From contig JBBCKD010000004.1 in NCBI GenBank assembly GCA_037191015.1, positions 4,013 through 68,012 of the forward strand: a stretch of DNA of 64,000 nucleotides, in the 5' to 3' direction. The stretch is from Spirosomataceae bacterium. GTDB taxonomy: Bacteria; Bacteroidota; Bacteroidia; Cytophagales; Spirosomataceae. Below, in pieces: positions 1 to 64,000 of this stretch (its first letter is position 1; each line of letters starts with the position of its first letter). A model generated the notes under the pieces. The model was not told the DNA's origin. It worked only from the letters and a program-made list of their open reading frames with translations, and searched no databases. Both the position numbers and the translations under genes were made by a program.

Positions 1-383
1 TGCCCCGTCCCTTCAGCGAAATTAATTACTTCCTCTTCGAAAGTCTTAAGGCCTCCGATACCGGATCCCCAGATAACGCCGGCTCTGTCCGGATTGATTT
101 TCTCCAGATCAAAGCCGGCGTCACGCATCGCTTCATCCGCAGCGATTACCGCAAACTGTGTAAAAGTATCCATCTTCCTGGCTTCCTGGCGAGGTATGTA
201 ATCGGTAACCTCGAAGTCTTTTACCTCGCAGGCAAAACGAGTCCTGAATTTTTCTGCATCAAACCGGGTGATGGGAGCGGCACCGCTTACCCCGTTTACC
301 AGGTTTGACCAAAAGGCAGGTACGTCTTTACCCAGAGGGGTAATGGCCCCAATACCGGTAATTACAACTCTTTTGAAACTCAT
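1..383 (-). CDS. fabF: beta-ketoacyl-ACP synthase II (partial, continues beyond window start)
   Basis: Hand translation from ATG at 383: MSFKRVVITGIGAITPLGKDV...RFACEVK...RAGVIWGSGIGGL; directly downstream of acpP. Confidence 0.93.
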   Translation of the reverse strand, partial: MSFKRVVITGIGAITPLGKDVPAFWSNLVNGVSGAAPITRFDAEKFRTRFACEVKDFEVTDYIPRQEARKMDTFTQFAVIAADEAMRDAGFDLEKINPDRAGVIWGSGIGGLKTFEEEVINFAEGTG

Positions 384-437
384 AAAGTGTAGAAAGAGAT
401 ATGGATACTTTCGTAAGTAAAAGTTTACAGTAGATTA

Positions 438-677
438 TTACTTGCTTTGGTTTGCTTCAAGATAGCTGATAGCTTGTCCTACAGTACCGATGTTCTCCGC
501 CTGATCGTCGGGAATGGATATGTTGAACTCTTTTTCAAACTCCATGATCAACTCTACCGTATCAAGCGAATCTGCGCCAAGATCATTGGTAAAGCTTGCT
601 TCCGGAGTCACTTCCGACTCTTCAACACCGAGTTTTTCGACGATAATCTGCTTAACTCTTTCTGAAATTGTTGACAT
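438..677 (-). CDS. acpP: acyl carrier protein
   Basis: 79 aa, [14 protein letters not shown] phosphopantetheine motif. Confidence 0.98.
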
Positions 678-858
678 TCTGTTTGTGCTTAATGGTTAAA
701 TACGCCACAAATAAATATATTATCCTCCATTTAATCAACAAAAAAGGGAAAAGACATATTCCTTAGTAAAATGCAATTGCCGTCCTGCCGAGTATGGAAA
801 ATAACCTCTGCGTTAGTGCCTGCCCCCTTCAAACTGTACAATCCTGAATAAATTACTA

Positions 859-866
859 TATTTTTG
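859..866 (+). promoter_or_regulatory. Bacteroidota sigma70 -7 box upstream of kdsA
   Basis: TATTTTTG matches TAnnTTTG, 43 nt before the ATG. Confidence 0.55.
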
Positions 867-909
867 GCGACACTTTCAGATATAAGCAACACCAATACCA
901 ATCTACGTT

Positions 910-1722
910 ATGCCACGGATTCCTGAACTGTACACAAAAAATAACAATCGATTCTTTTTAATGGCCGGTCCCTGCGCCATTGAAGGCCGAGACATCGCTC
1001 TAGCCATAGCCGAAAAAATTACCGCCCTGACCGACAGGCTCGGAATACCCTATATTTTCAAGGGCTCTTTCAAGAAGGCCAACAGGACAAGCCCGGGATC
1101 CTTTACGGGGATCGGAAATGAAAAAGCCCTCTCTATTCTTAAAGAGGTATCGGAGCAATTCGGAGTCCCCACCGTTACCGACATCCATGAATCCGCCGAT
1201 GCAGAGCTGGCGGCTCCGTATGTCGACATGCTCCAGATCCCGGCCTTCCTCTGCAGGCAGACCGACCTGCTCACCGCCGCCGCCCTGACAGGGAAGGCGG
1301 TCAATGTAAAGAAAGGCCAGTTCCTGTCGGCCGCGTCTATGAAATTTGCGATCGAAAAAATCAGGGCAGTCGCCCCGGAAGCTTCCGTCGTCCTGACCGA
1401 AAGAGGCAACATGTTCGGATACGGCGACCTGGTTGTCGATTACCGGAATCTACCTGAAATGCAATCGTTCGGAGTTCCGGTAGTAATGGACTGCACCCAT
1501 TCGCTGCAGCAGCCCAACCAGCCGGGAGGCGTAACAGGAGGGAAACCTTTCCTGATTGAAACCATAGCCCGCGCCGCTGTAGCCGTAGACGTCGACGGTC
1601 TGTTCATTGAAACACATCCCAACCCTTCTGAGGCAAAGTCCGACGGGGCGAATATGCTCCCCCTTGACCAACTGGAGAAGCTTCTCGTGAAATTAATCCG
1701 TATCAGAGAGTCGATTATATGA
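910..1722 (+). CDS. kdsA: 3-deoxy-8-phosphooctulonate (KDO8P) synthase
   Basis: AGPCAIE, FKGSFKKANRTS, LQIPAFLCRQT, NVKKGQF, DCTHSLQQPN motifs. Confidence 0.97.
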   Translation: MPRIPELYTKNNNRFFLMAGPCAIEGRDIALAIAEKITALTDRLGIPYIFKGSFKKANRTSPGSFTGIGNEKALSILKEVSEQFGVPTVTDIHESADAELAAPYVDMLQIPAFLCRQTDLLTAAALTGKAVNVKKGQFLSAASMKFAIEKIRAVAPEASVVLTERGNMFGYGDLVVDYRNLPEMQSFGVPVVMDCTHSLQQPNQPGGVTGGKPFLIETIARAAVAVDVDGLFIETHPNPSEAKSDGANMLPLDQLEKLLVKLIRIRESII

Positions 1723-2357
1723 TCAGGGCTGTTTTCATTCTGCTGATAATATTCCCGGAAGCGGCCTGGGGCCAGGCCGACAGCTCGCGGATAGACCTGA
1801 AGGTCGGACATACCATCGCGCCCGTAACCCTCACGCTTGCCGGGTTTGCGGTGCAGGGAAAAATAAGCAGGCAACTTCAGACCCGTGTCGTTTCGCGGTA
1901 TCCGGAGTTCCATTCCAACGCGGATGACTATCTCTGGGCGGCCCCGGCGGCCCTTACGTTCGGGTTAAGCGCTTCGGGTGTAAAAGGAAAGCACAAGCTG
2001 GGAGAGCAGGTATTGCTGTTCCTGATCTCCAACGCGATAGCAGGAGGAGCTAACCAGATAGTCAAATGGGTAGCAGGATATCCGAGGCCCGACGGAGACG
2101 GCTACGATGCCTTTCCGTCGGGGCACACCGCTATCGCATTTGCGAACGCCTCCATTCTCCATGAGGAATACGGCCACCGCAGCATATGGTATTCCATAGG
2201 CGGATATACCAATGCTACTGCGGTAGGCGGGCTCAGGCTACTCAACAACAGACACTGGCTCGCCGACGTACTTACCGGCGCAGGAATAGGGATCGGAGCA
2301 ACCAAAGGTGTTTACCTGATCTACCCTTGGGCCAAACATAAATTGCAAAAAAAGTAA
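1719..2357 (+). CDS. PAP2-family phosphatase
   Basis: KxxxxxxRP, PSGH and R...HWLADV motifs; ATGA overlap with kdsA stop. Confidence 0.88.
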   Translation: MIRAVFILLIIFPEAAWGQADSSRIDLKVGHTIAPVTLTLAGFAVQGKISRQLQTRVVSRYPEFHSNADDYLWAAPAALTFGLSASGVKGKHKLGEQVLLFLISNAIAGGANQIVKWVAGYPRPDGDGYDAFPSGHTAIAFANASILHEEYGHRSIWYSIGGYTNATAVGGLRLLNNRHWLADVLTGAGIGIGATKGVYLIYPWAKHKLQKK

Positions 2358-2372
2358 GGCGGCCGGCCACTT

Positions 2373-3290
2373 TCAGTCAATCTTAAAAATGGCCAGCTTT
2401 ACAAATTCTGCCACCCTTTCATTTATTTCTTCCCGGGAAAGATTGATCATCCTTTCCACGCCAAATTTTTCAACACAGAAAGAAGCCATGGCAGACCCGT
2501 ATACGAGAGCCCTTTTGAGGTTATCGAACGATGTATCGTCTGTCTGCGCGAGATATCCTATAAACCCTCCGGCAAAGGTATCGCCGGCGCCGGTCGGGTC
2601 AAATACTTCCTCCAGCGGCAGAGCAGGTGCAAAAAAGACTTCGTCCTCATAAAACAACAGCGCTCCGTGCTCACCTTTTTTGATAACGAGCGTCTTCGGC
2701 CCCATTGCCAGTATCTTCCTGGCAGCTTTTCTCAGCGAGTATTCCTTCGATAACAGTCTGGCCTCTTCGTCGTTGATCGTCAGGATATCCACTTCCTTCA
2801 GAACAGTTTTAAGATCGTCGAGCGCTATATCGATCCACAGGTTCATGGTATCGAGCATCACCAGCTTCGGGCGGGTATCCAGACGGTCGAGCACCGCCTT
2901 CTGGATCGACGGCGACGTATTGCCCAACATCAGGTACTGCGCTCCCTGGTAGCTGCCCGGTATTTTCGGATCGAAACTCCCCATCACGTTCAGCTCCGTC
3001 ACCAGCGTATCGCGGCTGTTCATATTTTCGTGGTACTTTCCCGCCCAGAAAAAAGTTTTTTCGCCTTTTCTTATCTCCAATCCTTCCGTATTGATGCCCC
3101 TGCTTTCGAGAACACCGATCATCGACGAGGGAAAATCATCACCTACTACCGCTACCAGGTTGTTGTCTTTTGTAAAATAGGAAGCTGCCAGCGTAATATA
3201 GGTAGCAGCACCGCCAATGATTCTGTCTGTTTTGCCGAAAGGTGTCTCCAATGCATCGAACGCCACCGAACCGACTGTCAATAAGCTCAT
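2373..3290 (-). CDS. PfkB-family carbohydrate kinase
   Basis: GGAATY N-terminal motif and DPTGAGDTFAGG signature. Confidence 0.92.
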   Translation of the reverse strand: MSLLTVGSVAFDALETPFGKTDRIIGGAATYITLAASYFTKDNNLVAVVGDDFPSSMIGVLESRGINTEGLEIRKGEKTFFWAGKYHENMNSRDTLVTELNVMGSFDPKIPGSYQGAQYLMLGNTSPSIQKAVLDRLDTRPKLVMLDTMNLWIDIALDDLKTVLKEVDILTINDEEARLLSKEYSLRKAARKILAMGPKTLVIKKGEHGALLFYEDEVFFAPALPLEEVFDPTGAGDTFAGGFIGYLAQTDDTSFDNLKRALVYGSAMASFCVEKFGVERMINLSREEINERVAEFVKLAIFKID

Positions 3291-3400
3291 ATAAATGGTT
3301 TAACGATAATAAAATTCCGGCGAATATAGCAGCTATTTCCGTAACAGGTGCCGGAAACAGGACTTAAACACCACATAACAGCATACGCCGCAATTTTTTG

Positions 3401-3453
3401 GCAAAAAAAGAAGCCGCGAATTCACGAACTACCTGCATTCGTGAATTCGCGGC
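3401..3453 (-). terminator. intrinsic terminator after the NHL-repeat gene
   Basis: Perfect 16-bp stem GCCGCGAATTCACGAA (3413-3428) / TTCGTGAATTCGCGGC (3438-3453), followed on the minus strand by TTCTTTTTTTG. Confidence 0.7.
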
Positions 3454-3487
3454 CCTGTAAAACCCGCTCCGTGGTCTTTCCTCTTCC

Positions 3488-3511
3488 GTGGTCTGTGTCC
3501 TCACAGACCAC
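3488..3511. repeat. REP-like palindrome
   Basis: GTGGTCTGTG-TCCT-CACAGACCAC, perfect 10-bp stem; CCGTGGTCT also occurs just upstream. Confidence 0.55.
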
Positions 3512-3556
3512 TTCCGTACGCTTTACAGACCCTTTTTGTAAAATCGCCGACAAACC

Positions 3557-4618
3557 CTATATCCGCTCCAGCTTGCTTGGATAGGCTTTCTTCGCATTCC
3601 ACTGGCAAACATATATATTTTCGTCATTGTCGATACAAACGTCATGACAATGGTGGAAATAAGGCTTTTCCTGTACCATCAGCTGTAGTTTCCCGTTACG
3701 GTATTCCGGGGCTGTTCCGCCCGGATTTGAGACTACCTTATCATTTTTGTCCAGGATAGTTACAAAGCCCGAATCAGGGGTCTGGTTCAGATACCGTAAT
3801 CTCGACCAGCAAACGCCTGCATACAAATGGTCTCCCTTGATGACCGGCCTGCACACAAATGCGCCGGGCAGGAAGATAGTGGAAATATATTTCCCTTCCA
3901 GGGTAAATCTCTTGAAGGAATTATGCGCCCTGGAAGTAACGAGTATGGTTGGGTTCGACTTATCCCGGGCATCGTAGGCCACCCCGTGCGCAGTCGAAAA
4001 CTGATGATCTCCGTCGCCGCTACCGCCGAATTTGCCTATGTACTCTCCCTTTGGTGTATAGCGCAATACGTAGTTGGAACCGTAGCCGTCTGCTACATAG
4101 ATAGTCCCGTCGGGTGCAATCGCGGTTTCAGTAGGCTTGAAAGCCCATTCCTTTTCATAAGCTCCCGCACCGGACGGATGGTCGATGGTCATCAGCACTT
4201 TCCCTTTCAGGTCAGTTTTAAATACCTTTCCCTGGTTTGTGTCTGTTATAAAAAGGAATTCTTCTCCGTTGGCGTTCCATAGCGAAAGCCCGTGCCCGCC
4301 CGGGTACTCGTGTCCCCAGCTGTCTAGCAGCTTGCCCGACCTGTCGTAAATGAGCACATTGTTCTTTACCTCGTCGCCCAGCATAATGAGTCGCCCTTTA
4401 CTGTCCTGCACCATCTCATGGCAGTTTTTGACCGGGAACCGGGCTTCGTCGAGCTTCCCCCATTCCAACCGAAGCCTGTACTTAAAATCTCCATGGCCTA
4501 AAATTTCCCCTTCTGCTGATTTCATCATGTCTTTCATTAAATGTGGTGTTGACGATAAGGCGGCGTAGCCTAAAACAGAGCTCTTAACGAACCCGCGTCT
4601 GTTTATTTTCATTTTCAA
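3557..4618 (-). CDS. TAT-exported NHL-repeat six-bladed beta-propeller (PAL-like)
   Basis: RRGFVK twin-arginine signal; NHL repeats (PTETAIAPDGTIYVADGYG, FSTAHGVAYD, CHDVCID). Confidence 0.85.
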   Translation of the reverse strand: MKMKINRRGFVKSSVLGYAALSSTPHLMKDMMKSAEGEILGHGDFKYRLRLEWGKLDEARFPVKNCHEMVQDSKGRLIMLGDEVKNNVLIYDRSGKLLDSWGHEYPGGHGLSLWNANGEEFLFITDTNQGKVFKTDLKGKVLMTIDHPSGAGAYEKEWAFKPTETAIAPDGTIYVADGYGSNYVLRYTPKGEYIGKFGGSGDGDHQFSTAHGVAYDARDKSNPTILVTSRAHNSFKRFTLEGKYISTIFLPGAFVCRPVIKGDHLYAGVCWSRLRYLNQTPDSGFVTILDKNDKVVSNPGGTAPEYRNGKLQLMVQEKPYFHHCHDVCIDNDENIYVCQWNAKKAYPSKLERI

Positions 4619-4702
4619 TAATTGTTTAACTCAGGCTGAATTATTATTTTAGTTCTCATATTTTCAATATTCTATACTACATTTTAAAAGACGGCTATAC
4701 TT

Positions 4703-6796
4703 ATGAATTTACTCGCAGCTTTCATACGGAAGCGCCCGTTCATTATTGTTTTCCCGGCGTACTGCCTGTTTCCCCTTTTAAAAGCCCAGATTCCACCCCG
4801 GGAAGAACCTGATATCCATGCCTTTATCCAGGACCTGTTTCCGGCGACCTCTGAAGAAACAAGCTCCGAAGAGCTATTTGAGTTCTTTTTCCAGCTGCTT
4901 GCCGATCCCCTGGACATCAACCGTGCAACCGAAGACCAGCTGGCAGGCACGCTCATCCTCAGCAGCACACAGGTAAAATCCCTTATTGCCTATCGCCACG
5001 CTACCGGGCCGTTCCTTTCCCTTTATGAGTTGCAGGCTGTTCCCGGCTTCGATCTCGCTACCATCAGACGCCTGCTTCCTTTTGTCGCGCTGGAGTCAAA
5101 ACCTGCACCCCTGAAATCGGCGCTGCAAAACCCGACGCAGCACTTTTTTGTTACCCGGATGCGGCGTATCCTCGAAAAGCAGAAAGGATTTTCTCCTGTC
5201 GACCCTGCCTCCCGGTCCGTCACCCGCTATGCCGGCAGCCCCTGGCAATGGTATGCCCGCTACCGGTATGCCCGCACCGGCGCCTTCAGCATCGGCCTCA
5301 CCCTTGAAAAAGACGCCGGCGAAACCTGGAACTGGGATCCCGGCAGGCAGGTTTACGGTCCGGACTTCACTTCCTTTCACTTACAACTGCTCAATCGCGG
5401 CAGGATCAAAAATCTGACGATCGGCGATTTCCAGGTCCATTCCGGCCAGGGACTTATCCTCGCCTCGGGTTTTTCTCTGGGAAAAGGCGCGGAAGTAATC
5501 AGGACTACATTTCGCGGCTCACCGGGCGTCAAACCCTATACCTCGGTGATGGAGCAGGGCTTCTTCCGCGGAGCTGCAGCGACTTATAGCCTGAGCCCCT
5601 CATGGGAAGCCACACTTTTCTACTCGCACAAAAGGCGTGACGGGACAATCGCCGCCAAAGGTACTCTGTTTGATACCGGGGTCATTACTTCTTTTCCCGA
5701 AGACGGGCTCCACCGTACTCCAACCGAGCGGAATAAGCACGGAAACGTTCTTGAAAAAAATTACGGGGGGTATTTATCATACGTCCCCGGTCAAAAACCT
5801 TTGCGGGCCGGCTTCACCCTGATCCGGACGCTGTACAGCCTGCCCGTCGAAAAAAGAGACCTTCCTTATAATGCCTATGAATTCAAAGGCACTTCCAATA
5901 CCGTCAGTGGAATATACGCCTCGTACCGGCTGAGAAACCACCATATTCTTACTGAATTTGCCCGGTCGGCAAGCGGGGGTACCGGCCTCCTGGCGGGGGT
6001 TATCACCGCTCTTCACAAACATTGGGATGCTGCCGTATTATGGAGGGATTACCAGCGGCACTTCCATACTTTTTACGGGAATCCGTTCAGGGAAGGCGCC
6101 CGTCCGTCCAACGAAAAAGGACTTTATACCGGGCTCAGGTACGCTCCTTCGCGGAAGCTTCAATACAACGCTTACCTCGACGTCTTTTATTTCCCGTGGA
6201 AAAAATACCAGGTCGATACAGCTTCGGCCGGGAATGGCTTTCTTCTCCATACCTTATGGCAGCCGGAACGACATATCAAGCTGTACGCGGTTATCCGGAG
6301 TGAGAGAAAGCAGAAAAACAACAGCGGTCCCGGCGGGGCTATTCCCCTGGCGACGACGGTGAGAAGCACCGCTTTGATCAATTTCGAATGGAGCCGTGCC
6401 CGGAAGTATATGTTGCGCACCAGGCTGCAAGGCGGACGCTACCGTGTCGGCGGTTCGGGCCCTTCCAACGGCTTTGCCGTAGTCCAGGACGCTACCCTGA
6501 AGCTGCAAAAGCTGGAGCTGAGCGGCAGGCTGGGACTATTCAGAACCGACGACTACGACAGCCGCCAGTATGTATTCGAAAAAGACGCATTATACTCGTT
6601 TTCCATACCGTCGTACTACGATCACGGAACCAGGCACTATGTAATGGTCCGCTACGATCCCGTCAGGTCGGTGCGTATCTGGGTACGATGGGCCCAGACC
6701 AGGTACAGCCGCCTGGAAAAGATAGGTTCGGGTCTTGACGAGATTGAAGGCGCTAAACGAAGCGAGATAAAATTCCAGGTGATGTACCGCTTCTAG
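4703..6796 (+). CDS. helix-hairpin-helix (ComEA-like) domain outer-membrane protein
   Basis: PLDINRAT...ELQAVPGF HhH repeats followed by a beta-barrel-like C-terminus ending in F. Confidence 0.75.
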   Translation: MNLLAAFIRKRPFIIVFPAYCLFPLLKAQIPPREEPDIHAFIQDLFPATSEETSSEELFEFFFQLLADPLDINRATEDQLAGTLILSSTQVKSLIAYRHATGPFLSLYELQAVPGFDLATIRRLLPFVALESKPAPLKSALQNPTQHFFVTRMRRILEKQKGFSPVDPASRSVTRYAGSPWQWYARYRYARTGAFSIGLTLEKDAGETWNWDPGRQVYGPDFTSFHLQLLNRGRIKNLTIGDFQVHSGQGLILASGFSLGKGAEVIRTTFRGSPGVKPYTSVMEQGFFRGAAATYSLSPSWEATLFYSHKRRDGTIAAKGTLFDTGVITSFPEDGLHRTPTERNKHGNVLEKNYGGYLSYVPGQKPLRAGFTLIRTLYSLPVEKRDLPYNAYEFKGTSNTVSGIYASYRLRNHHILTEFARSASGGTGLLAGVITALHKHWDAAVLWRDYQRHFHTFYGNPFREGARPSNEKGLYTGLRYAPSRKLQYNAYLDVFYFPWKKYQVDTASAGNGFLLHTLWQPERHIKLYAVIRSERKQKNNSGPGGAIPLATTVRSTALINFEWSRARKYMLRTRLQGGRYRVGGSGPSNGFAVVQDATLKLQKLELSGRLGLFRTDDYDSRQYVFEKDALYSFSIPSYYDHGTRHYVMVRYDPVRSVRIWVRWAQTRYSRLEKIGSGLDEIEGAKRSEIKFQVMYRF

Positions 6797-6797
6797 C

Positions 6798-7727
6798 CTA
6801 TCTGCGAGGGCGTGGTCTTGCCGTATTGGCGTCTATGCGCTGCTCCATCCGGTTGACAGCCGAGGCCCCGAAAAAACCGAGCGCTTTCTTCCCGCTCAGG
6901 CTTTTGATATTGGTAGGAAGGTTTGAAAAAGGAACGGCAAAGAGACCGCCGTTGCTTGCTTCCGTTCGCACCCTCGACAAAAAGTTGAAGGCCGCCTCGT
7001 CTATGCTCAGCAATTCCAGTCCTACCAGGTCCTTATCTTCAAACAGCTCCCCGATTGTCAGGGATTGCCTGATGGGCTGGATAAAAATAAGGCCGTCGGT
7101 CGGTGATTCCGAAGAAAAAGCGGCATCGTAGGCTATTGATATATAGACCGGGTTGTTTTTATAGGCTTTGCCGTCACGGAGCGGCTTGATCCAGTAGCAA
7201 TCGCCTGTACCTTCAAAATCGCGGGCGTAAAACTCCGCGATAAAACCATCCTTCGGTCCCTTTTCAGGAGTGACCGGCCATGATTCATGCGTAAAAACGA
7301 GAGAATCTATAGCGGGTACCCGTTTAATTTCGTTCTGAGCCGTGTAGCTTTCTCCCTCATGCTCAATATGTAGGGTATAGCTCCGGCCGACAGCGCCGAG
7401 CACCGAATCGGCGTCCGCCGCCTGCCACAGGTAATTCCCGTCGGATTTAACATCTTCGAAGCGGTATATTCTCCCCAGGTCGTCTTCTATCCAGACTTCG
7501 GCCTGCAGGGCAGGCAATGCCGGGCTGTTATCAAAGTAGGCAGCCGATTTTGTAAGCTTTATTTTCTGCAAGCCGGCCTGGTTGGTAATCCAGCCGTCTA
7601 CGACGAGCAACGGCGGACCGGTTTCCGTTTTCAGATCGACGACATCCTCGCACCCCCAGATACCGGTCAGCACCAATAAAACAGCCAGGCTTTTCAATAC
7701 TGAGATATTCCGCTTGTTCTTTTCCAT
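6798..7727 (-). CDS. DUF4249-family lipoprotein
   Basis: Lipobox IWGC, LVVDGWIT motif, PTNI near C-terminus; downstream of a TBDR. Confidence 0.8.
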   Translation of the reverse strand: MEKNKRNISVLKSLAVLLVLTGIWGCEDVVDLKTETGPPLLVVDGWITNQAGLQKIKLTKSAAYFDNSPALPALQAEVWIEDDLGRIYRFEDVKSDGNYLWQAADADSVLGAVGRSYTLHIEHEGESYTAQNEIKRVPAIDSLVFTHESWPVTPEKGPKDGFIAEFYARDFEGTGDCYWIKPLRDGKAYKNNPVYISIAYDAAFSSESPTDGLIFIQPIRQSLTIGELFEDKDLVGLELLSIDEAAFNFLSRVRTEASNGGLFAVPFSNLPTNIKSLSGKKALGFFGASAVNRMEQRIDANTARPRPRR

Positions 7728-7757
7728 TTCTTACTCTTTTATCGAGGCAATACTCGC

Positions 7758-10199
7758 TTAAAATTTAAAATTATAAGTCAGGGCCGGGATGATGCTTCCC
7801 ATGACCGCATACCTGATCGCTTCTGTTTTAAGCGCATTTTCTTCGTTTATCCTGCCGAAGACGGAAAACGGGTTCCTCCTGTTATAAACATTATACACCG
7901 ACAGCACCAGCTCCTGCTCGCCGGCCCGGAACAGCTTTTTCCTGAGCTTCAGGGTTGCGGCCAGGTCAAGACGGTGGTAGGTCCCTATGCGATTATTATT
8001 TCTGGCGCTATAGTAATTGTACGGAAGCGCCCAGCCGTTAAACTCAAAGCGGTTGGTCGGATAGGTTGCGGGCGTACCGGATGCGATCACGAAATTTCCC
8101 GATAGCGATAGCCTGTCGCTCAGGTCATAAATGGTAACCAGGCTGGCGTTGTGAGGCTTGTCGAACCGGGTAGGAAACCAGTCGTTGTTATTAATGGTTT
8201 CCACTTTTCTTTCAGTACGTGAAAGCGTATAGCTCAGCCACCCCGTCAGCTTGCCTTTATTCTTTTTGATGTAGAACTCGGCGCCGTAAGCACGGCCCTT
8301 TCCGGCCAATAGATCCCCTTCCACGAACGGGTTGAGCAGAAGCTCCGAATTGGGTACATAATCCAACTGGTTTTTCAGGTCTTTATAATAAACCTCTACC
8401 GAGAAATCGTAGGCATTGCTTTTGAAATTCTGGAACCATCCCAATGCTACCTGGTCAGCCAGTTGCGGCCTGATGTTCGGGGAGCTCAGCGTCCACACAT
8501 CCAGCGGAGAGCTGGCGGCGGTATTCGAAAGGAGGTGGAGGTACTGTGCCGTACGGTTGTAGCTCGCCTTGACAGATGCCGTAGGCGTCACACCGATATT
8601 CATTGAAAAACGGGGCTCCCAGTTTCCGTACTGCTTCACTACTTTTCCTCTTCCGAAAGTCTCGCCCGGCAATACAGGGGACTTTCTCTCCCCGGGTTCG
8701 ATTTCTTCGTAGCGATAAAATGTACCGGGACCCAGGCTTCTGAAAAGCGAGTACCGTACGCCATACTGCAGGGAAAGTCTTTCTCCCAGGCGTTGCTCAT
8801 TCCCGATATAGAGCGCGGTTTCATCTGCATATTTAGGTTCCTGGCTAAGGTCGATCCGCTCATTTTCCGAGATGGCTAATGCCTGGGCAGGTTTGGCATG
8901 ATAGTGAATATACTGTCCGCCGAATGTAAGCTGGTTATCGGGCGACAAATAATAGGTAAAGTCCGGCTTCAAGCTCGAGCTGATGATCTTCGAATTCCAT
9001 TTGAATGCATCGGAATCAGTCTCCTCACCCATCCGGAGGCTGTAGTCATAGTTGCTGTAGTAGCCTGTCAGGTTCATAAACAGCTTATTGGAAAAAACAC
9101 GGTTCCAGCGCGCGGTAGCGGTAGCATTCCCCCATTCGAAGCCGAACCCTCCCCCGCCGAACACGTCGCGGCCAAAATACCCGGAAGCAAAAAACGTATC
9201 CTTATCGCCAAGCCGGTAATTGACCTTTGTAGTCAGGTCGTAGTAGTAAAATTTGGACCCTCTGAGATCTCTGTTGAGGAACGGCTTTGCGAGCACGTCC
9301 AGGTAGGATCTTCTTCCTGCAACAATAAAGGAGCCTTTCCCGGCGGCAAAAGGTTGTTCGTAGGTAAGTCTGGAGAAGATAGTACCGATCCCTCCGGCCA
9401 CCTCGCGCCTTTTGGAGTTACCTTCCTTCATCCGGACATCCAGTATTGAAGAAATCCTTCCCCCGTATTGCGGCGCTATACCGCCCTTTATAAGCTTCAT
9501 ATCCTTGACGGCATCGGGATTGAATATGGAAAAGAATCCGAACAGGTGGGAAGAATTATAAACAGGCGCCTCGTCGAGCAGGACAAGGTTCTGGGAAATA
9601 TCGCCGCCCCTTACATTGAAGCCCGTCGATCCTTCTCCCACGGTGCTTACCCCCGGCAGCAATTGTATGCTTTTAATGAGGTCTACTTCTCCCAGCAATG
9701 CCGGCATCTTTTTGATGGTCTTCATTTCGACCTTATTGACCGACATCTCTATACTCTTTACATTTTCATCTTCCCGCATTGTAGAAACTACCACTTCCTC
9801 GAGCTCACGGGTGGCTTCCTTCAGCTCTATGTCTTTTTTCAGATCCTGGTTCAGCTTAATCGCTTCTTCGACCTTCGAATAACCCACATAAGAATAGATA
9901 ACGGTGTAGTCGCCCTGCGGCAGGGTGATGGAATAGAAGCCATAAGCATTTGTCGCCACCCCGGTGCCTGCCTCCCTGACAAAAACGGAAACCCCGATCA
10001 AACCCTCTCCGTTACGCCCATCCTTTACATAGCCGCTCAAAGTGGCGCGTTCCTGGGCCCCCGCCAGGGAGGATAAAAAGCAAAAAATAAATACCGGAAG
10101 TAAAAATCTCATAACAGGCATCCGAGTTTTTAAAAGTGGATTTATATGTAAAAAACGATATCGGAATAAGACTATTTTACCCCCATAGGGCAAATTCAA
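7758..10199 (-). CDS. TonB-dependent receptor (true start probably about 10112-10121)
   Basis: SGYVKD carboxypeptidase-regulatory-like domain, plug LPGVS...VRGG...NLVLLDEAPVY, C-terminal YNFKF. Confidence 0.92.
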   Translation of the reverse strand: MNLPYGGKIVLFRYRFLHINPLLKTRMPVMRFLLPVFIFCFLSSLAGAQERATLSGYVKDGRNGEGLIGVSVFVREAGTGVATNAYGFYSITLPQGDYTVIYSYVGYSKVEEAIKLNQDLKKDIELKEATRELEEVVVSTMREDENVKSIEMSVNKVEMKTIKKMPALLGEVDLIKSIQLLPGVSTVGEGSTGFNVRGGDISQNLVLLDEAPVYNSSHLFGFFSIFNPDAVKDMKLIKGGIAPQYGGRISSILDVRMKEGNSKRREVAGGIGTIFSRLTYEQPFAAGKGSFIVAGRRSYLDVLAKPFLNRDLRGSKFYYYDLTTKVNYRLGDKDTFFASGYFGRDVFGGGGFGFEWGNATATARWNRVFSNKLFMNLTGYYSNYDYSLRMGEETDSDAFKWNSKIISSSLKPDFTYYLSPDNQLTFGGQYIHYHAKPAQALAISENERIDLSQEPKYADETALYIGNEQRLGERLSLQYGVRYSLFRSLGPGTFYRYEEIEPGERKSPVLPGETFGRGKVVKQYGNWEPRFSMNIGVTPTASVKASYNRTAQYLHLLSNTAASSPLDVWTLSSPNIRPQLADQVALGWFQNFKSNAYDFSVEVYYKDLKNQLDYVPNSELLLNPFVEGDLLAGKGRAYGAEFYIKKNKGKLTGWLSYTLSRTERKVETINNNDWFPTRFDKPHNASLVTIYDLSDRLSLSGNFVIASGTPATYPTNRFEFNGWALPYNYYSARNNNRIGTYHRLDLAATLKLRKKLFRAGEQELVLSVYNVYNRRNPFSVFGRINEENALKTEAIRYAVMGSIIPALTYNFKF

Positions 10200-10290
10200 A
10201 ACTTTCTCTATCCAATACCATTTATCGCGTTTTTAAGGTTGAATTTTAGCCAAAACAAGATATTTTGTCATATCAGAAAAATTAAAATAT

Positions 10291-10321
10291 GACGAACGAT
10301 AATATAGGCGGGGCGAACGGT
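10291..10321 (-). promoter_or_regulatory. tandem LytTR-type binding site upstream of the TBDR
   Basis: Minus-strand ACCGTTCGCC (10321-10312) and ATCGTTCGTC (10300-10291), 21-bp period; resembles the AlgR site ACCGTTCGTC. Confidence 0.65.
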
Positions 10322-10395
10322 CGGATCAGGGTGCGATGCGGGAAAGCTTTTCAGTTGTTGCCAAAGGCAACATAATAGTGCTTCGGGGGCGCCCA

Positions 10396-10420
10396 GCCGG
10401 GACTGCAAGTCCCGAAGAGC
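10396..10420. repeat. REP-like hairpin
   Basis: GCCGGGACTGCAAGTCCCGAAGAGC with CGGGACT/AGTCCCG stem, intergenic. Confidence 0.4.
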
Positions 10421-10468
10421 CGAGCAGGGTATAATAAAAGCGGATTATATCGATGCAGGCTTTTTACA

Positions 10469-11206
10469 TCAGAGGCCCAGCACCTCTTTCAATTTAGCGT
10501 AGCCGGTTTTACTGACCGGGATCTGCCTGCCTGTGCTGAGCTTTACCGTATAGCTATCCTTCTCATAAGGATCGATCCGGGTAATCAGCGGGACCTGAAC
10601 CATAAAGGAGCGATGGCAGCGGACAAACTGATGGCCGGGAAGCGTCTGCTCAAAATAGGCCATCGTTTTGTTTTTAAGGAAAACGCCTTCCCTCGTATTG
10701 ATTTTAACGTAATCATCCGCAGCTTCGAGGTATTCTATATCCTGGACCGGTATAATCCGGATCTTGCCGGCATCTTTCACTACCACTCTTTCGGCCTGTG
10801 CCGGGGAAGCTTTTGTATGCTCCACCATCTTCTGTATGCGGGCTGCCTGCTCCGTCTGCTGGTTCTGCCATTTTTGTATCGCTTTCCCGAAGCGCTCCCT
10901 ACTGAAGGGTTTAAGCAGATAGTCTACGGCATGCGCTTCGAAGGCTTTAAGCGCATATTCGTCGAACGCAGTAGTAAAGATGACTGCAGGAGGCTGCTCC
11001 AGGAGCTCAAGCATCTCGAAGCCTGTTATTTTCGGCATCTGCACATCCAGGAATATAAGGTCGGGCTCCAATTGCCTGACGCTTTTCAAACCTTCAAAGC
11101 CGTCGTTGCATTCGCCGCAGATAACGAATCCGGGAAAGTCTTTCAGATACTCCCTGACCACCCTTTTGGCCAAAGGCTCGTCATCTATAAGCAAAACTTT
11201 TGTCAT
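10469..11206 (-). CDS. LytTR-family response regulator
   Basis: REC domain (IDDE, FLDVQMP, FTTAF, KP) plus LytTR domain (FVRCHRSFMV). Confidence 0.95.
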   Translation of the reverse strand: MTKVLLIDDEPLAKRVVREYLKDFPGFVICGECNDGFEGLKSVRQLEPDLIFLDVQMPKITGFEMLELLEQPPAVIFTTAFDEYALKAFEAHAVDYLLKPFSRERFGKAIQKWQNQQTEQAARIQKMVEHTKASPAQAERVVVKDAGKIRIIPVQDIEYLEAADDYVKINTREGVFLKNKTMAYFEQTLPGHQFVRCHRSFMVQVPLITRIDPYEKDSYTVKLSTGRQIPVSKTGYAKLKEVLGL

Positions 11207-11210
11207 TCGG

Positions 11211-12245
11211 TCAAGCTAATTGCGGGATCATCAAAACAGTAGTAAAAATACCATTTTCTCCATGGGTTTTTAACAACTGCTGCCCTGCAAACAGCAAATA
11301 TAGCCTGCGCTGAATAGAACTCAATCCGAATCCGGTGCCCTTTCCGCTATTTTTCGGATCGTAGGGGTTGGTTACTGTGATCGTAAGCTCTTTTTCGTCC
11401 TTTGCCTCTGCCACTATGGTGATCTCAATGTCTCCGATGGTGTCGTAGAGCCCGTATTTGATAGCATTTTCCACTACCGGCTGCAGCAGCATGGCCGGGA
11501 GCTTCATGTTGTCGGTCACCTCGCTGCTATCCACCCTGGTCGTCAACCGGTGACCGAACCGAACCTTCTCTATCTCAAGGTAAAGCTGCAGATGGGTGAG
11601 CTCTTCCGCCAACGTGCTCCACTGACGGCTCTCCTTCCGCAGCGTACCTCTCAGGAAATCGGACAACTGCTGGATCATTTTCCTGGCTGTATCCGGCTCG
11701 AACCCTATCAGCGCATTGATCGAATTAAGGCTGTTGAACAAAAAATGCGGCTGCAATTGCTGGCGGAGGTTAAACAGTTCGGCTTCTATTGCCAGGTTTT
11801 CGGCTTCCTTCTTCCTCCGCTCGGCCTCCTGCTGGTTTTGCAGGTTGTACCACAGCAGGCTGCATAATCCGGCTATTCCGATTATCAGCAAACCGAACAT
11901 CACCCTGACAGGCGCCGACTGGCTGAAGAAATTGGCATATTCGAAAGATTCTCCAAGAAAAAGAATAACCAGGAACCGGCTTACAAAAAACCAGATCAGC
12001 GTCATGATGAGACACAGCCAGAAAAGGTAGCTGTACTTCTTTTGGCTGGGCTGAAAATAACGGAGATTATTGCTGATGGCTACGCATTCAAGCAATAGCA
12101 GGACATTGCTGATCACGCTGTCGATCAGGGCCTCCCTGAGAGTAAACCCATACCAGTAAAGTATGGCAGCGTGACCTGCCATCCATATCATCCAGGCGGC
12201 TACGAATACCAGTTGAAAACGACGGATCGTAAATGGTGAATGCAT
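11211..12245 (-). CDS. LytS/YehU-type sensor histidine kinase
   Basis: N-terminal TM helices, QLQPHFLFNSLNSI H-box, LQPVVENAIKYG, GTGFGL. Confidence 0.95.
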   Translation of the reverse strand: MHSPFTIRRFQLVFVAAWMIWMAGHAAILYWYGFTLREALIDSVISNVLLLLECVAISNNLRYFQPSQKKYSYLFWLCLIMTLIWFFVSRFLVILFLGESFEYANFFSQSAPVRVMFGLLIIGIAGLCSLLWYNLQNQQEAERRKKEAENLAIEAELFNLRQQLQPHFLFNSLNSINALIGFEPDTARKMIQQLSDFLRGTLRKESRQWSTLAEELTHLQLYLEIEKVRFGHRLTTRVDSSEVTDNMKLPAMLLQPVVENAIKYGLYDTIGDIEITIVAEAKDEKELTITVTNPYDPKNSGKGTGFGLSSIQRRLYLLFAGQQLLKTHGENGIFTTVLMIPQLA

Positions 12246-12287
12246 GTTTGGTAAAGGTTTAGACCCTGTATTAACAGGCAGACAACA

Positions 12288-13058
12288 TTAATAGCTCTTG
12301 ATTTCTATACCTCCCAGCAGGCATACACCTTCCAGAACCAGTATCTTACCCGGTTCTGTCCTGAGAAAACGCGGATCTCTTTTGTCCTCAACCCCTCCCA
12401 GGACAGCTACGATATTCGATTGAATATCCCAGTCAGAGGGTATGATAAGCTCCGTACCGCCCATGATATTGGTTGCCTCCAGGCGTACCCGCCCGCCGAT
12501 GTCAGCCTTGGAAAGGTCTACTTCTGCACCTCCCATTATGGCTACGATTTCTCCTCCTCTGAAGTTTTTCGAAACCACCACTTTTTTCACATTTCCGAAT
12601 ACCGATGTGGCGTTCAGCACTTCCCCCGATACATAGTCCCGGCCGCTGAAAGACGAAGCGGACACATCCGGGGCCCATAATGTATGAGACCCGGAGTTGT
12701 AAGAGTCTTCCGACCGGGTACCCGGCTTTAAAATCAGGTAAAGCCCGGTAACGATGGCGATCGTCGCCCATGTAAATTGCGGCTTATTGAAAACGGGAAG
12801 AATAAGATCCAGCATGGATATCCCTCCTATCGCTACCATGATAAACCATCCGACGCCCCTGAACTGATGCCGTATCCCGACTATAAGCCCTATCGAAATC
12901 AGGATCATCTCCCAGCGGAAGATCCATCGCGGGAATTCCGGTACGAGGTTTCTCATTAAAAAAGCCAGACCGACCAGGATCAGTATAATCCCCGTCCACT
13001 TCGGACCGTTCAGATTTTTGTCCCGCGTGCCGGTATGACGATACTCGAAATCTTCCAT
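12288..13058 (-). CDS. LiaF-like (DUF2154/DUF5668) membrane protein
   Basis: Four short TM segments plus SVFGNVKK...GGEIVAIMGGAEVDL beta-repeat domain. Confidence 0.8.
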   Translation of the reverse strand: MEDFEYRHTGTRDKNLNGPKWTGIILILVGLAFLMRNLVPEFPRWIFRWEMILISIGLIVGIRHQFRGVGWFIMVAIGGISMLDLILPVFNKPQFTWATIAIVTGLYLILKPGTRSEDSYNSGSHTLWAPDVSASSFSGRDYVSGEVLNATSVFGNVKKVVVSKNFRGGEIVAIMGGAEVDLSKADIGGRVRLEATNIMGGTELIIPSDWDIQSNIVAVLGGVEDKRDPRFLRTEPGKILVLEGVCLLGGIEIKSY

Positions 13059-13128
13059 CGCTATCTCATCTGTTTTAGTTCAGCGAAACAAAAATAGCGT
13101 ACGCCAGGCGCACGCTCAACAGTATTTA

Positions 13129-13180
13129 GGCTAAAGACATGTTTCTCCCGGTAAAAGACACTCTCCGGTCGGTGAAACCG
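13129..13180 (-). promoter_or_regulatory. three 21-bp-periodic direct repeats upstream of the LiaF-like/LytS/LytTR operon
   Basis: Plus-strand GGCTAAAGAC (13129), GGTAAAAGAC (13150), GGTGAAACCG (13171). Confidence 0.5.
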
Positions 13181-13207
13181 GCTATGATGAATGTCCCGGG
13201 ATTATAA

Positions 13208-13236
13208 ATTGCCCCGGGGTTTAAGCCCGGGGCAAT
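13208..13236 (-). terminator. terminator-like hairpin after the PhzF gene
   Basis: ATTGCCCCGGG-N7-CCCGGGGCAAT perfect 11-bp stem. Confidence 0.65.
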
Positions 13237-13237
13237 A

Positions 13238-14029
13238 TTATTCAATTTCTATTTCTCCACGCATATATTCTCTTACCTGGCCGGATATCAGGACTCTCTC
13301 TCCGTTCAGCCTGCAGCGCAGGTACCCGCCCCGCGGCGATATCTGCTTTGCCGTAAGCTCATTTTTACCCAGCTGTTTTGCCCAGTAAGGTATGAGCGTA
13401 GTATGCGCCGAGCCCGTGACCGGGTCCTCGTCAATCCCCGACTGAGGGGCAAAAAACCGCGAAACAAAATCCGTCTCCTCACCCGGGGCCGTTACGATTA
13501 TACCCCGCGTAGGAACGGTAGAAAGAATAATAATATCCGGCTTCAATTCTCTCAGTTCTTCTTCAGACTCCAGCACTACCATATAATCGGCCTTCCCCCG
13601 GTATACTCCTACAGCCGTAACGGTAGAAATAGCTTCCTGGAGGGCCGGTGGCGGAACTGCGACCTGGTAGGTATCGACAGGGAAATCGAGCGTAAGCCAC
13701 CCGTCGTCTTCTCTCGTCACATTCAGTGTCCCGCTTTTGGAGTCAAACGAAATCTCCCTGGCTTCGTATCCTTCTTCCCCAAACACTACATAGGCCGCCG
13801 CCAGGGTAGCATGCCCGCACAAATCCACTTCTGTGACAGGAGTAAACCAGCGTATCTCATACCTGTTTTCATTTCTCACGTAATACGCCGTTTCCGGCAC
13901 CATATTTTCCAGCGCTATTTTCTGGAGGGTTTCATCGGGCAACCACTCAGCCAGCGGTACAACTGCTGCCGGGTTTCCCCGGAAAAGTGTATCGGTAAAA
14001 GCATCCAGCTGATAAATAGGTGTTTTCAT
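13238..14029 (-). CDS. PhzF-family isomerase/epimerase
   Basis: GNPAAVV, RWFTPVTEVDLCGHATLA, EDPVTGSAH. Confidence 0.93.
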   Translation of the reverse strand: MKTPIYQLDAFTDTLFRGNPAAVVPLAEWLPDETLQKIALENMVPETAYYVRNENRYEIRWFTPVTEVDLCGHATLAAAYVVFGEEGYEAREISFDSKSGTLNVTREDDGWLTLDFPVDTYQVAVPPPALQEAISTVTAVGVYRGKADYMVVLESEEELRELKPDIIILSTVPTRGIIVTAPGEETDFVSRFFAPQSGIDEDPVTGSAHTTLIPYWAKQLGKNELTAKQISPRGGYLRCRLNGERVLISGQVREYMRGEIEIE

Positions 14030-14191
14030 CGGGAACGGGTCGATTTTGTTTGGAATTCCGGTATTTTAAGAATAGCAGGATTGATCACAATATGGATGTT
14101 GTGAAAGCAATTAAGCAAGTATTAATTAATAATTCAAATCCCTTCACAAAAAAGTCCAAAGATTTTAAATCTAGCCGGAAGCAACTCCGCC

Positions 14192-15100
14192 CTAAGCCCT
14201 TGGATGAAACTCCGTCACGATCTGTCTGAGATAGTCCCTGTCGAGATGAGTGTAAATTTCGGTGGTAGTGATAGACTCGTGACCCAGCATTTCCTGCACC
14301 GCGCGCAGGCTTGCTCCGCCTTCCACCAGGTGTGTTGCAAAAGAGTGCCTGAAAGTATGCGGGCTGACCGGCTTGCCGATACCCGCCGTCATAGCCGCTT
14401 CTTTTACGATCAGGAAAATCATAACCCTCGTCAGACAAGAGCCCCTCCGGTTAAGAAATACGATATCCTCATTCCCCTTCTGAACCTTCATCTGGCTCCT
14501 GTAATGGGTCACATACAGGTTTACATACCGTATGGCATCGCGACCTATCGGTACAAGCCGGGTTTTGTTCCCTTTCCCTACCACCTTCACGAACCCTTCC
14601 CCGAAAAAGCAATTGGTAAGCTTCAGCGATATCAATTCCGTGACCCGCAGTCCGCAGCTGTACAGCACTTCGATAATAGCCCGGTTCCTGGTCCCCTCGG
14701 CGGTAGAAAGGTCGATGTGCTCCAAAATAGAAACGATCTCCTGGTAGTCCAGCACTTCGGGGAGCTTCCTGGCCAGTTTCGGCGACTCTATCAATTCCGT
14801 AGGATCCTTCTCCATGATGCCTTCCAGCTGCATGTACTTAAAAAAGGCACGGTTACCCGATAATATCCGCGACTGGGAATAAGCCGACATACCAAGCTCA
14901 GACAGATACCTCATGAAAGCGGTGAGATGCACGTCCGTGACCTGGTCCAGAGAGACGTCTATCCCGGAAATCTCCAAATATTCGGAAAGCTTTTGGACGT
15001 CCCTGACATAAGCTCCGAGCGTATGACCGGACAAGGATCGTTCAAGAAGAAGAAAATCCCGGAAGTCTGTTATATATTTTTGCATATTGCAAGACACCAT
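14192..15100 (-). CDS. xerD: site-specific tyrosine recombinase XerD
   Basis: LYSCGLRVTEL, GKGNKTRLVP, SPHTFRHSFATHL, LGH, TTEIYTH; about 300 aa. Confidence 0.9.
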   Translation of the reverse strand: MVSCNMQKYITDFRDFLLLERSLSGHTLGAYVRDVQKLSEYLEISGIDVSLDQVTDVHLTAFMRYLSELGMSAYSQSRILSGNRAFFKYMQLEGIMEKDPTELIESPKLARKLPEVLDYQEIVSILEHIDLSTAEGTRNRAIIEVLYSCGLRVTELISLKLTNCFFGEGFVKVVGKGNKTRLVPIGRDAIRYVNLYVTHYRSQMKVQKGNEDIVFLNRRGSCLTRVMIFLIVKEAAMTAGIGKPVSPHTFRHSFATHLVEGGASLRAVQEMLGHESITTTEIYTHLDRDYLRQIVTEFHPRA

Positions 15101-15126
15101 TCCTTATGGTTTCACTACAAATTTAA

Positions 15127-16008
15127 ATGAATTCCGGAGACCTGCTTATCCCTACCCCGATCCAGGAGCTGACAGATATTGTATTTGAAAAAGCGGCCGT
15201 AAAGGTATTTCTGAAACGGGACGACCTGATCCACAGCGAAGTTTCAGGCAATAAATGGAGGAAGCTGAAGTATAACCTGGCCGTGCCCGCCGGCGAAAAA
15301 CCGGGTACGGCCATAACATTCGGCGGCGCTTATTCCAACCACCTGGCGGCCCTTGCCTCCCTGGGGCATATAGAGGGTATCCGGACCATAGGCATCGTCC
15401 GGGGCGACGAGCTGACTCCTCTCTCCTCGCCCACCCTCCGGCATTGTTCCTCCCGAGGAATGGAGCTCTGCTTCGTCTCCCGAAGTGAATACCGGGAAAA
15501 AGAACGCGGAGCTCTTGCAAGCTCGTTACTGGACCAAATCCCGGATGCATTGATCATACCCGAAGGGGGCACCAATCAGCTGGCGCTGAAAGGAGTGGGT
15601 GAGATCCCGGACGAGTGCGCCGGCGCCGGCTTTTCCCCCGACTTCTACGTAGTCCCTGCCGGGACCGGAGGAACTACCGCCGGCCTTTTGCTCCGCGGAT
15701 GCGCGGTCATATCGGTAGCGGTTTTGAAAAACGCCGGATTTCTCAGGGAAGATATCGGCAAATGGGCTGCCACCGGCTTGCTCGACCTTCAGCTGGATTA
15801 TCATTTCGGAGGATACGGCCGGTACAACCGGGAGCTTATTGATTTCATAGCCCGGTTTGAGGCGCAGCACGGTGTCCCCGTTGAGCAGGTTTATACGGGA
15901 AAAATGTTTTACGGATTATATGATTTGATTAAAAGGGGCTATTTTGCGAAAGGAACCACCCTCATGGTAGTCCACACAGGAGGACTGCAGGGAAAACTTG
16001 AACGTTAA
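15127..16008 (+). CDS. ACC deaminase/D-cysteine desulfhydrase family PLP enzyme
   Basis: SGNKWRKL PLP lysine, TFGGAYSNH, PAGTGGT, YTGK, HTGGLQG. Confidence 0.9.
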   Translation: MNSGDLLIPTPIQELTDIVFEKAAVKVFLKRDDLIHSEVSGNKWRKLKYNLAVPAGEKPGTAITFGGAYSNHLAALASLGHIEGIRTIGIVRGDELTPLSSPTLRHCSSRGMELCFVSRSEYREKERGALASSLLDQIPDALIIPEGGTNQLALKGVGEIPDECAGAGFSPDFYVVPAGTGGTTAGLLLRGCAVISVAVLKNAGFLREDIGKWAATGLLDLQLDYHFGGYGRYNRELIDFIARFEAQHGVPVEQVYTGKMFYGLYDLIKRGYFAKGTTLMVVHTGGLQGKLER

Positions 16009-16019
16009 TCTTCCAAAAA

Positions 16020-16940
16020 ATGCTACAATTAGGCTTTGCGAGCGCTATCCTCGCTGACTTTTCGCTCGATCACGTCCTTTCTTTTGCCGGTAACCACGGG
16101 TTCAAATGCGTGGAGGTCATGTGCTGGCCGAAAAACAACGCGGACAACCGGCGTTACGCGGGCGTATCGCATATCAACGTGGAAGCGCTGGGAGAAAAAG
16201 AGATCAAACAAATCAAATCAATGTTCCGGAATTCGGGGGTTTTCGCTTCGGCGCTGGGTTACTACCCCAATCCCCTCGATCCTGATCCCGATAAATCGAA
16301 ATTTTATATAGACCATATTCTAAAGGTAATCGATGCCGCTGCTGTTTTCAGGATCCCTGTAGTCAATACTTTTGTGGGCCGCGACCCTTCGAGAAACCTC
16401 GCCGACAATCTTGCCCGCTTCAAAGAAGTCTGGCCTGATATCGTCAAATATGCGGAAGCGAAGAAAATAAAAATAGGGATAGAAAACTGCCCGATGTTTT
16501 TCACGGATGACGAATGGCCGGGAGGTAAAAATCTCGCTACCACTCCTGCGATATGGGACAAGCTGTTCAATATCATTCCAAGCGCGAATTTCGGGCTCAA
16601 CTATGACCCGTCGCATATGGTCTGGCAAATGATGGATGAGGTTAAACCGATCTACGATTACAAGGACCGCCTTCACCACATCCACCTCAAAGACGTGAAA
16701 GTATATAAAGACAAGCTCGACAGGGTAGGTATCATGGCCAACCCGCTTGAATACCACTCTCCCAAGCTACCAGGTCTAGGCGATGTAAACTGGCGGGGAT
16801 TTTTTGCCGCCCTCACCGATGTAAGATACCGCGGCCCCGTTGTGATCGAAGTAGAAGACAAGGCCTATGAGGGACATATCAACGACGTCCAATCGGCTAT
16901 TCTGACCAGCAGGAATTATGTGGGGCAGTTTTTGGGGTAA
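16020..16940 (+). CDS. sugar-phosphate isomerase/epimerase TIM barrel (xylose isomerase-like/AP endonuclease 2)
   Basis: IENCPM, YDPSH, HIHLKD, IEVE metal-ligand pattern. Confidence 0.85.
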   Translation: MLQLGFASAILADFSLDHVLSFAGNHGFKCVEVMCWPKNNADNRRYAGVSHINVEALGEKEIKQIKSMFRNSGVFASALGYYPNPLDPDPDKSKFYIDHILKVIDAAAVFRIPVVNTFVGRDPSRNLADNLARFKEVWPDIVKYAEAKKIKIGIENCPMFFTDDEWPGGKNLATTPAIWDKLFNIIPSANFGLNYDPSHMVWQMMDEVKPIYDYKDRLHHIHLKDVKVYKDKLDRVGIMANPLEYHSPKLPGLGDVNWRGFFAALTDVRYRGPVVIEVEDKAYEGHINDVQSAILTSRNYVGQFLG

Positions 16941-16961
16941 CGCAGGTATCGCAATACCCCC

Positions 16962-18227
16962 CTACCCGTTCTCCACCATTCCTTCCATGCCTTTATGCTG
17001 GTTGGTTTTGGGAAGGAAATAGATAAATACAGCTCCTAACAGAGCCACTGCGATCAATACCGAAAAGCCCAGGGCATAGCTCTGGGTCTGCTCATTGTAC
17101 AACAGCCCCAGAAGAACCGGGAAGAGCGCTTCGGCCACGCCATCGGCCACCAGTATGATCCCCATGGTCCTGCCCAGTGCTTTTAAGCCGAACAGATCAC
17201 CCGCCATCAGGGGAATAATCATGTAGTCCCCGCCCAACCCAATACCGAAGATCACGGCAAAAATATAGATACGCCCTCCAAAATCAGGGACCAGAAGCAA
17301 GGGTATGGCTGATGCTACGATCAGGTATATCAATAGCATCACATATTTTCTGTTGAAAATATCAGCCAGGTAGCCCATCACTACCCTCCCGACCAGACTG
17401 GACAACAGTACAAAGGACATCACACGCGCAGCTTCCACCTGTGAGTAATCAAGGTCCCTCAGGTATAATTTGATATGCTGGTTGATCCCGCCGACAACTC
17501 CTATGGAACACATACTCCCTATGGCCAGCAAATAAAAATTGCGGTTCCTCAGGATCTCCCTCATAGGCGTTCCCTCGGCCAGCGGGGCTGCTACAACCTT
17601 TTCCTTCTCAATGGTGGCACTCTGTTTACGGGCATTATCCTTGATAAAGTAGGCAACACCAAATACCAATACAAAACCGATCCCACCCAATATAGCCAGT
17701 GCGGTATGCCAGTCATACATGGCCACAAGCCGGGCGGCCAGAATAGGAACTACGGCCCCTCCGGCCCCGATGCCGAGATAGGCGATGCCCATGGCTTTGC
17801 CCCTGTTCTTGTCAAACCAGCGGGAAATCAGTACCTGGGAGGGCAAAGGCCCTGCAAAAACATAACCCAGCGCATTAAAAACGTAGAATACGTAAAACAT
17901 TTCCAGCGAACTGGAAAAAGCGATCCCTGCGAACGCGATGAACAGCATCAGAGCGCCGGTCATCATCAGGCTTCTCGGGCCGTATTTGTCTATCAGCCAC
18001 CCCGCCAAAAAGCCAAACAACGGGGCGACAATAAGCTTCCCTACTGCATTTCCGGAGGTAATTACCGCTCTGGACCAGCCTCTTTCTTCCATGATAAAAT
18101 CATAAAAGAAAGGCAATCCGTAAATGCCGAACCCCACAACCGCAAAGAGCGCCAGGAAGGCAGTGGCAACGATGTAAGTCTGTGAACTTTGGGAAGCAGG
18201 CTGAAGGGTGGTTGTACCGGAATTCAT
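16962..18227 (-). CDS. MFS transporter
   Basis: About 12 TM segments, GWLIDKYGPR and GYLADIFNRK loop motifs. Confidence 0.92.
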   Translation of the reverse strand: MNSGTTTLQPASQSSQTYIVATAFLALFAVVGFGIYGLPFFYDFIMEERGWSRAVITSGNAVGKLIVAPLFGFLAGWLIDKYGPRSLMMTGALMLFIAFAGIAFSSSLEMFYVFYVFNALGYVFAGPLPSQVLISRWFDKNRGKAMGIAYLGIGAGGAVVPILAARLVAMYDWHTALAILGGIGFVLVFGVAYFIKDNARKQSATIEKEKVVAAPLAEGTPMREILRNRNFYLLAIGSMCSIGVVGGINQHIKLYLRDLDYSQVEAARVMSFVLLSSLVGRVVMGYLADIFNRKYVMLLIYLIVASAIPLLLVPDFGGRIYIFAVIFGIGLGGDYMIIPLMAGDLFGLKALGRTMGIILVADGVAEALFPVLLGLLYNEQTQSYALGFSVLIAVALLGAVFIYFLPKTNQHKGMEGMVENG

Positions 18228-18260
18228 GTTAAGGGTTATTGATATCTGGTTGAAGAAGTT

Positions 18261-19052
18261 TTACAGTCTTGGAATATTCATCCCCCCATCCACCAGGATC
18301 ACCTGCCCGGTCGAGTAAGGAAACGCGCCTGTAACGACAGCCGCCACAGCCTTACCTACATCTTCGGGTGTGCCCCATCTCGGTTGAAGCGCCATTCCGC
18401 TTTCGAATAGCTCGTCATATTTCGACTGTACTTTAGACGTCATATCTGTAGCGATCACACCCGGGCGAATTTCATAGACCGGTATCCCGACCTCCGCCAT
18501 CCTTACCGCAAACAAACTCGAAACCATTGAGAGCCCTGCTTTGGAAACACAGTACTCGCCACGGTTAATAGAAGTTACAGTAGATGAAATCGAAGTTACA
18601 AAAACTATCGATGCTTCAAAATCCTGATCTGCAGCTTTCTTCTCCGCCATATGACGGGCGACTGCCTGGGTCAGGAAAAACGGCCCTTCCAGATTGGTTT
18701 CCAGCACATGCCGATAACTCTCCTGTGTTGTTTCCAGAAGATCCAGGCGCTGTTTGGGAGCGACTCCTGCATTGTTAACCAATACATTGATCGCACCGAA
18801 GGCTTCGATTCCAACGTTGATAATCCGCTCCCTGTCTTCGGGTGAAGATATGCTTCCCCGGGCATACACCACTTCCACCCCGTAGGTATCCACCAGTTCG
18901 CTCAAAGCAGCCTTCACATCTTCTTCCGCCCGGACGCCATTGATGATCAGGTTGTATCCCGCCTTACCCAGCGTATGGGCGATGCCGAGGCCAATGCCCC
19001 GGCTACCGCCTGTAATTAATGCGCTTTTGTTAGTCATGCCAGATTCGCTCAA
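18261..19052 (-). CDS. short-chain dehydrogenase/reductase (start probably 19037)
   Basis: [17 protein letters not shown] catalytic motif. Confidence 0.92.
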
Positions 19053-20191
19053 AGAGCTTTAATGTCAACCCAGGCTCTTTTCTCCCAGCTTTCCAGGCCC
19101 TTCTCAGCCAGCTGCACTCCTTTGGCCCCTGCTTTAAGATCCCACGGGAACGGCGAATCGGTTACGATATGCTTCAGGAACAACTCCCACTGCACCTTAA
19201 ACGCATTGTCGAACGCCTCCTGCTCCGGTACCAGCGACCAGCCGTCAAAAAAGTCGATAGGCTGTTTGATATCGGGGTTCCATACCGGCTTGGGTGTATT
19301 GCCGTAGTGCTGGATGTAGCACTCTCTCAAGCCGGCCACCGCAGAACCTTTCGTTCCGTCGATCTGGAGCGTCAGCAGGTCGTCTCGGCGAACACGTACC
19401 GTCCAGGAAGAGTTGAAATGAGCGATCACACCGCCTTCCAGCTCGAATGTAGCGTAGCAGGCATCGTCGGCAGTACATTTGTACGGGTTGCCGCTTTCGT
19501 CAATCCGCTCCGGAATATGGGTTGCTCCAAGACAGGATACCGCTTTCACTTCACCGAAAAGGTTGTCCAGAACATAGCGCCAGTGGCAGAGCATGTCTAC
19601 GATGATCCCGCCGTCGTCTTCCTTGCGGTAGTTCCAGGAGGGCCTTTGGGCCGGGATGGAAGTACCTTCGAATACCCAGTAACCAAACTCTCCCCTTACA
19701 GACAGGATCTCCCCGAAAAACCCGCTTTCGATCAGGCGTTTTACCTTCAGGAGGCCGGGCAGCCACAATTTATCCTGTACCACGCCATTTTTAATACCTG
19801 CTTTTTTAGCCAGCTCATAAAGCTCCAGCGCCTCTTCGGTGGTTGTACCGGTGGGCTTCTCGCAATACACATGCTTTCCGGCTTCGATCGCTTTCTTTAC
19901 TGCAGCCGCCCTTCTGCCTGTTACCTGGGCATCGAAATAAACCTGGTAAGCCGGATCCGACATCACCGAATCAAGGTCTGTAGTATATTTCTTTACGCCC
20001 GATAGTTTGCAGAGCGATTGAAGCTTGGATTCATTGCGACCCACCAGGATCGGGTCTACTTCTATCACATCGCCATTCGGCAATTTTACACCGCCTTGCT
20101 CGATGATCGGCTTGATAGAGCGCAACAGGTGCTGGTTTGTTCCCATACGGCCTGTGACGCCGTTCATGATAATCCCAATTTTATGAACCAT
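19049..20191 (-). CDS. Gfo/Idh/MocA-family oxidoreductase
   Basis: [11 protein letters not shown] Rossmann start, HVYCEKP, DMLCHW. Confidence 0.92.
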
Positions 20192-20262
20192 CGTAATATT
20201 TGTTAGTTTGATTTTCTAATTTTATTAGTGTTAGCTAGCTGTCTGTCTCTAAATATTAAGTT

Positions 20263-20376
20263 TTTTGAAACATTAAGGGAATAAGAGACGTTAAGTTTTC
20301 TGCGGCTTAGTCTGTCTTAATTCCTTAATGGTTACTGTTTTGAAACATTAAGGGATTAAGGAACATTAAGTTTCTG
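20263..20376. repeat. direct-inverted-direct (BIME-like) TTAAG repeat cluster
   Basis: TTTTGAAACATTAAGGGAATAAGAGACGTTAAG at 20263 and TTTTGAAACATTAAGGGATTAAGGAACATTAAG at 20338, with an inverted copy at 20306-20333. Confidence 0.75.
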
Positions 20377-20381
20377 ACAGT

Positions 20382-21197
20382 TCAACATTTTTCCCTAAAT
20401 GCGGTCGTGATTTTTTTAAGGTACTCATCCTGGTCCATTTGCCAGTAGATATCCGAGAATATCTCCACTTCATGAAACCCGTGAAAGCCCGCCGCTTCTA
20501 CCCAGGATCGTATTTTCTTCAGATCGATACACCCTTCCCCCATCAGCCCCCTGTCATTGAGCATATCGAGCGTATTTACTTTCCAGTCGCAAACGTGGTA
20601 AGCCAGAAGATGACCATTCTTTCCGCAGCGCAGTATCTCTTTTTGCAGATCGCCGTCCCACCAGAGGTGGTATACATCAACGGCTACGCCTACAAACCCG
20701 GAACCGATCGCTTCGGCCATGTCGTTGGCCTGCCCGAGCGTATTAATAGCCGATCTGTCGGCGGCATACATAGGATGAAGCGGCTCTATGGCCAGTTTGA
20801 TATTCAGCTCCTCCGCCATAGGCAGCAGCGCCTCTATGCCGTCCCTGATCTGCTCACGCGAAACTTCGAGCGACTGCGCCGGCGAAGCCCCGCATACCAG
20901 CACGATCAACGGCGCACCGAGCTCTGCAGCTTCTTCCAACTGCCTCTTGTTGTTCTCTATCGCTTTTTTTCTTTCCCCGCCATCGGGATGAGCGAAAAAG
21001 CCGCCCCTTACATAAGAAACTACTTCCAGGCCGGATGCCTTTATATGACCGGCGGCCTTCTTCGCCCCTATTCCTTCCAGGCTGCTCTGCCAGACACTGA
21101 TTCCTCCGATACCTGCTTCAGCATATTTATCGACAGCCTGTTCCAGCTTCCAGGATTTATTGGTAATGCTGTGAATGCAGCAACGGGTTAATTCCAT
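20382..21197 (-). CDS. sugar-phosphate isomerase/epimerase TIM barrel
   Basis: IEPLHP, DVYH, YHVCD, EVE metal-ligand pattern. Confidence 0.87.
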   Translation of the reverse strand: MELTRCCIHSITNKSWKLEQAVDKYAEAGIGGISVWQSSLEGIGAKKAAGHIKASGLEVVSYVRGGFFAHPDGGERKKAIENNKRQLEEAAELGAPLIVLVCGASPAQSLEVSREQIRDGIEALLPMAEELNIKLAIEPLHPMYAADRSAINTLGQANDMAEAIGSGFVGVAVDVYHLWWDGDLQKEILRCGKNGHLLAYHVCDWKVNTLDMLNDRGLMGEGCIDLKKIRSWVEAAGFHGFHEVEIFSDIYWQMDQDEYLKKITTAFREKC

Positions 21198-21218
21198 ATT
21201 ATTTCTTTTTATCTATGG

Positions 21219-22598
21219 TCATCGTACGGATCCTGTGTATCGATAGTAAGGCTCATCGTTGATCAGGCGCTGCAGGTACAACACCACTTCTCTGATGTGA
21301 TAATCTCCCCACATACACGACTCGCCGCCCGGGATCTTAGCTCCTGCCGGGATATTATCCCATCCGTTCGGATGGTGGTAAATGGTATGCAGCAATAGTC
21401 CCTGATGAGCAGGATCGACCGAAAGATAAGGTTCTTCCAAAAGTGTTTTGACAACGGTAAGCCCCGCCTGGAAATATTTGTCTCCGTTTTCGGGATCTCC
21501 TTTTTCAGACAGGTAGCGTCCGAGGCGAAGAAGGCCCTGCGCGCCTATGGCCGAGGCCGAGCTGTCGATCGGCTCGAAGTCGTTGAAAGGATCCGAAACC
21601 CTGGAGGCATAGTCACCCAGGCGATGGATATTCGGAGCTCCTGTATCCCAGTAGGTCACTCCGTCAAGGGAGCTATGCTCCAGGTAAAAATCGCAGGTGG
21701 CCCGGGCAGCTTTCAGGAAAATAGCCTCTACAGCCTTTCGTCCGCCGAACGCTTCCAGCTCTTCATCAGTAAATAACGGCAGGGTTTCCAGCTGCTCGGC
21801 AAAACCGGTCATGGCCCACGCCAATCCACGGGTCCAGGTAGTGAAACCTGAAAACCCTTGTTGTGAATTGGGACAGCGGTAGTTTCTATCGTTAATATTG
21901 AAAATGCTTTCGTGCGCGGTTCTTCCCCAAAGATCGTACTGGTCGCGGCCTTCACCGTAGTAAACGGCATACTTTGCGGTATTGATGCTATGCCAGATCC
22001 CTCTTTCGAGCAGGCTTATCTTTTTATCATTTTCCCCCATCAGTGCATGCCCCAGCAAATGAGACACCATCAGCGCCCGTACCGACCGGATGGTATCTAC
22101 AAAAAGCGAATGCGGACCATTGAAAGAGTAAATGTATCCTCCCTCCCTGATATCGGTCCACCGGTCAGCCTGAACCGCACCAGAGACTTTAAGAGCTACT
22201 TCGTAGAAATTACGTTCCCACTCGTTTTCAGATATTCTGCCTTCGTTCATCAGCCTGACGAGGTTCCCGTAAGTACTTACGTTGTTAAAACCATGGTCAT
22301 GCACGCCGAAGTGCCCTACGTGAAACGCCATGCGCGCCACAGTCTGGGCTTTCGCCGATTGTAAAAATTTTTCGTCACCGGTCGCGTCATACTGCAATAC
22401 TTCCGAACCATAGCGGAAGCCTTCCGTCCATTCAGTCCAGCCGCGCACTGAATACTTTCCGTTTACAGTAAATACGGGCGAACCCTGCGAGGTGTCGTAT
22501 TCCTTATTAATGAGTTCAATTTTCTGCGCTGAAAGCTCCCAAAAGCGGTCTATGCCGGATTTGAGGTCTGCAGTTCTGAGTTGCTGGTTTATTTTCAT
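21219..22598 (-). CDS. GH88/unsaturated glucuronyl hydrolase-like (alpha/alpha)6 protein
   Basis: WTEWTEGF, HDHGF, TWTRGLAWAM, DSSASAI, WGDY; no signal peptide. Confidence 0.7.
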   Translation of the reverse strand: MKINQQLRTADLKSGIDRFWELSAQKIELINKEYDTSQGSPVFTVNGKYSVRGWTEWTEGFRYGSEVLQYDATGDEKFLQSAKAQTVARMAFHVGHFGVHDHGFNNVSTYGNLVRLMNEGRISENEWERNFYEVALKVSGAVQADRWTDIREGGYIYSFNGPHSLFVDTIRSVRALMVSHLLGHALMGENDKKISLLERGIWHSINTAKYAVYYGEGRDQYDLWGRTAHESIFNINDRNYRCPNSQQGFSGFTTWTRGLAWAMTGFAEQLETLPLFTDEELEAFGGRKAVEAIFLKAARATCDFYLEHSSLDGVTYWDTGAPNIHRLGDYASRVSDPFNDFEPIDSSASAIGAQGLLRLGRYLSEKGDPENGDKYFQAGLTVVKTLLEEPYLSVDPAHQGLLLHTIYHHPNGWDNIPAGAKIPGGESCMWGDYHIREVVLYLQRLINDEPYYRYTGSVR

Positions 22599-22615
22599 AT
22601 TTGTTTGCGATCATG

Positions 22616-22647
22616 CCGGCTGCCAGATATCATCAACCGGCTGCCAG
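22616..22647. repeat. 11-bp perfect direct repeat with 21-bp period
   Basis: CCGGCTGCCAG at 22616 and 22637, just upstream of the GH88-like start codon. Confidence 0.7.
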
Positions 22648-22756
22648 CGTTCTGAAAGCCCGGTATCTGACGACCGGATTCAAATTAAATACTCTTTAGT
22701 AATCGGAAAGTACAAAAATAGTAAGACTTAGCCGCACCTATCAAGGTACTATACTG

Positions 22757-23674
22757 TCAATTCTTGGCACTTTTCCGCATCGAATGGCGGTACTCGTTGG
22801 GAGAGAGGCCGGTTTTGCGTTTAAACATCCGGCTGAAATAAGAGGGATCTTCTATGTGAAGCTGATAGGCGATCTCCTTGCTTGTCAGGTTGGTGAAGAC
22901 TATGAGCCGCTTGGCTTCCAGCAGCAGCCTTTCGAGTATGTAGTCGCTTGCCGTGACATTCAGTGACTTCCGGATCGTCTTGCCGAGATAGTCGGCGGTA
23001 ACAGACAACAGGTCAGCGTATTGCTGAACACTATGCATTTCTTTGTAATGCTTTTCCACCAGCTCCTGAAACCGGCTTGCAATGTCGTTGGCCGGCTCGG
23101 GAACAGCCGTTTCCAATCCGTCTGTCAAAAGAAGCCGGCATTTCCCCAGGAAAATATGGAGGTAAGCCGCCAGCACATTATTCTTCTCTTCACCGCCCTG
23201 AAGGTAATCCGACAGCATGTTTTCCAGGAGGTTCCTGAAATAGGAATGGGAAGCATCCGACAAGTTCAGAACGGGGTCAGGCCATTCGTTGTTCCACCTG
23301 TTGGGCTTGAGCGGATCGAGGTCCTTGCCCTGTCCGTAAAAAGCGGCGTAGTCCTGCGGGAAAGTAATGATATAACCTACGCATTCCTCGGTAGGTGTAA
23401 GCAGGTGTACTTTTCCCGGCGCCACGAAGTGAATACCGGGGGCATGTATCGTATGGGTATAGAAGTCTATTTCATGAAATCCGCTTCCGGCTTCAAAAAA
23501 CAATATTTCGCAATAAGTATGCCTGTGCGGGAGATCGGTCGGAAGCGGCGTTACCGGGAGCTGCATGATCGGCAGGCTCCCCGGCATCTCGGGGGTGTTC
23601 TTAAACCGGAAAATCTGAAGATCAGGCAGGTCTGCTACCAGCCGGGGCAAAAAGTGAACCGGTATATTCTCCAT
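22757..23674 (-). CDS. AraC-family transcriptional regulator
   Basis: Cupin PHRH motif plus C-terminal HTH (YFSRMFKRKTGLSP). Confidence 0.95.
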   Translation of the reverse strand: MENIPVHFLPRLVADLPDLQIFRFKNTPEMPGSLPIMQLPVTPLPTDLPHRHTYCEILFFEAGSGFHEIDFYTHTIHAPGIHFVAPGKVHLLTPTEECVGYIITFPQDYAAFYGQGKDLDPLKPNRWNNEWPDPVLNLSDASHSYFRNLLENMLSDYLQGGEEKNNVLAAYLHIFLGKCRLLLTDGLETAVPEPANDIASRFQELVEKHYKEMHSVQQYADLLSVTADYLGKTIRKSLNVTASDYILERLLLEAKRLIVFTNLTSKEIAYQLHIEDPSYFSRMFKRKTGLSPNEYRHSMRKSAKN

Positions 23675-23696
23675 AAATAACTCAATAAAAGGCAGG

Positions 23697-24263
23697 TCAG
23701 ACGTTGGACTTTCTGCCGCCGAAGCGCTTAAAACCGCGGACGATCCAGACCAGTAAAACTATACTGAGGAGTGTTGCTACCACCGGTACCAAAACAGCAA
23801 GGCCCGAAATACCGAAAGCTGCTACATTCTCTGTCGTCGAAACAACCGGGTTTCCTACTCCCCCCGTAAATTTAGATGAAAAAAGTCTCAGGAGACCCGT
23901 ACCCGACTGTACGACCCCGGCAGTACCTCCGCCTACTATAATGCCCAGTACCCACTGGATGACCGGATTATCGATCTCTACAAAAGAGGTAGTCAGCAAT
24001 GTTCCCGCGATGACCGATGCCGGTATGGCCGCCGTATCGAGCATGTTGTCTACAAACGGGATGTAGTAAGCGGCAATTTCTACGGCAGTTGCGGTAAGCA
24101 ATACGAGAAAAGCCGGCCAGCTGGCAAGCCATGCAAAACCCTCTGACGGGGTAATCCAGCCATTCATCGCAGCGACATTGGCGATCAGGGCCGGAACAAA
24201 AATCCGGAACCCGGTCGCTGCGCTGAGACCTATTCCGAGACATAGACTTACCAGGAGCTCCAT
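23697..24263 (-). CDS. DUF4126-family membrane protein
   Basis: GLSAATGFRIFVP, EIAAYYIPFVDNMLD, GNPVVSTTE. Confidence 0.85.
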   Translation of the reverse strand: MELLVSLCLGIGLSAATGFRIFVPALIANVAAMNGWITPSEGFAWLASWPAFLVLLTATAVEIAAYYIPFVDNMLDTAAIPASVIAGTLLTTSFVEIDNPVIQWVLGIIVGGGTAGVVQSGTGLLRLFSSKFTGGVGNPVVSTTENVAAFGISGLAVLVPVVATLLSIVLLVWIVRGFKRFGGRKSNV

Positions 24264-24296
24264 CAGGATTTTGTTTTTTTATAGTTTGCTGTCAGC

Positions 24297-26066
24297 TCAC
24301 GCCTGCTTCGCAATTTCCTTATACTGCATTTTATGAAGGTTGGCGTACAGTCCTTCTTTCTCCAGAAGACTCATATGACTTCCCGATTCCACAATCTCGC
24401 CCTTATCCAGCACCAGGATCTTATCCGCTTCCTGGATCGTGCTGAGCCGGTGCGCGATAACGATGGCGGTCCGCCCGCTCATCAGCTTCTCGATCGCTTT
24501 CTGAATAAGCTCTTCCGTTTCACTATCTACCGACGAGGTCGCTTCATCGAGAACGAGTATTTTAGGATCATGCACCATCGCCCTTACAAATGAAATAAGC
24601 TGCCTCTGCCCTACTGAAAGGCTGCTTCCGCGCTCCCTTACGTTGTACTGGTATCCGCCCGGAAGCTTTTCTATAAAATCATGCACACCTACCAGCCTGG
24701 CTGCTTCGACGATCCGTTCGTGCGTGATCGATTTGTCTCCCATCCGGATATTCCCCTCGATCGTATCCGAGAACAGGAATACATCCTGGAGCACAATCCC
24801 GATGGAATGCCTGAGGGCATCCAGGTCATATTCCCTGATCGGGACACCGTCGATCCTGATCGTACCGCTATTGATGTCGTAAAAACGCGTCAGGATGTTA
24901 ATCACCGATGATTTCCCGGCGCCTGTCGCCCCTACCAGGGCTACGGTCTCTCCCGCGCTCACGCTGAAATTGATATCTTTCAGTACAAACTGCTCATCAT
25001 TATAGGCAAACCAGACTTTGTCAAAATCCACCCTACCTTCGATCTGGTCCGGGGAATAGGTGCCCGTGTTGGGAGTCACCTCGTCGGCATCCAGGATCTT
25101 CAGGATCCTGTCTGTGCTTACAATCCCCATCTGCAATGTATTGAAACGGTCTGCCAGCTGCCTGATCGGCATAAAAAACAGGTTGTTGAACATCACAAAC
25201 GCCAGGATAGTACCGAAGCTCATGTCCAGGTTCATGATCTGGTTGGCCCCGTACCACACGATGAGCCCGATGCCCGCGGAAGAAATCACATCAGCAACCG
25301 GGTAATAAACGGAATAATAAAGAATGGAGCGGATATTGGCTTTACGATGATTTTTATTGATCTCCACAAATTTTTTATACTCCTGGTCCTCGTTGCTGAA
25401 AATCTGGACAATGCTCATCCCCGATATATGCTCCTGGACAAAAGTATTGAGGTTCGACACGGCAGTTCTGACCTCGTTGAACGAATCTTTGATCTTCTCT
25501 TTGAACACATACGTGCTGAACAGCATCAGCGGGATCATGGAAAGGCTCACCAGCGAGAGCCGCCAGTCGGTATAGAACATAACCCCGATAATCAGCACCA
25601 GTTGGAGGATATCCCCCACTATGGCGGCCATTCCCTCGCTGAATACTTCAGACAGCGTCTCCACATCCGAAATGGTACGGGTTACCAGCCGGCCGATAGG
25701 CGTATTATCGAAATACTTGAGACGCATGGAAACGATCTTCTCGTATACCTGCATCCTGATATCCATAATGATATTCTGGCCCAGCCATCCCGAGAGGTAG
25801 GTATTCGTAAACTGGACGATCCCCCGCAAAGCCAGGGTAAATACCATCACGATCATCATCACCAGCAGGCCGTTCAGATCACGGCCGGTAATGGGGCCGT
25901 CGACCGTATATTTAATGAGCAAAGGCATGAGCGGCGCCAGAACAGCGCTCAGGATAATGACTGCTATCAGCAGGAGAAACTGCTTCTGATAGGGCTTTAC
26001 AAATTTATAAAGTCGTTTAAGCGTAGGCAGATCGAAAATCTGCCCGCTTTTGGTTTCTTCCTTCAC
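24297..26066 (-). CDS. ABC exporter, fused permease/ATPase
   Basis: TM domain; GATGAGKS, LSVGQRQ, LVLDEATSSVD, IAHRLST. Confidence 0.96.
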   Translation of the reverse strand: MKEETKSGQIFDLPTLKRLYKFVKPYQKQFLLLIAVIILSAVLAPLMPLLIKYTVDGPITGRDLNGLLVMMIVMVFTLALRGIVQFTNTYLSGWLGQNIIMDIRMQVYEKIVSMRLKYFDNTPIGRLVTRTISDVETLSEVFSEGMAAIVGDILQLVLIIGVMFYTDWRLSLVSLSMIPLMLFSTYVFKEKIKDSFNEVRTAVSNLNTFVQEHISGMSIVQIFSNEDQEYKKFVEINKNHRKANIRSILYYSVYYPVADVISSAGIGLIVWYGANQIMNLDMSFGTILAFVMFNNLFFMPIRQLADRFNTLQMGIVSTDRILKILDADEVTPNTGTYSPDQIEGRVDFDKVWFAYNDEQFVLKDINFSVSAGETVALVGATGAGKSSVINILTRFYDINSGTIRIDGVPIREYDLDALRHSIGIVLQDVFLFSDTIEGNIRMGDKSITHERIVEAARLVGVHDFIEKLPGGYQYNVRERGSSLSVGQRQLISFVRAMVHDPKILVLDEATSSVDSETEELIQKAIEKLMSGRTAIVIAHRLSTIQEADKILVLDKGEIVESGSHMSLLEKEGLYANLHKMQYKEIAKQA

Positions 26067-26266
26067 TAGAATCGGTTTATTCTATTGCTTCTGTTTGGGC
26101 AAACACCAAAATTACATCAAAAGTTACAGATATTCCGAAGAAATCGGCTGCCGGATTTCAGCCGTCAGCCGCCGGATAGCTATGCTCCCCACTACCATTT
26201 TTTGTCAGGATGTTCTACTTTTGATCGTTTTAAACATATACATCATCTTTCTAACATATACATCGA

Positions 26267-26920
26267 ATGATTACCTACGAAGAAATCTTTAAAAACAACA
26301 AAAGATGGGCTGAAGAAAAAATCGGAAGCAATCCGTCATTTTTCGACAGCCTGGCTGCCAATCAGAATCCTGACTACCTGTACATTGGCTGCAGCGACAG
26401 CCGGGTTACTGCGGAAGAAGTAATGGGAGCTGCCCCTGGAGAAGTTTTTGTCCACCGCAACATAGCGAATGTCGTGGCTACGATCGACCTGAACGCCATA
26501 TCGGTGATCTCATATGCCGTCCAATACCTCGATGTCAAGCATATAATCATTTGCGGGCACTACGGATGCGGCGGTGTGAAAGCCGCGATGCAACAGAGCG
26601 ACATGGGCATTCTGAACCCTTGGCTGAGGAATATACGCGACGTTTACAGGCTTCATGTAGAAGAATTGAATGCCATAGCAAACCTGGAAGAACGCTACGA
26701 CCGGCTGGTGGAGCTCAATGTGCAGGAACAGTGTATCAACGTCTCCAAGCTTGCCGTCGTTCAGAAAGCTTACCTGAAAAAACAATATCCTTCGGTGCAC
26801 GGCTGGGTTTTCGACATGAGGAACGGCATGCTGAAAGATCTGAAGCTCGACTTTAAAAGAATATTGTCGGAAATCCAGCAGATCTACGACCTCACCGAGT
26901 TTCCTGACCGAAATAGTTAG
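26267..26920 (+). CDS. can: beta-class carbonic anhydrase
   Basis: GCSDSR, HRNIAN, CGHYGCGG; -7 box TACTTTTG at 26216-26223. Confidence 0.95.
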   Translation: MITYEEIFKNNKRWAEEKIGSNPSFFDSLAANQNPDYLYIGCSDSRVTAEEVMGAAPGEVFVHRNIANVVATIDLNAISVISYAVQYLDVKHIIICGHYGCGGVKAAMQQSDMGILNPWLRNIRDVYRLHVEELNAIANLEERYDRLVELNVQEQCINVSKLAVVQKAYLKKQYPSVHGWVFDMRNGMLKDLKLDFKRILSEIQQIYDLTEFPDRNS

Positions 26921-26937
26921 GCGCCGATGGGCACACT

Positions 26938-27183
26938 TTACTGCTCTGTGACCGTCCCCTTTTTTTCCTTGGCAGGTACCGGATCATATCCGCTGGTTCC
27001 CCACGGATGGCATTTTGAGAGGCGCTTTAACCCTAAAGCGGTACCTCTCAAAATACCCCATTCCCTGACGGCCTGGATCATATATTCAGAGCATGTAGGA
27101 GAATGTCTGCAGGAAGAAGGAAGAAATGGCGAAATACACCATTGATAAAACCTGACCGGCCCGATGATCAACCATTTAAACAT
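26938..27183 (-). CDS. yidD: membrane protein insertion efficiency factor
   Basis: CRHSPTCSEY...KCHPWGTSGYDPVP. Confidence 0.93.
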   Translation of the reverse strand: MFKWLIIGPVRFYQWCISPFLPSSCRHSPTCSEYMIQAVREWGILRGTALGLKRLSKCHPWGTSGYDPVPAKEKKGTVTEQ

Positions 27184-27234
27184 TCTGCTCCAGCTTATTA
27201 TTAACTTGTACCCGGGATAAGGGTCTTGCGTCGG

Positions 27235-27627
27235 CTATTCTCCCAGATAGCTAACTTCCAATACTTCAAGATTCCGGATACCCGCGGGCATCTTCCAGGC
27301 TATTTTACTCCCTTCCGACAGGCCGATCAGCGCCGAGCCCATAGGAGTCAGCACCGAAATCTTATTCTGCTTCACATCGGCAAACTGCGGAAGCACTATC
27401 GTTATCTGCATTTCCCTCTTGCTGTCAAGGTCTTTCACTTTCACCTGCGAATTAAGCCTGACTGCTCCTGACGGCATTTTATCGTTTGCCAGGACTTTTG
27501 CCCGCGAGATTTCATAAGATAATGTCATTTCCTGCTGGTTTCCCTGAGCAGAAACATTTTCAGTCAATGCAGTTAACAAACGATAATCTTCTTCACTTAA
27601 CAGGACCTGATTAGTTTCTCCTTTCAT
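27235..27627 (-). CDS. Rnk-like (short GreA/GreB-family) RNA polymerase-binding factor
   Basis: 130 aa; ISVLTPMGSALIG Gre C-terminal domain with only a short N-terminal coil. Confidence 0.85.
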   Translation of the reverse strand: MKGETNQVLLSEEDYRLLTALTENVSAQGNQQEMTLSYEISRAKVLANDKMPSGAVRLNSQVKVKDLDSKREMQITIVLPQFADVKQNKISVLTPMGSALIGLSEGSKIAWKMPAGIRNLEVLEVSYLGE

Positions 27628-27756
27628 AACCGACTTGGATAAAATTAAACTTGTTTTCTTTAAAATCTATGTGAATAGTAAACATCTTACCTTCCTCATA
27701 AGGATGAAAGGTACTATGTCCCCGAATTCAGCAATCAGATTACCTATATTCGGGGG

Positions 27757-27909
27757 CTAACAAAAAAAAGCTTTGGGAGTGGGGAAAAAGTGATGCTGTC
27801 TGGTTGAACCAGCCTTTCCCGGTACAGGCAGGGATAATACGTCCGGGTACGCGGGAATAATAGTTTCCCACGTCGTCGAAAGACAATATATACTGTTCCC
27901 TGTACTCAT
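27757..27909 (-). CDS. unannotated 50-aa uORF upstream of the Rnk-like gene
   Basis: Hand translation MSTGNSIYCLSTTWETIIPAYPDVLSLPVPGKAGSTRQHHFFPTPKAFFC*; ATG preceded by A-rich TTTTAAA. Confidence 0.5.
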   Translation of the reverse strand: MSTGNSIYCLSTTWETIIPAYPDVLSLPVPGKAGSTRQHHFFPTPKAFFC

Positions 27910-28035
27910 TTTAAAAGTCTGAACTTATTAAACCCCTCCTTCCTGATAAAAGTTCTCCGGGCAGGCAGAATTTTGCAGAAACTACGCCCGGACCTCCAGG
28001 CTGGCTGGCGTCGCCGAAGAATTCGTCGCCCGGGC

Positions 28036-28066
28036 AAAAAAAATCCCCGGCTAAAAAACCGGGGAT
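28036..28066 (-). terminator. intrinsic terminator of the SSS-DHDPS-DUF3748 operon
   Basis: ATCCCCGG/CCGGGGAT stem followed on the minus strand by a T run. Confidence 0.75.
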
Positions 28067-28116
28067 AAGACAGATTCGGATACTACAAAAGAAATACCGG
28101 CGGTTCAATCCGCAGC

Positions 28117-29520
28117 TTAAAGCTCTTTCAAAAGGAATATCTGCAGATGGCTTTCCCCATCCTCTCCTTTTATGCGCCTGTTAAAAGCAAGCGTCTTTCC
28201 ATCATATGACCACACGACTGCCCCCGTCGGTGCGCTGTCGTCGGGATATTTCTGGCTGACCCTTTCCGTACGGCCTGTTTCCACGTCGGTCACAAATACG
28301 CTGTTATCGCCCAGGTAAGCCACCCTTTTCCCGTCGCGGCTGAAATTGAAAGGCCCTTTTACCGAAAATTCATTGTTGGTGACCTTTCTTACGTCGCCTC
28401 CGTTCGGCGACACCACATGAAACTGTATCACTCCGTTTTCATCAGCTGCCAGGAAGCCTATATTTTCCCCATCGGACGATGATCGCAGCCAGTGACGCGG
28501 CTTATTGCTTACCCCTCTTTCCAGCCGGGTAACCCGTCTTGATACCAACGCCTGCGGTACAGGCAATCTCACGCCCGGATCCGGAGATATCTCAAGATCA
28601 TCGATCCTGTCCAGCAGGTCATCCGGGATATCGACCACAAAGATTTCGGTTTTGGTGTTGCCTTCTTCATCCCTTACGTTTCCCTGGTAGGCTATCGCCC
28701 GTTTCTGGCGGGTGCCGTCACTTTTCATATAACCGTTGGTCCCGATCCAGCACTCATCATAAGCCTTGTCGACCTCATCGCTTCCCGGCTTCGGATTATC
28801 CTTTACTTCCGCCACGATCACCGAAAACATTTCGCCGTCATTATTCTCCAGGCTCCCGTCATCAGGCACCGAGACCTTACGCCCCGGCACCATGATGCCG
28901 ATGGTACGCAAATCCTGCGCAGCGCTGCCCTTCTTTGCGGTCTGCTCGATCAGGTAGTCATTATACGTATAGCTGATCCACCCGTCGCTGCTCCATGTAT
29001 GGGCGTGTGTTCCGCCCCGTAGAGCTCCCTTCACAAAAGGCGGGTTCATACTCCGTGCATCCAGGAAAACGGGCTTCATCGGGTTATTGATATCCACCGC
29101 AACCCCGGTTCTCCTGGTCATTGCATAAGGGTTTTCCTCGTTTGCGTTCCGGATGCCATGAATGAACAGCACCCTGTCGCCGGCCGGGGAAAAGGTCACC
29201 GCGCCCAGGCCGGGGCCGAACTCGGTCTGGTTTTCGGTTTTGTACAATGTCCTGATCTCCCCGGTTTCAGTATTCACCATGGCCACCTCCCCGGCGGCGC
29301 CTATCCCGGAATCCACCGACCTCGAGTCGTATACGATCCATTTATCGTCAGGCGAAAAAACTTCAGTGGAATTGATACAATGCCCGGAAGGATCCTTTGT
29401 CAGCTGTATTTCCTGGTATGATTTCATAGTCGATTGCGATGTACAGGCAGCCAGCGCGAGCGGTACGGCCGCCCACATCAGCTTCTTTTTATACTCAAGG
29501 TAATATCCCGCCCGGTACAT
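28117..29520 (-). CDS. DUF3748 (YidR-like) beta-propeller lipoprotein
   Basis: LAAC lipobox; FSPDDKWIVYD, GALRGGTHAHTWS, RHWLRSS motifs. Confidence 0.8.
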   Translation of the reverse strand: MYRAGYYLEYKKKLMWAAVPLALAACTSQSTMKSYQEIQLTKDPSGHCINSTEVFSPDDKWIVYDSRSVDSGIGAAGEVAMVNTETGEIRTLYKTENQTEFGPGLGAVTFSPAGDRVLFIHGIRNANEENPYAMTRRTGVAVDINNPMKPVFLDARSMNPPFVKGALRGGTHAHTWSSDGWISYTYNDYLIEQTAKKGSAAQDLRTIGIMVPGRKVSVPDDGSLENNDGEMFSVIVAEVKDNPKPGSDEVDKAYDECWIGTNGYMKSDGTRQKRAIAYQGNVRDEEGNTKTEIFVVDIPDDLLDRIDDLEISPDPGVRLPVPQALVSRRVTRLERGVSNKPRHWLRSSSDGENIGFLAADENGVIQFHVVSPNGGDVRKVTNNEFSVKGPFNFSRDGKRVAYLGDNSVFVTDVETGRTERVSQKYPDDSAPTGAVVWSYDGKTLAFNRRIKGEDGESHLQIFLLKEL

Positions 29521-29531
29521 AATACTGTTAG

Positions 29532-30464
29532 TTAGAATTGAACATCCGACAGGCCTATTTCAGACTTGAGCGCCTGGTAGCGATCATAAAAGCGATCGAC
29601 GTTCCCGGCCACTTCCGCACTGAAATCACCTACTTCCCTGCGGGTTGTAAGACCGATATCGAACCCTCTTTTCCGAAGGAAGTATTTGGCGATAATCGGG
29701 TATACGTCATGCATTACATCCATATTATCTACAAAGAAACGCTGCACAAGGTCAACCTGTCCTTTTGCTGAAGAATCCGCGAAATTGTCGCACAGCCATA
29801 CGATCAGCTCGGGCACGAAATTCCCCTGGATGCACGACAGACCGGCTGCTCCCGCCACCTGCGATGCCACCGCATTCACCATATAGGCGTCATACAGCTC
29901 GAACCGCTTTCCGGCGGTAAGCTGAATCTTGCGCGTCACCGAGTCGATATCCAGTGAAGTATCTTTATGGTACACCACCCTTCCGGTATCGACATACTTC
30001 TTCAATTGCTCAGGACTCAGCACTCTTTTATAGGGAACAGGGCATTCGTAAAAGCCCAAAGGGATCTGCGCGGTAAGCCCGATCAGCTCCTCCACGCGGG
30101 CGTCCAGCACTTCGTCCGGCTCGCTTTCCTCAGCCAGCAGGCTTGTGATAACAATTACCGCGTCGGCCCCTGTCTCATGGATCTTTTTCACGAAATCGGC
30201 CTGCACGGCTACAGCTCCCCCGAAAGTACCGGTGCTCACCACCGGTACCTGCCCGGCCGCAACATCCACGACATGCTTCGTAACCTGGAGGCGCTCCTCT
30301 TCCGAAAGCTCGAACATCTCGCTCGAAAGACAGTTGGCAAACAGCCCTTTTGCCCCTGCTTTCAGATAAAATTCGGTCAATGCTGTTAATTGCTTATAAT
30401 CGATCTCCCCGTTTTCCTTGAAAGGCGTAATCATAACTGGGACAAACTTTCCTTTTGCTGACAT
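29532..30464 (-). CDS. DHDPS/NAL-family class I aldolase or dehydratase
   Basis: PVMITPF, GLFANCLSSE, YHKDTS Schiff-base lysine. Confidence 0.88.
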   Translation of the reverse strand: MSAKGKFVPVMITPFKENGEIDYKQLTALTEFYLKAGAKGLFANCLSSEMFELSEEERLQVTKHVVDVAAGQVPVVSTGTFGGAVAVQADFVKKIHETGADAVIVITSLLAEESEPDEVLDARVEELIGLTAQIPLGFYECPVPYKRVLSPEQLKKYVDTGRVVYHKDTSLDIDSVTRKIQLTAGKRFELYDAYMVNAVASQVAGAAGLSCIQGNFVPELIVWLCDNFADSSAKGQVDLVQRFFVDNMDVMHDVYPIIAKYFLRKRGFDIGLTTRREVGDFSAEVAGNVDRFYDRYQALKSEIGLSDVQF

Positions 30465-30512
30465 AATTTTTTGATTTAATAAACTCCGGTTTTGTAAAGC
30501 ATTTATGTACTC

Positions 30513-32120
30513 TTACTGAGCTTTCCTCCTCATTTTGGTCAGGATCACGCCCGCCAGGAAGATCGTAAGCGTACCTATTATAATGGTCATATTGACATGC
30601 AGCGGATTCTTCAGATGCGCATATTCTTCAGGGAAGTGCTTGGAAAGCGTCATCCAGATGATCACGAGCACACCGATAATAGCCGCCGTAAGACCTTCGT
30701 GACTATTGGTCCGCTTACTGATAATCCCCAGGAGGAAAATGCCGAGCATACCCGCAGCGAAAATACCCGAAAGCTCCCACCACATATCCAGGATACTTTT
30801 GGCCCCGATCATGGCGATACCGGTAAACATGCCGGCCAGTCCGAACAATACAGTACCAATATACAGTACCCTCATTTTCCGGGCATCGGTGGCATTCCTG
30901 TTAAAGTAACGCTGGTAAATATCTTCGGAGAAAACCGTCGCCGAAGCGTTCATTCCCGAGCTGATCGTACTCATCGCTGCTGCCAGGATCGCCGATACAA
31001 TCAGGCCTACCAGGCCGGTGGGTATTTTGTTCACCATAAAATAAGGCATCACTTTGTCCCCGTAATCGGCCGGCTGCAGAGTGGCGGCCATCCTGGTGAT
31101 CTCTTCCGCCGATGCTCCGGCCGGCAGCAGCTCCGCGGCCGCCTGCTCCCTCACCACAGACAGCAATTCGGGGTGTACCTGGAAATAGGCAAACAGGCAG
31201 CTTCCTATGATAAAAAATACCAGGGAGACCGGCACATACAACCACACGCACAGCCATATCGACGAAACGGCTTCTTTAGACGAACGGGCAGTATGGTACC
31301 GCTGCACGTAATTCTGATCCATCCCGAAGTTATTGAGATTGATAAAGAAGCCGTACAGTAATATTACCCAAAACGACGACGTCGTAAAATCCAGGGAAAA
31401 GCTTCCCAGGCTGAATTTGTCGCTGGCTTTACCTATTTCAATAATTTCCGAGACCCCGCCCGGAACGCCTTTTATCACAAGGTACAAAATGAGAAATGCG
31501 CCGAGTGTCTTGACAACTCCCTGCACAACTTCCGTCCATATCACGGCTTCGATACCGCCAAGCACCGTATAAATTATAATACATACGCCGACCACCAGCA
31601 TCACGGTGCTCATCGAAATCCCTGTCAAAGCCTGGAGGCTTAGCGCGATTCCGAAGAAAATAGACCCCATACGTGCCAGCTGGGTCAGCAGGAAACAAGC
31701 CACGGCGTAGGTACGCGCCCAGGGCCCGAAACGATGCTCAAGATGCGTGTAAGCCGAAACCTCGCCGGAGGTACGATAAAAAGGTACAAAATATTTAGCC
31801 GCTACCCAAGCCGAAAGCGGCATAGCCAGGCTGAAGACAAAAGCGTTCCAGTTGCTGCCGAAAGCCTTGCCCGGAACACCCAGGAAGGTATTGCTGCTTA
31901 AAAATGTCGCATAAATCGAGAGCCCGATCGCCCATCCGGGAATAGATCCGCCGGCCTTGGTAAACTGTTCCGATCCCTGGGATTTTCTCGAAAAATAGAA
32001 GCCCACGAGGATCATGGAGAGCAGGTAGACACCGATGACGGCCAGGTCAATAAAGGGTAAATTATTCATAGGTAATTTGGAAAAACAGGTCTTTGGAATG
32101 TAATACCCGGGTAATACCAC
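30513..32120 (-). CDS. sodium:solute symporter (start probably 32069)
   Basis: LSIYATFLSS, GGIEAVIWTEVVQ, DQNYVQRY, AAMSTISS. Confidence 0.93.
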   Translation of the reverse strand: MVLPGYYIPKTCFSKLPMNNLPFIDLAVIGVYLLSMILVGFYFSRKSQGSEQFTKAGGSIPGWAIGLSIYATFLSSNTFLGVPGKAFGSNWNAFVFSLAMPLSAWVAAKYFVPFYRTSGEVSAYTHLEHRFGPWARTYAVACFLLTQLARMGSIFFGIALSLQALTGISMSTVMLVVGVCIIIYTVLGGIEAVIWTEVVQGVVKTLGAFLILYLVIKGVPGGVSEIIEIGKASDKFSLGSFSLDFTTSSFWVILLYGFFINLNNFGMDQNYVQRYHTARSSKEAVSSIWLCVWLYVPVSLVFFIIGSCLFAYFQVHPELLSVVREQAAAELLPAGASAEEITRMAATLQPADYGDKVMPYFMVNKIPTGLVGLIVSAILAAAMSTISSGMNASATVFSEDIYQRYFNRNATDARKMRVLYIGTVLFGLAGMFTGIAMIGAKSILDMWWELSGIFAAGMLGIFLLGIISKRTNSHEGLTAAIIGVLVIIWMTLSKHFPEEYAHLKNPLHVNMTIIIGTLTIFLAGVILTKMRRKAQ

Positions 32121-32415
32121 AAAAGTACCTCCCCGGCAGGCTGTATTATTTCATTTTTTTTGCAAGTTATTGTAGGATACTATCATTACAGCCCAAACCA
32201 GGCATTGCCGGTAAGCCTCCTCCCGGGCCGGTCGGCACAGACAATCTCATGCCTCCGGCAGAAGAAGGTTTTATCTTGTCAAAAAGCACGAAAAGTCTGC
32301 AGAAAGGGCTATTTTTGCGCCTTTTCCCCCTGGTCATCCGCCCTGCCGGCCGTCATGGAAGGTTTGAAACGGGAGTTTTTTTACGCATCTGCCCGCGGAT
32401 AAATCTTAATCAATA

Positions 32416-33711
32416 ATGATGAATATTCTTTCAGTTTTTGATCTTTTGCACGAGCAAAGCTACCAGTTCCTGCTTACCCTTCGCTTTACCGAAAACAGCG
32501 CAAAGATCCTCAACATCTTCCTGTTGAGTATACTTATCCTTTGCCTCTCCTGGCTTATCGATAAGCTGGTCAACGTCACGCTCACAAAGTCTTTGAGGTC
32601 TTTCAGAAGCGACAGGCTGCAGCCGTTTTTTACCGCGTTGATCAACAACCAGGTAGTGAGAAAGACCGGGCATCTCATCCCCCTGGTCGTATTCTACAAT
32701 GCCGTTCCCGGTATTTTCCGGCACTTCCCCCAATTGACCGCCCCTGCGCTTGGCTTTGTGAATATCCTGATCATTTTACTGATCGCGGGCATATTCAAAA
32801 AGGTATTCCGCTCGGTTACCGATATAGCCGAAACCCGGCCGGGCTACAGGGATAAACCCCTGGAGAGCTATCACCAAGTGGTAAGCCTGCTGCTCAATTT
32901 TATTGCGCTTATCCTTATTTTCTCGCAGGTGACGGGTAAGGAAGTATGGACTTTCTTCACGGCGATGGGCGCTATGTCGGCCGTTTTGATGCTGGTGTTC
33001 AAAGACACGATCATGGGATTTGTCGCCAGCGTCCAGGTAACGACCAATGACATGGTACGGATAGGCGACTGGGTAGAAATGCCGAAGTACGGGGCGGACG
33101 GAGATGTTGTTGAAATAACCCTTACAACGGTAAAAATCCAGAACTTCGATAAAACGATCACCACGATCCCGACCTATTCACTTATTGCGGATTCCTTCAA
33201 AAACTGGCGGGGAATGCGCGAAACCGGCGGAAGGCGGATCAAGCGCGCCATCAATATAAAGATGAGCTCCGTGAAATTCCTGACCGGAGACGAGCCTGAA
33301 AAATATCGCCGGATCGAGCTACTGGCCCCTGTTCTTGCCGAAAAGCAAAAAGAAATTGACGAATATAACGCGGCCCGGAAAACAGATAAGGGTATTCCGC
33401 TCAATGGCCGCAACCTGACCAACCTAGGTCTCTTCCGCCAATACCTGATAGAATATCTTCGCCACCACCCGAAGCTGCACAAGCAGATGATCTCGATGGT
33501 CAGGCAACTGGCCCCTACCGATACAGGCATCCCGCTGGAGCTTTATGTCTTTACGGCCACCACGATCTGGGTAGAGTACGAAGGTATCATGGCCGATATC
33601 TTCGACCATGTTATTGCCGCCGCTCCCTATTTCGACCTTGAAATCTTCGAGCAGCCTACCGGTAAAGACCTGGGAACCATGCTGAAAAGCGCCGTATCTC
33701 CTTCTGACTGA
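32416..33711 (+). CDS. MscS-family mechanosensitive channel (YbdG/MscM-like)
   Basis: GAMSAVLMLVFKDTIMGFVAS, GDWVEMPKYGADG, NFDKTITTIP, GGRRIKR. Confidence 0.92.
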   Translation: MMNILSVFDLLHEQSYQFLLTLRFTENSAKILNIFLLSILILCLSWLIDKLVNVTLTKSLRSFRSDRLQPFFTALINNQVVRKTGHLIPLVVFYNAVPGIFRHFPQLTAPALGFVNILIILLIAGIFKKVFRSVTDIAETRPGYRDKPLESYHQVVSLLLNFIALILIFSQVTGKEVWTFFTAMGAMSAVLMLVFKDTIMGFVASVQVTTNDMVRIGDWVEMPKYGADGDVVEITLTTVKIQNFDKTITTIPTYSLIADSFKNWRGMRETGGRRIKRAINIKMSSVKFLTGDEPEKYRRIELLAPVLAEKQKEIDEYNAARKTDKGIPLNGRNLTNLGLFRQYLIEYLRHHPKLHKQMISMVRQLAPTDTGIPLELYVFTATTIWVEYEGIMADIFDHVIAAAPYFDLEIFEQPTGKDLGTMLKSAVSPSD

Positions 33712-33847
33712 ACAGGCTCCCGGATCAGAAAATCACGATACATTCATTTTTTTTATTTATTTTATCTAATACCTGTAAGTATTTACCCCTGCTCACTTGT
33801 CTTGCTACTGAAAGGAGACAAAACTCCCCGAACAAAAATATTGTCCT

Positions 33848-34516
33848 TTGGCAGAGCAAATGAACCCACTTGTCCCCGATGAGGAAAATCACGATCTGAA
33901 GAGCAGGCCCGGCACCAGTGACAATGCCGCCTTCCCGTCAGACCTGGATGAAGTCTTCATAAGAAAAACGCTGATCGGCAACCCTGAACAGGGGATGGAA
34001 TTGCTCTACCTGCGCTATTACCAGCCCCTGTGCACGCACGCCGTAAAATTTGTGCGCTGCAGGCAGGTTGCGGAAGATATCGTCTCAGACATCTTCTACA
34101 CCTTCTATACCCGGCGCATATTCGAGAAAATCACCGATTCGTACCGGGCTTACCTCTTTCGCGCAGTAAGGAATAAGGGGTATAACTATCTCCGCTGGGA
34201 GCTGGACAAGAGCACGGACCTGGAAGACGACAACCGCTTCAACGCTCCCGAATACCAGCAGCCCGACATGATCACGCAGTACGAAGAGCTTTACCAGGAC
34301 GTGGAAAAAGCCATTGAGCTTCTCCCGCACCAGCGTAAATCAATTTACCTGCAGTTTCAGTTTGAAGGAAAGCCGGTCAAGGAGATCGCAAAGGACCTGC
34401 TGCTCTCCACCAGGACGATAGAGACCCAGATCTACCGGGCCAAACAAACCATACGTGATTACGTAAGATCCAGGTGGCTGCCCGCCCTCCTGCTGTTTTC
34501 AATTCTTTTATTTTGA
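33848..34516 (+). CDS. ECF sigma-70 factor (ATG start probably 33860)
   Basis: AEDIVSDIF, YLFRAVRN region 2; region 4 EIAKDLLLSTRTIETQ. Confidence 0.93.
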   Translation: MAEQMNPLVPDEENHDLKSRPGTSDNAAFPSDLDEVFIRKTLIGNPEQGMELLYLRYYQPLCTHAVKFVRCRQVAEDIVSDIFYTFYTRRIFEKITDSYRAYLFRAVRNKGYNYLRWELDKSTDLEDDNRFNAPEYQQPDMITQYEELYQDVEKAIELLPHQRKSIYLQFQFEGKPVKEIAKDLLLSTRTIETQIYRAKQTIRDYVRSRWLPALLLFSILLF

Positions 34517-34547
34517 CAAGAAAGGTCTTTCTGACTGCATCGCCAAT

Positions 34548-35549
34548 ATGAAACCGACTATTTCCAGGGATTTTATTTTTGAATATCTCAGCGGGAGAGC
34601 CACCTCCATTCAAAAACAGCTCATTGACAAATGGGTAAAAGACCCTTCCAACGAGGACGCTTTCTATCGCTATCTTGAAGAATGGGAGCGCCTGCACCCG
34701 CAGTACGTCGTCGACGTGCCCGAAGGAATAAGAAACTTCAGAAAGCTTCTGAAGGAGACGGGCCCTGCGGCCAAAGAAGAGATCCCGCCGGCAGCCCCTG
34801 CGCGAAGGAGGTCCATAAAGGCCTGGATCCTGGCGGCTTCCGTCGTATTGCTTCTGGCTTCATCAGCCTGGTTCGGCAGGGAATCGATATTGTATACCGC
34901 TTACCGGACAAACCCGGGAGAAGTGAAACCCTATGAACTTCCCGACGGAAGCATTGTCACGCTCAATGCGAACTCCCGGCTGACCGTTTCCCGGTTCTGG
35001 GCGATCACGGGCGACAGGGAGGTTTTCCTCAGCGGCGAGGCCGAATTCAAGGTAAGGCGAACCGAAGAGGGCCGTAAGTTCACGGTCAGGACAGATAATG
35101 ACGTGGAAATTGTCGTGCTGGGAACCATCTTCACTGTCTTCAACCGGCACCAGCGTACGGCGGTCACCCTCAACGAAGGGAAGGTACAGCTCACGCACCA
35201 GGTCGGCAACACGACCAAAACGATAGAGATGGCCCCGGGCGACAAGATCATGGTCGAAGCCAATCGCCCGGCCATTGTCGAGAGCGGAACGGATCCTGCC
35301 AAAACCACGCTCTGGAAAGAGAAGCGCTTCGAGTTCGATCAGACTTCGCTGGAAAGCATTTCCGGAGTTCTGAATGATTACTACAACCTGAAAGCCACTT
35401 TCGCCGACGCCGATGTCCGGGCACTGACGGTGTCAGGCTCCTTTGTAGCAGCCAATGCTGACGAATTCCTGGAATCGATATGCCTTCTTAACGGACTCCG
35501 GTGCCAGAAGTCAGGACAAATCGTAACATTTTATAAAGAAAATCACTAA
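34548..35549 (+). CDS. FecR-family anti-sigma factor
   Basis: LPDGSIVTLNANS, VFLSGEAEF, VLGTIF. Confidence 0.93.
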   Translation: MKPTISRDFIFEYLSGRATSIQKQLIDKWVKDPSNEDAFYRYLEEWERLHPQYVVDVPEGIRNFRKLLKETGPAAKEEIPPAAPARRRSIKAWILAASVVLLLASSAWFGRESILYTAYRTNPGEVKPYELPDGSIVTLNANSRLTVSRFWAITGDREVFLSGEAEFKVRRTEEGRKFTVRTDNDVEIVVLGTIFTVFNRHQRTAVTLNEGKVQLTHQVGNTTKTIEMAPGDKIMVEANRPAIVESGTDPAKTTLWKEKRFEFDQTSLESISGVLNDYYNLKATFADADVRALTVSGSFVAANADEFLESICLLNGLRCQKSGQIVTFYKENH

Positions 35550-35552
35550 TCT

Positions 35553-38500
35553 ATGGCGGTTCATATGAAAAACACTTTAATTAAACTCACAGCTTTGCTT
35601 GTATTTGCTGCCTGTAACGCAGCAGCCCGGTACTCGGGCGCCCAGGCATTCGCCTACGGGAAAACACCTGCCCCTGCTTTTCAAAAAGTAGCAGCCCCTA
35701 CGATGCAGCTGAAAGATGCCCTTCTGGCCCTGAAAGCCCATTATAAGGTAGATATCGTCTTTGCCGACCACCTGGTCAAAGGCCGCGTGGTCCCTACGAA
35801 CGTAATTTATCAGAAAAGCCAGCTGGAAGCCGACCTTGGCGAAATACTGAACCTGCACGGACTGACCTTCCGGCGGGGAAAAAGCGGTTCCTACATCGTC
35901 ATAGCCGGCGATAGCCCCAAAAGACCGAAAGCCATACGGGCCGGGCAGACCAGTCCGGATGGGCGGCAAAGCCTGCTGATCACTACCCGTCCTGAAAAAG
36001 ACACGGAGCCGGGGATCGTATTTCCCGAAACCGATCTCGTTGCTTTCAGCCATACCATCACCGGCCGCATTACCGATGCGGAAACAAATGAGCCGTTACC
36101 CGGGGTAAGCATCGTTTTAAAAGGGTCTCAGCTGGGTACAATATCCGAAATAAACGGGAACTACAGCTTCATCGCACCCGACGAGCAGAAAGCCGGCGGC
36201 ATCCTGGTATTTTCGTTTGTCGGCTATCAGAACCAGGAGGTACCCATAGGCGGCAGAAATGTGATAGACATCAGCCTCAAGGCCGATCTTAAAGCATTGG
36301 AGGAAATCGTGGTGGTAGGATACGGCACGCAGAAAAGAGCCGATATTACCGGGGCCGTATCTTCCGTAAGCGCCAGGGACATACAGGGTATGCCGAACCC
36401 CAGCCTTGACGGTGCGCTCGCAGGAAAGATGCCGGGCGTACAGGTATCCCAAACCACCGGTACACCGGGAGGAGGTCTCACTGTCCGGGTAAGAGGTACG
36501 GGGTCTATAGGAGCAGGCAATGAGCCTTTGTACGTGATTGACGGATTCCCGGTTACGGCCACCTATAACCAATCCAACAACCCGCTGAACAGCATCAATC
36601 CAAACGACATTGAATCCATCGAAGTGCTGAAAGACGCCTCGTCTACCGCGATCTACGGCTCAAGAGGGTCTAACGGAGTGGTGCTGATCACTACAAAGGG
36701 CGGAAAATCGGGCAAGATGAAAGTCGACCTCGAAACCTATACGGGCTTTCAGCAGGTCACTCAGAAGATGAACCTTATGAATGCACAGGAATTCGCCAGG
36801 TATATCATCGACTCAAGAAATAATGCCTGGGTGGATACCGGGGGAGATCCTTCGGCTCCCAACTCGCAGCGGGCCGCTATCTACCAGATCCTTCCTGCAC
36901 TTCAAAACCCCGATGCATTGGGGGAAGGCACCGACTGGCAGGATGAGGTTTTCAGAACTGCTCCCATACACAACTTACAGGCAACCGTCTCGGGAGGCAC
37001 CGACAAGATACGTTACATGGTTTCCGGCGGGTATTTCAAACAGGACGGGATCATCATCAATTCCGATTTCCAAAGGTATTCCTTCAGGGTCAACCTCGAA
37101 GCCAATGCTTCCAAAAGGTTCAAAGTAGGAATAAACCTTAATCCTTCCTATACCGTGAGCAACCCCACCGATGCGGAAGGGCACTTCGGTTCAGGTGCAA
37201 TTGTGCTGTCTGCGCTCCTGATGGCGCCGCACCTGCCCGTTTACGATGAAAACGGTGATTATACGACCGGCATTACCCTGGGTAACGGATTCAGCAGCCT
37301 TGAAAACCCCGTAAAATCCGCCCTGGGGAAAAAGAGGCGGCTCAACGATCTCAGGATGCTGGGCACTGCCTACGGCGAATACCAGATCATGAACGGACTC
37401 AGCTACAAGCTCCTGGTAGGCGCCGATCTGCAGAACAGCAACGAGCGGACCTTCAACCCCTCGTTTGTAGGAAGGGACGGCACACCGCCTCCTGTCATTC
37501 CCTTCGGATCGTTCAATTCCCGTTACTCCAACAACCTGCTCATCGAGCATACGCTGAACTATTCAAAAGATTTCGGAGCCCACAGTCTTAACGCGCTCGG
37601 CGGGTTTACAGCTCAAAAAGAGTTCTTACATACCTCAGCTATCAATTCTACCAATTTTCCAAATGACCTGGTAGAGACACTGAATGCCGGGATCGTTTCT
37701 TCCGCCAGCACGAACGCCAGCGAATGGTCCTTATTATCCTACCTGGCAAGGGTCAACTACTCGTATAAAAGCAAGTACCTGCTTACCGCCACCATCAGGA
37801 GAGACGGCTCTTCAAGATTCGGCCAAAACAATAAATGGGGTACTTTTCCTTCCGTCTCAGCCGGCTGGAGAATCTCGGAAGAAGCTTTTATGAATAGCCT
37901 TCCCCAGGTAAACGAACTGAAGCTCAGGGCCAGCTATGGCTTTACCGGGAACAACTTTATCGGCAACTATGACCATATCGGCCTGTTGGCGATCCGGAAC
38001 ACCGTCTTCGGCGGAAGCGGCGGGACCGTCGTAAACGGCATTGCCCCCAACTCTATCAGCAACCCTGATCTCAGTTGGGAACGCAACCGGCAATTTGACC
38101 TCGGCCTGGAAGTAGGATTGTTCCAGAACCGGATTTTCGTGGTAACCGATTTCTACGAAAAAATCACCTCCGATCTTCTTCTGAACGTACCTACTCCTTC
38201 CATTACAGGGTATACTTCTGCCCGCCAGAACATCGGAAGGGTACGCAACAGGGGATGGGAGCTGGCTGTCTCCACGAGGAACCTGGTCAATAAGTTCCAG
38301 TGGACAACCGATTTTAATATCGCATTCAACCGCAACCAGGTACAGGCGCTCGGCCCGAGCGGAGAGCCGATCTTCGGAAATTACCAGCTGACCAACAGCC
38401 ACATTTCCAGGATAGGACATTCTTTGGGAAATTACTACGGCTACCAGGTTGACGGTATCTTCCAGTCTCAGCAGGAAATCGACAACAGCCCGAGCTTCGC

Positions 38501-39113
38501 CGATTCAAGGCCCGGACACTTCAGGTTCAGGGACGTCAACAACGACGGCGTTCTTTCCGTCGATGACCGCACGAGCCTCGGCAGCCCGCATCCCGACTTC
38601 ATTTTCGGGCTCACCAATAGCTTTTCCTACAAAGGCTTTGACCTCAATATCCTGATCCAGGGCGTTCAGGGCAACGAGATCCTTCATCTCGGGCGCAGGT
38701 TCTATGCCAATTATGCCGGGACGGCAAACGGGCTGAAAGAGCTCTCAAACGCCTGGAAATCGGCCCAGGAGCCCGGCGACGGTAAAACACCGAGGGTAAA
38801 CCGGGATCTTTCCAGGTACGCCAGCAGCAACGCCAGCGCCAACATCTCGTCTACCCACGTGGAAGACGGCTCCTTTGTACGCGTAAGGAATATTTCGCTG
38901 GGCTATACCCTACCCCAGGCTATTGCCAATAAAGTTGCGCTGAGAACGGCAAGGATCTATGTGAATATGCAGAATCCCGTTACATGGACCAAGTACACGG
39001 GCTATAACCCCGAAGTGAGCACGAACGGGGCTGATCCGCTCACACCGGGGGTAGACTACGGAGGATACCCCATAGCAAAGGTGTTCACGCTCGGACTGAA
39101 CGTAGGATTTTAG
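35553..39113 (+). CDS. susC: SusC/RagA TonB-dependent transporter with N-terminal signalling extension
   Basis: VVVGYGTQ, PLYVIDG, DIESIEVLKDASSTAIYGSRGSNGVVLITTK, C-terminal LNVGF. Confidence 0.97.
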   Translation: MAVHMKNTLIKLTALLVFAACNAAARYSGAQAFAYGKTPAPAFQKVAAPTMQLKDALLALKAHYKVDIVFADHLVKGRVVPTNVIYQKSQLEADLGEILNLHGLTFRRGKSGSYIVIAGDSPKRPKAIRAGQTSPDGRQSLLITTRPEKDTEPGIVFPETDLVAFSHTITGRITDAETNEPLPGVSIVLKGSQLGTISEINGNYSFIAPDEQKAGGILVFSFVGYQNQEVPIGGRNVIDISLKADLKALEEIVVVGYGTQKRADITGAVSSVSARDIQGMPNPSLDGALAGKMPGVQVSQTTGTPGGGLTVRVRGTGSIGAGNEPLYVIDGFPVTATYNQSNNPLNSINPNDIESIEVLKDASSTAIYGSRGSNGVVLITTKGGKSGKMKVDLETYTGFQQVTQKMNLMNAQEFARYIIDSRNNAWVDTGGDPSAPNSQRAAIYQILPALQNPDALGEGTDWQDEVFRTAPIHNLQATVSGGTDKIRYMVSGGYFKQDGIIINSDFQRYSFRVNLEANASKRFKVGINLNPSYTVSNPTDAEGHFGSGAIVLSALLMAPHLPVYDENGDYTTGITLGNGFSSLENPVKSALGKKRRLNDLRMLGTAYGEYQIMNGLSYKLLVGADLQNSNERTFNPSFVGRDGTPPPVIPFGSFNSRYSNNLLIEHTLNYSKDFGAHSLNALGGFTAQKEFLHTSAINSTNFPNDLVETLNAGIVSSASTNASEWSLLSYLARVNYSYKSKYLLTATIRRDGSSRFGQNNKWGTFPSVSAGWRISEEAFMNSLPQVNELKLRASYGFTGNNFIGNYDHIGLLAIRNTVFGGSGGTVVNGIAPNSISNPDLSWERNRQFDLGLEVGLFQNRIFVVTDFYEKITSDLLLNVPTPSITGYTSARQNIGRVRNRGWELAVSTRNLVNKFQWTTDFNIAFNRNQVQALGPSGEPIFGNYQLTNSHISRIGHSLGNYYGYQVDGIFQSQQEIDNSPSFADSRPGHFRFRDVNNDGVLSVDDRTSLGSPHPDFIFGLTNSFSYKGFDLNILIQGVQGNEILHLGRRFYANYAGTANGLKELSNAWKSAQEPGDGKTPRVNRDLSRYASSNASANISSTHVEDGSFVRVRNISLGYTLPQAIANKVALRTARIYVNMQNPVTWTKYTGYNPEVSTNGADPLTPGVDYGGYPIAKVFTLGLNVGF

Positions 39114-39135
39114 GGACTAAAAATAATCAGAAGAT

Positions 39136-40581
39136 ATGAAGAAGATAGAATTATATTGCTGCATTACTTTGCTGGCCCTTAGCCAGGGTTGCAACAGTGA
39201 TTTCCTTAACCTGGCGCCCATTTCCAACACAAACAACGTCAACTTCTACCGGAATGCCGACGACATGCTGAATGCCGTCAACGCAGCCTATTCCGGGCTC
39301 CGCCTGAACGGCGTATATAACCAGGCCATGTATGCCATCGGGGAGATCCGTTCGGATAATACGGAGATCCTGGACGCACAGGCAGGGATCGAGGTTACAC
39401 AGATCGATGCCTTTACCACGCTGACCAACAACAGCGCAATCAATACCATGTGGAACCAGCACTACCAGGCGATCCTTTACTGCAATACCGTCATAGACCG
39501 CATCCCGAATGTAGAGATGAACCAGGCGCTGAAAGACCGGTTTACTGCGGAAGCTCTTTTCCTGAGAAGCCTGCTTTATTTCAACCTGGTAAGATCTTTC
39601 GGCGACGTCCCGCTGGTGCTGAAAGAAACGACCGACGTGCAGGAAGGATATACCTACAGCCGGGTTCCGGTTGCGGATGTCTACGCCCGGATCGAGGCCG
39701 ATCTGCAGACAGCCGAGACTAACCTGCCAGCGTCATACACCGGGAACAACATCGGCCGGGCTACTTCCGGCGCTGCAAAAGGGCTTCTTGCAAAAGTTTA
39801 CCTGACACAGAAAAAATGGGATCAGGCCGCATCCAAAACGAGCGAGATTATTTCGTCAGGCACCTATAGCCTTCTTAACAATTATGCGGATATCTTTGCT
39901 ATAAACAACAAAAACAACAGGGAGTCGCTGTTTGAGGTACAATATAAAAAAGGAGGCTTCAGCCTTGGGAGTCCCTTTAACAATGCTTTCGCACCGAGGC
40001 TTTCTGGTGTGGTCGTCACCACGATCGGGGCCGGAGGCGGCCAGAACCACCCTACCGCAGATCTCATCGGGTCTTATGAAACCGGCGACCTGCGAAAAGA
40101 TGTTTCCCTTGCCACCGGCTACCAGAACGGCAACACCTTTGTAGCCGTTCCCTATGTAAAAAAATACCTCGACCCTGCTCCTTTCGCCGCCGGCGATGCC
40201 GACAACAACTGGCCGGTTCTCCGCTATGCAGACATCCTGCTTATGCGTGCGGAAGCGCTCAATGAGCTGTCCTATACCGCAGGCGGAGAAAGTTTTGAGC
40301 TTCTCAACCAAATCAGGACAAGGGCCGGTCTTGCTCCGAAGACGCCCGGAGACCTCCCAACCCAACAGGACTTCCGCCTGGCCATCGAACATGAAAGAAG
40401 ATATGAGCTGGCTTTCGAAAACCATCGTTGGTTCGATCTGCTGCGCACTGACAGGGCTATACCTGTCATGAACAGCAAAGGCTTTTCCATCCAGCCTTAC
40501 CAACTGCTGCTGCCGATCCCGCAGAACCAGATCGATATCAACCCGGCAGTCCTGAAACAGAACCCCGGATATACCGAATAA
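39136..40581 (+). CDS. susD: SusD/RagB lipoprotein
   Basis: Lipobox SQGC; RYADILLMRAEA, ERRYELAFENHRWFDL, QNPGY. Confidence 0.96.
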   Translation: MKKIELYCCITLLALSQGCNSDFLNLAPISNTNNVNFYRNADDMLNAVNAAYSGLRLNGVYNQAMYAIGEIRSDNTEILDAQAGIEVTQIDAFTTLTNNSAINTMWNQHYQAILYCNTVIDRIPNVEMNQALKDRFTAEALFLRSLLYFNLVRSFGDVPLVLKETTDVQEGYTYSRVPVADVYARIEADLQTAETNLPASYTGNNIGRATSGAAKGLLAKVYLTQKKWDQAASKTSEIISSGTYSLLNNYADIFAINNKNNRESLFEVQYKKGGFSLGSPFNNAFAPRLSGVVVTTIGAGGGQNHPTADLIGSYETGDLRKDVSLATGYQNGNTFVAVPYVKKYLDPAPFAAGDADNNWPVLRYADILLMRAEALNELSYTAGGESFELLNQIRTRAGLAPKTPGDLPTQQDFRLAIEHERRYELAFENHRWFDLLRTDRAIPVMNSKGFSIQPYQLLLPIPQNQIDINPAVLKQNPGYTE

Positions 40582-40595
40582 TACAGAATAGAAAA

Positions 40596-42074
40596 ATGTC
40601 GCATAAAACTCCGAAACCCGCTTTTACGATCAGGCTGCTCCTGCTGTGCAGCCTGATCCTCCCGGCTGAATACCTGAAAGCACAGCAGAATACCCACCCC
40701 GATGCCAGGTTTGCCGAAGCCGCGATACTGCAAAAGAAAGCAAACGGCTTCAAAGGGATCTGGTACATGAACCAGCCCTCCAACGACGAATACGTGTATA
40801 AATACAGCGGCGGCCTGGGGACCTACCCTGCCAATCACCGGCCTTTTGCCATTTATGCCCGGGAAGTAAACAAAACTTTCTTCTGCTTCGGAGGCACTGA
40901 CGACGATAACAGCACGCTCTATCACAATGTCTCTTACTATGACCACAAAACCGGGAAAGTAGCCAATCCCCTGATCCTGCTTAATAAAAACACCATCGAT
41001 GCACATGATAATCCGGTTATCTCGATCGATGACAAAGGTTATATCTGGATATTCTCGACTTCGCACGGCACTACGAGGCCGTCCTATATCCACAAGAGCA
41101 AAAAGCCGTATGATATAGAGGCTTTCGAAACGGTTAAAGCGACCGAGCTGGTCAACGGAGAAGAGAAGCCCTTTAATAATTTTTCCTACTTCCAGGTGTA
41201 TCACCAGAAAGGAAAGGGTTTCCTGGCCCTATTCACCAAATACAGCGACTGGGGAAACAGGGTGATCGGGTATAATACCAGTAAAGACGGGGTCAAATGG
41301 GGTGAGTGGAAAGTGATAGCGCATATCGAGCAGGGACACTACCAGATCAGTGCAGGCACTGACGGCAAGATCGCGGTGGCATTCGACTTCCATCCGCAGG
41401 GAAAAGGCCTTAATTACCGGACCAACCTGCACTACCTGGAAACCACCGATTTCGGCAACAGTTGGAAAACGGTAAACGGGCAGGCCGTCACCCTGCCGCT
41501 TCAATCGCGGGATAACCCCGCGCTGATAAAGGATTTCGTATCGGACGGGCTGAACTGCTACCTGTTGGATATAGCGCTGGACAGCAAGCTCCGGCCATCC
41601 ATCCTGGTGATCTCCAGCAAGGGATATGAAGCGGGGCCGGGCAACGCCCCGAGGCTATGGCGCTTTTTCCGGCATGACGGTTCCCGATGGAACGACAATA
41701 CCGTTACCGAATCGGACAGCAACTATGACATGGGATCCATTTTTTTCGAAAATGACAGGCAAATAAAAATCATCGGACCCACTATAGACGGGCCGCAAGC
41801 CTATAATCCCGGCGGAGAAATAGCCGTATGGTCCACCGCCGACGGCGGAAAGGAATGGAAGCTGGAAAAGCAGCTTACCTCCAAAAGCAATTATAATCAT
41901 ACATATGTAAGAAGGCCTCTGCATGCGCATAAGGATTTTTTCGCGATCTGGGCCGACGGTCATGGGCGCAGGCCGTCCGAATCCTATTTATATTACAGCG
42001 ATTCCAATGGTAAGGTATTCCGGCTCCCGAGACATTTTACCGAAAAGGAAATCCAGGTAAAACCTTTATATTAG
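40596..42074 (+). CDS. BNR-4 repeat beta-propeller protein (secreted)
   Basis: Signal peptide; YSGGLGTY, DAHDNP, SKDG..W and TTDFGNSW Asp-box motifs. Confidence 0.8.
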   Translation: MSHKTPKPAFTIRLLLLCSLILPAEYLKAQQNTHPDARFAEAAILQKKANGFKGIWYMNQPSNDEYVYKYSGGLGTYPANHRPFAIYAREVNKTFFCFGGTDDDNSTLYHNVSYYDHKTGKVANPLILLNKNTIDAHDNPVISIDDKGYIWIFSTSHGTTRPSYIHKSKKPYDIEAFETVKATELVNGEEKPFNNFSYFQVYHQKGKGFLALFTKYSDWGNRVIGYNTSKDGVKWGEWKVIAHIEQGHYQISAGTDGKIAVAFDFHPQGKGLNYRTNLHYLETTDFGNSWKTVNGQAVTLPLQSRDNPALIKDFVSDGLNCYLLDIALDSKLRPSILVISSKGYEAGPGNAPRLWRFFRHDGSRWNDNTVTESDSNYDMGSIFFENDRQIKIIGPTIDGPQAYNPGGEIAVWSTADGGKEWKLEKQLTSKSNYNHTYVRRPLHAHKDFFAIWADGHGRRPSESYLYYSDSNGKVFRLPRHFTEKEIQVKPLY

Positions 42075-42140
42075 CTGCTGTTCATCTCTTTCTCCGGGCA
42101 GGGAAGCGCCATTCCCTGTCCCTTTTAACCTGTTTTCTCA

Positions 42141-43556
42141 ATGCGCAACCTGACTTTTCCGGCAAGCATCATTTTCCTGGCTTTCCTGCTTTTCCTGGTC
42201 TGTTTCAGCCCGGCTTTCGCTCAATCTCCTATCCACAACCAGAAAATCAACGGATACAAGGGCATCTGGTTCACCCTGGGACAATTTTCCGACTACGGCG
42301 ACAAATATTCCGGCGGGCTCGGGACCTATACCGCCAAACACATTCCCCTCGCTATCTATGCGCCGGAAGTTGAAAAAACTTTCTTCGTCTACGGGGGCAC
42401 TACCGGTCCTTATGATACCCACCTGCTTTGTATGGCGGGTGTTTTCGACCACAAAACCGGGAAAGTTTCAAGGCCGGTTATCGTGTACGACAAAATGGGC
42501 GTCGACGACCCCCATGACAATCCCAGCCTGGCCATGGACGACAAAGGCTATATCTGGGTATTTGTCAGCGGCCGCGGACGGACGAGAATGGGGTTTAAGT
42601 ACCGCAGCCGGGAGCCGTATTCCGTCGATGTATTCGACCAGGTACGGGAGGAGGAAATGACCTATCCGCAGCCGAAGTATATCCCGGGAAAAGGCTTCCT
42701 TCATCTTTTCACCAAATATACCGGAACCAGGGAGCTCTACTTCGAAACCTCGCCCGACGGCGTTACATGGACGGAAGACCAGAAGCTCTCCGGGATGAAA
42801 AGAGCCGGAGATACCAATAGCGGGCACTACCAGATCAGCGGGCAGCACGGCGAAAAAGTCTGCTTCTTTTTCAACTGGCACCCTAACGGCAACGTCGATC
42901 TGCGGACCAATATCTACTATATGCAGACTACCGATTTTGGAAAAACCTGGACTACCATCGACGGGAAAAAGCTGGATATTCCCCTGAAAGACATTGATTC
43001 CCAGGCCAGGGTGATGGAATATTTCAGCCAGGGGAAGAACGTCTATATCAAGGATGTGAACTTCGACGAAAGAGGCAACCCGATCGCCATCTATCTCGCC
43101 GGTCCGGGGCACCAGCCCGGACCGCTCAACGGACCCCGGCAATGGTACGTGCTGTACTGGAACGGCAAAGCATGGGAGAATTACCCTATTACTACTTCAG
43201 ATCACAATTATGACGCCGGGAGCCTTTTTGTAGACGGGAACGAATGGACTGTCATAGCTCCTACGGAAAATACCCCTCAGCAATGGGGTGGCGGCGGCGA
43301 GGTCGTCATGTGGAAGAGCACGGATAAAGGAAAAAGCTGGACAAGAGCCAAGCAGCTTACCAGGAAAAGCGAGCGAAACCATAATTATATCCGCAAAGTC
43401 GTTAACGGAAGTGATCCTTTCAGGTACTTCTGGGCTGACGGGAATCCCGACAGGAGGAGCGAATCACTGCTCTATTTTGGCGACAGCAAAGGAAACGTAT
43501 GGCAGCTGCCGTATGACATGGCCGGTGACTGGCAGACACCCGTGAGGGTAAGATAG
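42141..43556 (+). CDS. BNR-4 repeat beta-propeller protein (paralog of the preceding gene)
   Basis: Signal peptide; YSGGLGTY, DPHDNP, SPDGVTW, TTDFGKTW, STDKGKSW. Confidence 0.8.
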   Translation: MRNLTFPASIIFLAFLLFLVCFSPAFAQSPIHNQKINGYKGIWFTLGQFSDYGDKYSGGLGTYTAKHIPLAIYAPEVEKTFFVYGGTTGPYDTHLLCMAGVFDHKTGKVSRPVIVYDKMGVDDPHDNPSLAMDDKGYIWVFVSGRGRTRMGFKYRSREPYSVDVFDQVREEEMTYPQPKYIPGKGFLHLFTKYTGTRELYFETSPDGVTWTEDQKLSGMKRAGDTNSGHYQISGQHGEKVCFFFNWHPNGNVDLRTNIYYMQTTDFGKTWTTIDGKKLDIPLKDIDSQARVMEYFSQGKNVYIKDVNFDERGNPIAIYLAGPGHQPGPLNGPRQWYVLYWNGKAWENYPITTSDHNYDAGSLFVDGNEWTVIAPTENTPQQWGGGGEVVMWKSTDKGKSWTRAKQLTRKSERNHNYIRKVVNGSDPFRYFWADGNPDRRSESLLYFGDSKGNVWQLPYDMAGDWQTPVRVR

Positions 43557-43585
43557 CGGCCGGGAATCAGCTGCCAGCCTCAAAT

Positions 43586-43625
43586 TACAGGTTTTCCTGT
43601 ATGTAAATTCCGGGTTTCCCTGTAT
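43586..43625 (+). promoter_or_regulatory. tandem operator-like repeat upstream of the T9SS cargo gene
   Basis: CAGGTTTTCCTGTAT (43588) and CGGGTTTCCCTGTAT (43611); first copy lies within palindrome TACAGG-N4-CCTGTA. Confidence 0.5.
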
Positions 43626-43695
43626 AGGAAGCAGGTGCTGGTCTCAATACCTTCGTTTGTGAATTTGAATCTTAACAATTTACAGACAGAACAAT

Positions 43696-45831
43696 ATGAG
43701 ACCAGCGCTACTCTCGTTATTACTTGCGGTTTTCAGCGGTGCCGCGAGCTTCTCCCAGCTACTTACCTCTCCCCCGTCGCCGAACTATAGCAGTTCAATC
43801 TTCCACCAGTCCATTGCTTTTCAGAATACGTCCCGGTATGTGTTCTTCCACGACTATAACGACGTACTTGAATATAATCTCGACCAGGATTTTACGATAG
43901 AGTTCTGGGTAAAAATACCCTCATCCGTAACCCCCGGCACCCTGGTCTTGCGTACCAGCAACTTTGATATCAACTTCGGATCCAGCGATGACGGGAACGG
44001 CAACCTTACACCCGGGCTTTTATTCCTGGTCAAATCGTATGACCCGGCAGGGCACGAGTTTCCGGGAGAAGATTTCCGGTATCACCTGATGGCACAGGAT
44101 ATTCCCTATTTTAACGACTGGTTTCATGTAGCCATTGTCAGGAACCGTTACATGTCTTTGCCGTTTCATCCTGAAAATACCTTCGCCGGTTATATGCGCA
44201 TGTACATAAACGGTATTTCCCAATATCAGAACGCTGCCCCCCAGGAAGACCTGCTGCCATTGAACGGAGGGGGTATCGGGCTGGCGGAAGGCTACACGGC
44301 CTATCTTAAAATAGATGAGCTGCGCATCTGGAATACGGCCCGGAGCGCCCCGGAGGTCTATACTTATATGAACCAGCCCATTCCCCGCAATACAGCGGGC
44401 CTGATGGCTTATTACAGCTTTGATCATGACGACCCTAACAGCTCTCACTACGATAATTCAGCCAGCCGGGCTGTTCCCAATGAGTCCAGGGGAATAGGAA
44501 GCCCCGCAACGGATGATAATGAAGATGAGCACCCGCTCGCCGGTTTTATCTATGGTACGGGACCTACGCCTGTTTTCGGGCCTGATAAGGAATTCATATC
44601 AGTTGCAGACGGCGACTGGGATGACCCGGATACCTGGGGAGGGGAAGTCCCGCGGGAAGATGAAATCGTCACAATCGCCAATAGCGTAACGCTGGACAAA
44701 CCCAGGACACAGGGCGGGATTATTTTCCGGGGCCCTGACCTGGCTATGCGGACTTCCGTGTCGTCACCCGGCGAGAAACTGGTTTATACCAATGGGAATA
44801 CGCTGCGCCTGCTCTCTCCTCCTACCGGCGGAAACGAAAGCAGCTACATCATTACCAATGGAGGAGGAAATCTTGTCGTTGAAAATATCCCGTACGTCGG
44901 TATACAGATTCCGATCGGCACCGGGACTGCCTACCGGCCGGTTTCCATTTCCCAGCCGGCAGGATACCAGTTCATCTCTTTCTCCTTTTACGCGAGAGAC
45001 GAAATATCTCCAGCCGTATCAGGCGCGGCTGCAGTCGTTAATGCTTCGTGGGACCTCGCTCCGCTAACGCCCGGGCCGGCTACTTCCTACCGGATTAAAT
45101 TTCAATGGAACACGTCCGACGAACGGATTAATTTTTCCAGGAGCAATGCTTCAGTGGCCAACTATCATAATAGCAACTGGAATAAACTTGCTTCCCAAAG
45201 CCTGGAAACGATAAACAGCACTACCTATGCGCTGGCGGCCGACGTGACCGACTTCTCCCCGTTCATCATCACCAGCGATGAAACTTCTCTGCCGGTCAGG
45301 CTGGCCAGTTTCGATATTTCCAGAGAAGGTGCTGTCGCCATATTGAAGTGGTCGGCCTCTGAGGCTTCCAACTTCTCAAGGTTTGAAGTAGAAAGAAGCG
45401 CCGATACCAAAACATGGACAACCATAGGGGCCGAGCACGCTCCGAAACAAGGGTCTTCAATAAAACATTATGCTTATTACGATCCTACGCCGGCCACCCT
45501 TTCCGGGAGGCTGTATTACAGGATTAAAATGGTAGATCTTGACGACAGCTACGCCTACAGTCCTGTCAGATCTATTGCCTGGAAGACATCCGCCCAATTG
45601 GGTGTTTATCCGAACCCGGCAGAGAAACAATCCGAAATCCGGCTTAAATTTCCCGGAGGATTCAGCAACGCGGACTTACAGATCATCTCCCTAAACGGCC
45701 TCGAAGTATACCGCCTGGCCGGCTTTTCCGGCGGGGCGGTAAAGCTCCCGGATATACCGGCCGGCCTTTATATCCTCTCGGTAAAAGACCATAACGGGCA
45801 AGTTCACAAAGAAAAAATTCTGATCAGGTAA
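43696..45831 (+). CDS. T9SS-secreted LamG/ConA-like domain protein
   Basis: Signal peptide; FTIEFWVK...IDELRIWN LamG fold; LPVRLASF Ig-like domain; VYPNP...GLYIL type A CTD. Confidence 0.88.
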   Translation: MRPALLSLLLAVFSGAASFSQLLTSPPSPNYSSSIFHQSIAFQNTSRYVFFHDYNDVLEYNLDQDFTIEFWVKIPSSVTPGTLVLRTSNFDINFGSSDDGNGNLTPGLLFLVKSYDPAGHEFPGEDFRYHLMAQDIPYFNDWFHVAIVRNRYMSLPFHPENTFAGYMRMYINGISQYQNAAPQEDLLPLNGGGIGLAEGYTAYLKIDELRIWNTARSAPEVYTYMNQPIPRNTAGLMAYYSFDHDDPNSSHYDNSASRAVPNESRGIGSPATDDNEDEHPLAGFIYGTGPTPVFGPDKEFISVADGDWDDPDTWGGEVPREDEIVTIANSVTLDKPRTQGGIIFRGPDLAMRTSVSSPGEKLVYTNGNTLRLLSPPTGGNESSYIITNGGGNLVVENIPYVGIQIPIGTGTAYRPVSISQPAGYQFISFSFYARDEISPAVSGAAAVVNASWDLAPLTPGPATSYRIKFQWNTSDERINFSRSNASVANYHNSNWNKLASQSLETINSTTYALAADVTDFSPFIITSDETSLPVRLASFDISREGAVAILKWSASEASNFSRFEVERSADTKTWTTIGAEHAPKQGSSIKHYAYYDPTPATLSGRLYYRIKMVDLDDSYAYSPVRSIAWKTSAQLGVYPNPAEKQSEIRLKFPGGFSNADLQIISLNGLEVYRLAGFSGGAVKLPDIPAGLYILSVKDHNGQVHKEKILIR

Positions 45832-45905
45832 TTTCGCAACTTACCCATTTCTAACCGCTTACCGGAATGACCGAAAAAAAAGCAACTTTTTTTTAACATC
45901 AACTA

Positions 45906-45936
45906 TTGCTTCTTAAACTGGCAACCCCCATCTTTG
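45906..45936 (+). promoter_or_regulatory. tRNA promoter (-33 TTG, -7 CATCTTTG)
   Basis: Bacteroidota sigma70-like boxes about 70 nt upstream of the tRNA. Confidence 0.55.
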
Positions 45937-46006
45937 CACCGCGTTTGAACGAAACGCCTAGTGATTTCAGGAACGTGGAATAACTAACGAAGTAGGAGTA
46001 CCAGTC

Positions 46007-46078
46007 GGCCCATTCGTCTAGCGGTTAGGACACGACCCTTTCACGGTTGAAACAGGGGTTCGATTCCCCTATGGGTCA
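46007..46078 (+). tRNA. tRNA-Glu (TTC)
   Basis: GGCCCAT/ATGGGTC acceptor stem, anticodon arm CGACC-CTTTCAC-GGTTG, T-arm GGTTCGATTCC; CCA not encoded. Confidence 0.97.
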
Positions 46079-46081
46079 CTT

Positions 46082-46116
46082 AAGGAGACACTGCCTAGCA
46101 GTTGTCTCCTTTTTTT
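46082..46116 (+). terminator. intrinsic terminator after tRNA-Glu
   Basis: AAGGAGACACTGC-CTA-GCAGTTGTCTCCTT followed by T run. Confidence 0.85.
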
Positions 46117-46275
46117 ATGTCAATAAGAGTTTATGTGTCAGGCTGTTACTGCCAGGACATTTCTAGTTCGATCTTTGTGACCGGAATTTTTAAGTTGACG
46201 TATAAGACTTCCTAAAAAACCTGCTTCAGGATATATTTACGGCAATTTTTTGGAAGTTCGATTTCTACTTAGGGA

Positions 46276-46434
46276 TTAGAATGCCTTGCTTTTAGCTGGT
46301 ATCTTGTTATTCTTTGCCATGAGATATAGGAAGTCTAGTATAACAGCCGCTTCTTCTTCATCCAACTCAATACCATTCTTTGCCAATATCGCGATTGTTC
46401 CCCTAACTGAAACCTTTTTATCGATAAAATTCAT
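46276..46434 (-). CDS. unannotated 52-aa protein
   Basis: Hand translation MNFIDKKVSVRGTIAILAKNGIELDEEEAAVILDFLYLMAKNNKIPAKSKAF*. Confidence 0.7.
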   Translation of the reverse strand: MNFIDKKVSVRGTIAILAKNGIELDEEEAAVILDFLYLMAKNNKIPAKSKAF

Positions 46435-47019
46435 ATTAGTTGCCTTTTCCCCTGGCGTTCCGTTGATAATATTTTTGATAGCGCACTATTCAGCCCCAGA
46501 TAGATATTCCCTGTTTGAAAATCAACCTCAAGCGAGGAATAAGATTAACAATATGTCGCTTATCTGCCGTGTCCAGGCTTGAGAACACTTTATCCTGTCT
46601 GCTACTGATATGCTAAACACATTCGCCATAAAGGAAACGACAAATGGCCCCAACGTAGACATGAGAATTAACCTAATCGCAAGAAATTAACCCGCTCGTC
46701 CATTTCCCCGTGATTAACAATGAGTATCTTTTCATCTTCCTGTAAAAAAATCGTTATTCTGATCCAAACTAACCGGGGTTGTTTCTGCTGAAATATGGCA
46801 CGTATTTCATAATCCCAAAGCATCCCTTATCATTATCAACAGCCTTGCACTCTCGTAGAACGATGTAATTGTTATTGAAACCTTTATACAACTACTATCC
46901 TCGCGTTCAGAAAGAATACAAAATTGGAGCCTACATTAGAAGCCATTCGATAAATAGTAAACTGAGGTAGGTAGGCAATTTGCCATATCATGAGCTGCCC
47001 CTTGTAACTGTCAGGTACA

Positions 47020-47961
47020 ATGACAAATGAAATGGTCGATATCCGTTACCTGAATGAAAGGTCGGACTATGGAAACTACAAAATAAGTGAGAAGCAGATC
47101 CAGACTCCTGACGGATTGTTTTTTTCTATCCAAACGATTATTTGTCAGGATGAAGGTGAGATCGAAATAAGGTGTTCGCCGCATAGCTTTATCTTTCTAC
47201 TTGTTCTCAAATCCAGCAGCCAAGGGTACACCGAAGTTTATGAGGGAGGAAAGTCGAACTTTAAGACCCATCAATATAATGTATTCAGATCCAGTTTTTA
47301 CCCGGTCCGTGTGAGATGGGATAAGAAAGGGATTATCAAATTTGTTCAGATCGGTATTCCAACGTCCTTTTTAGATAATTTTCTGCCTGATATTGCAGTT
47401 ACCAAACTTAGACCTTACTTGGTTGAAACTTCGACTTTAAGTATTTTTAACAGCTTTATGAATTTTTCAGATACCATCAATAACTCGGCTAAAGCACTTT
47501 TGCAGGATCGTATCGTAAATACATATTTGGGAAACAGTTACTTAAGATTAAGGGCTCATGAGATAATCTTGGAGTTTTTACAGGATTTTGATAACAGGTC
47601 TGAAGACTTGGCTCCTATCCCAAACAATAGCCTTCCTGATCGCGTCAAGGCACGAATGTATCAGGCGAGGGACATAATCTTGGAAAATTTAATAGAACCG
47701 CCTACCATCCAGGAAATAGCTCGGGTCGTAGAAACTAACGAATGTTATCTCAAAGAACAATTTAAGGAGGTCTTTGGTCTTACCCTATATAAATATCGTC
47801 AAAAAGTATTAATGGAGAAAGCACTTAGGATGCTCAAAGATAGTGATACGAAAGTAGCGGAAATTGCCCGACAGGTAGGATACAAGCATGCCACTCATTT
47901 TTGCTCTGCTTTCAAAAAATACTACGGCTTCTCTCCTCGAAACTATCAAAGTCAATCCTAA
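47020..47961 (+). CDS. AraC-family regulator (PchR-like)
   Basis: C-terminal PPTIQEIARVVETNECYLKEQFKEVFG...HFCSAFKKYYGFSP. Confidence 0.9.
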   Translation: MTNEMVDIRYLNERSDYGNYKISEKQIQTPDGLFFSIQTIICQDEGEIEIRCSPHSFIFLLVLKSSSQGYTEVYEGGKSNFKTHQYNVFRSSFYPVRVRWDKKGIIKFVQIGIPTSFLDNFLPDIAVTKLRPYLVETSTLSIFNSFMNFSDTINNSAKALLQDRIVNTYLGNSYLRLRAHEIILEFLQDFDNRSEDLAPIPNNSLPDRVKARMYQARDIILENLIEPPTIQEIARVVETNECYLKEQFKEVFGLTLYKYRQKVLMEKALRMLKDSDTKVAEIARQVGYKHATHFCSAFKKYYGFSPRNYQSQS

Positions 47962-48225
47962 AGATCTGTTGGACAAGCGTGTTTTGGTTTTGACACTATC
48001 AGGGATACTGTCTTCTTAATCGAGTAACTATGGTTGCCATCCCAGGTATTACCATTCGGAAAAGAACAGTCTCAAAGGTTGGTTACGATTTTCATTTTTC
48101 TTATTCGATTTTATTTCTGTTATTAGTAATTTCCATTCCAGGTCAGCATTTGCTGCAAGACTAAACAGGTCTAATATTTTCCCTATTACGTCATATAATT
48201 TTCAACATACGTAATTTATGTTCAT

Positions 48226-48267
48226 TACTTTTGGCGAAGAAAATTAATTTATACTAATTAAAAAGAA
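48226..48267 (+). promoter_or_regulatory. -7 box and weak Fur-box-like AT-rich site before the FecA-like gene
   Basis: TACTTTTG at 48226-48233; ATTTATACTAATTAAAAAG just upstream of the ATG. Confidence 0.4.
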
Positions 48268-48270
48268 ATA

Positions 48271-50442
48271 ATGCGAAACATCTTCTATTTATCTATTCAC
48301 TTATGCATAACATTTCTTCAGACTAGTCATGGATTTGCTCAAACCGACTTACAAAGTCTTGAAGATACGACTTTTCACCTGCCTGAAATACATGTAGTGG
48401 GACATTCCAGAGACCAGCTATTCAGGGAGATTCCCGGAGCGGTAACAGTTATAAGCAGCAGGGAGATCAGGCAAATGGCACCTTTACAGACAGCCGACGT
48501 TCTTCGAAAAGCTTCCGGAGTTAACGTAATCGACGAGGACGGAGCCGGCCTGCGTACGAACATAGGCGTTAGGGGCCTTAACCCGATACGCTCCAGCAAA
48601 GTACTGGTGCTTGAAGACGGCATCCCGGTGACGCTCAACCCGTACGGAGAGCCCTCACTCTATTTTAGCCCGATTATTGAAAAAATGGAAGGTGTGGAGG
48701 TGCTCAAGGGGAGCGGTCAGCTTCAGTTCGGCCCGCAAACCATCGGTGGTGTAGTCAACTTTATTACCGCCCGCCCTCCTCAGACGCTGGAAAACAGGAT
48801 TCGTGTAAATGCGGGAAGAGGTGGTTATTTTTATGGTTCTGCCAGCCATGGCAATACGGTCGGAAATGTCGGGTACCTTGTAAATGTTAATCATAAAAGA
48901 GCAGACCAACTCGGCCCCCTGGGATTTAAGGTGACCGATGCTTCGGGAAAGCTTCATTACCGTCTCAGCGATCGCTCGGCAGTAGGAATAAAACTGGGCT
49001 TTCACGATGAAAATTCAAATTCGACCTATTTGGGAATTACCCAGGACATGTACGATCGCAACGATAACATCCGAACTACAATTACACCCGACGATCTGAT
49101 GCTGATCCGAAAAGTGAACGCAAGCTTTGTCCACAACTACCGTTTCAACGATCGCGTTGATTTACAGACAACAGCTTATGGCTACACTATTCGAAGGGAC
49201 TGGCGGCGGCAGCAATTCACAAGGAATGGCCCTAATGCGAATTCGAGCGGCGTGGTTTGGGGGAACCCCAACCTGACTGACGGAGGAGCCATTTTTATGA
49301 GCAACCGAACGGATTGGCGGAACCGCCAGTACCAGGTGGGGGGCCTGGAATCGAAACTAAACGTCAGACATCGCCTGTTCAACAGCGAAAATAAGCTCAA
49401 AACCGGACTGAGATACCTGAAAGAAATAGCCACAGAGCAGTTTGTACAGGGCAGCAAGCCGGACTCCTGGGGTGGGAACATGCGTGACAATGAAATTCGT
49501 TCCGGCTCAGCGGTGAGCGCCTTTATGATCAATAATACACAAGTAGGTAGTAAGCTTTCTCTGGAATATGGTTTCAGAATAGAGAACTTTGACTTTGACC
49601 GCCGCATCTATAGAGGGCCGTTTACCATAGATGGAGCCAGTGTAGTGCGGGATACGATTGTGGAATTCAATCGCAACACATTTGCATTTTTACCCGGCTT
49701 AGGCTTTAACTACACCGCTTCTGATCGGTTATCGCTGTTTGGCGGAGTGCACCGCGGCTTTGCACCTCCAGTAGTGAAATCTGCCATTACAGCTACCGGC
49801 GCTGCAAGTGAAGTCGACAAGGAGGTAAGCACTAACTACGAACTCGGCGCCAGGTTTGCGATACGGGATTATTTTGTATTTGCTCCGACCTTGTTTTACA
49901 TCGATTTTGAAAACCAGGTTATTCCTGTGACGCTGGCCACGAGTGCAACCGGAATTGCAAACGGAGGAAGAACGCGTCATTCCGGCATAGAAGTAGACGT
50001 CGAGCTCGACGTTGCAAAAGCCACAGGTTCAAAAAATTCCCTTGTACTGGGAGGCAATGTAACCTATACGGTTGCACGTTTTAATGGCGACGATGTGATA
50101 GACAACCTCCTACCCTATTCTCCTAAGCTCATTTTTAACAACAGGCTGTCGTTGAGTTTGTTAAACGGGTTTGGCTTTGCATTCTTCGGAACTTATGTCG
50201 GAGAGCAGTTTGTCGACAATCTCAGTACTGTTACACCTTCCAGGGACGGAACAGTCGGAAGGATAGATGCACGATATATCCTGGATGGGAATATCTCCTA
50301 TACGTTTAAGAAGCCCAACTTGACCTTAAATATCGCAGGAAAAAACCTGTTGAATACAAAGTACATTACATCCAGAAATCCTCAGGGTATCAGGGTTGGG
50401 TTAGACCGGTTTATCACGGCAGGATTCGATTTCAAATTCTAA
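48271..50442 (+). CDS. FecA-like TonB-dependent iron receptor
   Basis: EDGAGLRTNIGVRGLNPIRSSKVLVLEDGIP...PYG plug signature; C-terminal FDFKF. Confidence 0.88.
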   Translation: MRNIFYLSIHLCITFLQTSHGFAQTDLQSLEDTTFHLPEIHVVGHSRDQLFREIPGAVTVISSREIRQMAPLQTADVLRKASGVNVIDEDGAGLRTNIGVRGLNPIRSSKVLVLEDGIPVTLNPYGEPSLYFSPIIEKMEGVEVLKGSGQLQFGPQTIGGVVNFITARPPQTLENRIRVNAGRGGYFYGSASHGNTVGNVGYLVNVNHKRADQLGPLGFKVTDASGKLHYRLSDRSAVGIKLGFHDENSNSTYLGITQDMYDRNDNIRTTITPDDLMLIRKVNASFVHNYRFNDRVDLQTTAYGYTIRRDWRRQQFTRNGPNANSSGVVWGNPNLTDGGAIFMSNRTDWRNRQYQVGGLESKLNVRHRLFNSENKLKTGLRYLKEIATEQFVQGSKPDSWGGNMRDNEIRSGSAVSAFMINNTQVGSKLSLEYGFRIENFDFDRRIYRGPFTIDGASVVRDTIVEFNRNTFAFLPGLGFNYTASDRLSLFGGVHRGFAPPVVKSAITATGAASEVDKEVSTNYELGARFAIRDYFVFAPTLFYIDFENQVIPVTLATSATGIANGGRTRHSGIEVDVELDVAKATGSKNSLVLGGNVTYTVARFNGDDVIDNLLPYSPKLIFNNRLSLSLLNGFGFAFFGTYVGEQFVDNLSTVTPSRDGTVGRIDARYILDGNISYTFKKPNLTLNIAGKNLLNTKYITSRNPQGIRVGLDRFITAGFDFKF

Positions 50443-50653
50443 AAAGATATCTCCACTCTTGTTAAAATGGAAGCAATCACTTCATATCCGGCATCTTTTA
50501 CCTGGAAATAAATTACGTAAACACAGTACTTGATTCACATTTTCAGGCGTTATCTAACCATCCAAAGCAGCAAAAAATCATCTCTACTCATGCTGATTTT
50601 CTTTATTCCCTGGTATTTCATACGCTGTATCTGAACATTAATTCTGATTCGAT

Positions 50654-50932
50654 ATGAATAATCTTTGCTCTAAAGAAATCAAAAGAAGACGTCATAAAAC
50701 ATCACCAAAAAGAGAGATTGTAATAGCAGCACTTTCGAATTTCCAGCATTACATCACCGCTGAAGAACTCTGGCTTTCTATTTGCGCAGAACACAAAAGG
50801 TTCCCGATAGGAACGGTTTATGTGTCATTGAACTGGATGAATCGTCATGGAATGGTCCTTCTAAAATCAGGTGATGGAAGGATGCGTAAATACCTTTTCC
50901 AAGGTACTAACTCCGTACATGTTAAGAGCTGA
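50654..50932 (+). CDS. Fur-family N-terminal winged-helix-only protein
   Basis: TSPKREIVI...ITAEELW...IGTVYVSLNWM; ends before the His-rich metal/dimerisation domain. Confidence 0.7.
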   Translation: MNNLCSKEIKRRRHKTSPKREIVIAALSNFQHYITAEELWLSICAEHKRFPIGTVYVSLNWMNRHGMVLLKSGDGRMRKYLFQGTNSVHVKS

Positions 50933-51303
50933 TCATCCGAATCTCGGAGAAACACATGCGGTTTAACAGGTGTGGTTATAGAAAGATCATAGCAGCCGGA
51001 TAGATCCGTTTGGGCAAATACTAACAGTATCCTAAAACCTATCCCTGCTGTAAATCACTGGCGAACAATGAAGAGACTAGTTTCAATATAACCATCTTCA
51101 TTAATCATTTGACAGTATGAGTCCTCTTACTTTCGAATATGCCCAGCACGGGATTTTTGAAGTTTGTCAACAAGTATGAACATCCGATCAAGACACTGGA
51201 AGAATAGACAGAAAGTTTCTTTGAAATTTAAGATCGTTGGTAAAGAAGGAGGTAATTCACAGATAGAAATCAAGATTTATATTGGTTAACAATGAGTAGT
51301 GAC

Positions 51304-51338
51304 AAAGACCTCTTCCGGAATCTGGAAGAGGTTCTTTT
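51304..51338 (+). terminator. terminator-like hairpin
   Basis: AAAGACCTCTTCC-N7-GGAAGAGGTTCTTT followed by T. Confidence 0.55.
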
Positions 51339-51413
51339 GCAGTACAATCTCTTGGCGCAACTCAAGAACGCAGTATTCCCCACTTCGGAGGTCAACCAAA
51401 ACCTTCTTTCTAC

Positions 51414-51829
51414 TTGCCAAGCTGGAAAAACAGACAATTCAATCTTAGCGGGACGATAGATCTTGGCAGAACGTTATTAGAAACGACAGAAAGCATTCAG
51501 CATTATCTCTGGACACGTATTGTAGAAAAAACGGGGAAGGCCGGGATGGTAGCCGGTATCGGATCTTTATGGGAGAAGATCCCCAACCTGCCTGATATCA
51601 GACCACAATATCTCCGCACTCCAAAGCTAAATCCCTCTCTTTCTGTGAATTATCTCACAGAAAAAACAAATTACTTTTTTCAGGGTGATGTACTTCATCA
51701 GAAAGTGCCTAACAAAAACGAACTAAGTGACCGGGTCTACGAGGACGGTCGGGTTGTAAAGCAGCAATACCTGGAAAACCGGTATCAGACTAGCTTTTCG
51801 ATTAAAACAGGCTTTGACTTCTTTCCTAA
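51414..51829 (+). pseudogene. internal fragment of a TonB-dependent/outer-membrane beta-barrel receptor
   Basis: GSLWEKIPNLPDIRPQYLRTPKLNPSLSVNY...FFQGD beta-strands; no signal peptide, plug or C-terminal F. Confidence 0.6.
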
Positions 51830-52521
51830 GGTGCTGATAGGGCGGCCTATGGATGGGCAAGGCCTCGGCGTTGGGCAAGGGTTATAGCGCAAGAACCCTC
51901 AGAGATTACAGGCAGTTTTATTTGACTTTTTCGAATTGGGAAGATTTGGCGCACGGCGTGCCAAGTCAAACTGGTCACATATCCGGCTGATTATGAGGGT
52001 GTCTGACAAAAAATCTCGCTTATACTACCTTAAAGAAGCTGCCGGGAATAACTGGGCAGTACGTACCCTGGAGCGGAATATCAACACCCTTTATTATCAG
52101 CGCCTTTTATCATCCCAAATGCAGGATGTCGTAAAAGATGAAATGCAGGAGAAAGCAAGCACCTTTCAGCAGGACAAGAACGACTTTATTCGTAACCCAG
52201 CGGTGTTGGACTTTTCAAAAATGCTTTATCATTGTAGAGCTTAAGACCAATAAGATAACGCATCAGGACATCGGGCAACTGGATATATATGTCAGAATGG
52301 TTAATGATCTGGAAAAGTGGGAGGGCGATAATCCAACAATTGGTATATTGCGAGGTACCGAGACAGACCGTACTATTGCGAGGTACTCTGTGCTCCATGA
52401 GAACAAGCAGCTCTTTGCCAGTAAATACTTACCCTATTTACCAACAGAAGAAGGGCTGATAGCGGAGATAGAGCGGGAAAAGCAAATTATTAAACAACTA
52501 TCAGATAAGAGTCAGACCTAG
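51830..52521 (+). pseudogene. YhcG/DUF1016 PD-(D/E)xK nuclease, fragmented
   Basis: Segments GADRAAYG | LGKGYSARTLRDYRQFY | NWSHIRLIMRV...RTLERNI...IRNPAVLDF | KCFIIVELK...DIGQLDIYV...NPTIGI...FASKYLPYLP, joined by frameshifts. Confidence 0.85.
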
Positions 52522-52524
52522 GTT

Positions 52525-53262
52525 ATGGAGAGTAAATTAGCTGTATTGATAGATGCCGACAATGTACCCTACGCAAATGTCAGGGAGATGATCGAGGAAA
52601 TTTCCAAGTACGGTACTCCTACAATAAAGCGTATTTATGCTGACTGGACTAAGCCGACAGTGTCGGGATGGAAGAATGTTCTTTTAGAGAATGCAATAAC
52701 CCCGATTCAGCAGTACAGCTACACCACCGGTAAGAATTCGAGTGATAGTGCTCTGATTATCGATGCAATGGATATCCTGTATTCCGAAAAAGTGAATGGT
52801 TTTTGCATTGTGTCCAGCGACAGTGATTTTACAAGACTTGCCACCAGGCTTAGAGAAGCTGGTATGACTGTGATAGGTTTTGGTGAGAAAAAAACGCCTC
52901 AACCATTTATTTCGGCTTGTAATAAATTTATTTACCTGGAAATATTAAAAGACGAACCTACTGAAGTCAGGAGTACCGGAACGAAGAAAAAGACTGCTGC
53001 TAAAAAAGAGCCTTTGAATAAAATAGATAAAGGTACAATTTCCTTAATTGTTGAAAGCGTAAATGATCTGGCCGATGAGAGCGGGTGGACCTTCTTAGGC
53101 AACCTGGGTAGCTTTATCTTAAAAAAGAAGCCGGAATTTGATCCTCGAAATTATGGGTTCCCGAAATTATTACCATTAATAAAGAACTTAAACAAGTTCG
53201 AGATTGACGAAAGGGAGTCGGGACAAGGTAAGATCAGGCATATTTATTTAAGGTTAAAGTAG
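52525..53262 (+). CDS. NYN (LabA/DUF88) ribonuclease with C-terminal OST-HTH/LOTUS domain
   Basis: LIDADN, KNSSDSALIIDAM, VSSDSDF acidic residues intact; FDPRNYGFPKL. Confidence 0.92.
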   Translation: MESKLAVLIDADNVPYANVREMIEEISKYGTPTIKRIYADWTKPTVSGWKNVLLENAITPIQQYSYTTGKNSSDSALIIDAMDILYSEKVNGFCIVSSDSDFTRLATRLREAGMTVIGFGEKKTPQPFISACNKFIYLEILKDEPTEVRSTGTKKKTAAKKEPLNKIDKGTISLIVESVNDLADESGWTFLGNLGSFILKKKPEFDPRNYGFPKLLPLIKNLNKFEIDERESGQGKIRHIYLRLK

Positions 53263-53378
53263 TTTTTGAATACTCCGTGGATATAACCATTTGGGGAAGG
53301 TCGCGCTATACAATTAAAAAGAATCTGAGATAGGAATTAGTTGCTATCTTCAATTTCGACTTCTCATAGAAATGCGCT

Positions 53379-53512
53379 TATGAGTTTTACTCATATCAGA
53401 AGCTGATCTAATAGGACTGCTTAGGTGCAGTTGCCAGAAACCCCCTACAATTGTACTAAAAAGGCATTTTTTTCTTACATTAAGGAAATAACATGGCCTT
53501 TTTTTATATTTG
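53379..53512 (+). promoter_or_regulatory. promoter region of the IbrAB-like pair
   Basis: -7 box TATATTTG (53505-53512); palindrome TATGAGT-TTT-ACTCATA (53379-53395); AAAAAGGC/GCCTTTTT inverted repeat (53458-53503). Confidence 0.5.
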
Positions 53513-53531
53513 ATATTACTAAACCATTGAT

Positions 53532-54731
53532 ATGTACAAGAAATATAGAAATATATCCGTGTACGAGGCGACGGTCAACAGGCTTAACTTTGTCTACTCA
53601 AACTTTAAGAAAGTATACGTTTCTTTCAGTGGAGGAAAAGACAGCGGAGTCATGTTGAACCTGGCAATAGAAACTGCCCGCCGTCATAACAGGTTACCCG
53701 TAAACGTGTTGATCCTGGACCTGGAAGCCCAGTACAGCCATACTATCGATTACATCACGCGTACTGTTCACAGAGAAGAAGTTAATGCCTATTGGGTATG
53801 TCTTCCCATCCACCTTCGGAATGCGGTAAGCCAGTACCAGCCCCATTGGATCTGCTGGGATGAAGACAAACGAGATGCGTGGGTAAGAGATTTTCCACAG
53901 CATACATCAGTAATAAAGGATGAAAAATATTTTCCATTCTTCCGGAAAGGAATGGAGTTTGAAGAGTTTGTGCTGGAATTCGGCGAATGGTTTTCTCAGG
54001 GTCAGAGTACAGCCTGTCTTGTGGGAATACGTACCGACGAAAGTTACAACCGTTACAGAACCATTGCCAATTTTGATAAAGTGAGATATCGAAAAAGGCA
54101 ATGGAGTACACGTATCACCCGGAATTTATTTAATTTCTATCCTATTTACGATTGGAAAACAAACGACATATGGGTAGCCAACGGGAAGTTTCATTTTGAC
54201 TACAACAAAGTATACGACCTGATGTACCTTGCCGGGGTTCCGTTGTCTCAAATGAGACTTTGTCAACCATATGGGGATGACCAGCGAAAAGGATTATATC
54301 TCTATAAAATATTGGAACCGGAAACATGGACCAAGGTAGTCAATCGCGTGGAGGGAGCAAATTTTGGAAACCGTTATTCTGAGAACAACCGTACAGTACT
54401 CGGGAATTTCCGGATGAATCTTCCCGACGGCCATACTTACGAAAGCTACTCCAAGTTCCTCCTTGATACCATGCCCCCTTATCTGAAGGAGCACTACCTG
54501 AAAAAAATCAATAAATTCCTGGATTATTGGAAGGCGCATGGATTTGAGAAAGAAATTCCTGAGACAGCGGACCCCAGATTGGAATCGGACCGCAAAGCCC
54601 CATCCTGGAGAAGGATTTGTAAGGTGCTGCTAAAAAACGATTACTGGTGCAGAGGGCTTTCCTTCTCCCAGACCAAAGGAGAAATGCAGAAACAGTTGAA
54701 TATTTTTATGAAGATACCGCATTATCAATAA
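53532..54731 (+). CDS. IbrA/YbdN-like PAPS-reductase-family PP-loop protein with DUF3440
   Basis: SFSGGKDSG, CLPIHL, GIRTDES, YPIYDW, MRLCQPYGDDQRKGL, SWRRICKVLLKNDYWC. Confidence 0.9.
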   Translation: MYKKYRNISVYEATVNRLNFVYSNFKKVYVSFSGGKDSGVMLNLAIETARRHNRLPVNVLILDLEAQYSHTIDYITRTVHREEVNAYWVCLPIHLRNAVSQYQPHWICWDEDKRDAWVRDFPQHTSVIKDEKYFPFFRKGMEFEEFVLEFGEWFSQGQSTACLVGIRTDESYNRYRTIANFDKVRYRKRQWSTRITRNLFNFYPIYDWKTNDIWVANGKFHFDYNKVYDLMYLAGVPLSQMRLCQPYGDDQRKGLYLYKILEPETWTKVVNRVEGANFGNRYSENNRTVLGNFRMNLPDGHTYESYSKFLLDTMPPYLKEHYLKKINKFLDYWKAHGFEKEIPETADPRLESDRKAPSWRRICKVLLKNDYWCRGLSFSQTKGEMQKQLNIFMKIPHYQ

Positions 54732-54732
54732 T

Positions 54733-55341
54733 ATGATTAGTCGAATAATAGAACAGTACAAGGACGCATCCATTGAAGAGAAGGTGGATGTTTATAACCG
54801 GATAACACAGCAGCTTTATGAGTTTCTGGCAATAGAACATCCTGCCCTTAACGTACAGCTAGTGCCTATAGAACGGGTGGAAGGGAATGAGTATAACCCG
54901 AACAAAGTAGCTCCACCTGAGATGAAATTACTGGAACTATCCATACGCAAAGATGGCCTGACCATGCCGATTGTGGTTGCTTCCGAAAAGAAGGAAGAGA
55001 ATTGGGTCGTCGTGGATGGATTTCATCGGACGGCAGTATGTAAGAATGCATCTGATATTAAGGATGGCTTAAAGGGCTATCTTCCGGTCACCAGACTAGA
55101 TAAAACACTGGAAAACCGTGTTGCTTCCACCGTAAGGCACAACATGGCCCGTGGTACGCACCAGGTAGAGCTATCAGCAAAACTTGTGGCTTTTTTAAAA
55201 CGGAATGATTGGAGTAATAGCCGTATTGGTGAGGAATTGGGTATGGACCCCGATGAAGTTCTTAGACTTAAACAAATAACGGGACTTGCAGAGGCCTTTC
55301 AAGACAAGGAATTTTCGAAATCATGGACACTTGATGCCTGA
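54733..55341 (+). CDS. IbrB/YbdM-like ParB/sulfiredoxin-fold protein
   Basis: NEYNPNKVAPPEMKLL, VVDGFHR, STVRHNMARGTH; 1 nt after the upstream stop. Confidence 0.9.
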   Translation: MISRIIEQYKDASIEEKVDVYNRITQQLYEFLAIEHPALNVQLVPIERVEGNEYNPNKVAPPEMKLLELSIRKDGLTMPIVVASEKKEENWVVVDGFHRTAVCKNASDIKDGLKGYLPVTRLDKTLENRVASTVRHNMARGTHQVELSAKLVAFLKRNDWSNSRIGEELGMDPDEVLRLKQITGLAEAFQDKEFSKSWTLDA

Positions 55342-55365
55342 TATTCTTGGCACTATAAGTTATGT

Positions 55366-57081
55366 CTACAGGTTTAAGCGTCTGAGTTCGTTTACTGCGT
55401 GGTCTACAGCTCTTGCTGTGAGCGCCATATAAGTCAACGAAGGATTCTGTGTGCTGGTCGACGTCATACAAGCTCCATCTGAAACGATAACATTTGGACA
55501 GGCATGAAGCTGGTTCCATTTATTAAGCAGCGAAGTTTCAGGATCTTTGCCCATTCTCACTCCTCCCATTTCATGAATGTCCAATCCTGGAATTCTGTGA
55601 CTGTCGCGCACCCTTATGTCAGAAAATCCTGCCTTCGAGAACATTTCACCGAATTGTTCAAAGAAATCCCCTATCATCGCTTCGTCGTTATCATCATAAC
55701 TAACAGATACTGTTAGAAGTGGAACGCCCCAACGGTCCTTCTGGTCAGGATCGAGGCCGACATAGCTGGATTCTTTTGGGATTGTCTCGCCCATCATGCC
55801 GGAACTCACTTTCCACGAATCGCTGTAAGAAGGATTGAGCATACTGTTTTTAAGACGATGTCCGAAGCCATTCCGGTCAAAAACTACAGGCCGATGTCCG
55901 TTGAAAGTCGCGGCATATCCCCTTAAGAATCCTGTCTCCTGTTTCTTTACATTTCTGAACCGGGGAATATAAGCCGACGCAGGTCTTCGTCCTTGAGTCC
56001 TGTATTCCGGTAGTCCGCGATATTCTGCTGTAACCGAAGCCCTGTAGTTATGGAAGGCAATATATTTCCCCAACAGGCCATTATCATTTCCCAAACCTTC
56101 CGGAAACCTGTTTGATCGGGAGTTCAGAAGAAGAAGGTTGGAATTGAAGGATCCTGCATTCACAAAGATGATCTTCGCAAAATACTCTGTGACATGACCC
56201 GCAAGACCATCAATGACACGCACACCCGTCGCTCTTTCCCGATGATCGTTATATATAATTGAGTGTACGACCGCGTGATGTTTCAAGGTAAGGTTCCCGG
56301 TTTTCATGGCCCATGGTATAGTAGATGAATTACTGCTGAAATAACCGCCGAGGGGACATCCGCGCCTGCATTCATTGCGGTATTGGCATCCCCCTCTCCC
56401 CTGATTGCGGTAGCGCTCATAGTTCCCTGTAATGTGGGCGCAGCGCCCCATGATCACCCTTCTGTCCTTGTAGAGTGCCGCAACACGTTGCCTGAAGTAA
56501 TCCTCGACCGCAGTCAGTTCCATCGGCGGCAGGAACTCTCCGTCAGGCAAAGTATCCAATCCATCCCTGTTCCCCGATACTCCGATGAATCTCTCAACAT
56601 AGCTGTACCACGGAGCGAGATCCTTGTATCTTATCGGCCAGTCAACCGCAAACCCATCCCGGGCGGGTCCTTCGAAATCATAGTCGCTCCAACGCTGCAC
56701 CATCCTTCCCCACATGATCGATCTACCTCCGGTCTGGTATCCGCGTATCCAGCTAAAAGGCTCCGATTGGATATACGGATGTTCCGCGTCCTTAACAAAA
56801 AGATGTTGTTTGTCTTCCGTAAAAGCATGACATCCACTCAGTATCGGGTTCTCTTGTATTAAACGGTCAGTCAGCCTGTTTCGGTGCTCCAGTTCATAGG
56901 GGTAAAGATGAGCGGTCGGATAATCTCTGACATGAACCAGCTCACGCCCTCTTTCCAGAACCAGAGTCTTCAATCCTTTTTCAGTCAGTTCTTTAGCTGC
57001 CCATCCTCCGGTCATTCCGGTTCCTATCACAATGGCGTCAAAATTGACTTCCTTTACCCGGTCTATCGTAAGATCAGTCAT
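55366..57081 (-). CDS. GMC-family FAD oxidoreductase (glycoside 3-dehydrogenase-like large subunit)
   Basis: IGTGMTGGWAAKEL, GGRSIMWGR, IHEMGG, QNPSLTYMALTARA; ATG at 57081 overlaps the upstream stop. Confidence 0.92.
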   Translation of the reverse strand: MTDLTIDRVKEVNFDAIVIGTGMTGGWAAKELTEKGLKTLVLERGRELVHVRDYPTAHLYPYELEHRNRLTDRLIQENPILSGCHAFTEDKQHLFVKDAEHPYIQSEPFSWIRGYQTGGRSIMWGRMVQRWSDYDFEGPARDGFAVDWPIRYKDLAPWYSYVERFIGVSGNRDGLDTLPDGEFLPPMELTAVEDYFRQRVAALYKDRRVIMGRCAHITGNYERYRNQGRGGCQYRNECRRGCPLGGYFSSNSSTIPWAMKTGNLTLKHHAVVHSIIYNDHRERATGVRVIDGLAGHVTEYFAKIIFVNAGSFNSNLLLLNSRSNRFPEGLGNDNGLLGKYIAFHNYRASVTAEYRGLPEYRTQGRRPASAYIPRFRNVKKQETGFLRGYAATFNGHRPVVFDRNGFGHRLKNSMLNPSYSDSWKVSSGMMGETIPKESSYVGLDPDQKDRWGVPLLTVSVSYDDNDEAMIGDFFEQFGEMFSKAGFSDIRVRDSHRIPGLDIHEMGGVRMGKDPETSLLNKWNQLHACPNVIVSDGACMTSTSTQNPSLTYMALTARAVDHAVNELRRLNL

Positions 57082-57706
57082 AAATGTTAACCTTTTCCTG
57101 AGGATCAATTAAAACCTTACCCCGGAATTTTCCGGGCAGCATGGAATAAGGCATGATCTCCGTCATGAAATACTCCGAGGTGACAAATCCCTGTATTGTG
57201 AACTCCTTTACCGTATTCAAGAAATATTTCGCATCGCGAATGTCACGCCACTCCAGGTGTCTTCGTGAGGCCTCCGCTTCTTCCATTCCCAATACCACCC
57301 GGAAAAAACTCTCCCAGTCCAGACACGTGAATTCCCCAGTTTCCTTTTGACATACCATTCTGCCGAGAAGATGCAAAGCTCTCAACCCACTAGTAAAATT
57401 TGTTCTTTCCTGCTGATCTAAACAGTCATTCGCCATAATCATCACGAAATCCTCCAACTTCAAATCACTAGCCCCTTTTACATCATCTCCGGTAGGAATG
57501 ATGACCGTGCAAAGTCTCTGAACCAATTCTTTTTCCCTTCCCGTAATACTCAGATCGCTATACGCGGGAAAATCTTCCGATTGTGAAAAACGGTTACAGC
57601 CGGGTACCAACGCAGCACCTCCCATCATTATTGTCAAGTTTCTGAGTACTACACGTCTTTTCATCTGTATAAAAAAGCTATCAGAAGTCGGTATCAGCTT
57701 ATTCAT
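57074..57706 (-). CDS. gluconate 2-dehydrogenase subunit 3-family protein (TAT; start probably 57664)
   Basis: MKRRVVL...LVPGC signal; VIIPT..GA, KEFTIQGFVTSEY. Confidence 0.82.
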   Translation of the reverse strand: MNKLIPTSDSFFIQMKRRVVLRNLTIMMGGAALVPGCNRFSQSEDFPAYSDLSITGREKELVQRLCTVIIPTGDDVKGASDLKLEDFVMIMANDCLDQQERTNFTSGLRALHLLGRMVCQKETGEFTCLDWESFFRVVLGMEEAEASRRHLEWRDIRDAKYFLNTVKEFTIQGFVTSEYFMTEIMPYSMLPGKFRGKVLIDPQEKVNIYD

Positions 57707-57811
57707 CGACCGGTTTGTGTGCTGATTTCTGCCGGCTCATGACAATTTCATGTGTTTAAAATTGTATATGATGATTAGATGATGCGTTGCATTGAAACTT
57801 GGGGTGAGCTC

Positions 57812-57857
57812 AGTCGGGGACGCCTAGTCGGGGATGCCTAGTCGAATGCATGTCGAA
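57812..57857. repeat. short tandem repeat
   Basis: AGTCGGGGACGCCT AGTCGGGGATGCCT AGTCGAATGCAT GTCGAA. Confidence 0.7.
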
Positions 57858-57876
57858 GGGTGAGGACCAGGTGATA

Positions 57877-58799
57877 TCAAATTTCCGCCATACATTTTTC
57901 GAGATACGCCCTGGCCCTGTTGATTTCATCCGTTACTGCCGGTACAGTTTCCATGACAGGAATCCCACGCGGGACGGGGTGCATGAATATCTCCGTCCAG
58001 CCACTGTAGTCAATATCCCGCAAGGCCGCCAACAGCGGTTTAAAATCCAGAGCTCCCCTACCGGGCATTTGAAGCAATTCCTGTTCTTTAGGTAGTTTTT
58101 TTTACTTCCCATTCCATATTGCCAGGCATAGAACATCACTATTCCGTTTCCAAGCTCCCTGATCAGATCGCCGATCAATATTCCATCCTGAGGAAGATGA
58201 TAGGGAGCCAACGCGATTCCTATCTGTTCTGAAGGGCGAAATTCAAAAAGCCATTTAAGGGATTCTGCCGACTCGATCAGGCTCCCCGAATGGTTCTCAA
58301 TGGCGATCTTCACACCGTTATCTTCCGCGACGTCGATCTGCGGTTTCATTTTCTCGAGGAAGTCCCTCACTGCATGTTTCAGTTCCCGGCCGTGAAGACC
58401 TTTAGGACCTTTCCCACCGGTTACAATAGTCCGGCAACCCAGCCGGCCGGCAAGCCGCAACTCGTCGCATAGATTAAAGGGCTCCAGGGCATACTGGGTG
58501 ATACAACCCATTAATACCCCATATTTCCGAAGTGTCCGGATAAATCTTTCCTCTCCCATTTCATCCAGCTGTTCCCTTTGGTTGCCATGCACCTTAGGCC
58601 AGATATCGAGGGCAGAGGCTCCTGTTTTTGAAACTTCGGGCAGGATCAAAGTCAAATCCGAGTATCCATACATACAGGAAGCCGTGATATAGTTCAGTGA
58701 AAACTTCCTGGTAGTGTCCAACGCCTTACGCTGCATGAGTAACCCGGCTTCTGCAACAACAGAAGCAAGAAACTCCCTCCTGTTAATAAACTCAGTCAT
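57877..58799 (-). pseudogene. TAT-exported sugar-phosphate isomerase/epimerase TIM barrel, frameshifted at an A8 run
   Basis: RREFL signal, IENH; reading frame breaks at 58096-58103 and resumes as LPKEQELLQMPGRGALDF...WTEIFMHP. Confidence 0.8.
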
Positions 58800-59478
58800 T
58801 GGAAGGTTTCAGCTTATTAATAAACAACTTCATATAGGGCGTCCTGTAATCATGCCAGGTACGACAACTAATCAGATTACCGTCCACTACCATGGGATCA
58901 GGAACATATTCGCCGCCTACCTGTGTGATGTCAAGGGCGCATTTGGCTACCGTAGTCATCCTTCGACCTTTTAAAACACCTGCAGCCGCAACAATTTCCA
59001 CACCGTGACACACCACTGCTACCGGCTTATTGTGCTTGAAGAAATGTCTGGTGATCCGCAATAAAGCTTCGTCATACCGCAGATATTCCGGAGCGCGTCC
59101 ACCCGAAATGAACAGCCCGTCATATTGCGCGGGATCTATATCTCTAAAAGCAAGATCGGCCTTCAAATGATACCCCGGACCTTCACGCGTAATGTCCCAC
59201 GGAATATTCTCCTCCGGCGGAATCTCATGGGTTACCATATGATACACTCTCGCCTCAGGTCCGCAGACTGTCACCTGAAATCCCTCCTCCTGTAAACGGA
59301 AATAAGGATACAACGTGTCTATAGCTTCAGTAGCGTCACCAATGGGCATCAGAATTTTCAATAAATTCTGATGCCCGGAATCCATACCTTTGGCAGATAT
59401 GATCGTGAAGGCTGAAAAAGGGGCTGTGAAAATGAGCTTATTGATTTTCCTTCTGTTCATTCTACAAATGAACGTCAA
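58792..59478 (-). CDS. DJ-1/PfpI-family protein with TAT-like leader
   Basis: GDATE, ISGGRAPEYLR, AVVCHG nucleophile elbow; N-terminal NRRKINK. Confidence 0.9.
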   Translation of the reverse strand: MTFICRMNRRKINKLIFTAPFSAFTIISAKGMDSGHQNLLKILMPIGDATEAIDTLYPYFRLQEEGFQVTVCGPEARVYHMVTHEIPPEENIPWDITREGPGYHLKADLAFRDIDPAQYDGLFISGGRAPEYLRYDEALLRITRHFFKHNKPVAVVCHGVEIVAAAGVLKGRRMTTVAKCALDITQVGGEYVPDPMVVDGNLISCRTWHDYRTPYMKLFINKLKPSND

Positions 59479-59610
59479 GATCCGGCGGGAAACCTATGCT
59501 AATTTGTCTGTTGCTGATGATACTTTGTCCTTATCTTCCGAAGCTAACGCAACGGCGTCCGTAAGCTATATTGTTCACGGATGAGTATCCTGCTTTCTGA
59601 GCCTGGCTGT

Positions 59611-60477
59611 TCAGGCATTCTTCTTAAAGTGTGCAATAAATTGACTTGGTGTGATACCCTTTATTTTCTTGAACTGTTTATTAAAGTTCGATAGATTCTC
59701 AAAACCACTTTCAAATGCGATTTGTGCAATGCTATAATCCTCTTCCAGCAGCAACTTACAGGCGTACCCTATTCGGATGTCGTTCAGATACTGTATAAAT
59801 GACTTGCGGGTCCTCTTTTTGAAAAATCTGCAAAAGGATGTAGTGGTCATGAATACTTCTTTCGCGATTTCCTCTACGGATATTGGATCCTTAAAATGTT
59901 GCATTACATATTTATAGACCAGTTTTAGTCTGTTATTCTCGCTCTCATCAATCGAATTGACAAATATAGGTGAAGATAGGATTTCGAGTTTTTGACCCTG
60001 TACAATACTATTCAAAATCGACAGCAGAATAGAAATGCGCTCTATTCCCTTGGTCTTCAGCAATAGCACCAGTTTCTTTTTAACTTTTATTTTACTGCCG
60101 CTATCGTTAACTACAATGCCCCTGAGCGATCTTTCCATAAGATGATTGATCGAAACTGCCTCGGGAATCTTATAAAAGTCTTCGCCGGTAAAATTCCGGT
60201 TAAAATGCACAGCAAAACTGTGCGAATAAAAATCAGGGGTCTCCTTAACATTGCTTCGCCATTCGTGCGGAAGATTTGGCCCTATCATTACCAGCGTATC
60301 GTCATTATAGTCAAAAACCTGATCACCTATAAACAACACTCCCTTTCCTTTAACTATATAAGTTATTTCGCATTCCGGATGATAATGCCAGGGATTATGA
60401 AGGTACGGGCATGCATTTTCCCACGACTTGAAGGAATCATGAGCTGTCTCTACGTGCCTCATTAAAATCGGTTTCAT
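59611..60477 (-). CDS. AraC-family regulator
   Basis: WHYHPECEI cupin; FCRFFKKRT, GFENLSNFNKQFKK. Confidence 0.95.
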   Translation of the reverse strand: MKPILMRHVETAHDSFKSWENACPYLHNPWHYHPECEITYIVKGKGVLFIGDQVFDYNDDTLVMIGPNLPHEWRSNVKETPDFYSHSFAVHFNRNFTGEDFYKIPEAVSINHLMERSLRGIVVNDSGSKIKVKKKLVLLLKTKGIERISILLSILNSIVQGQKLEILSSPIFVNSIDESENNRLKLVYKYVMQHFKDPISVEEIAKEVFMTTTSFCRFFKKRTRKSFIQYLNDIRIGYACKLLLEEDYSIAQIAFESGFENLSNFNKQFKKIKGITPSQFIAHFKKNA

Positions 60478-60629
60478 TTTTGAAATTACTGTTGTCAGGT
60501 TAAAATTTACTTTCAGTACCTCACATAACCTGTAAAGCGCATTGTAGTTTAGTGATGAATCTGATGCTATCGTTAATTCCTGTCACATAATACATTCCTG
60601 ATTATTTCTACTGGCAATACAGGGTAAAT

Positions 60630-60648
60630 TTTGAGAACCGTTCTCAAA
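60630..60648. promoter_or_regulatory. perfect 9-1-9 inverted repeat (operator-like)
   Basis: TTTGAGAAC-C-GTTCTCAAA in the divergent intergenic region. Confidence 0.55.
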
Positions 60649-61363
60649 GACTGGGATATTCCCTTGGGGCAGATCTGCTTCAGACAATGATAGCTTCTTA
60701 ATTAAGAATACGCACTTCATTCACACGAAAACAAGCGCTCACTCTAACTACCTAAATCTTGTATTTTTCTTAGATACCCAACTTAAACCTCCGTTTTTTG
60801 TTCGACACCAGTTGATGGGAGATAATTTAAAAGTAACAAAAAAATTGTTCATAAAAAGATAACGATCTCGAAAACCAGACAAACGTATTTAAAACTTAAG
60901 CTGAAAAAATAGCGTATCAACTAGCAATCAATGGCTCCTACTTAGAATACCCTTTAAAGATATCTCATACTTTTTATGGTTAATAGAAAGGTTACTGGAT
61001 TTCCCTCTCTAGCGGAGCGGTATCTTATCCGTATATTCGAATGTAAACGATAGATATTGGATGCGCAAGCATTTTGTATTTTTTTGAGATGATCCTTTAA
61101 TTATTGATTAAGGCGATCACACGGCCCTTCATTATCAGGCGCAAAGCTACCAGAAAACACCACTACATTTTAACCTGACGTAAAGGAATTACCAGTTCGA
61201 AGATGAACCGGAAAATCTAGCATTACATCTTGTCAAGATAACATTAGATCAGAATTCAGGAAAAACGAAAATTTGCAAGCGAAACTAAGGAACTAATTTC
61301 TAAATAATGGTCAGGTAATATGCATAGTATAAAAAATATCTCTACGGACAGGAATTCTAGCAA

Positions 61364-62170
61364 TTGTTCTTTTTTAAAACCATCGATATGAGACTATCAC
61401 GCTCGGTTATTAATCAAAGTATTCATGTTGCCTTGGACGTGATTAAGCATTTCAATTTTCACCTACCCGATTTTGCCTACTGGAAAACCGCGGACTGGCA
61501 TAAAGCTGGTGATGAATATGACGAAATAAGAAACTGCATGCTTGGTTGGGACGTGACGGATTTCGGCAGTAATGACTTCAGAAAAATTGGCCGTATACTG
61601 TTTACGTTGAGAAACGGGAAATTCGGGAATATAAATTACCCTAAAGAGTATGCGGAAAAGCTTTTGATAGACCCGCAGAATCAGCGGGCGCCAGCGCACT
61701 TCCATAAAAGCAAACGCGAGGACATCATCTGCAGGGCTGGTGGAAACATCCTTGTACAATTGACGAAAGCCGATGCGGATGGTTCACCATCTTCCAAAAC
61801 CTTTACGATACAGGTCGATGGCTGTACCAAAAGAATTTCACCAGGAGAAATAATCAGACTTAAGCCCGGAATGAGCCTGAACATCACTCCACTGACCATT
61901 CATCAGTTCTGGGGGGAAGAAGGCACCGGCTATCCTATGCATGGAGACCGTTACACACTGAGCAGCGAAATATCGAGTGTCTGCAATGACCTCAATGACA
62001 ATTACTTTCTTGTCGATTACGGCACGAGGTTCCCGCAGATAGAAGAAAATGAGAAAGCAGAATACTATCTCTGCCATGAATATCCGCAGGCCGATACAAG
62101 TCTAATAAAAAATAAGTCCTTAAGCGACCGGCAGAGCAAGGCCTTTCGAGAGAATGAGCAGTATAAATGA
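61364..62170 (+). CDS. D-lyxose/D-mannose-family ketol isomerase (cupin; ATG start probably 61388)
   Basis: LGWDVTDFG, YAEKLL, PAHFHKSKREDII, HQFWGE, EISSVCNDLNDNYF. Confidence 0.88.
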   Translation: MFFFKTIDMRLSRSVINQSIHVALDVIKHFNFHLPDFAYWKTADWHKAGDEYDEIRNCMLGWDVTDFGSNDFRKIGRILFTLRNGKFGNINYPKEYAEKLLIDPQNQRAPAHFHKSKREDIICRAGGNILVQLTKADADGSPSSKTFTIQVDGCTKRISPGEIIRLKPGMSLNITPLTIHQFWGEEGTGYPMHGDRYTLSSEISSVCNDLNDNYFLVDYGTRFPQIEENEKAEYYLCHEYPQADTSLIKNKSLSDRQSKAFRENEQYK

Positions 62171-63531
62171 GTTTTATGAGTCTTACAAAAAAATCAGCGC
62201 GGGTAATTTTGGTTTTCTCACTTGCTGCAATTGTCAGTGCAGGAGTCTTTTATGTTTTAGGCAAATCAGAAATAGCGGGCCCCGTGTGGATAGCTGCTCT
62301 TGCGGCACTGGCGGTTTCATTCAGAGGTCTTTCACTGGTAAAAGGCTTTTCTTATACTATTTGGATACTGGTAGCTGTGTCAGCAGCAATGCTCTATCCC
62401 GCTTCGTTTCAAAGCGTAGGAAACTTCGAACTAAAAAGAGTGATTGTTCCTTTCGTACAGATAACCATGTTTGGAATGGGAGCTCACATGAGCTTTAATG
62501 ATTTCAAGGGTGTTGTCATGATGCCCAAAGGAGTAGTTATTGGTGTGGCTTGTCATTTTGTGGTCATGCCCCTGGTAGCGTACGGGTTATCTAATTTATT
62601 TACTTTCCCTACTGAAGTTTCCGGCGGCATTATCCTTATCGGATGTGTTTCCAGTGCAATGGCTTCGAATGTCATGTCCTATCTCGCCGGTGCAAATCTT
62701 GCTCTGGCTGTAACCATTGGCGCAGTGTCGACCATCATATCACCTTTTGTAACGCCTTTCCTAATGCGTTGGCTGGGCGGGCAATATGTGGAAATAGACG
62801 TTGCACATATGATGATCGATATAACCAGGATGATTATTATACCGGTTGTAGCCGGATTCATTTTCAATATGTTCTACTACAACAATACGTCCAAGAAATT
62901 GATAACCTTTCAATTGACGGGTTACGCGCTTATTATCATGATTACCAATGCCGTACTGTTCCTTATCTCCGAGTCAACGTTTCGGGAACTGGTCCATTCG
63001 GCATTTTATTCATTCCTGTGGTTTTATTTCCTGCCGATGACCGTCGCTATCTTTCTCAGACGTTCCCGGCACATAAGCCGGGGGATGATCGAAAGCAGCC
63101 TGTCATTCGCAGCCATGTTGGGCATTGTGATCAATACGGTGGTGATCACAGCATCCGGTCGGGACCATCTGTTGGCGGTCGGAGGCTTGCTGATCGTCAC
63201 CTGTCTGCTTCATAATGTTGCGGGATTGACGATTGGATATTTCATGGCTATGCTATTCGGCTTGCCTGAGAAGGACCGCAGGACGATTGCCTTCGAGGTA
63301 GGTATGCAAAACGGGGGTGTGGCCACAGGATTGGCCCTGCAGATGGGAAAAGTGTCGACGGTGGGACTGGCTTCAGCGATATTCGGACCTCTGCAGAACG
63401 TCACAGGTTCCGCCCTTGCAAACTGGTTTAAAAAGAAGGATATGCGCATAACAGGAAGCCACAGTCTCTCCATCCGGGCTGTACCCGAGAACACAAAATA
63501 TTCAGGCGAGGTGACCGACAAAGAGAGATAA
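62167..63531 (+). CDS. bile acid:sodium symporter (BASS) family transporter with an extra insertion
   Basis: MFGMG, ASNVMSYLA, AFEVGMQNGG; 454 aa. Confidence 0.88.
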   Translation: MSFMSLTKKSARVILVFSLAAIVSAGVFYVLGKSEIAGPVWIAALAALAVSFRGLSLVKGFSYTIWILVAVSAAMLYPASFQSVGNFELKRVIVPFVQITMFGMGAHMSFNDFKGVVMMPKGVVIGVACHFVVMPLVAYGLSNLFTFPTEVSGGIILIGCVSSAMASNVMSYLAGANLALAVTIGAVSTIISPFVTPFLMRWLGGQYVEIDVAHMMIDITRMIIIPVVAGFIFNMFYYNNTSKKLITFQLTGYALIIMITNAVLFLISESTFRELVHSAFYSFLWFYFLPMTVAIFLRRSRHISRGMIESSLSFAAMLGIVINTVVITASGRDHLLAVGGLLIVTCLLHNVAGLTIGYFMAMLFGLPEKDRRTIAFEVGMQNGGVATGLALQMGKVSTVGLASAIFGPLQNVTGSALANWFKKKDMRITGSHSLSIRAVPENTKYSGEVTDKER

Positions 63532-63573
63532 AGGTCTTCCGGACAGTTTGGCCCTGTTGATTGACCACCAGAT

Positions 63574-64000
63574 ATGCGAAGACCGCTCATGTACCATTTC
63601 CTGAGGATTACCGGGTGCCCGACAGCGACTGCCGCCCTGCTTTTGTTACCGGCTTTAGCCGCTTTCACTCTTCAAGCGCAAAGTACAAAGCCTTTCCTTA
63701 CTTTTTCTTCTCCCGAAGACGCCGGTTTCTCGGACACCGGACTTGAGCATATTGACAAGATTTTCAACGAATACATTGCTGACGAGAAATTACCCGGTAC
63801 CGTAGTCTTAATCGTCCGGTCGAACAAAATCGTGTACCATGACGATATCTTTCGCATTGCCTCTCAGACCAAAGCCATCACCAGCCTGGCGGCAATGATG
63901 TTGTCGGAAGAAGGGAAATTCCTGCTCGACGATCCTGTCTCAAAGTATATTCCGGAACTTGAAGATCAAAGAATCCTGAAAACCTTTCATCCGGAGGATT
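63574..64000 (+). CDS. serine hydrolase/beta-lactamase-family protein (partial)
   Basis: Hand translation: signal-like N-terminus, SPEDAGFS, FRIASQTKAIT (SxxK), LLDDPVSKYIP. Confidence 0.85.
   Translation, partial: MRRPLMYHFLRITGCPTATAALLLLPALAAFTLQAQSTKPFLTFSSPEDAGFSDTGLEHIDKIFNEYIADEKLPGTVVLIVRSNKIVYHDDIFRIASQTKAITSLAAMMLSEEGKFLLDDPVSKYIPELEDQRILKTFHPED

Follow-up and report, generated by a model that had tools for sequence, protein, structure and literature searches.

Few devices let a cell gauge the condition of its own ribosomes, and leader and arrest peptides belong to them. To our knowledge, almost every example characterised so far is from Proteobacteria or Firmicutes, with amino-acid pathways, antibiotic resistance and protein export as their targets. 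Attenuators upstream of greA and rnk have likewise been documented in Proteobacteria and in Firmicutes (bacilli and Clostridia), with none reported for Bacteroidota (Naville and Gautheret 2010, PMC2965389), so the background on which a preliminary description of the present locus had drawn, that such attenuators precede these genes elsewhere, is sound. The greA/GraL leader is of the attenuator type and non-coding (PMC2836576). In Bacteroidota, the peptides NSP-stop and NAP-stop carry a proline before the stop codon and an N-terminal localisation signal, and are encoded upstream of secA/secDF (PMC10987492).

Here we analyse an upstream open reading frame (uORF) that precedes an Rnk-like gene in a 64,000-nucleotide stretch of Bacteroidota DNA (the window). 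The proteobacterial greA leader/GraL and the rnk leaders (RF01772) resemble this locus in that a gene of the greA/rnk family stands behind a 5′ leader with premature termination; they are described as non-coding terminator/antiterminator RNAs, unlike the uORF-bearing leader of the window. A cmscan search returned no Rfam match on positions 27690-27920, and permissive thresholds gave none on the element itself or on three related leaders; weak matches nearby, rnk_pseudo among them (RF01772, 17.2 bits against a gathering score of 55, at 28036-28130), reflect only the terminator of the neighbouring gene. With NSP-stop and NAP-stop the locus shares its host phylum and a conserved C-terminal peptide end beside the stop codon (PMC10987492). 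Those peptides regulate the protein-export machinery, whereas the family described below has an Rnk-like target, another motif and no signal sequence: the window peptide ends in ...FFC directly before its stop, has no hydrophobic N terminus (protein alignment A4) and is followed by the rnk-like gene. Literature searches for Bacteroidota rnk leaders found none, and those for the motif strings returned no paper that contains the motif.

The leader reading frame in the window

The 50-codon frame that the preliminary description had placed upstream of an Rnk/Gre-family gene is indeed present, on the minus strand (Table 1). It encodes MSTGNSIYCLSTTWETIIPAYPDVLSLPVPGKAGSTRQHHFFPTPKAFFC and is immediately preceded by CTTTTAAAATG. 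The product of the downstream gene matches the GreA_GreB C-terminal domain PF01272 (E = 1.9e-22) and passes the cut-off of the NCBIfam Rnk equivalog NF004396 (115.3 bits; cut-off 109). Between the uORF and the Rnk-like ATG at 27627 lie 129 nt, in agreement with the earlier placing of a T8 run at the end of the frame, about 130 nt before that ATG. Proline richness and the T8 run had been singled out as cues, and both are real in the window, where 6 of the 50 residues are proline; they are, however, properties of the window's genus and not of the family. A T8 or T9 run occurs in four species of that genus, and Dyadobacter- and Chitinophaga-type leaders lack a T run. Shared across the family are instead the motif ...[FY][FY]..x-K-[DA]-F, which is rich in aromatic residues, and a hairpin (H1) that follows it. 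The T run also creates, in the window's genus only, a canonical geometry for programmed -1 frameshifting (T TTT TTT, a 7-nt spacer and H1), which we rejected as the mechanism of the family because the slippery run is missing from all other lineages.

Table 1 Features of the leader locus, in window coordinates
Feature	Position	Strand	Details
Intrinsic terminator of the DUF3748/beta-propeller gene (29520-28117)	28036..28066	minus	10-bp GC-rich stem and T8
Candidate Bacteroidota-type leader promoter	27920..27950	minus	-33-like TTTA (27950-27947), 19-nt spacer, -7-like TAAGTTCA (27927-27920); aligns with G005
Leader ORF (uORF)	27757..27909	minus	ATG 27909-27907, TAG 27759-27757; 50 codons and stop
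C-terminal peptide block FFPTPKAFFC	27760..27789	minus	Lys codon 27774-27772
T8 run	27762..27769	minus	in the last uORF codons, GCT TTT TTT TGT TAG
Hairpin H1	27720..27755	minus	CCCCGAAT (27755-27748), 20-nt loop, ATTCGGGG (27727-27720)
Hairpin H2 and T-rich tail AGATGTTTACTATTC	27672..27713	minus	TACCTTTC (27713-27706) with GGAAGGTA (27695-27688)
Possible -7 box TAATTTTA	27640..27647	minus	12 nt before the rnk ATG; conserved in the genus
Rnk-like gene, GreA/GreB family	27235..27627	minus	130 aa; PF01272 and NF004396
yidD	26938..27183	minus	51 nt downstream of rnk; PF01809, TIGR00278

A frame of this length carries little weight by itself, since the surrounding 5 kb contain 48 ORFs of at least 30 aa; we count the uORF above chance because of the comparison with related leaders, and not because of the frame in the window alone. 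The uORFs of the window's genus are poor in stop trinucleotides in each of the three forward frames (0 or 1, against about 5 in dinucleotide shuffles). No family was matched by the window peptide in Pfam and NCBIfam, or by two related peptides in NCBIfam.

On its 5′ side the rnk leader unit is bounded by the strong terminator of the DUF3748/beta-propeller gene, about 125 nt from the uORF ATG. The candidate promoter within this interval ends 10 nt short of the ATG; its counterpart in the alignment with another species of the genus (G005) is a perfect TTTG-N20-TAATTTTG. The Bacteroidota -7 element has the consensus TAnnTTTG, and most lineages have a similar box, TAAcTTnn, 3-12 nt ahead of the start codon of the uORF (examples are TAACTTAG, TATATTAG, TAACTTTG and TATGTTTG, alongside the box of the window). 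Such closeness of the -7-like box to the ATG suggests a leaderless or very short-leader transcript starting with the uORF, which in the window would issue from the candidate promoter. A sigma-70-type promoter scan gave matches inside the ORF only and was set aside as irrelevant for Bacteroidota. Closer to rnk, the possible -7 box has no -33 element at the right spacing, and its standing as a separate rnk-proximal promoter is uncertain. On the far side of rnk, yidD follows in the window's genus alone and in none of the other genera; for this reason we place it outside the conserved unit and reject a MifM-like link to membrane insertion.

Conservation of frame, peptide and hairpin

In the window's genus, rnk was found in four of the five other species (G001, G002, G003 and G005) and the leader in all four, so that, with the window included, 5/5 rnk-carrying genomes have a uORF of exactly 50 codons. 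The uORFs of G003 and G002 are 92-94% identical to that of the window at the nucleotide level, and the ORF bodies of G005 and G001 are 45% and 39% identical. Despite this divergence, the latter two retain the ATG and the length of exactly 50 codons, and their frames likewise close 2 nt ahead of H1, with the C-termini RYFFPTPKVFFC (G005) and TRFYPSHKDFVL (G001) against HHFFPTPKAFFC in the window. G005 has an additional gene inserted upstream. The trio of G000, G003 and G002 (the window trio) is strongly conserved at the nucleotide level while G005 diverges freely.

Upstream of the rnk orthologues of four other genera in the family, H1 is again present, at a distance of 110-230 nt, and so is an ATG frame of 48-59 codons. 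A covariance model built from the motif and H1 gave 17 matches when run on 401 genomes of the family, each of them single-copy and all with rnk 100-240 nt downstream. The reach of the element was also surveyed with a degenerate DNA pattern (N-F-K-D-F-N and CCCCGRR) in one genome per species from 185,579 species, which returned 14 matches (11 Dyadobacter and one MAG each of Telluribacter, Cytophagales and 'Flavipsychrobacter'); the frame and a downstream rnk were present in 14/14, and these matches place the family in the Spirosomaceae. A profile of 20 peptides retrieved 25 further small proteins from public collections (38-95 aa, most of them 51-63), Chitinophaga niabensis being represented among them; these proteins are unnamed or 'hypothetical' and have no Pfam domain. 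When 400 genomes from across the class were searched in six frames, the motif turned up in three more families. Altogether, an ATG frame, mostly of 48-64 codons, is present in every one of over 30 leaders, drawn from Chitinophagales and from the Spirosomaceae (Dyadobacter with its allies, and the window's genus); the exception in length is a locus with two tandem units of 26-28 codons, each with its own H1, upstream of an Rnk-like gene. Some Dyadobacter species have rnk without the leader. Judged by these comparisons of sequence, the uORF family spans Cytophagales (Spirosomaceae) and Chitinophagales and occurs in many soil Bacteroidota.

The genomic setting varies in detail. In every leader the uORF lies upstream of, and is co-oriented with, the downstream gene, and an Rnk-like gene is found downstream in all but one of the more than 30 leaders, the exception being a metagenomic one (L070). 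In Chitinophagales the leader heads predicted operons that end in the Rnk-like gene. Among the matches of the peptide profile, the order in C. niabensis is uORF, a 59-aa ORF with two membrane helices and the Rnk-like gene; in two MAGs a membrane-anchored protein with a glutamate-synthase domain (PF01645) occupies the middle position; and on other contigs the Rnk-like gene directly follows the uORF. The uORF and the next gene are only about 70 nt apart in L071 and L072, and this gap is filled by H1. The preliminary description had set its reading against the loss of the frame from homologous leaders; the frame is instead preserved, and its C-terminal block is under purifying selection in the relatives. 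Its interpretation is therefore partly supported, and the proposal of a Bacteroidota leader peptide linked to an Rnk/Gre-family gene was substantially right.

The conserved part of the peptide is the C-terminal motif [FY][FY]..x-K-[DA]-F-x-x, which reads YYISNFKDFNT in most leaders and FFPTPKAFFC in the window. Its Lys and Phe are invariant in 20/20 peptides (protein alignment A4). The Lys is residue 43-48 in almost all full-length members, after sequence that cannot be aligned, and the ATG is conserved 43-48 codons before it in nearly all leaders. This diverging body of the ORF is free of stops in 18/18 lineage representatives; composition-matched shuffles put the chance of an open body at 0.10-0.35 per lineage, which multiplies to a product of about 1e-13.5. 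In the Dyadobacter-type block ...F.SFC.KLYYISNFKDFNT, variation is nearly confined to third codon positions (TTT/TTC, AAG/AAA, AAT/AAC, ACT/ACG, TCA/TCC/TCG and TAT/TAC). Across the 16 codons around and upstream of the motif in these leaders, the variable columns number 5, 6 and 15 by codon position, with pS 0.84 and pN 0.15; the resulting pN/pS is 0.18 in frame against 1.61 and 0.78 off frame. The N-terminal 30-35 codons are relaxed, with pN/pS of 0.3-0.9. Amino-acid-level selection on the C-terminal segment, with the N-terminal part left free, is the pattern of arrest leaders, and it is found here for the family.

The window trio behaves differently. Its uORFs differ at 8-10 of 150 positions, against a synonymous divergence of 0.28-0.43 in rnk, and all codon positions are equally conserved (uORF divergence of about 6-8%, roughly 4-6 times below the synonymous divergence of rnk); pN/pS is 0.5-0.9, calculated from few changes, and the motif [FY][FY]..K[AD]F is retained. 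The constraint within the trio thus looks RNA-level rather than peptide-level from these substitutions, and runs against the peptide reading there. Nucleotide-level constraint over the whole leader of the trio agrees with its foldability, the complete window leader folding better than shuffles (-81 kcal/mol, z = -3.1). Peptide and RNA are probably both under selection, and we regard it as highly probable that the 50-codon frame is a genuinely translated, selected uORF.

H1 is the sole RNA element common to all leaders, with no other structure shared between genera. In the window it begins 2 nt past the TAG and 19 nt past the first base of the Lys codon, with a free energy of -17 kcal/mol (z = -2.9). 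Over 21 sequences, 92.9% of cells are paired, and 0/500 shuffles equalled the observed score. Three of the eight pairs have changed on both sides (A-U to G-C and U-A to C-G), other pairs show further standard types, and nine G-U cells point to an RNA on this strand rather than a DNA palindrome. Covariation continues in Chitinophagales, where the arms read CCCTG/CAGGG, CCCAGGC/GCTTGGG and CCCAAGCC/GGCTTGGG.

The position of H1 relative to the motif is conserved too. From the first base of the Lys codon to the first paired base of H1 the distance is 19 nt in all units, across both orders, save one in which it is 18. The uORF stop never comes before K+5; it falls exactly there in at least four lineages (the window's genus, G053 and both tandem units) and at K+9 to K+16 elsewhere. 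Relative to H1, the TAG of the window occupies the same in-frame position as the K+5 codon (Leu/Ser) of Dyadobacter, from which it follows that the functional peptide would end at K+4. As ribosome footprints show, a ribosome shields about 12-15 nt beyond its P-site codon, so that with K+4 in the P site the entire 5′ arm of H1 would be covered. In our reading, what is conserved would be a ribosome that dwells at K+4 and keeps H1 open.

The region between H1 and rnk is far less uniform. In the window, H2 and its tail amount to a weak terminator-like element: H2 alone folds at -8.7 kcal/mol, which is not significant, while H1 and H2, which can form together, reach -29.7 kcal/mol (z = -3.9), and the tail is weakly T-rich. 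The H2 stem is kept, with a varying loop, in the four closest relatives of the same genus, and a stricter scan called it a terminator in G003 only. A T-rich tract (at least 7 T in 9 nt) follows H1 within 45 nt in 13 of 27 leaders, where shuffles give 5.2 ± 1.9, and in the 45 nt beyond, such tracts occur in 3/20; this enrichment points to premature termination. The arrangement is not the same in all lineages. A short hairpin that is followed by T5-T8 is an alternative for the 3′ arm of H1 in G001 and G094, in which case H1 would be an antiterminator, and in one tandem unit a T-tract follows H1, which would itself be the terminator there. The post-H1 region is not alignable between genera, and neither minimum-free-energy folds of 17 leaders nor the strict terminator scan revealed an expression platform after H1 that was consistent across genera. 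Duplex searches for a partner of the K-D-F codons or of the H1 arms likewise gave nothing consistent across genera. Two candidates, a GTCCTT/GTCTTT segment complementary to AAGGAC in several lineages and terminator-like hairpins that use the 3′ arm of H1 in some, were rejected as general models on the same ground of inconsistency.

A proposed mechanism and its alternatives

On balance we think it likely that the frame is a cis-acting leader ORF of the rnk-like gene and acts through the position of the ribosome at H1. A promoter just upstream would yield a transcript with a very short 5′ leader or none, on which the uORF would be translated first. The N-terminal two thirds of the peptide would need only to be translatable, while the last 12-20 residues (...[FY][FY]..x-K-[DA]-F-x-x) would act inside the ribosome as a nascent-chain motif, probably one that causes arrest. 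Translation would be slowed or arrested with K+4 in the P site and K+5, the TAG stop in the window, in the A site. The paused ribosome would cover the 5′ arm of H1 and prevent the hairpin from forming until the ribosome left, whereupon H1 would re-form. Whether H1 is formed or not would set the behaviour of the region that follows (in the window, H2 with its T-rich tract; in roughly half of the relatives, T-tracts), and the outcome would be transcription read-through as opposed to termination, or else access to the rnk start. It is the fixed 19-nt spacing to H1 that suggests a coupling of ribosome progress to rnk expression; translation in vivo, the arrest, the promoter, the ON/OFF direction and the signal sensed are parts of the model that we infer. 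A fuller version, offered tentatively and with rather less than even confidence, is that these leaders represent a new class of ribosome-arrest peptide sensor in two Bacteroidota orders, with stalling on a leaderless or near-leaderless transcript at the place where H1 is held open, so that translation state or a tunnel ligand would be relayed to an RNA-polymerase secondary-channel factor.

The main rival, which we consider unlikely, is a free-standing, trans-acting micropeptide of about 50-57 aa whose partner or target would be the Rnk-like factor or RNA polymerase. Such a gene would have its own promoter and its own terminator, made up of H1/H2 and the T-tract, and rnk would be expressed separately. 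Amino-acid-level selection on some 20 C-terminal residues would be explained, as would the annotation of several members as 'hypothetical protein' by gene callers, the enrichment of T-tracts after H1, the possible -7 box before rnk and the conserved synteny with rnk, which is expected of functional partners. A free peptide is harder to reconcile with N-terminal two thirds that are nearly free to vary and share neither composition nor hydrophobic pattern, with tandem versions of 26-28 aa and with a stop that floats from K+5 to K+16. Moreover, a 19-nt spacing from Lys codon to hairpin would have no obvious meaning for it, and the H1-filled gap of about 70 nt in L071 and L072 could not also accommodate a terminator and a new promoter. 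A cis-acting leader could also be a classical attenuator that senses supply, either of charged or modified tRNA through the Phe/Tyr/Asn/Lys/Asp codons or, by NTP coupling of the pyrBI type, through T-runs before H1. The pyrBI leader is of similar length to the uORF, the uORF ends at or in a hairpin that is followed by T-rich tracts, the alternative hairpin and T5-T8 of G001 and G094 would fit trp-like 2:3 / 3:4 logic, and the T8 or T9 of the window's genus stands 7 nt before H1. That run is limited to one genus, however; no regulatory codon is repeated in a run in the leaders, and the gene that follows has no biosynthetic role. The amino acids stay fixed while their codons are exchanged freely for synonymous ones (TTT/TTC, AAT/AAC, AAG/AAA), a pattern that speaks for the peptide and not for codons or U-content, and we hold supply sensing to be improbable.

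Two further readings deny the peptide any function. In one, which we rate as highly improbable, the leader is a structured non-coding RNA, riboswitch-like or protein-binding, and the open frame is incidental. The foldability of the leader and of H1 with H2, the covariation of H1 and, in the window trio, the equal conservation of codon positions far below the synonymous divergence of rnk are what such an RNA would produce. It would not produce third-position variation in the relatives with a pN/pS of 0.18 in this frame only, nor a frame kept through unalignable sequence in all 18 lineages, nor an ATG held in nearly all leaders at 43-48 codons before the Lys; no Rfam family matches, and H1 is the only structure shared between genera. 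In the other, the frame is a functionless chance opening in an intergenic region, as the commonness of ORFs of this size in the window might suggest; frame retention, the coding signature and H1 effectively refute this, and we give it almost no credence.

With the cis-acting leader as our preferred reading, the family would differ from characterised leader peptides in its hosts, Bacteroidota with their unusual translation initiation and ribosomes, in its motif, which would be new in being unlike Pfam and NCBIfam families, the known arrest peptides compared and published motifs, and in its target, which would be a protein of the GreA/Rnk type, binding RNA polymerase at its secondary channel. 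A target of this type suggests a regulatory link between translation and transcription elongation; were the arrest sensor real, it would constitute direct feedback from translation elongation to the transcription-elongation machinery. The family also offers a handle on the physiological role of Rnk, and the invariant 19-nt spacing between motif and hairpin makes the model directly testable.

Relation to known leader peptides

The trp/phe/his attenuators and pyrBI resemble the present leaders in that a leader ORF ends beside alternative hairpins and U-tracts, and a GC-rich hairpin within the uORF body could be a pause site like the trp 1:2 hairpin. They differ in that trp/phe/his attenuators rely on tandem regulatory codons, while the uORF family has none, conserves amino-acid sequence and not codon identity, and precedes an Rnk-like gene. 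Terminator/antiterminator pairs, moreover, are not consistently recognisable in the family as they are in trp-type attenuators, although they can be recognised in G001 and G094. Given the missing codon run and the lack of a match among the other described families, we file the uORFs as a new family of leader-peptide regulators; it has no counterpart in Rfam, Pfam or NCBIfam, we found it in no paper, and it is an undescribed family within the leader-peptide class.

Greater likeness is found with TnaC (tna) and SpeFL (speF) of Enterobacteria, in which ligand-dependent arrest takes place at the stop codon of the uORF. There, as would be the case here, a short uORF comes first on the transcript; in both, conservation lies in the C-terminal part of the peptide only, and a spacer of 100-240 nt leads to the regulated gene; in the window, the predicted critical position likewise has the stop codon in the A site. 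SpeFL is also aromatic-rich near its end. The uORF family shares no sequence similarity with either peptide, has no known ligand, and its arrest is predicted. TnaC and SpeFL block Rho, whereas here a conserved hairpin stands at a fixed distance, often followed by T-tracts, and in most relatives, unlike in TnaC and SpeFL, the uORF runs 4-11 codons past the predicted arrest point.

In ErmCL and ErmBL, as proposed here, regulation depends on where along the leader ORF a ribosome stands with respect to the 5′ arm of a hairpin. The erm leaders are shorter (10-20 codons), depend on antibiotic and unmask a Shine-Dalgarno site, and the target of the uORF family is by comparison a transcription factor gene; Bacteroidota largely do without Shine-Dalgarno pairing. 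By analogy, then, the closest mechanistic counterparts of the proposed leader would be TnaC and SpeFL for arrest at the stop codon, and ErmCL for a stalled ribosome that melts a hairpin arm.

A frameshift-like layout and stop-triplet depletion in the leader ORF

The 50-codon leader ORF that precedes the Rnk-like gene of the window carries near its end the heptamer T TTT TTT (zero frame GCT TTT TTT), which is separated by a 7-nt spacer from H1, the hairpin that begins just beyond the stop codon (−17 kcal/mol). Judged from sequence, this layout has the spacing of a canonical −1 programmed frameshift site and, if it were read in that way, the predicted −1 frame product would end in ...LLAPEYR*, similar to the way in which Dyadobacter leaders finish (...TLAPDLI*). 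Only four species, all of them in the window's genus, have the slippery run. Also within this genus, the trinucleotides TAA, TAG and TGA are depleted from all three forward frames, the coding frame included, both in the window's leader ORF and in the same ORF of L008-L011, with 0-1 observed vs 4.5-5.6 expected from dinucleotide shuffles; the leader ORFs of G053 and G094 show no such depletion.

Features of the leader region in the window and in related loci
Feature	Locus	Position
Leader ORF	window (minus strand)	27757-27909
Frameshift-like layout	window	27748-27770
Insert GCCCGGGCGACGAATTCTTCGGCGACGCCAGCCAGCCTGGAGGTCCGGGCGTAGTT	window	27975-28030
Inserted gene	L004 (G005)	~360-1250
Region after leader	L068	2719-2898
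Region after leader	L070	2883-3104
Region after leader	L071	2244-3818
Tandem leader units	L081 (G604)	~1416-1750

DNA between DUF3748 and the leader

The window carries a GC-rich, partly palindromic insert of ~54 nt, situated between the terminator of the upstream DUF3748 gene and the candidate leader promoter. Neither G003 nor G002, two genomes of the same genus, has this segment, which may represent a small inserted element of REP- or MITE-like type. At this junction in a further member of the genus, G005, lies an inserted gene of ~300 codons, whose predicted product resembles, by eye, Rpn-family (PD-(D/E)XK) recombination-promoting nuclease/transposase-like proteins. Downstream of this gene, the body of the G005 leader ORF is diverged, sharing 45% identity with that of the window.

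Leader distribution and context in relatives

Five species of the family possess an Rnk orthologue without the leader and with another gene immediately upstream, namely four Dyadobacter (L013, L015, L018 and L019) and one member of genus g41 (L020). The leader is thus patchy even inside one genus. Among Chitinophagales, the leader is followed either by a membrane-anchored protein with a glutamate-synthase domain (PF01645) or by a two-helix ORF of 59-73 aa that is similar to the N terminus of the PF01645 protein (M[ST]RN.P..S.R..., WYLALVIT). The Rnk-like gene comes next in L068, L071 and L072; in L070 the leader and its following ORF have no Rnk-like gene after them.

In G604, from another family of the class, two short leader units of 26-28 codons lie in tandem upstream of a single Rnk-like gene. 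Their peptides end in ..RLYFFSNYKDFNS and ..RIYAISSFKAFGN, and each unit has a separate H1-like hairpin, an arrangement like that of tandem attenuators.
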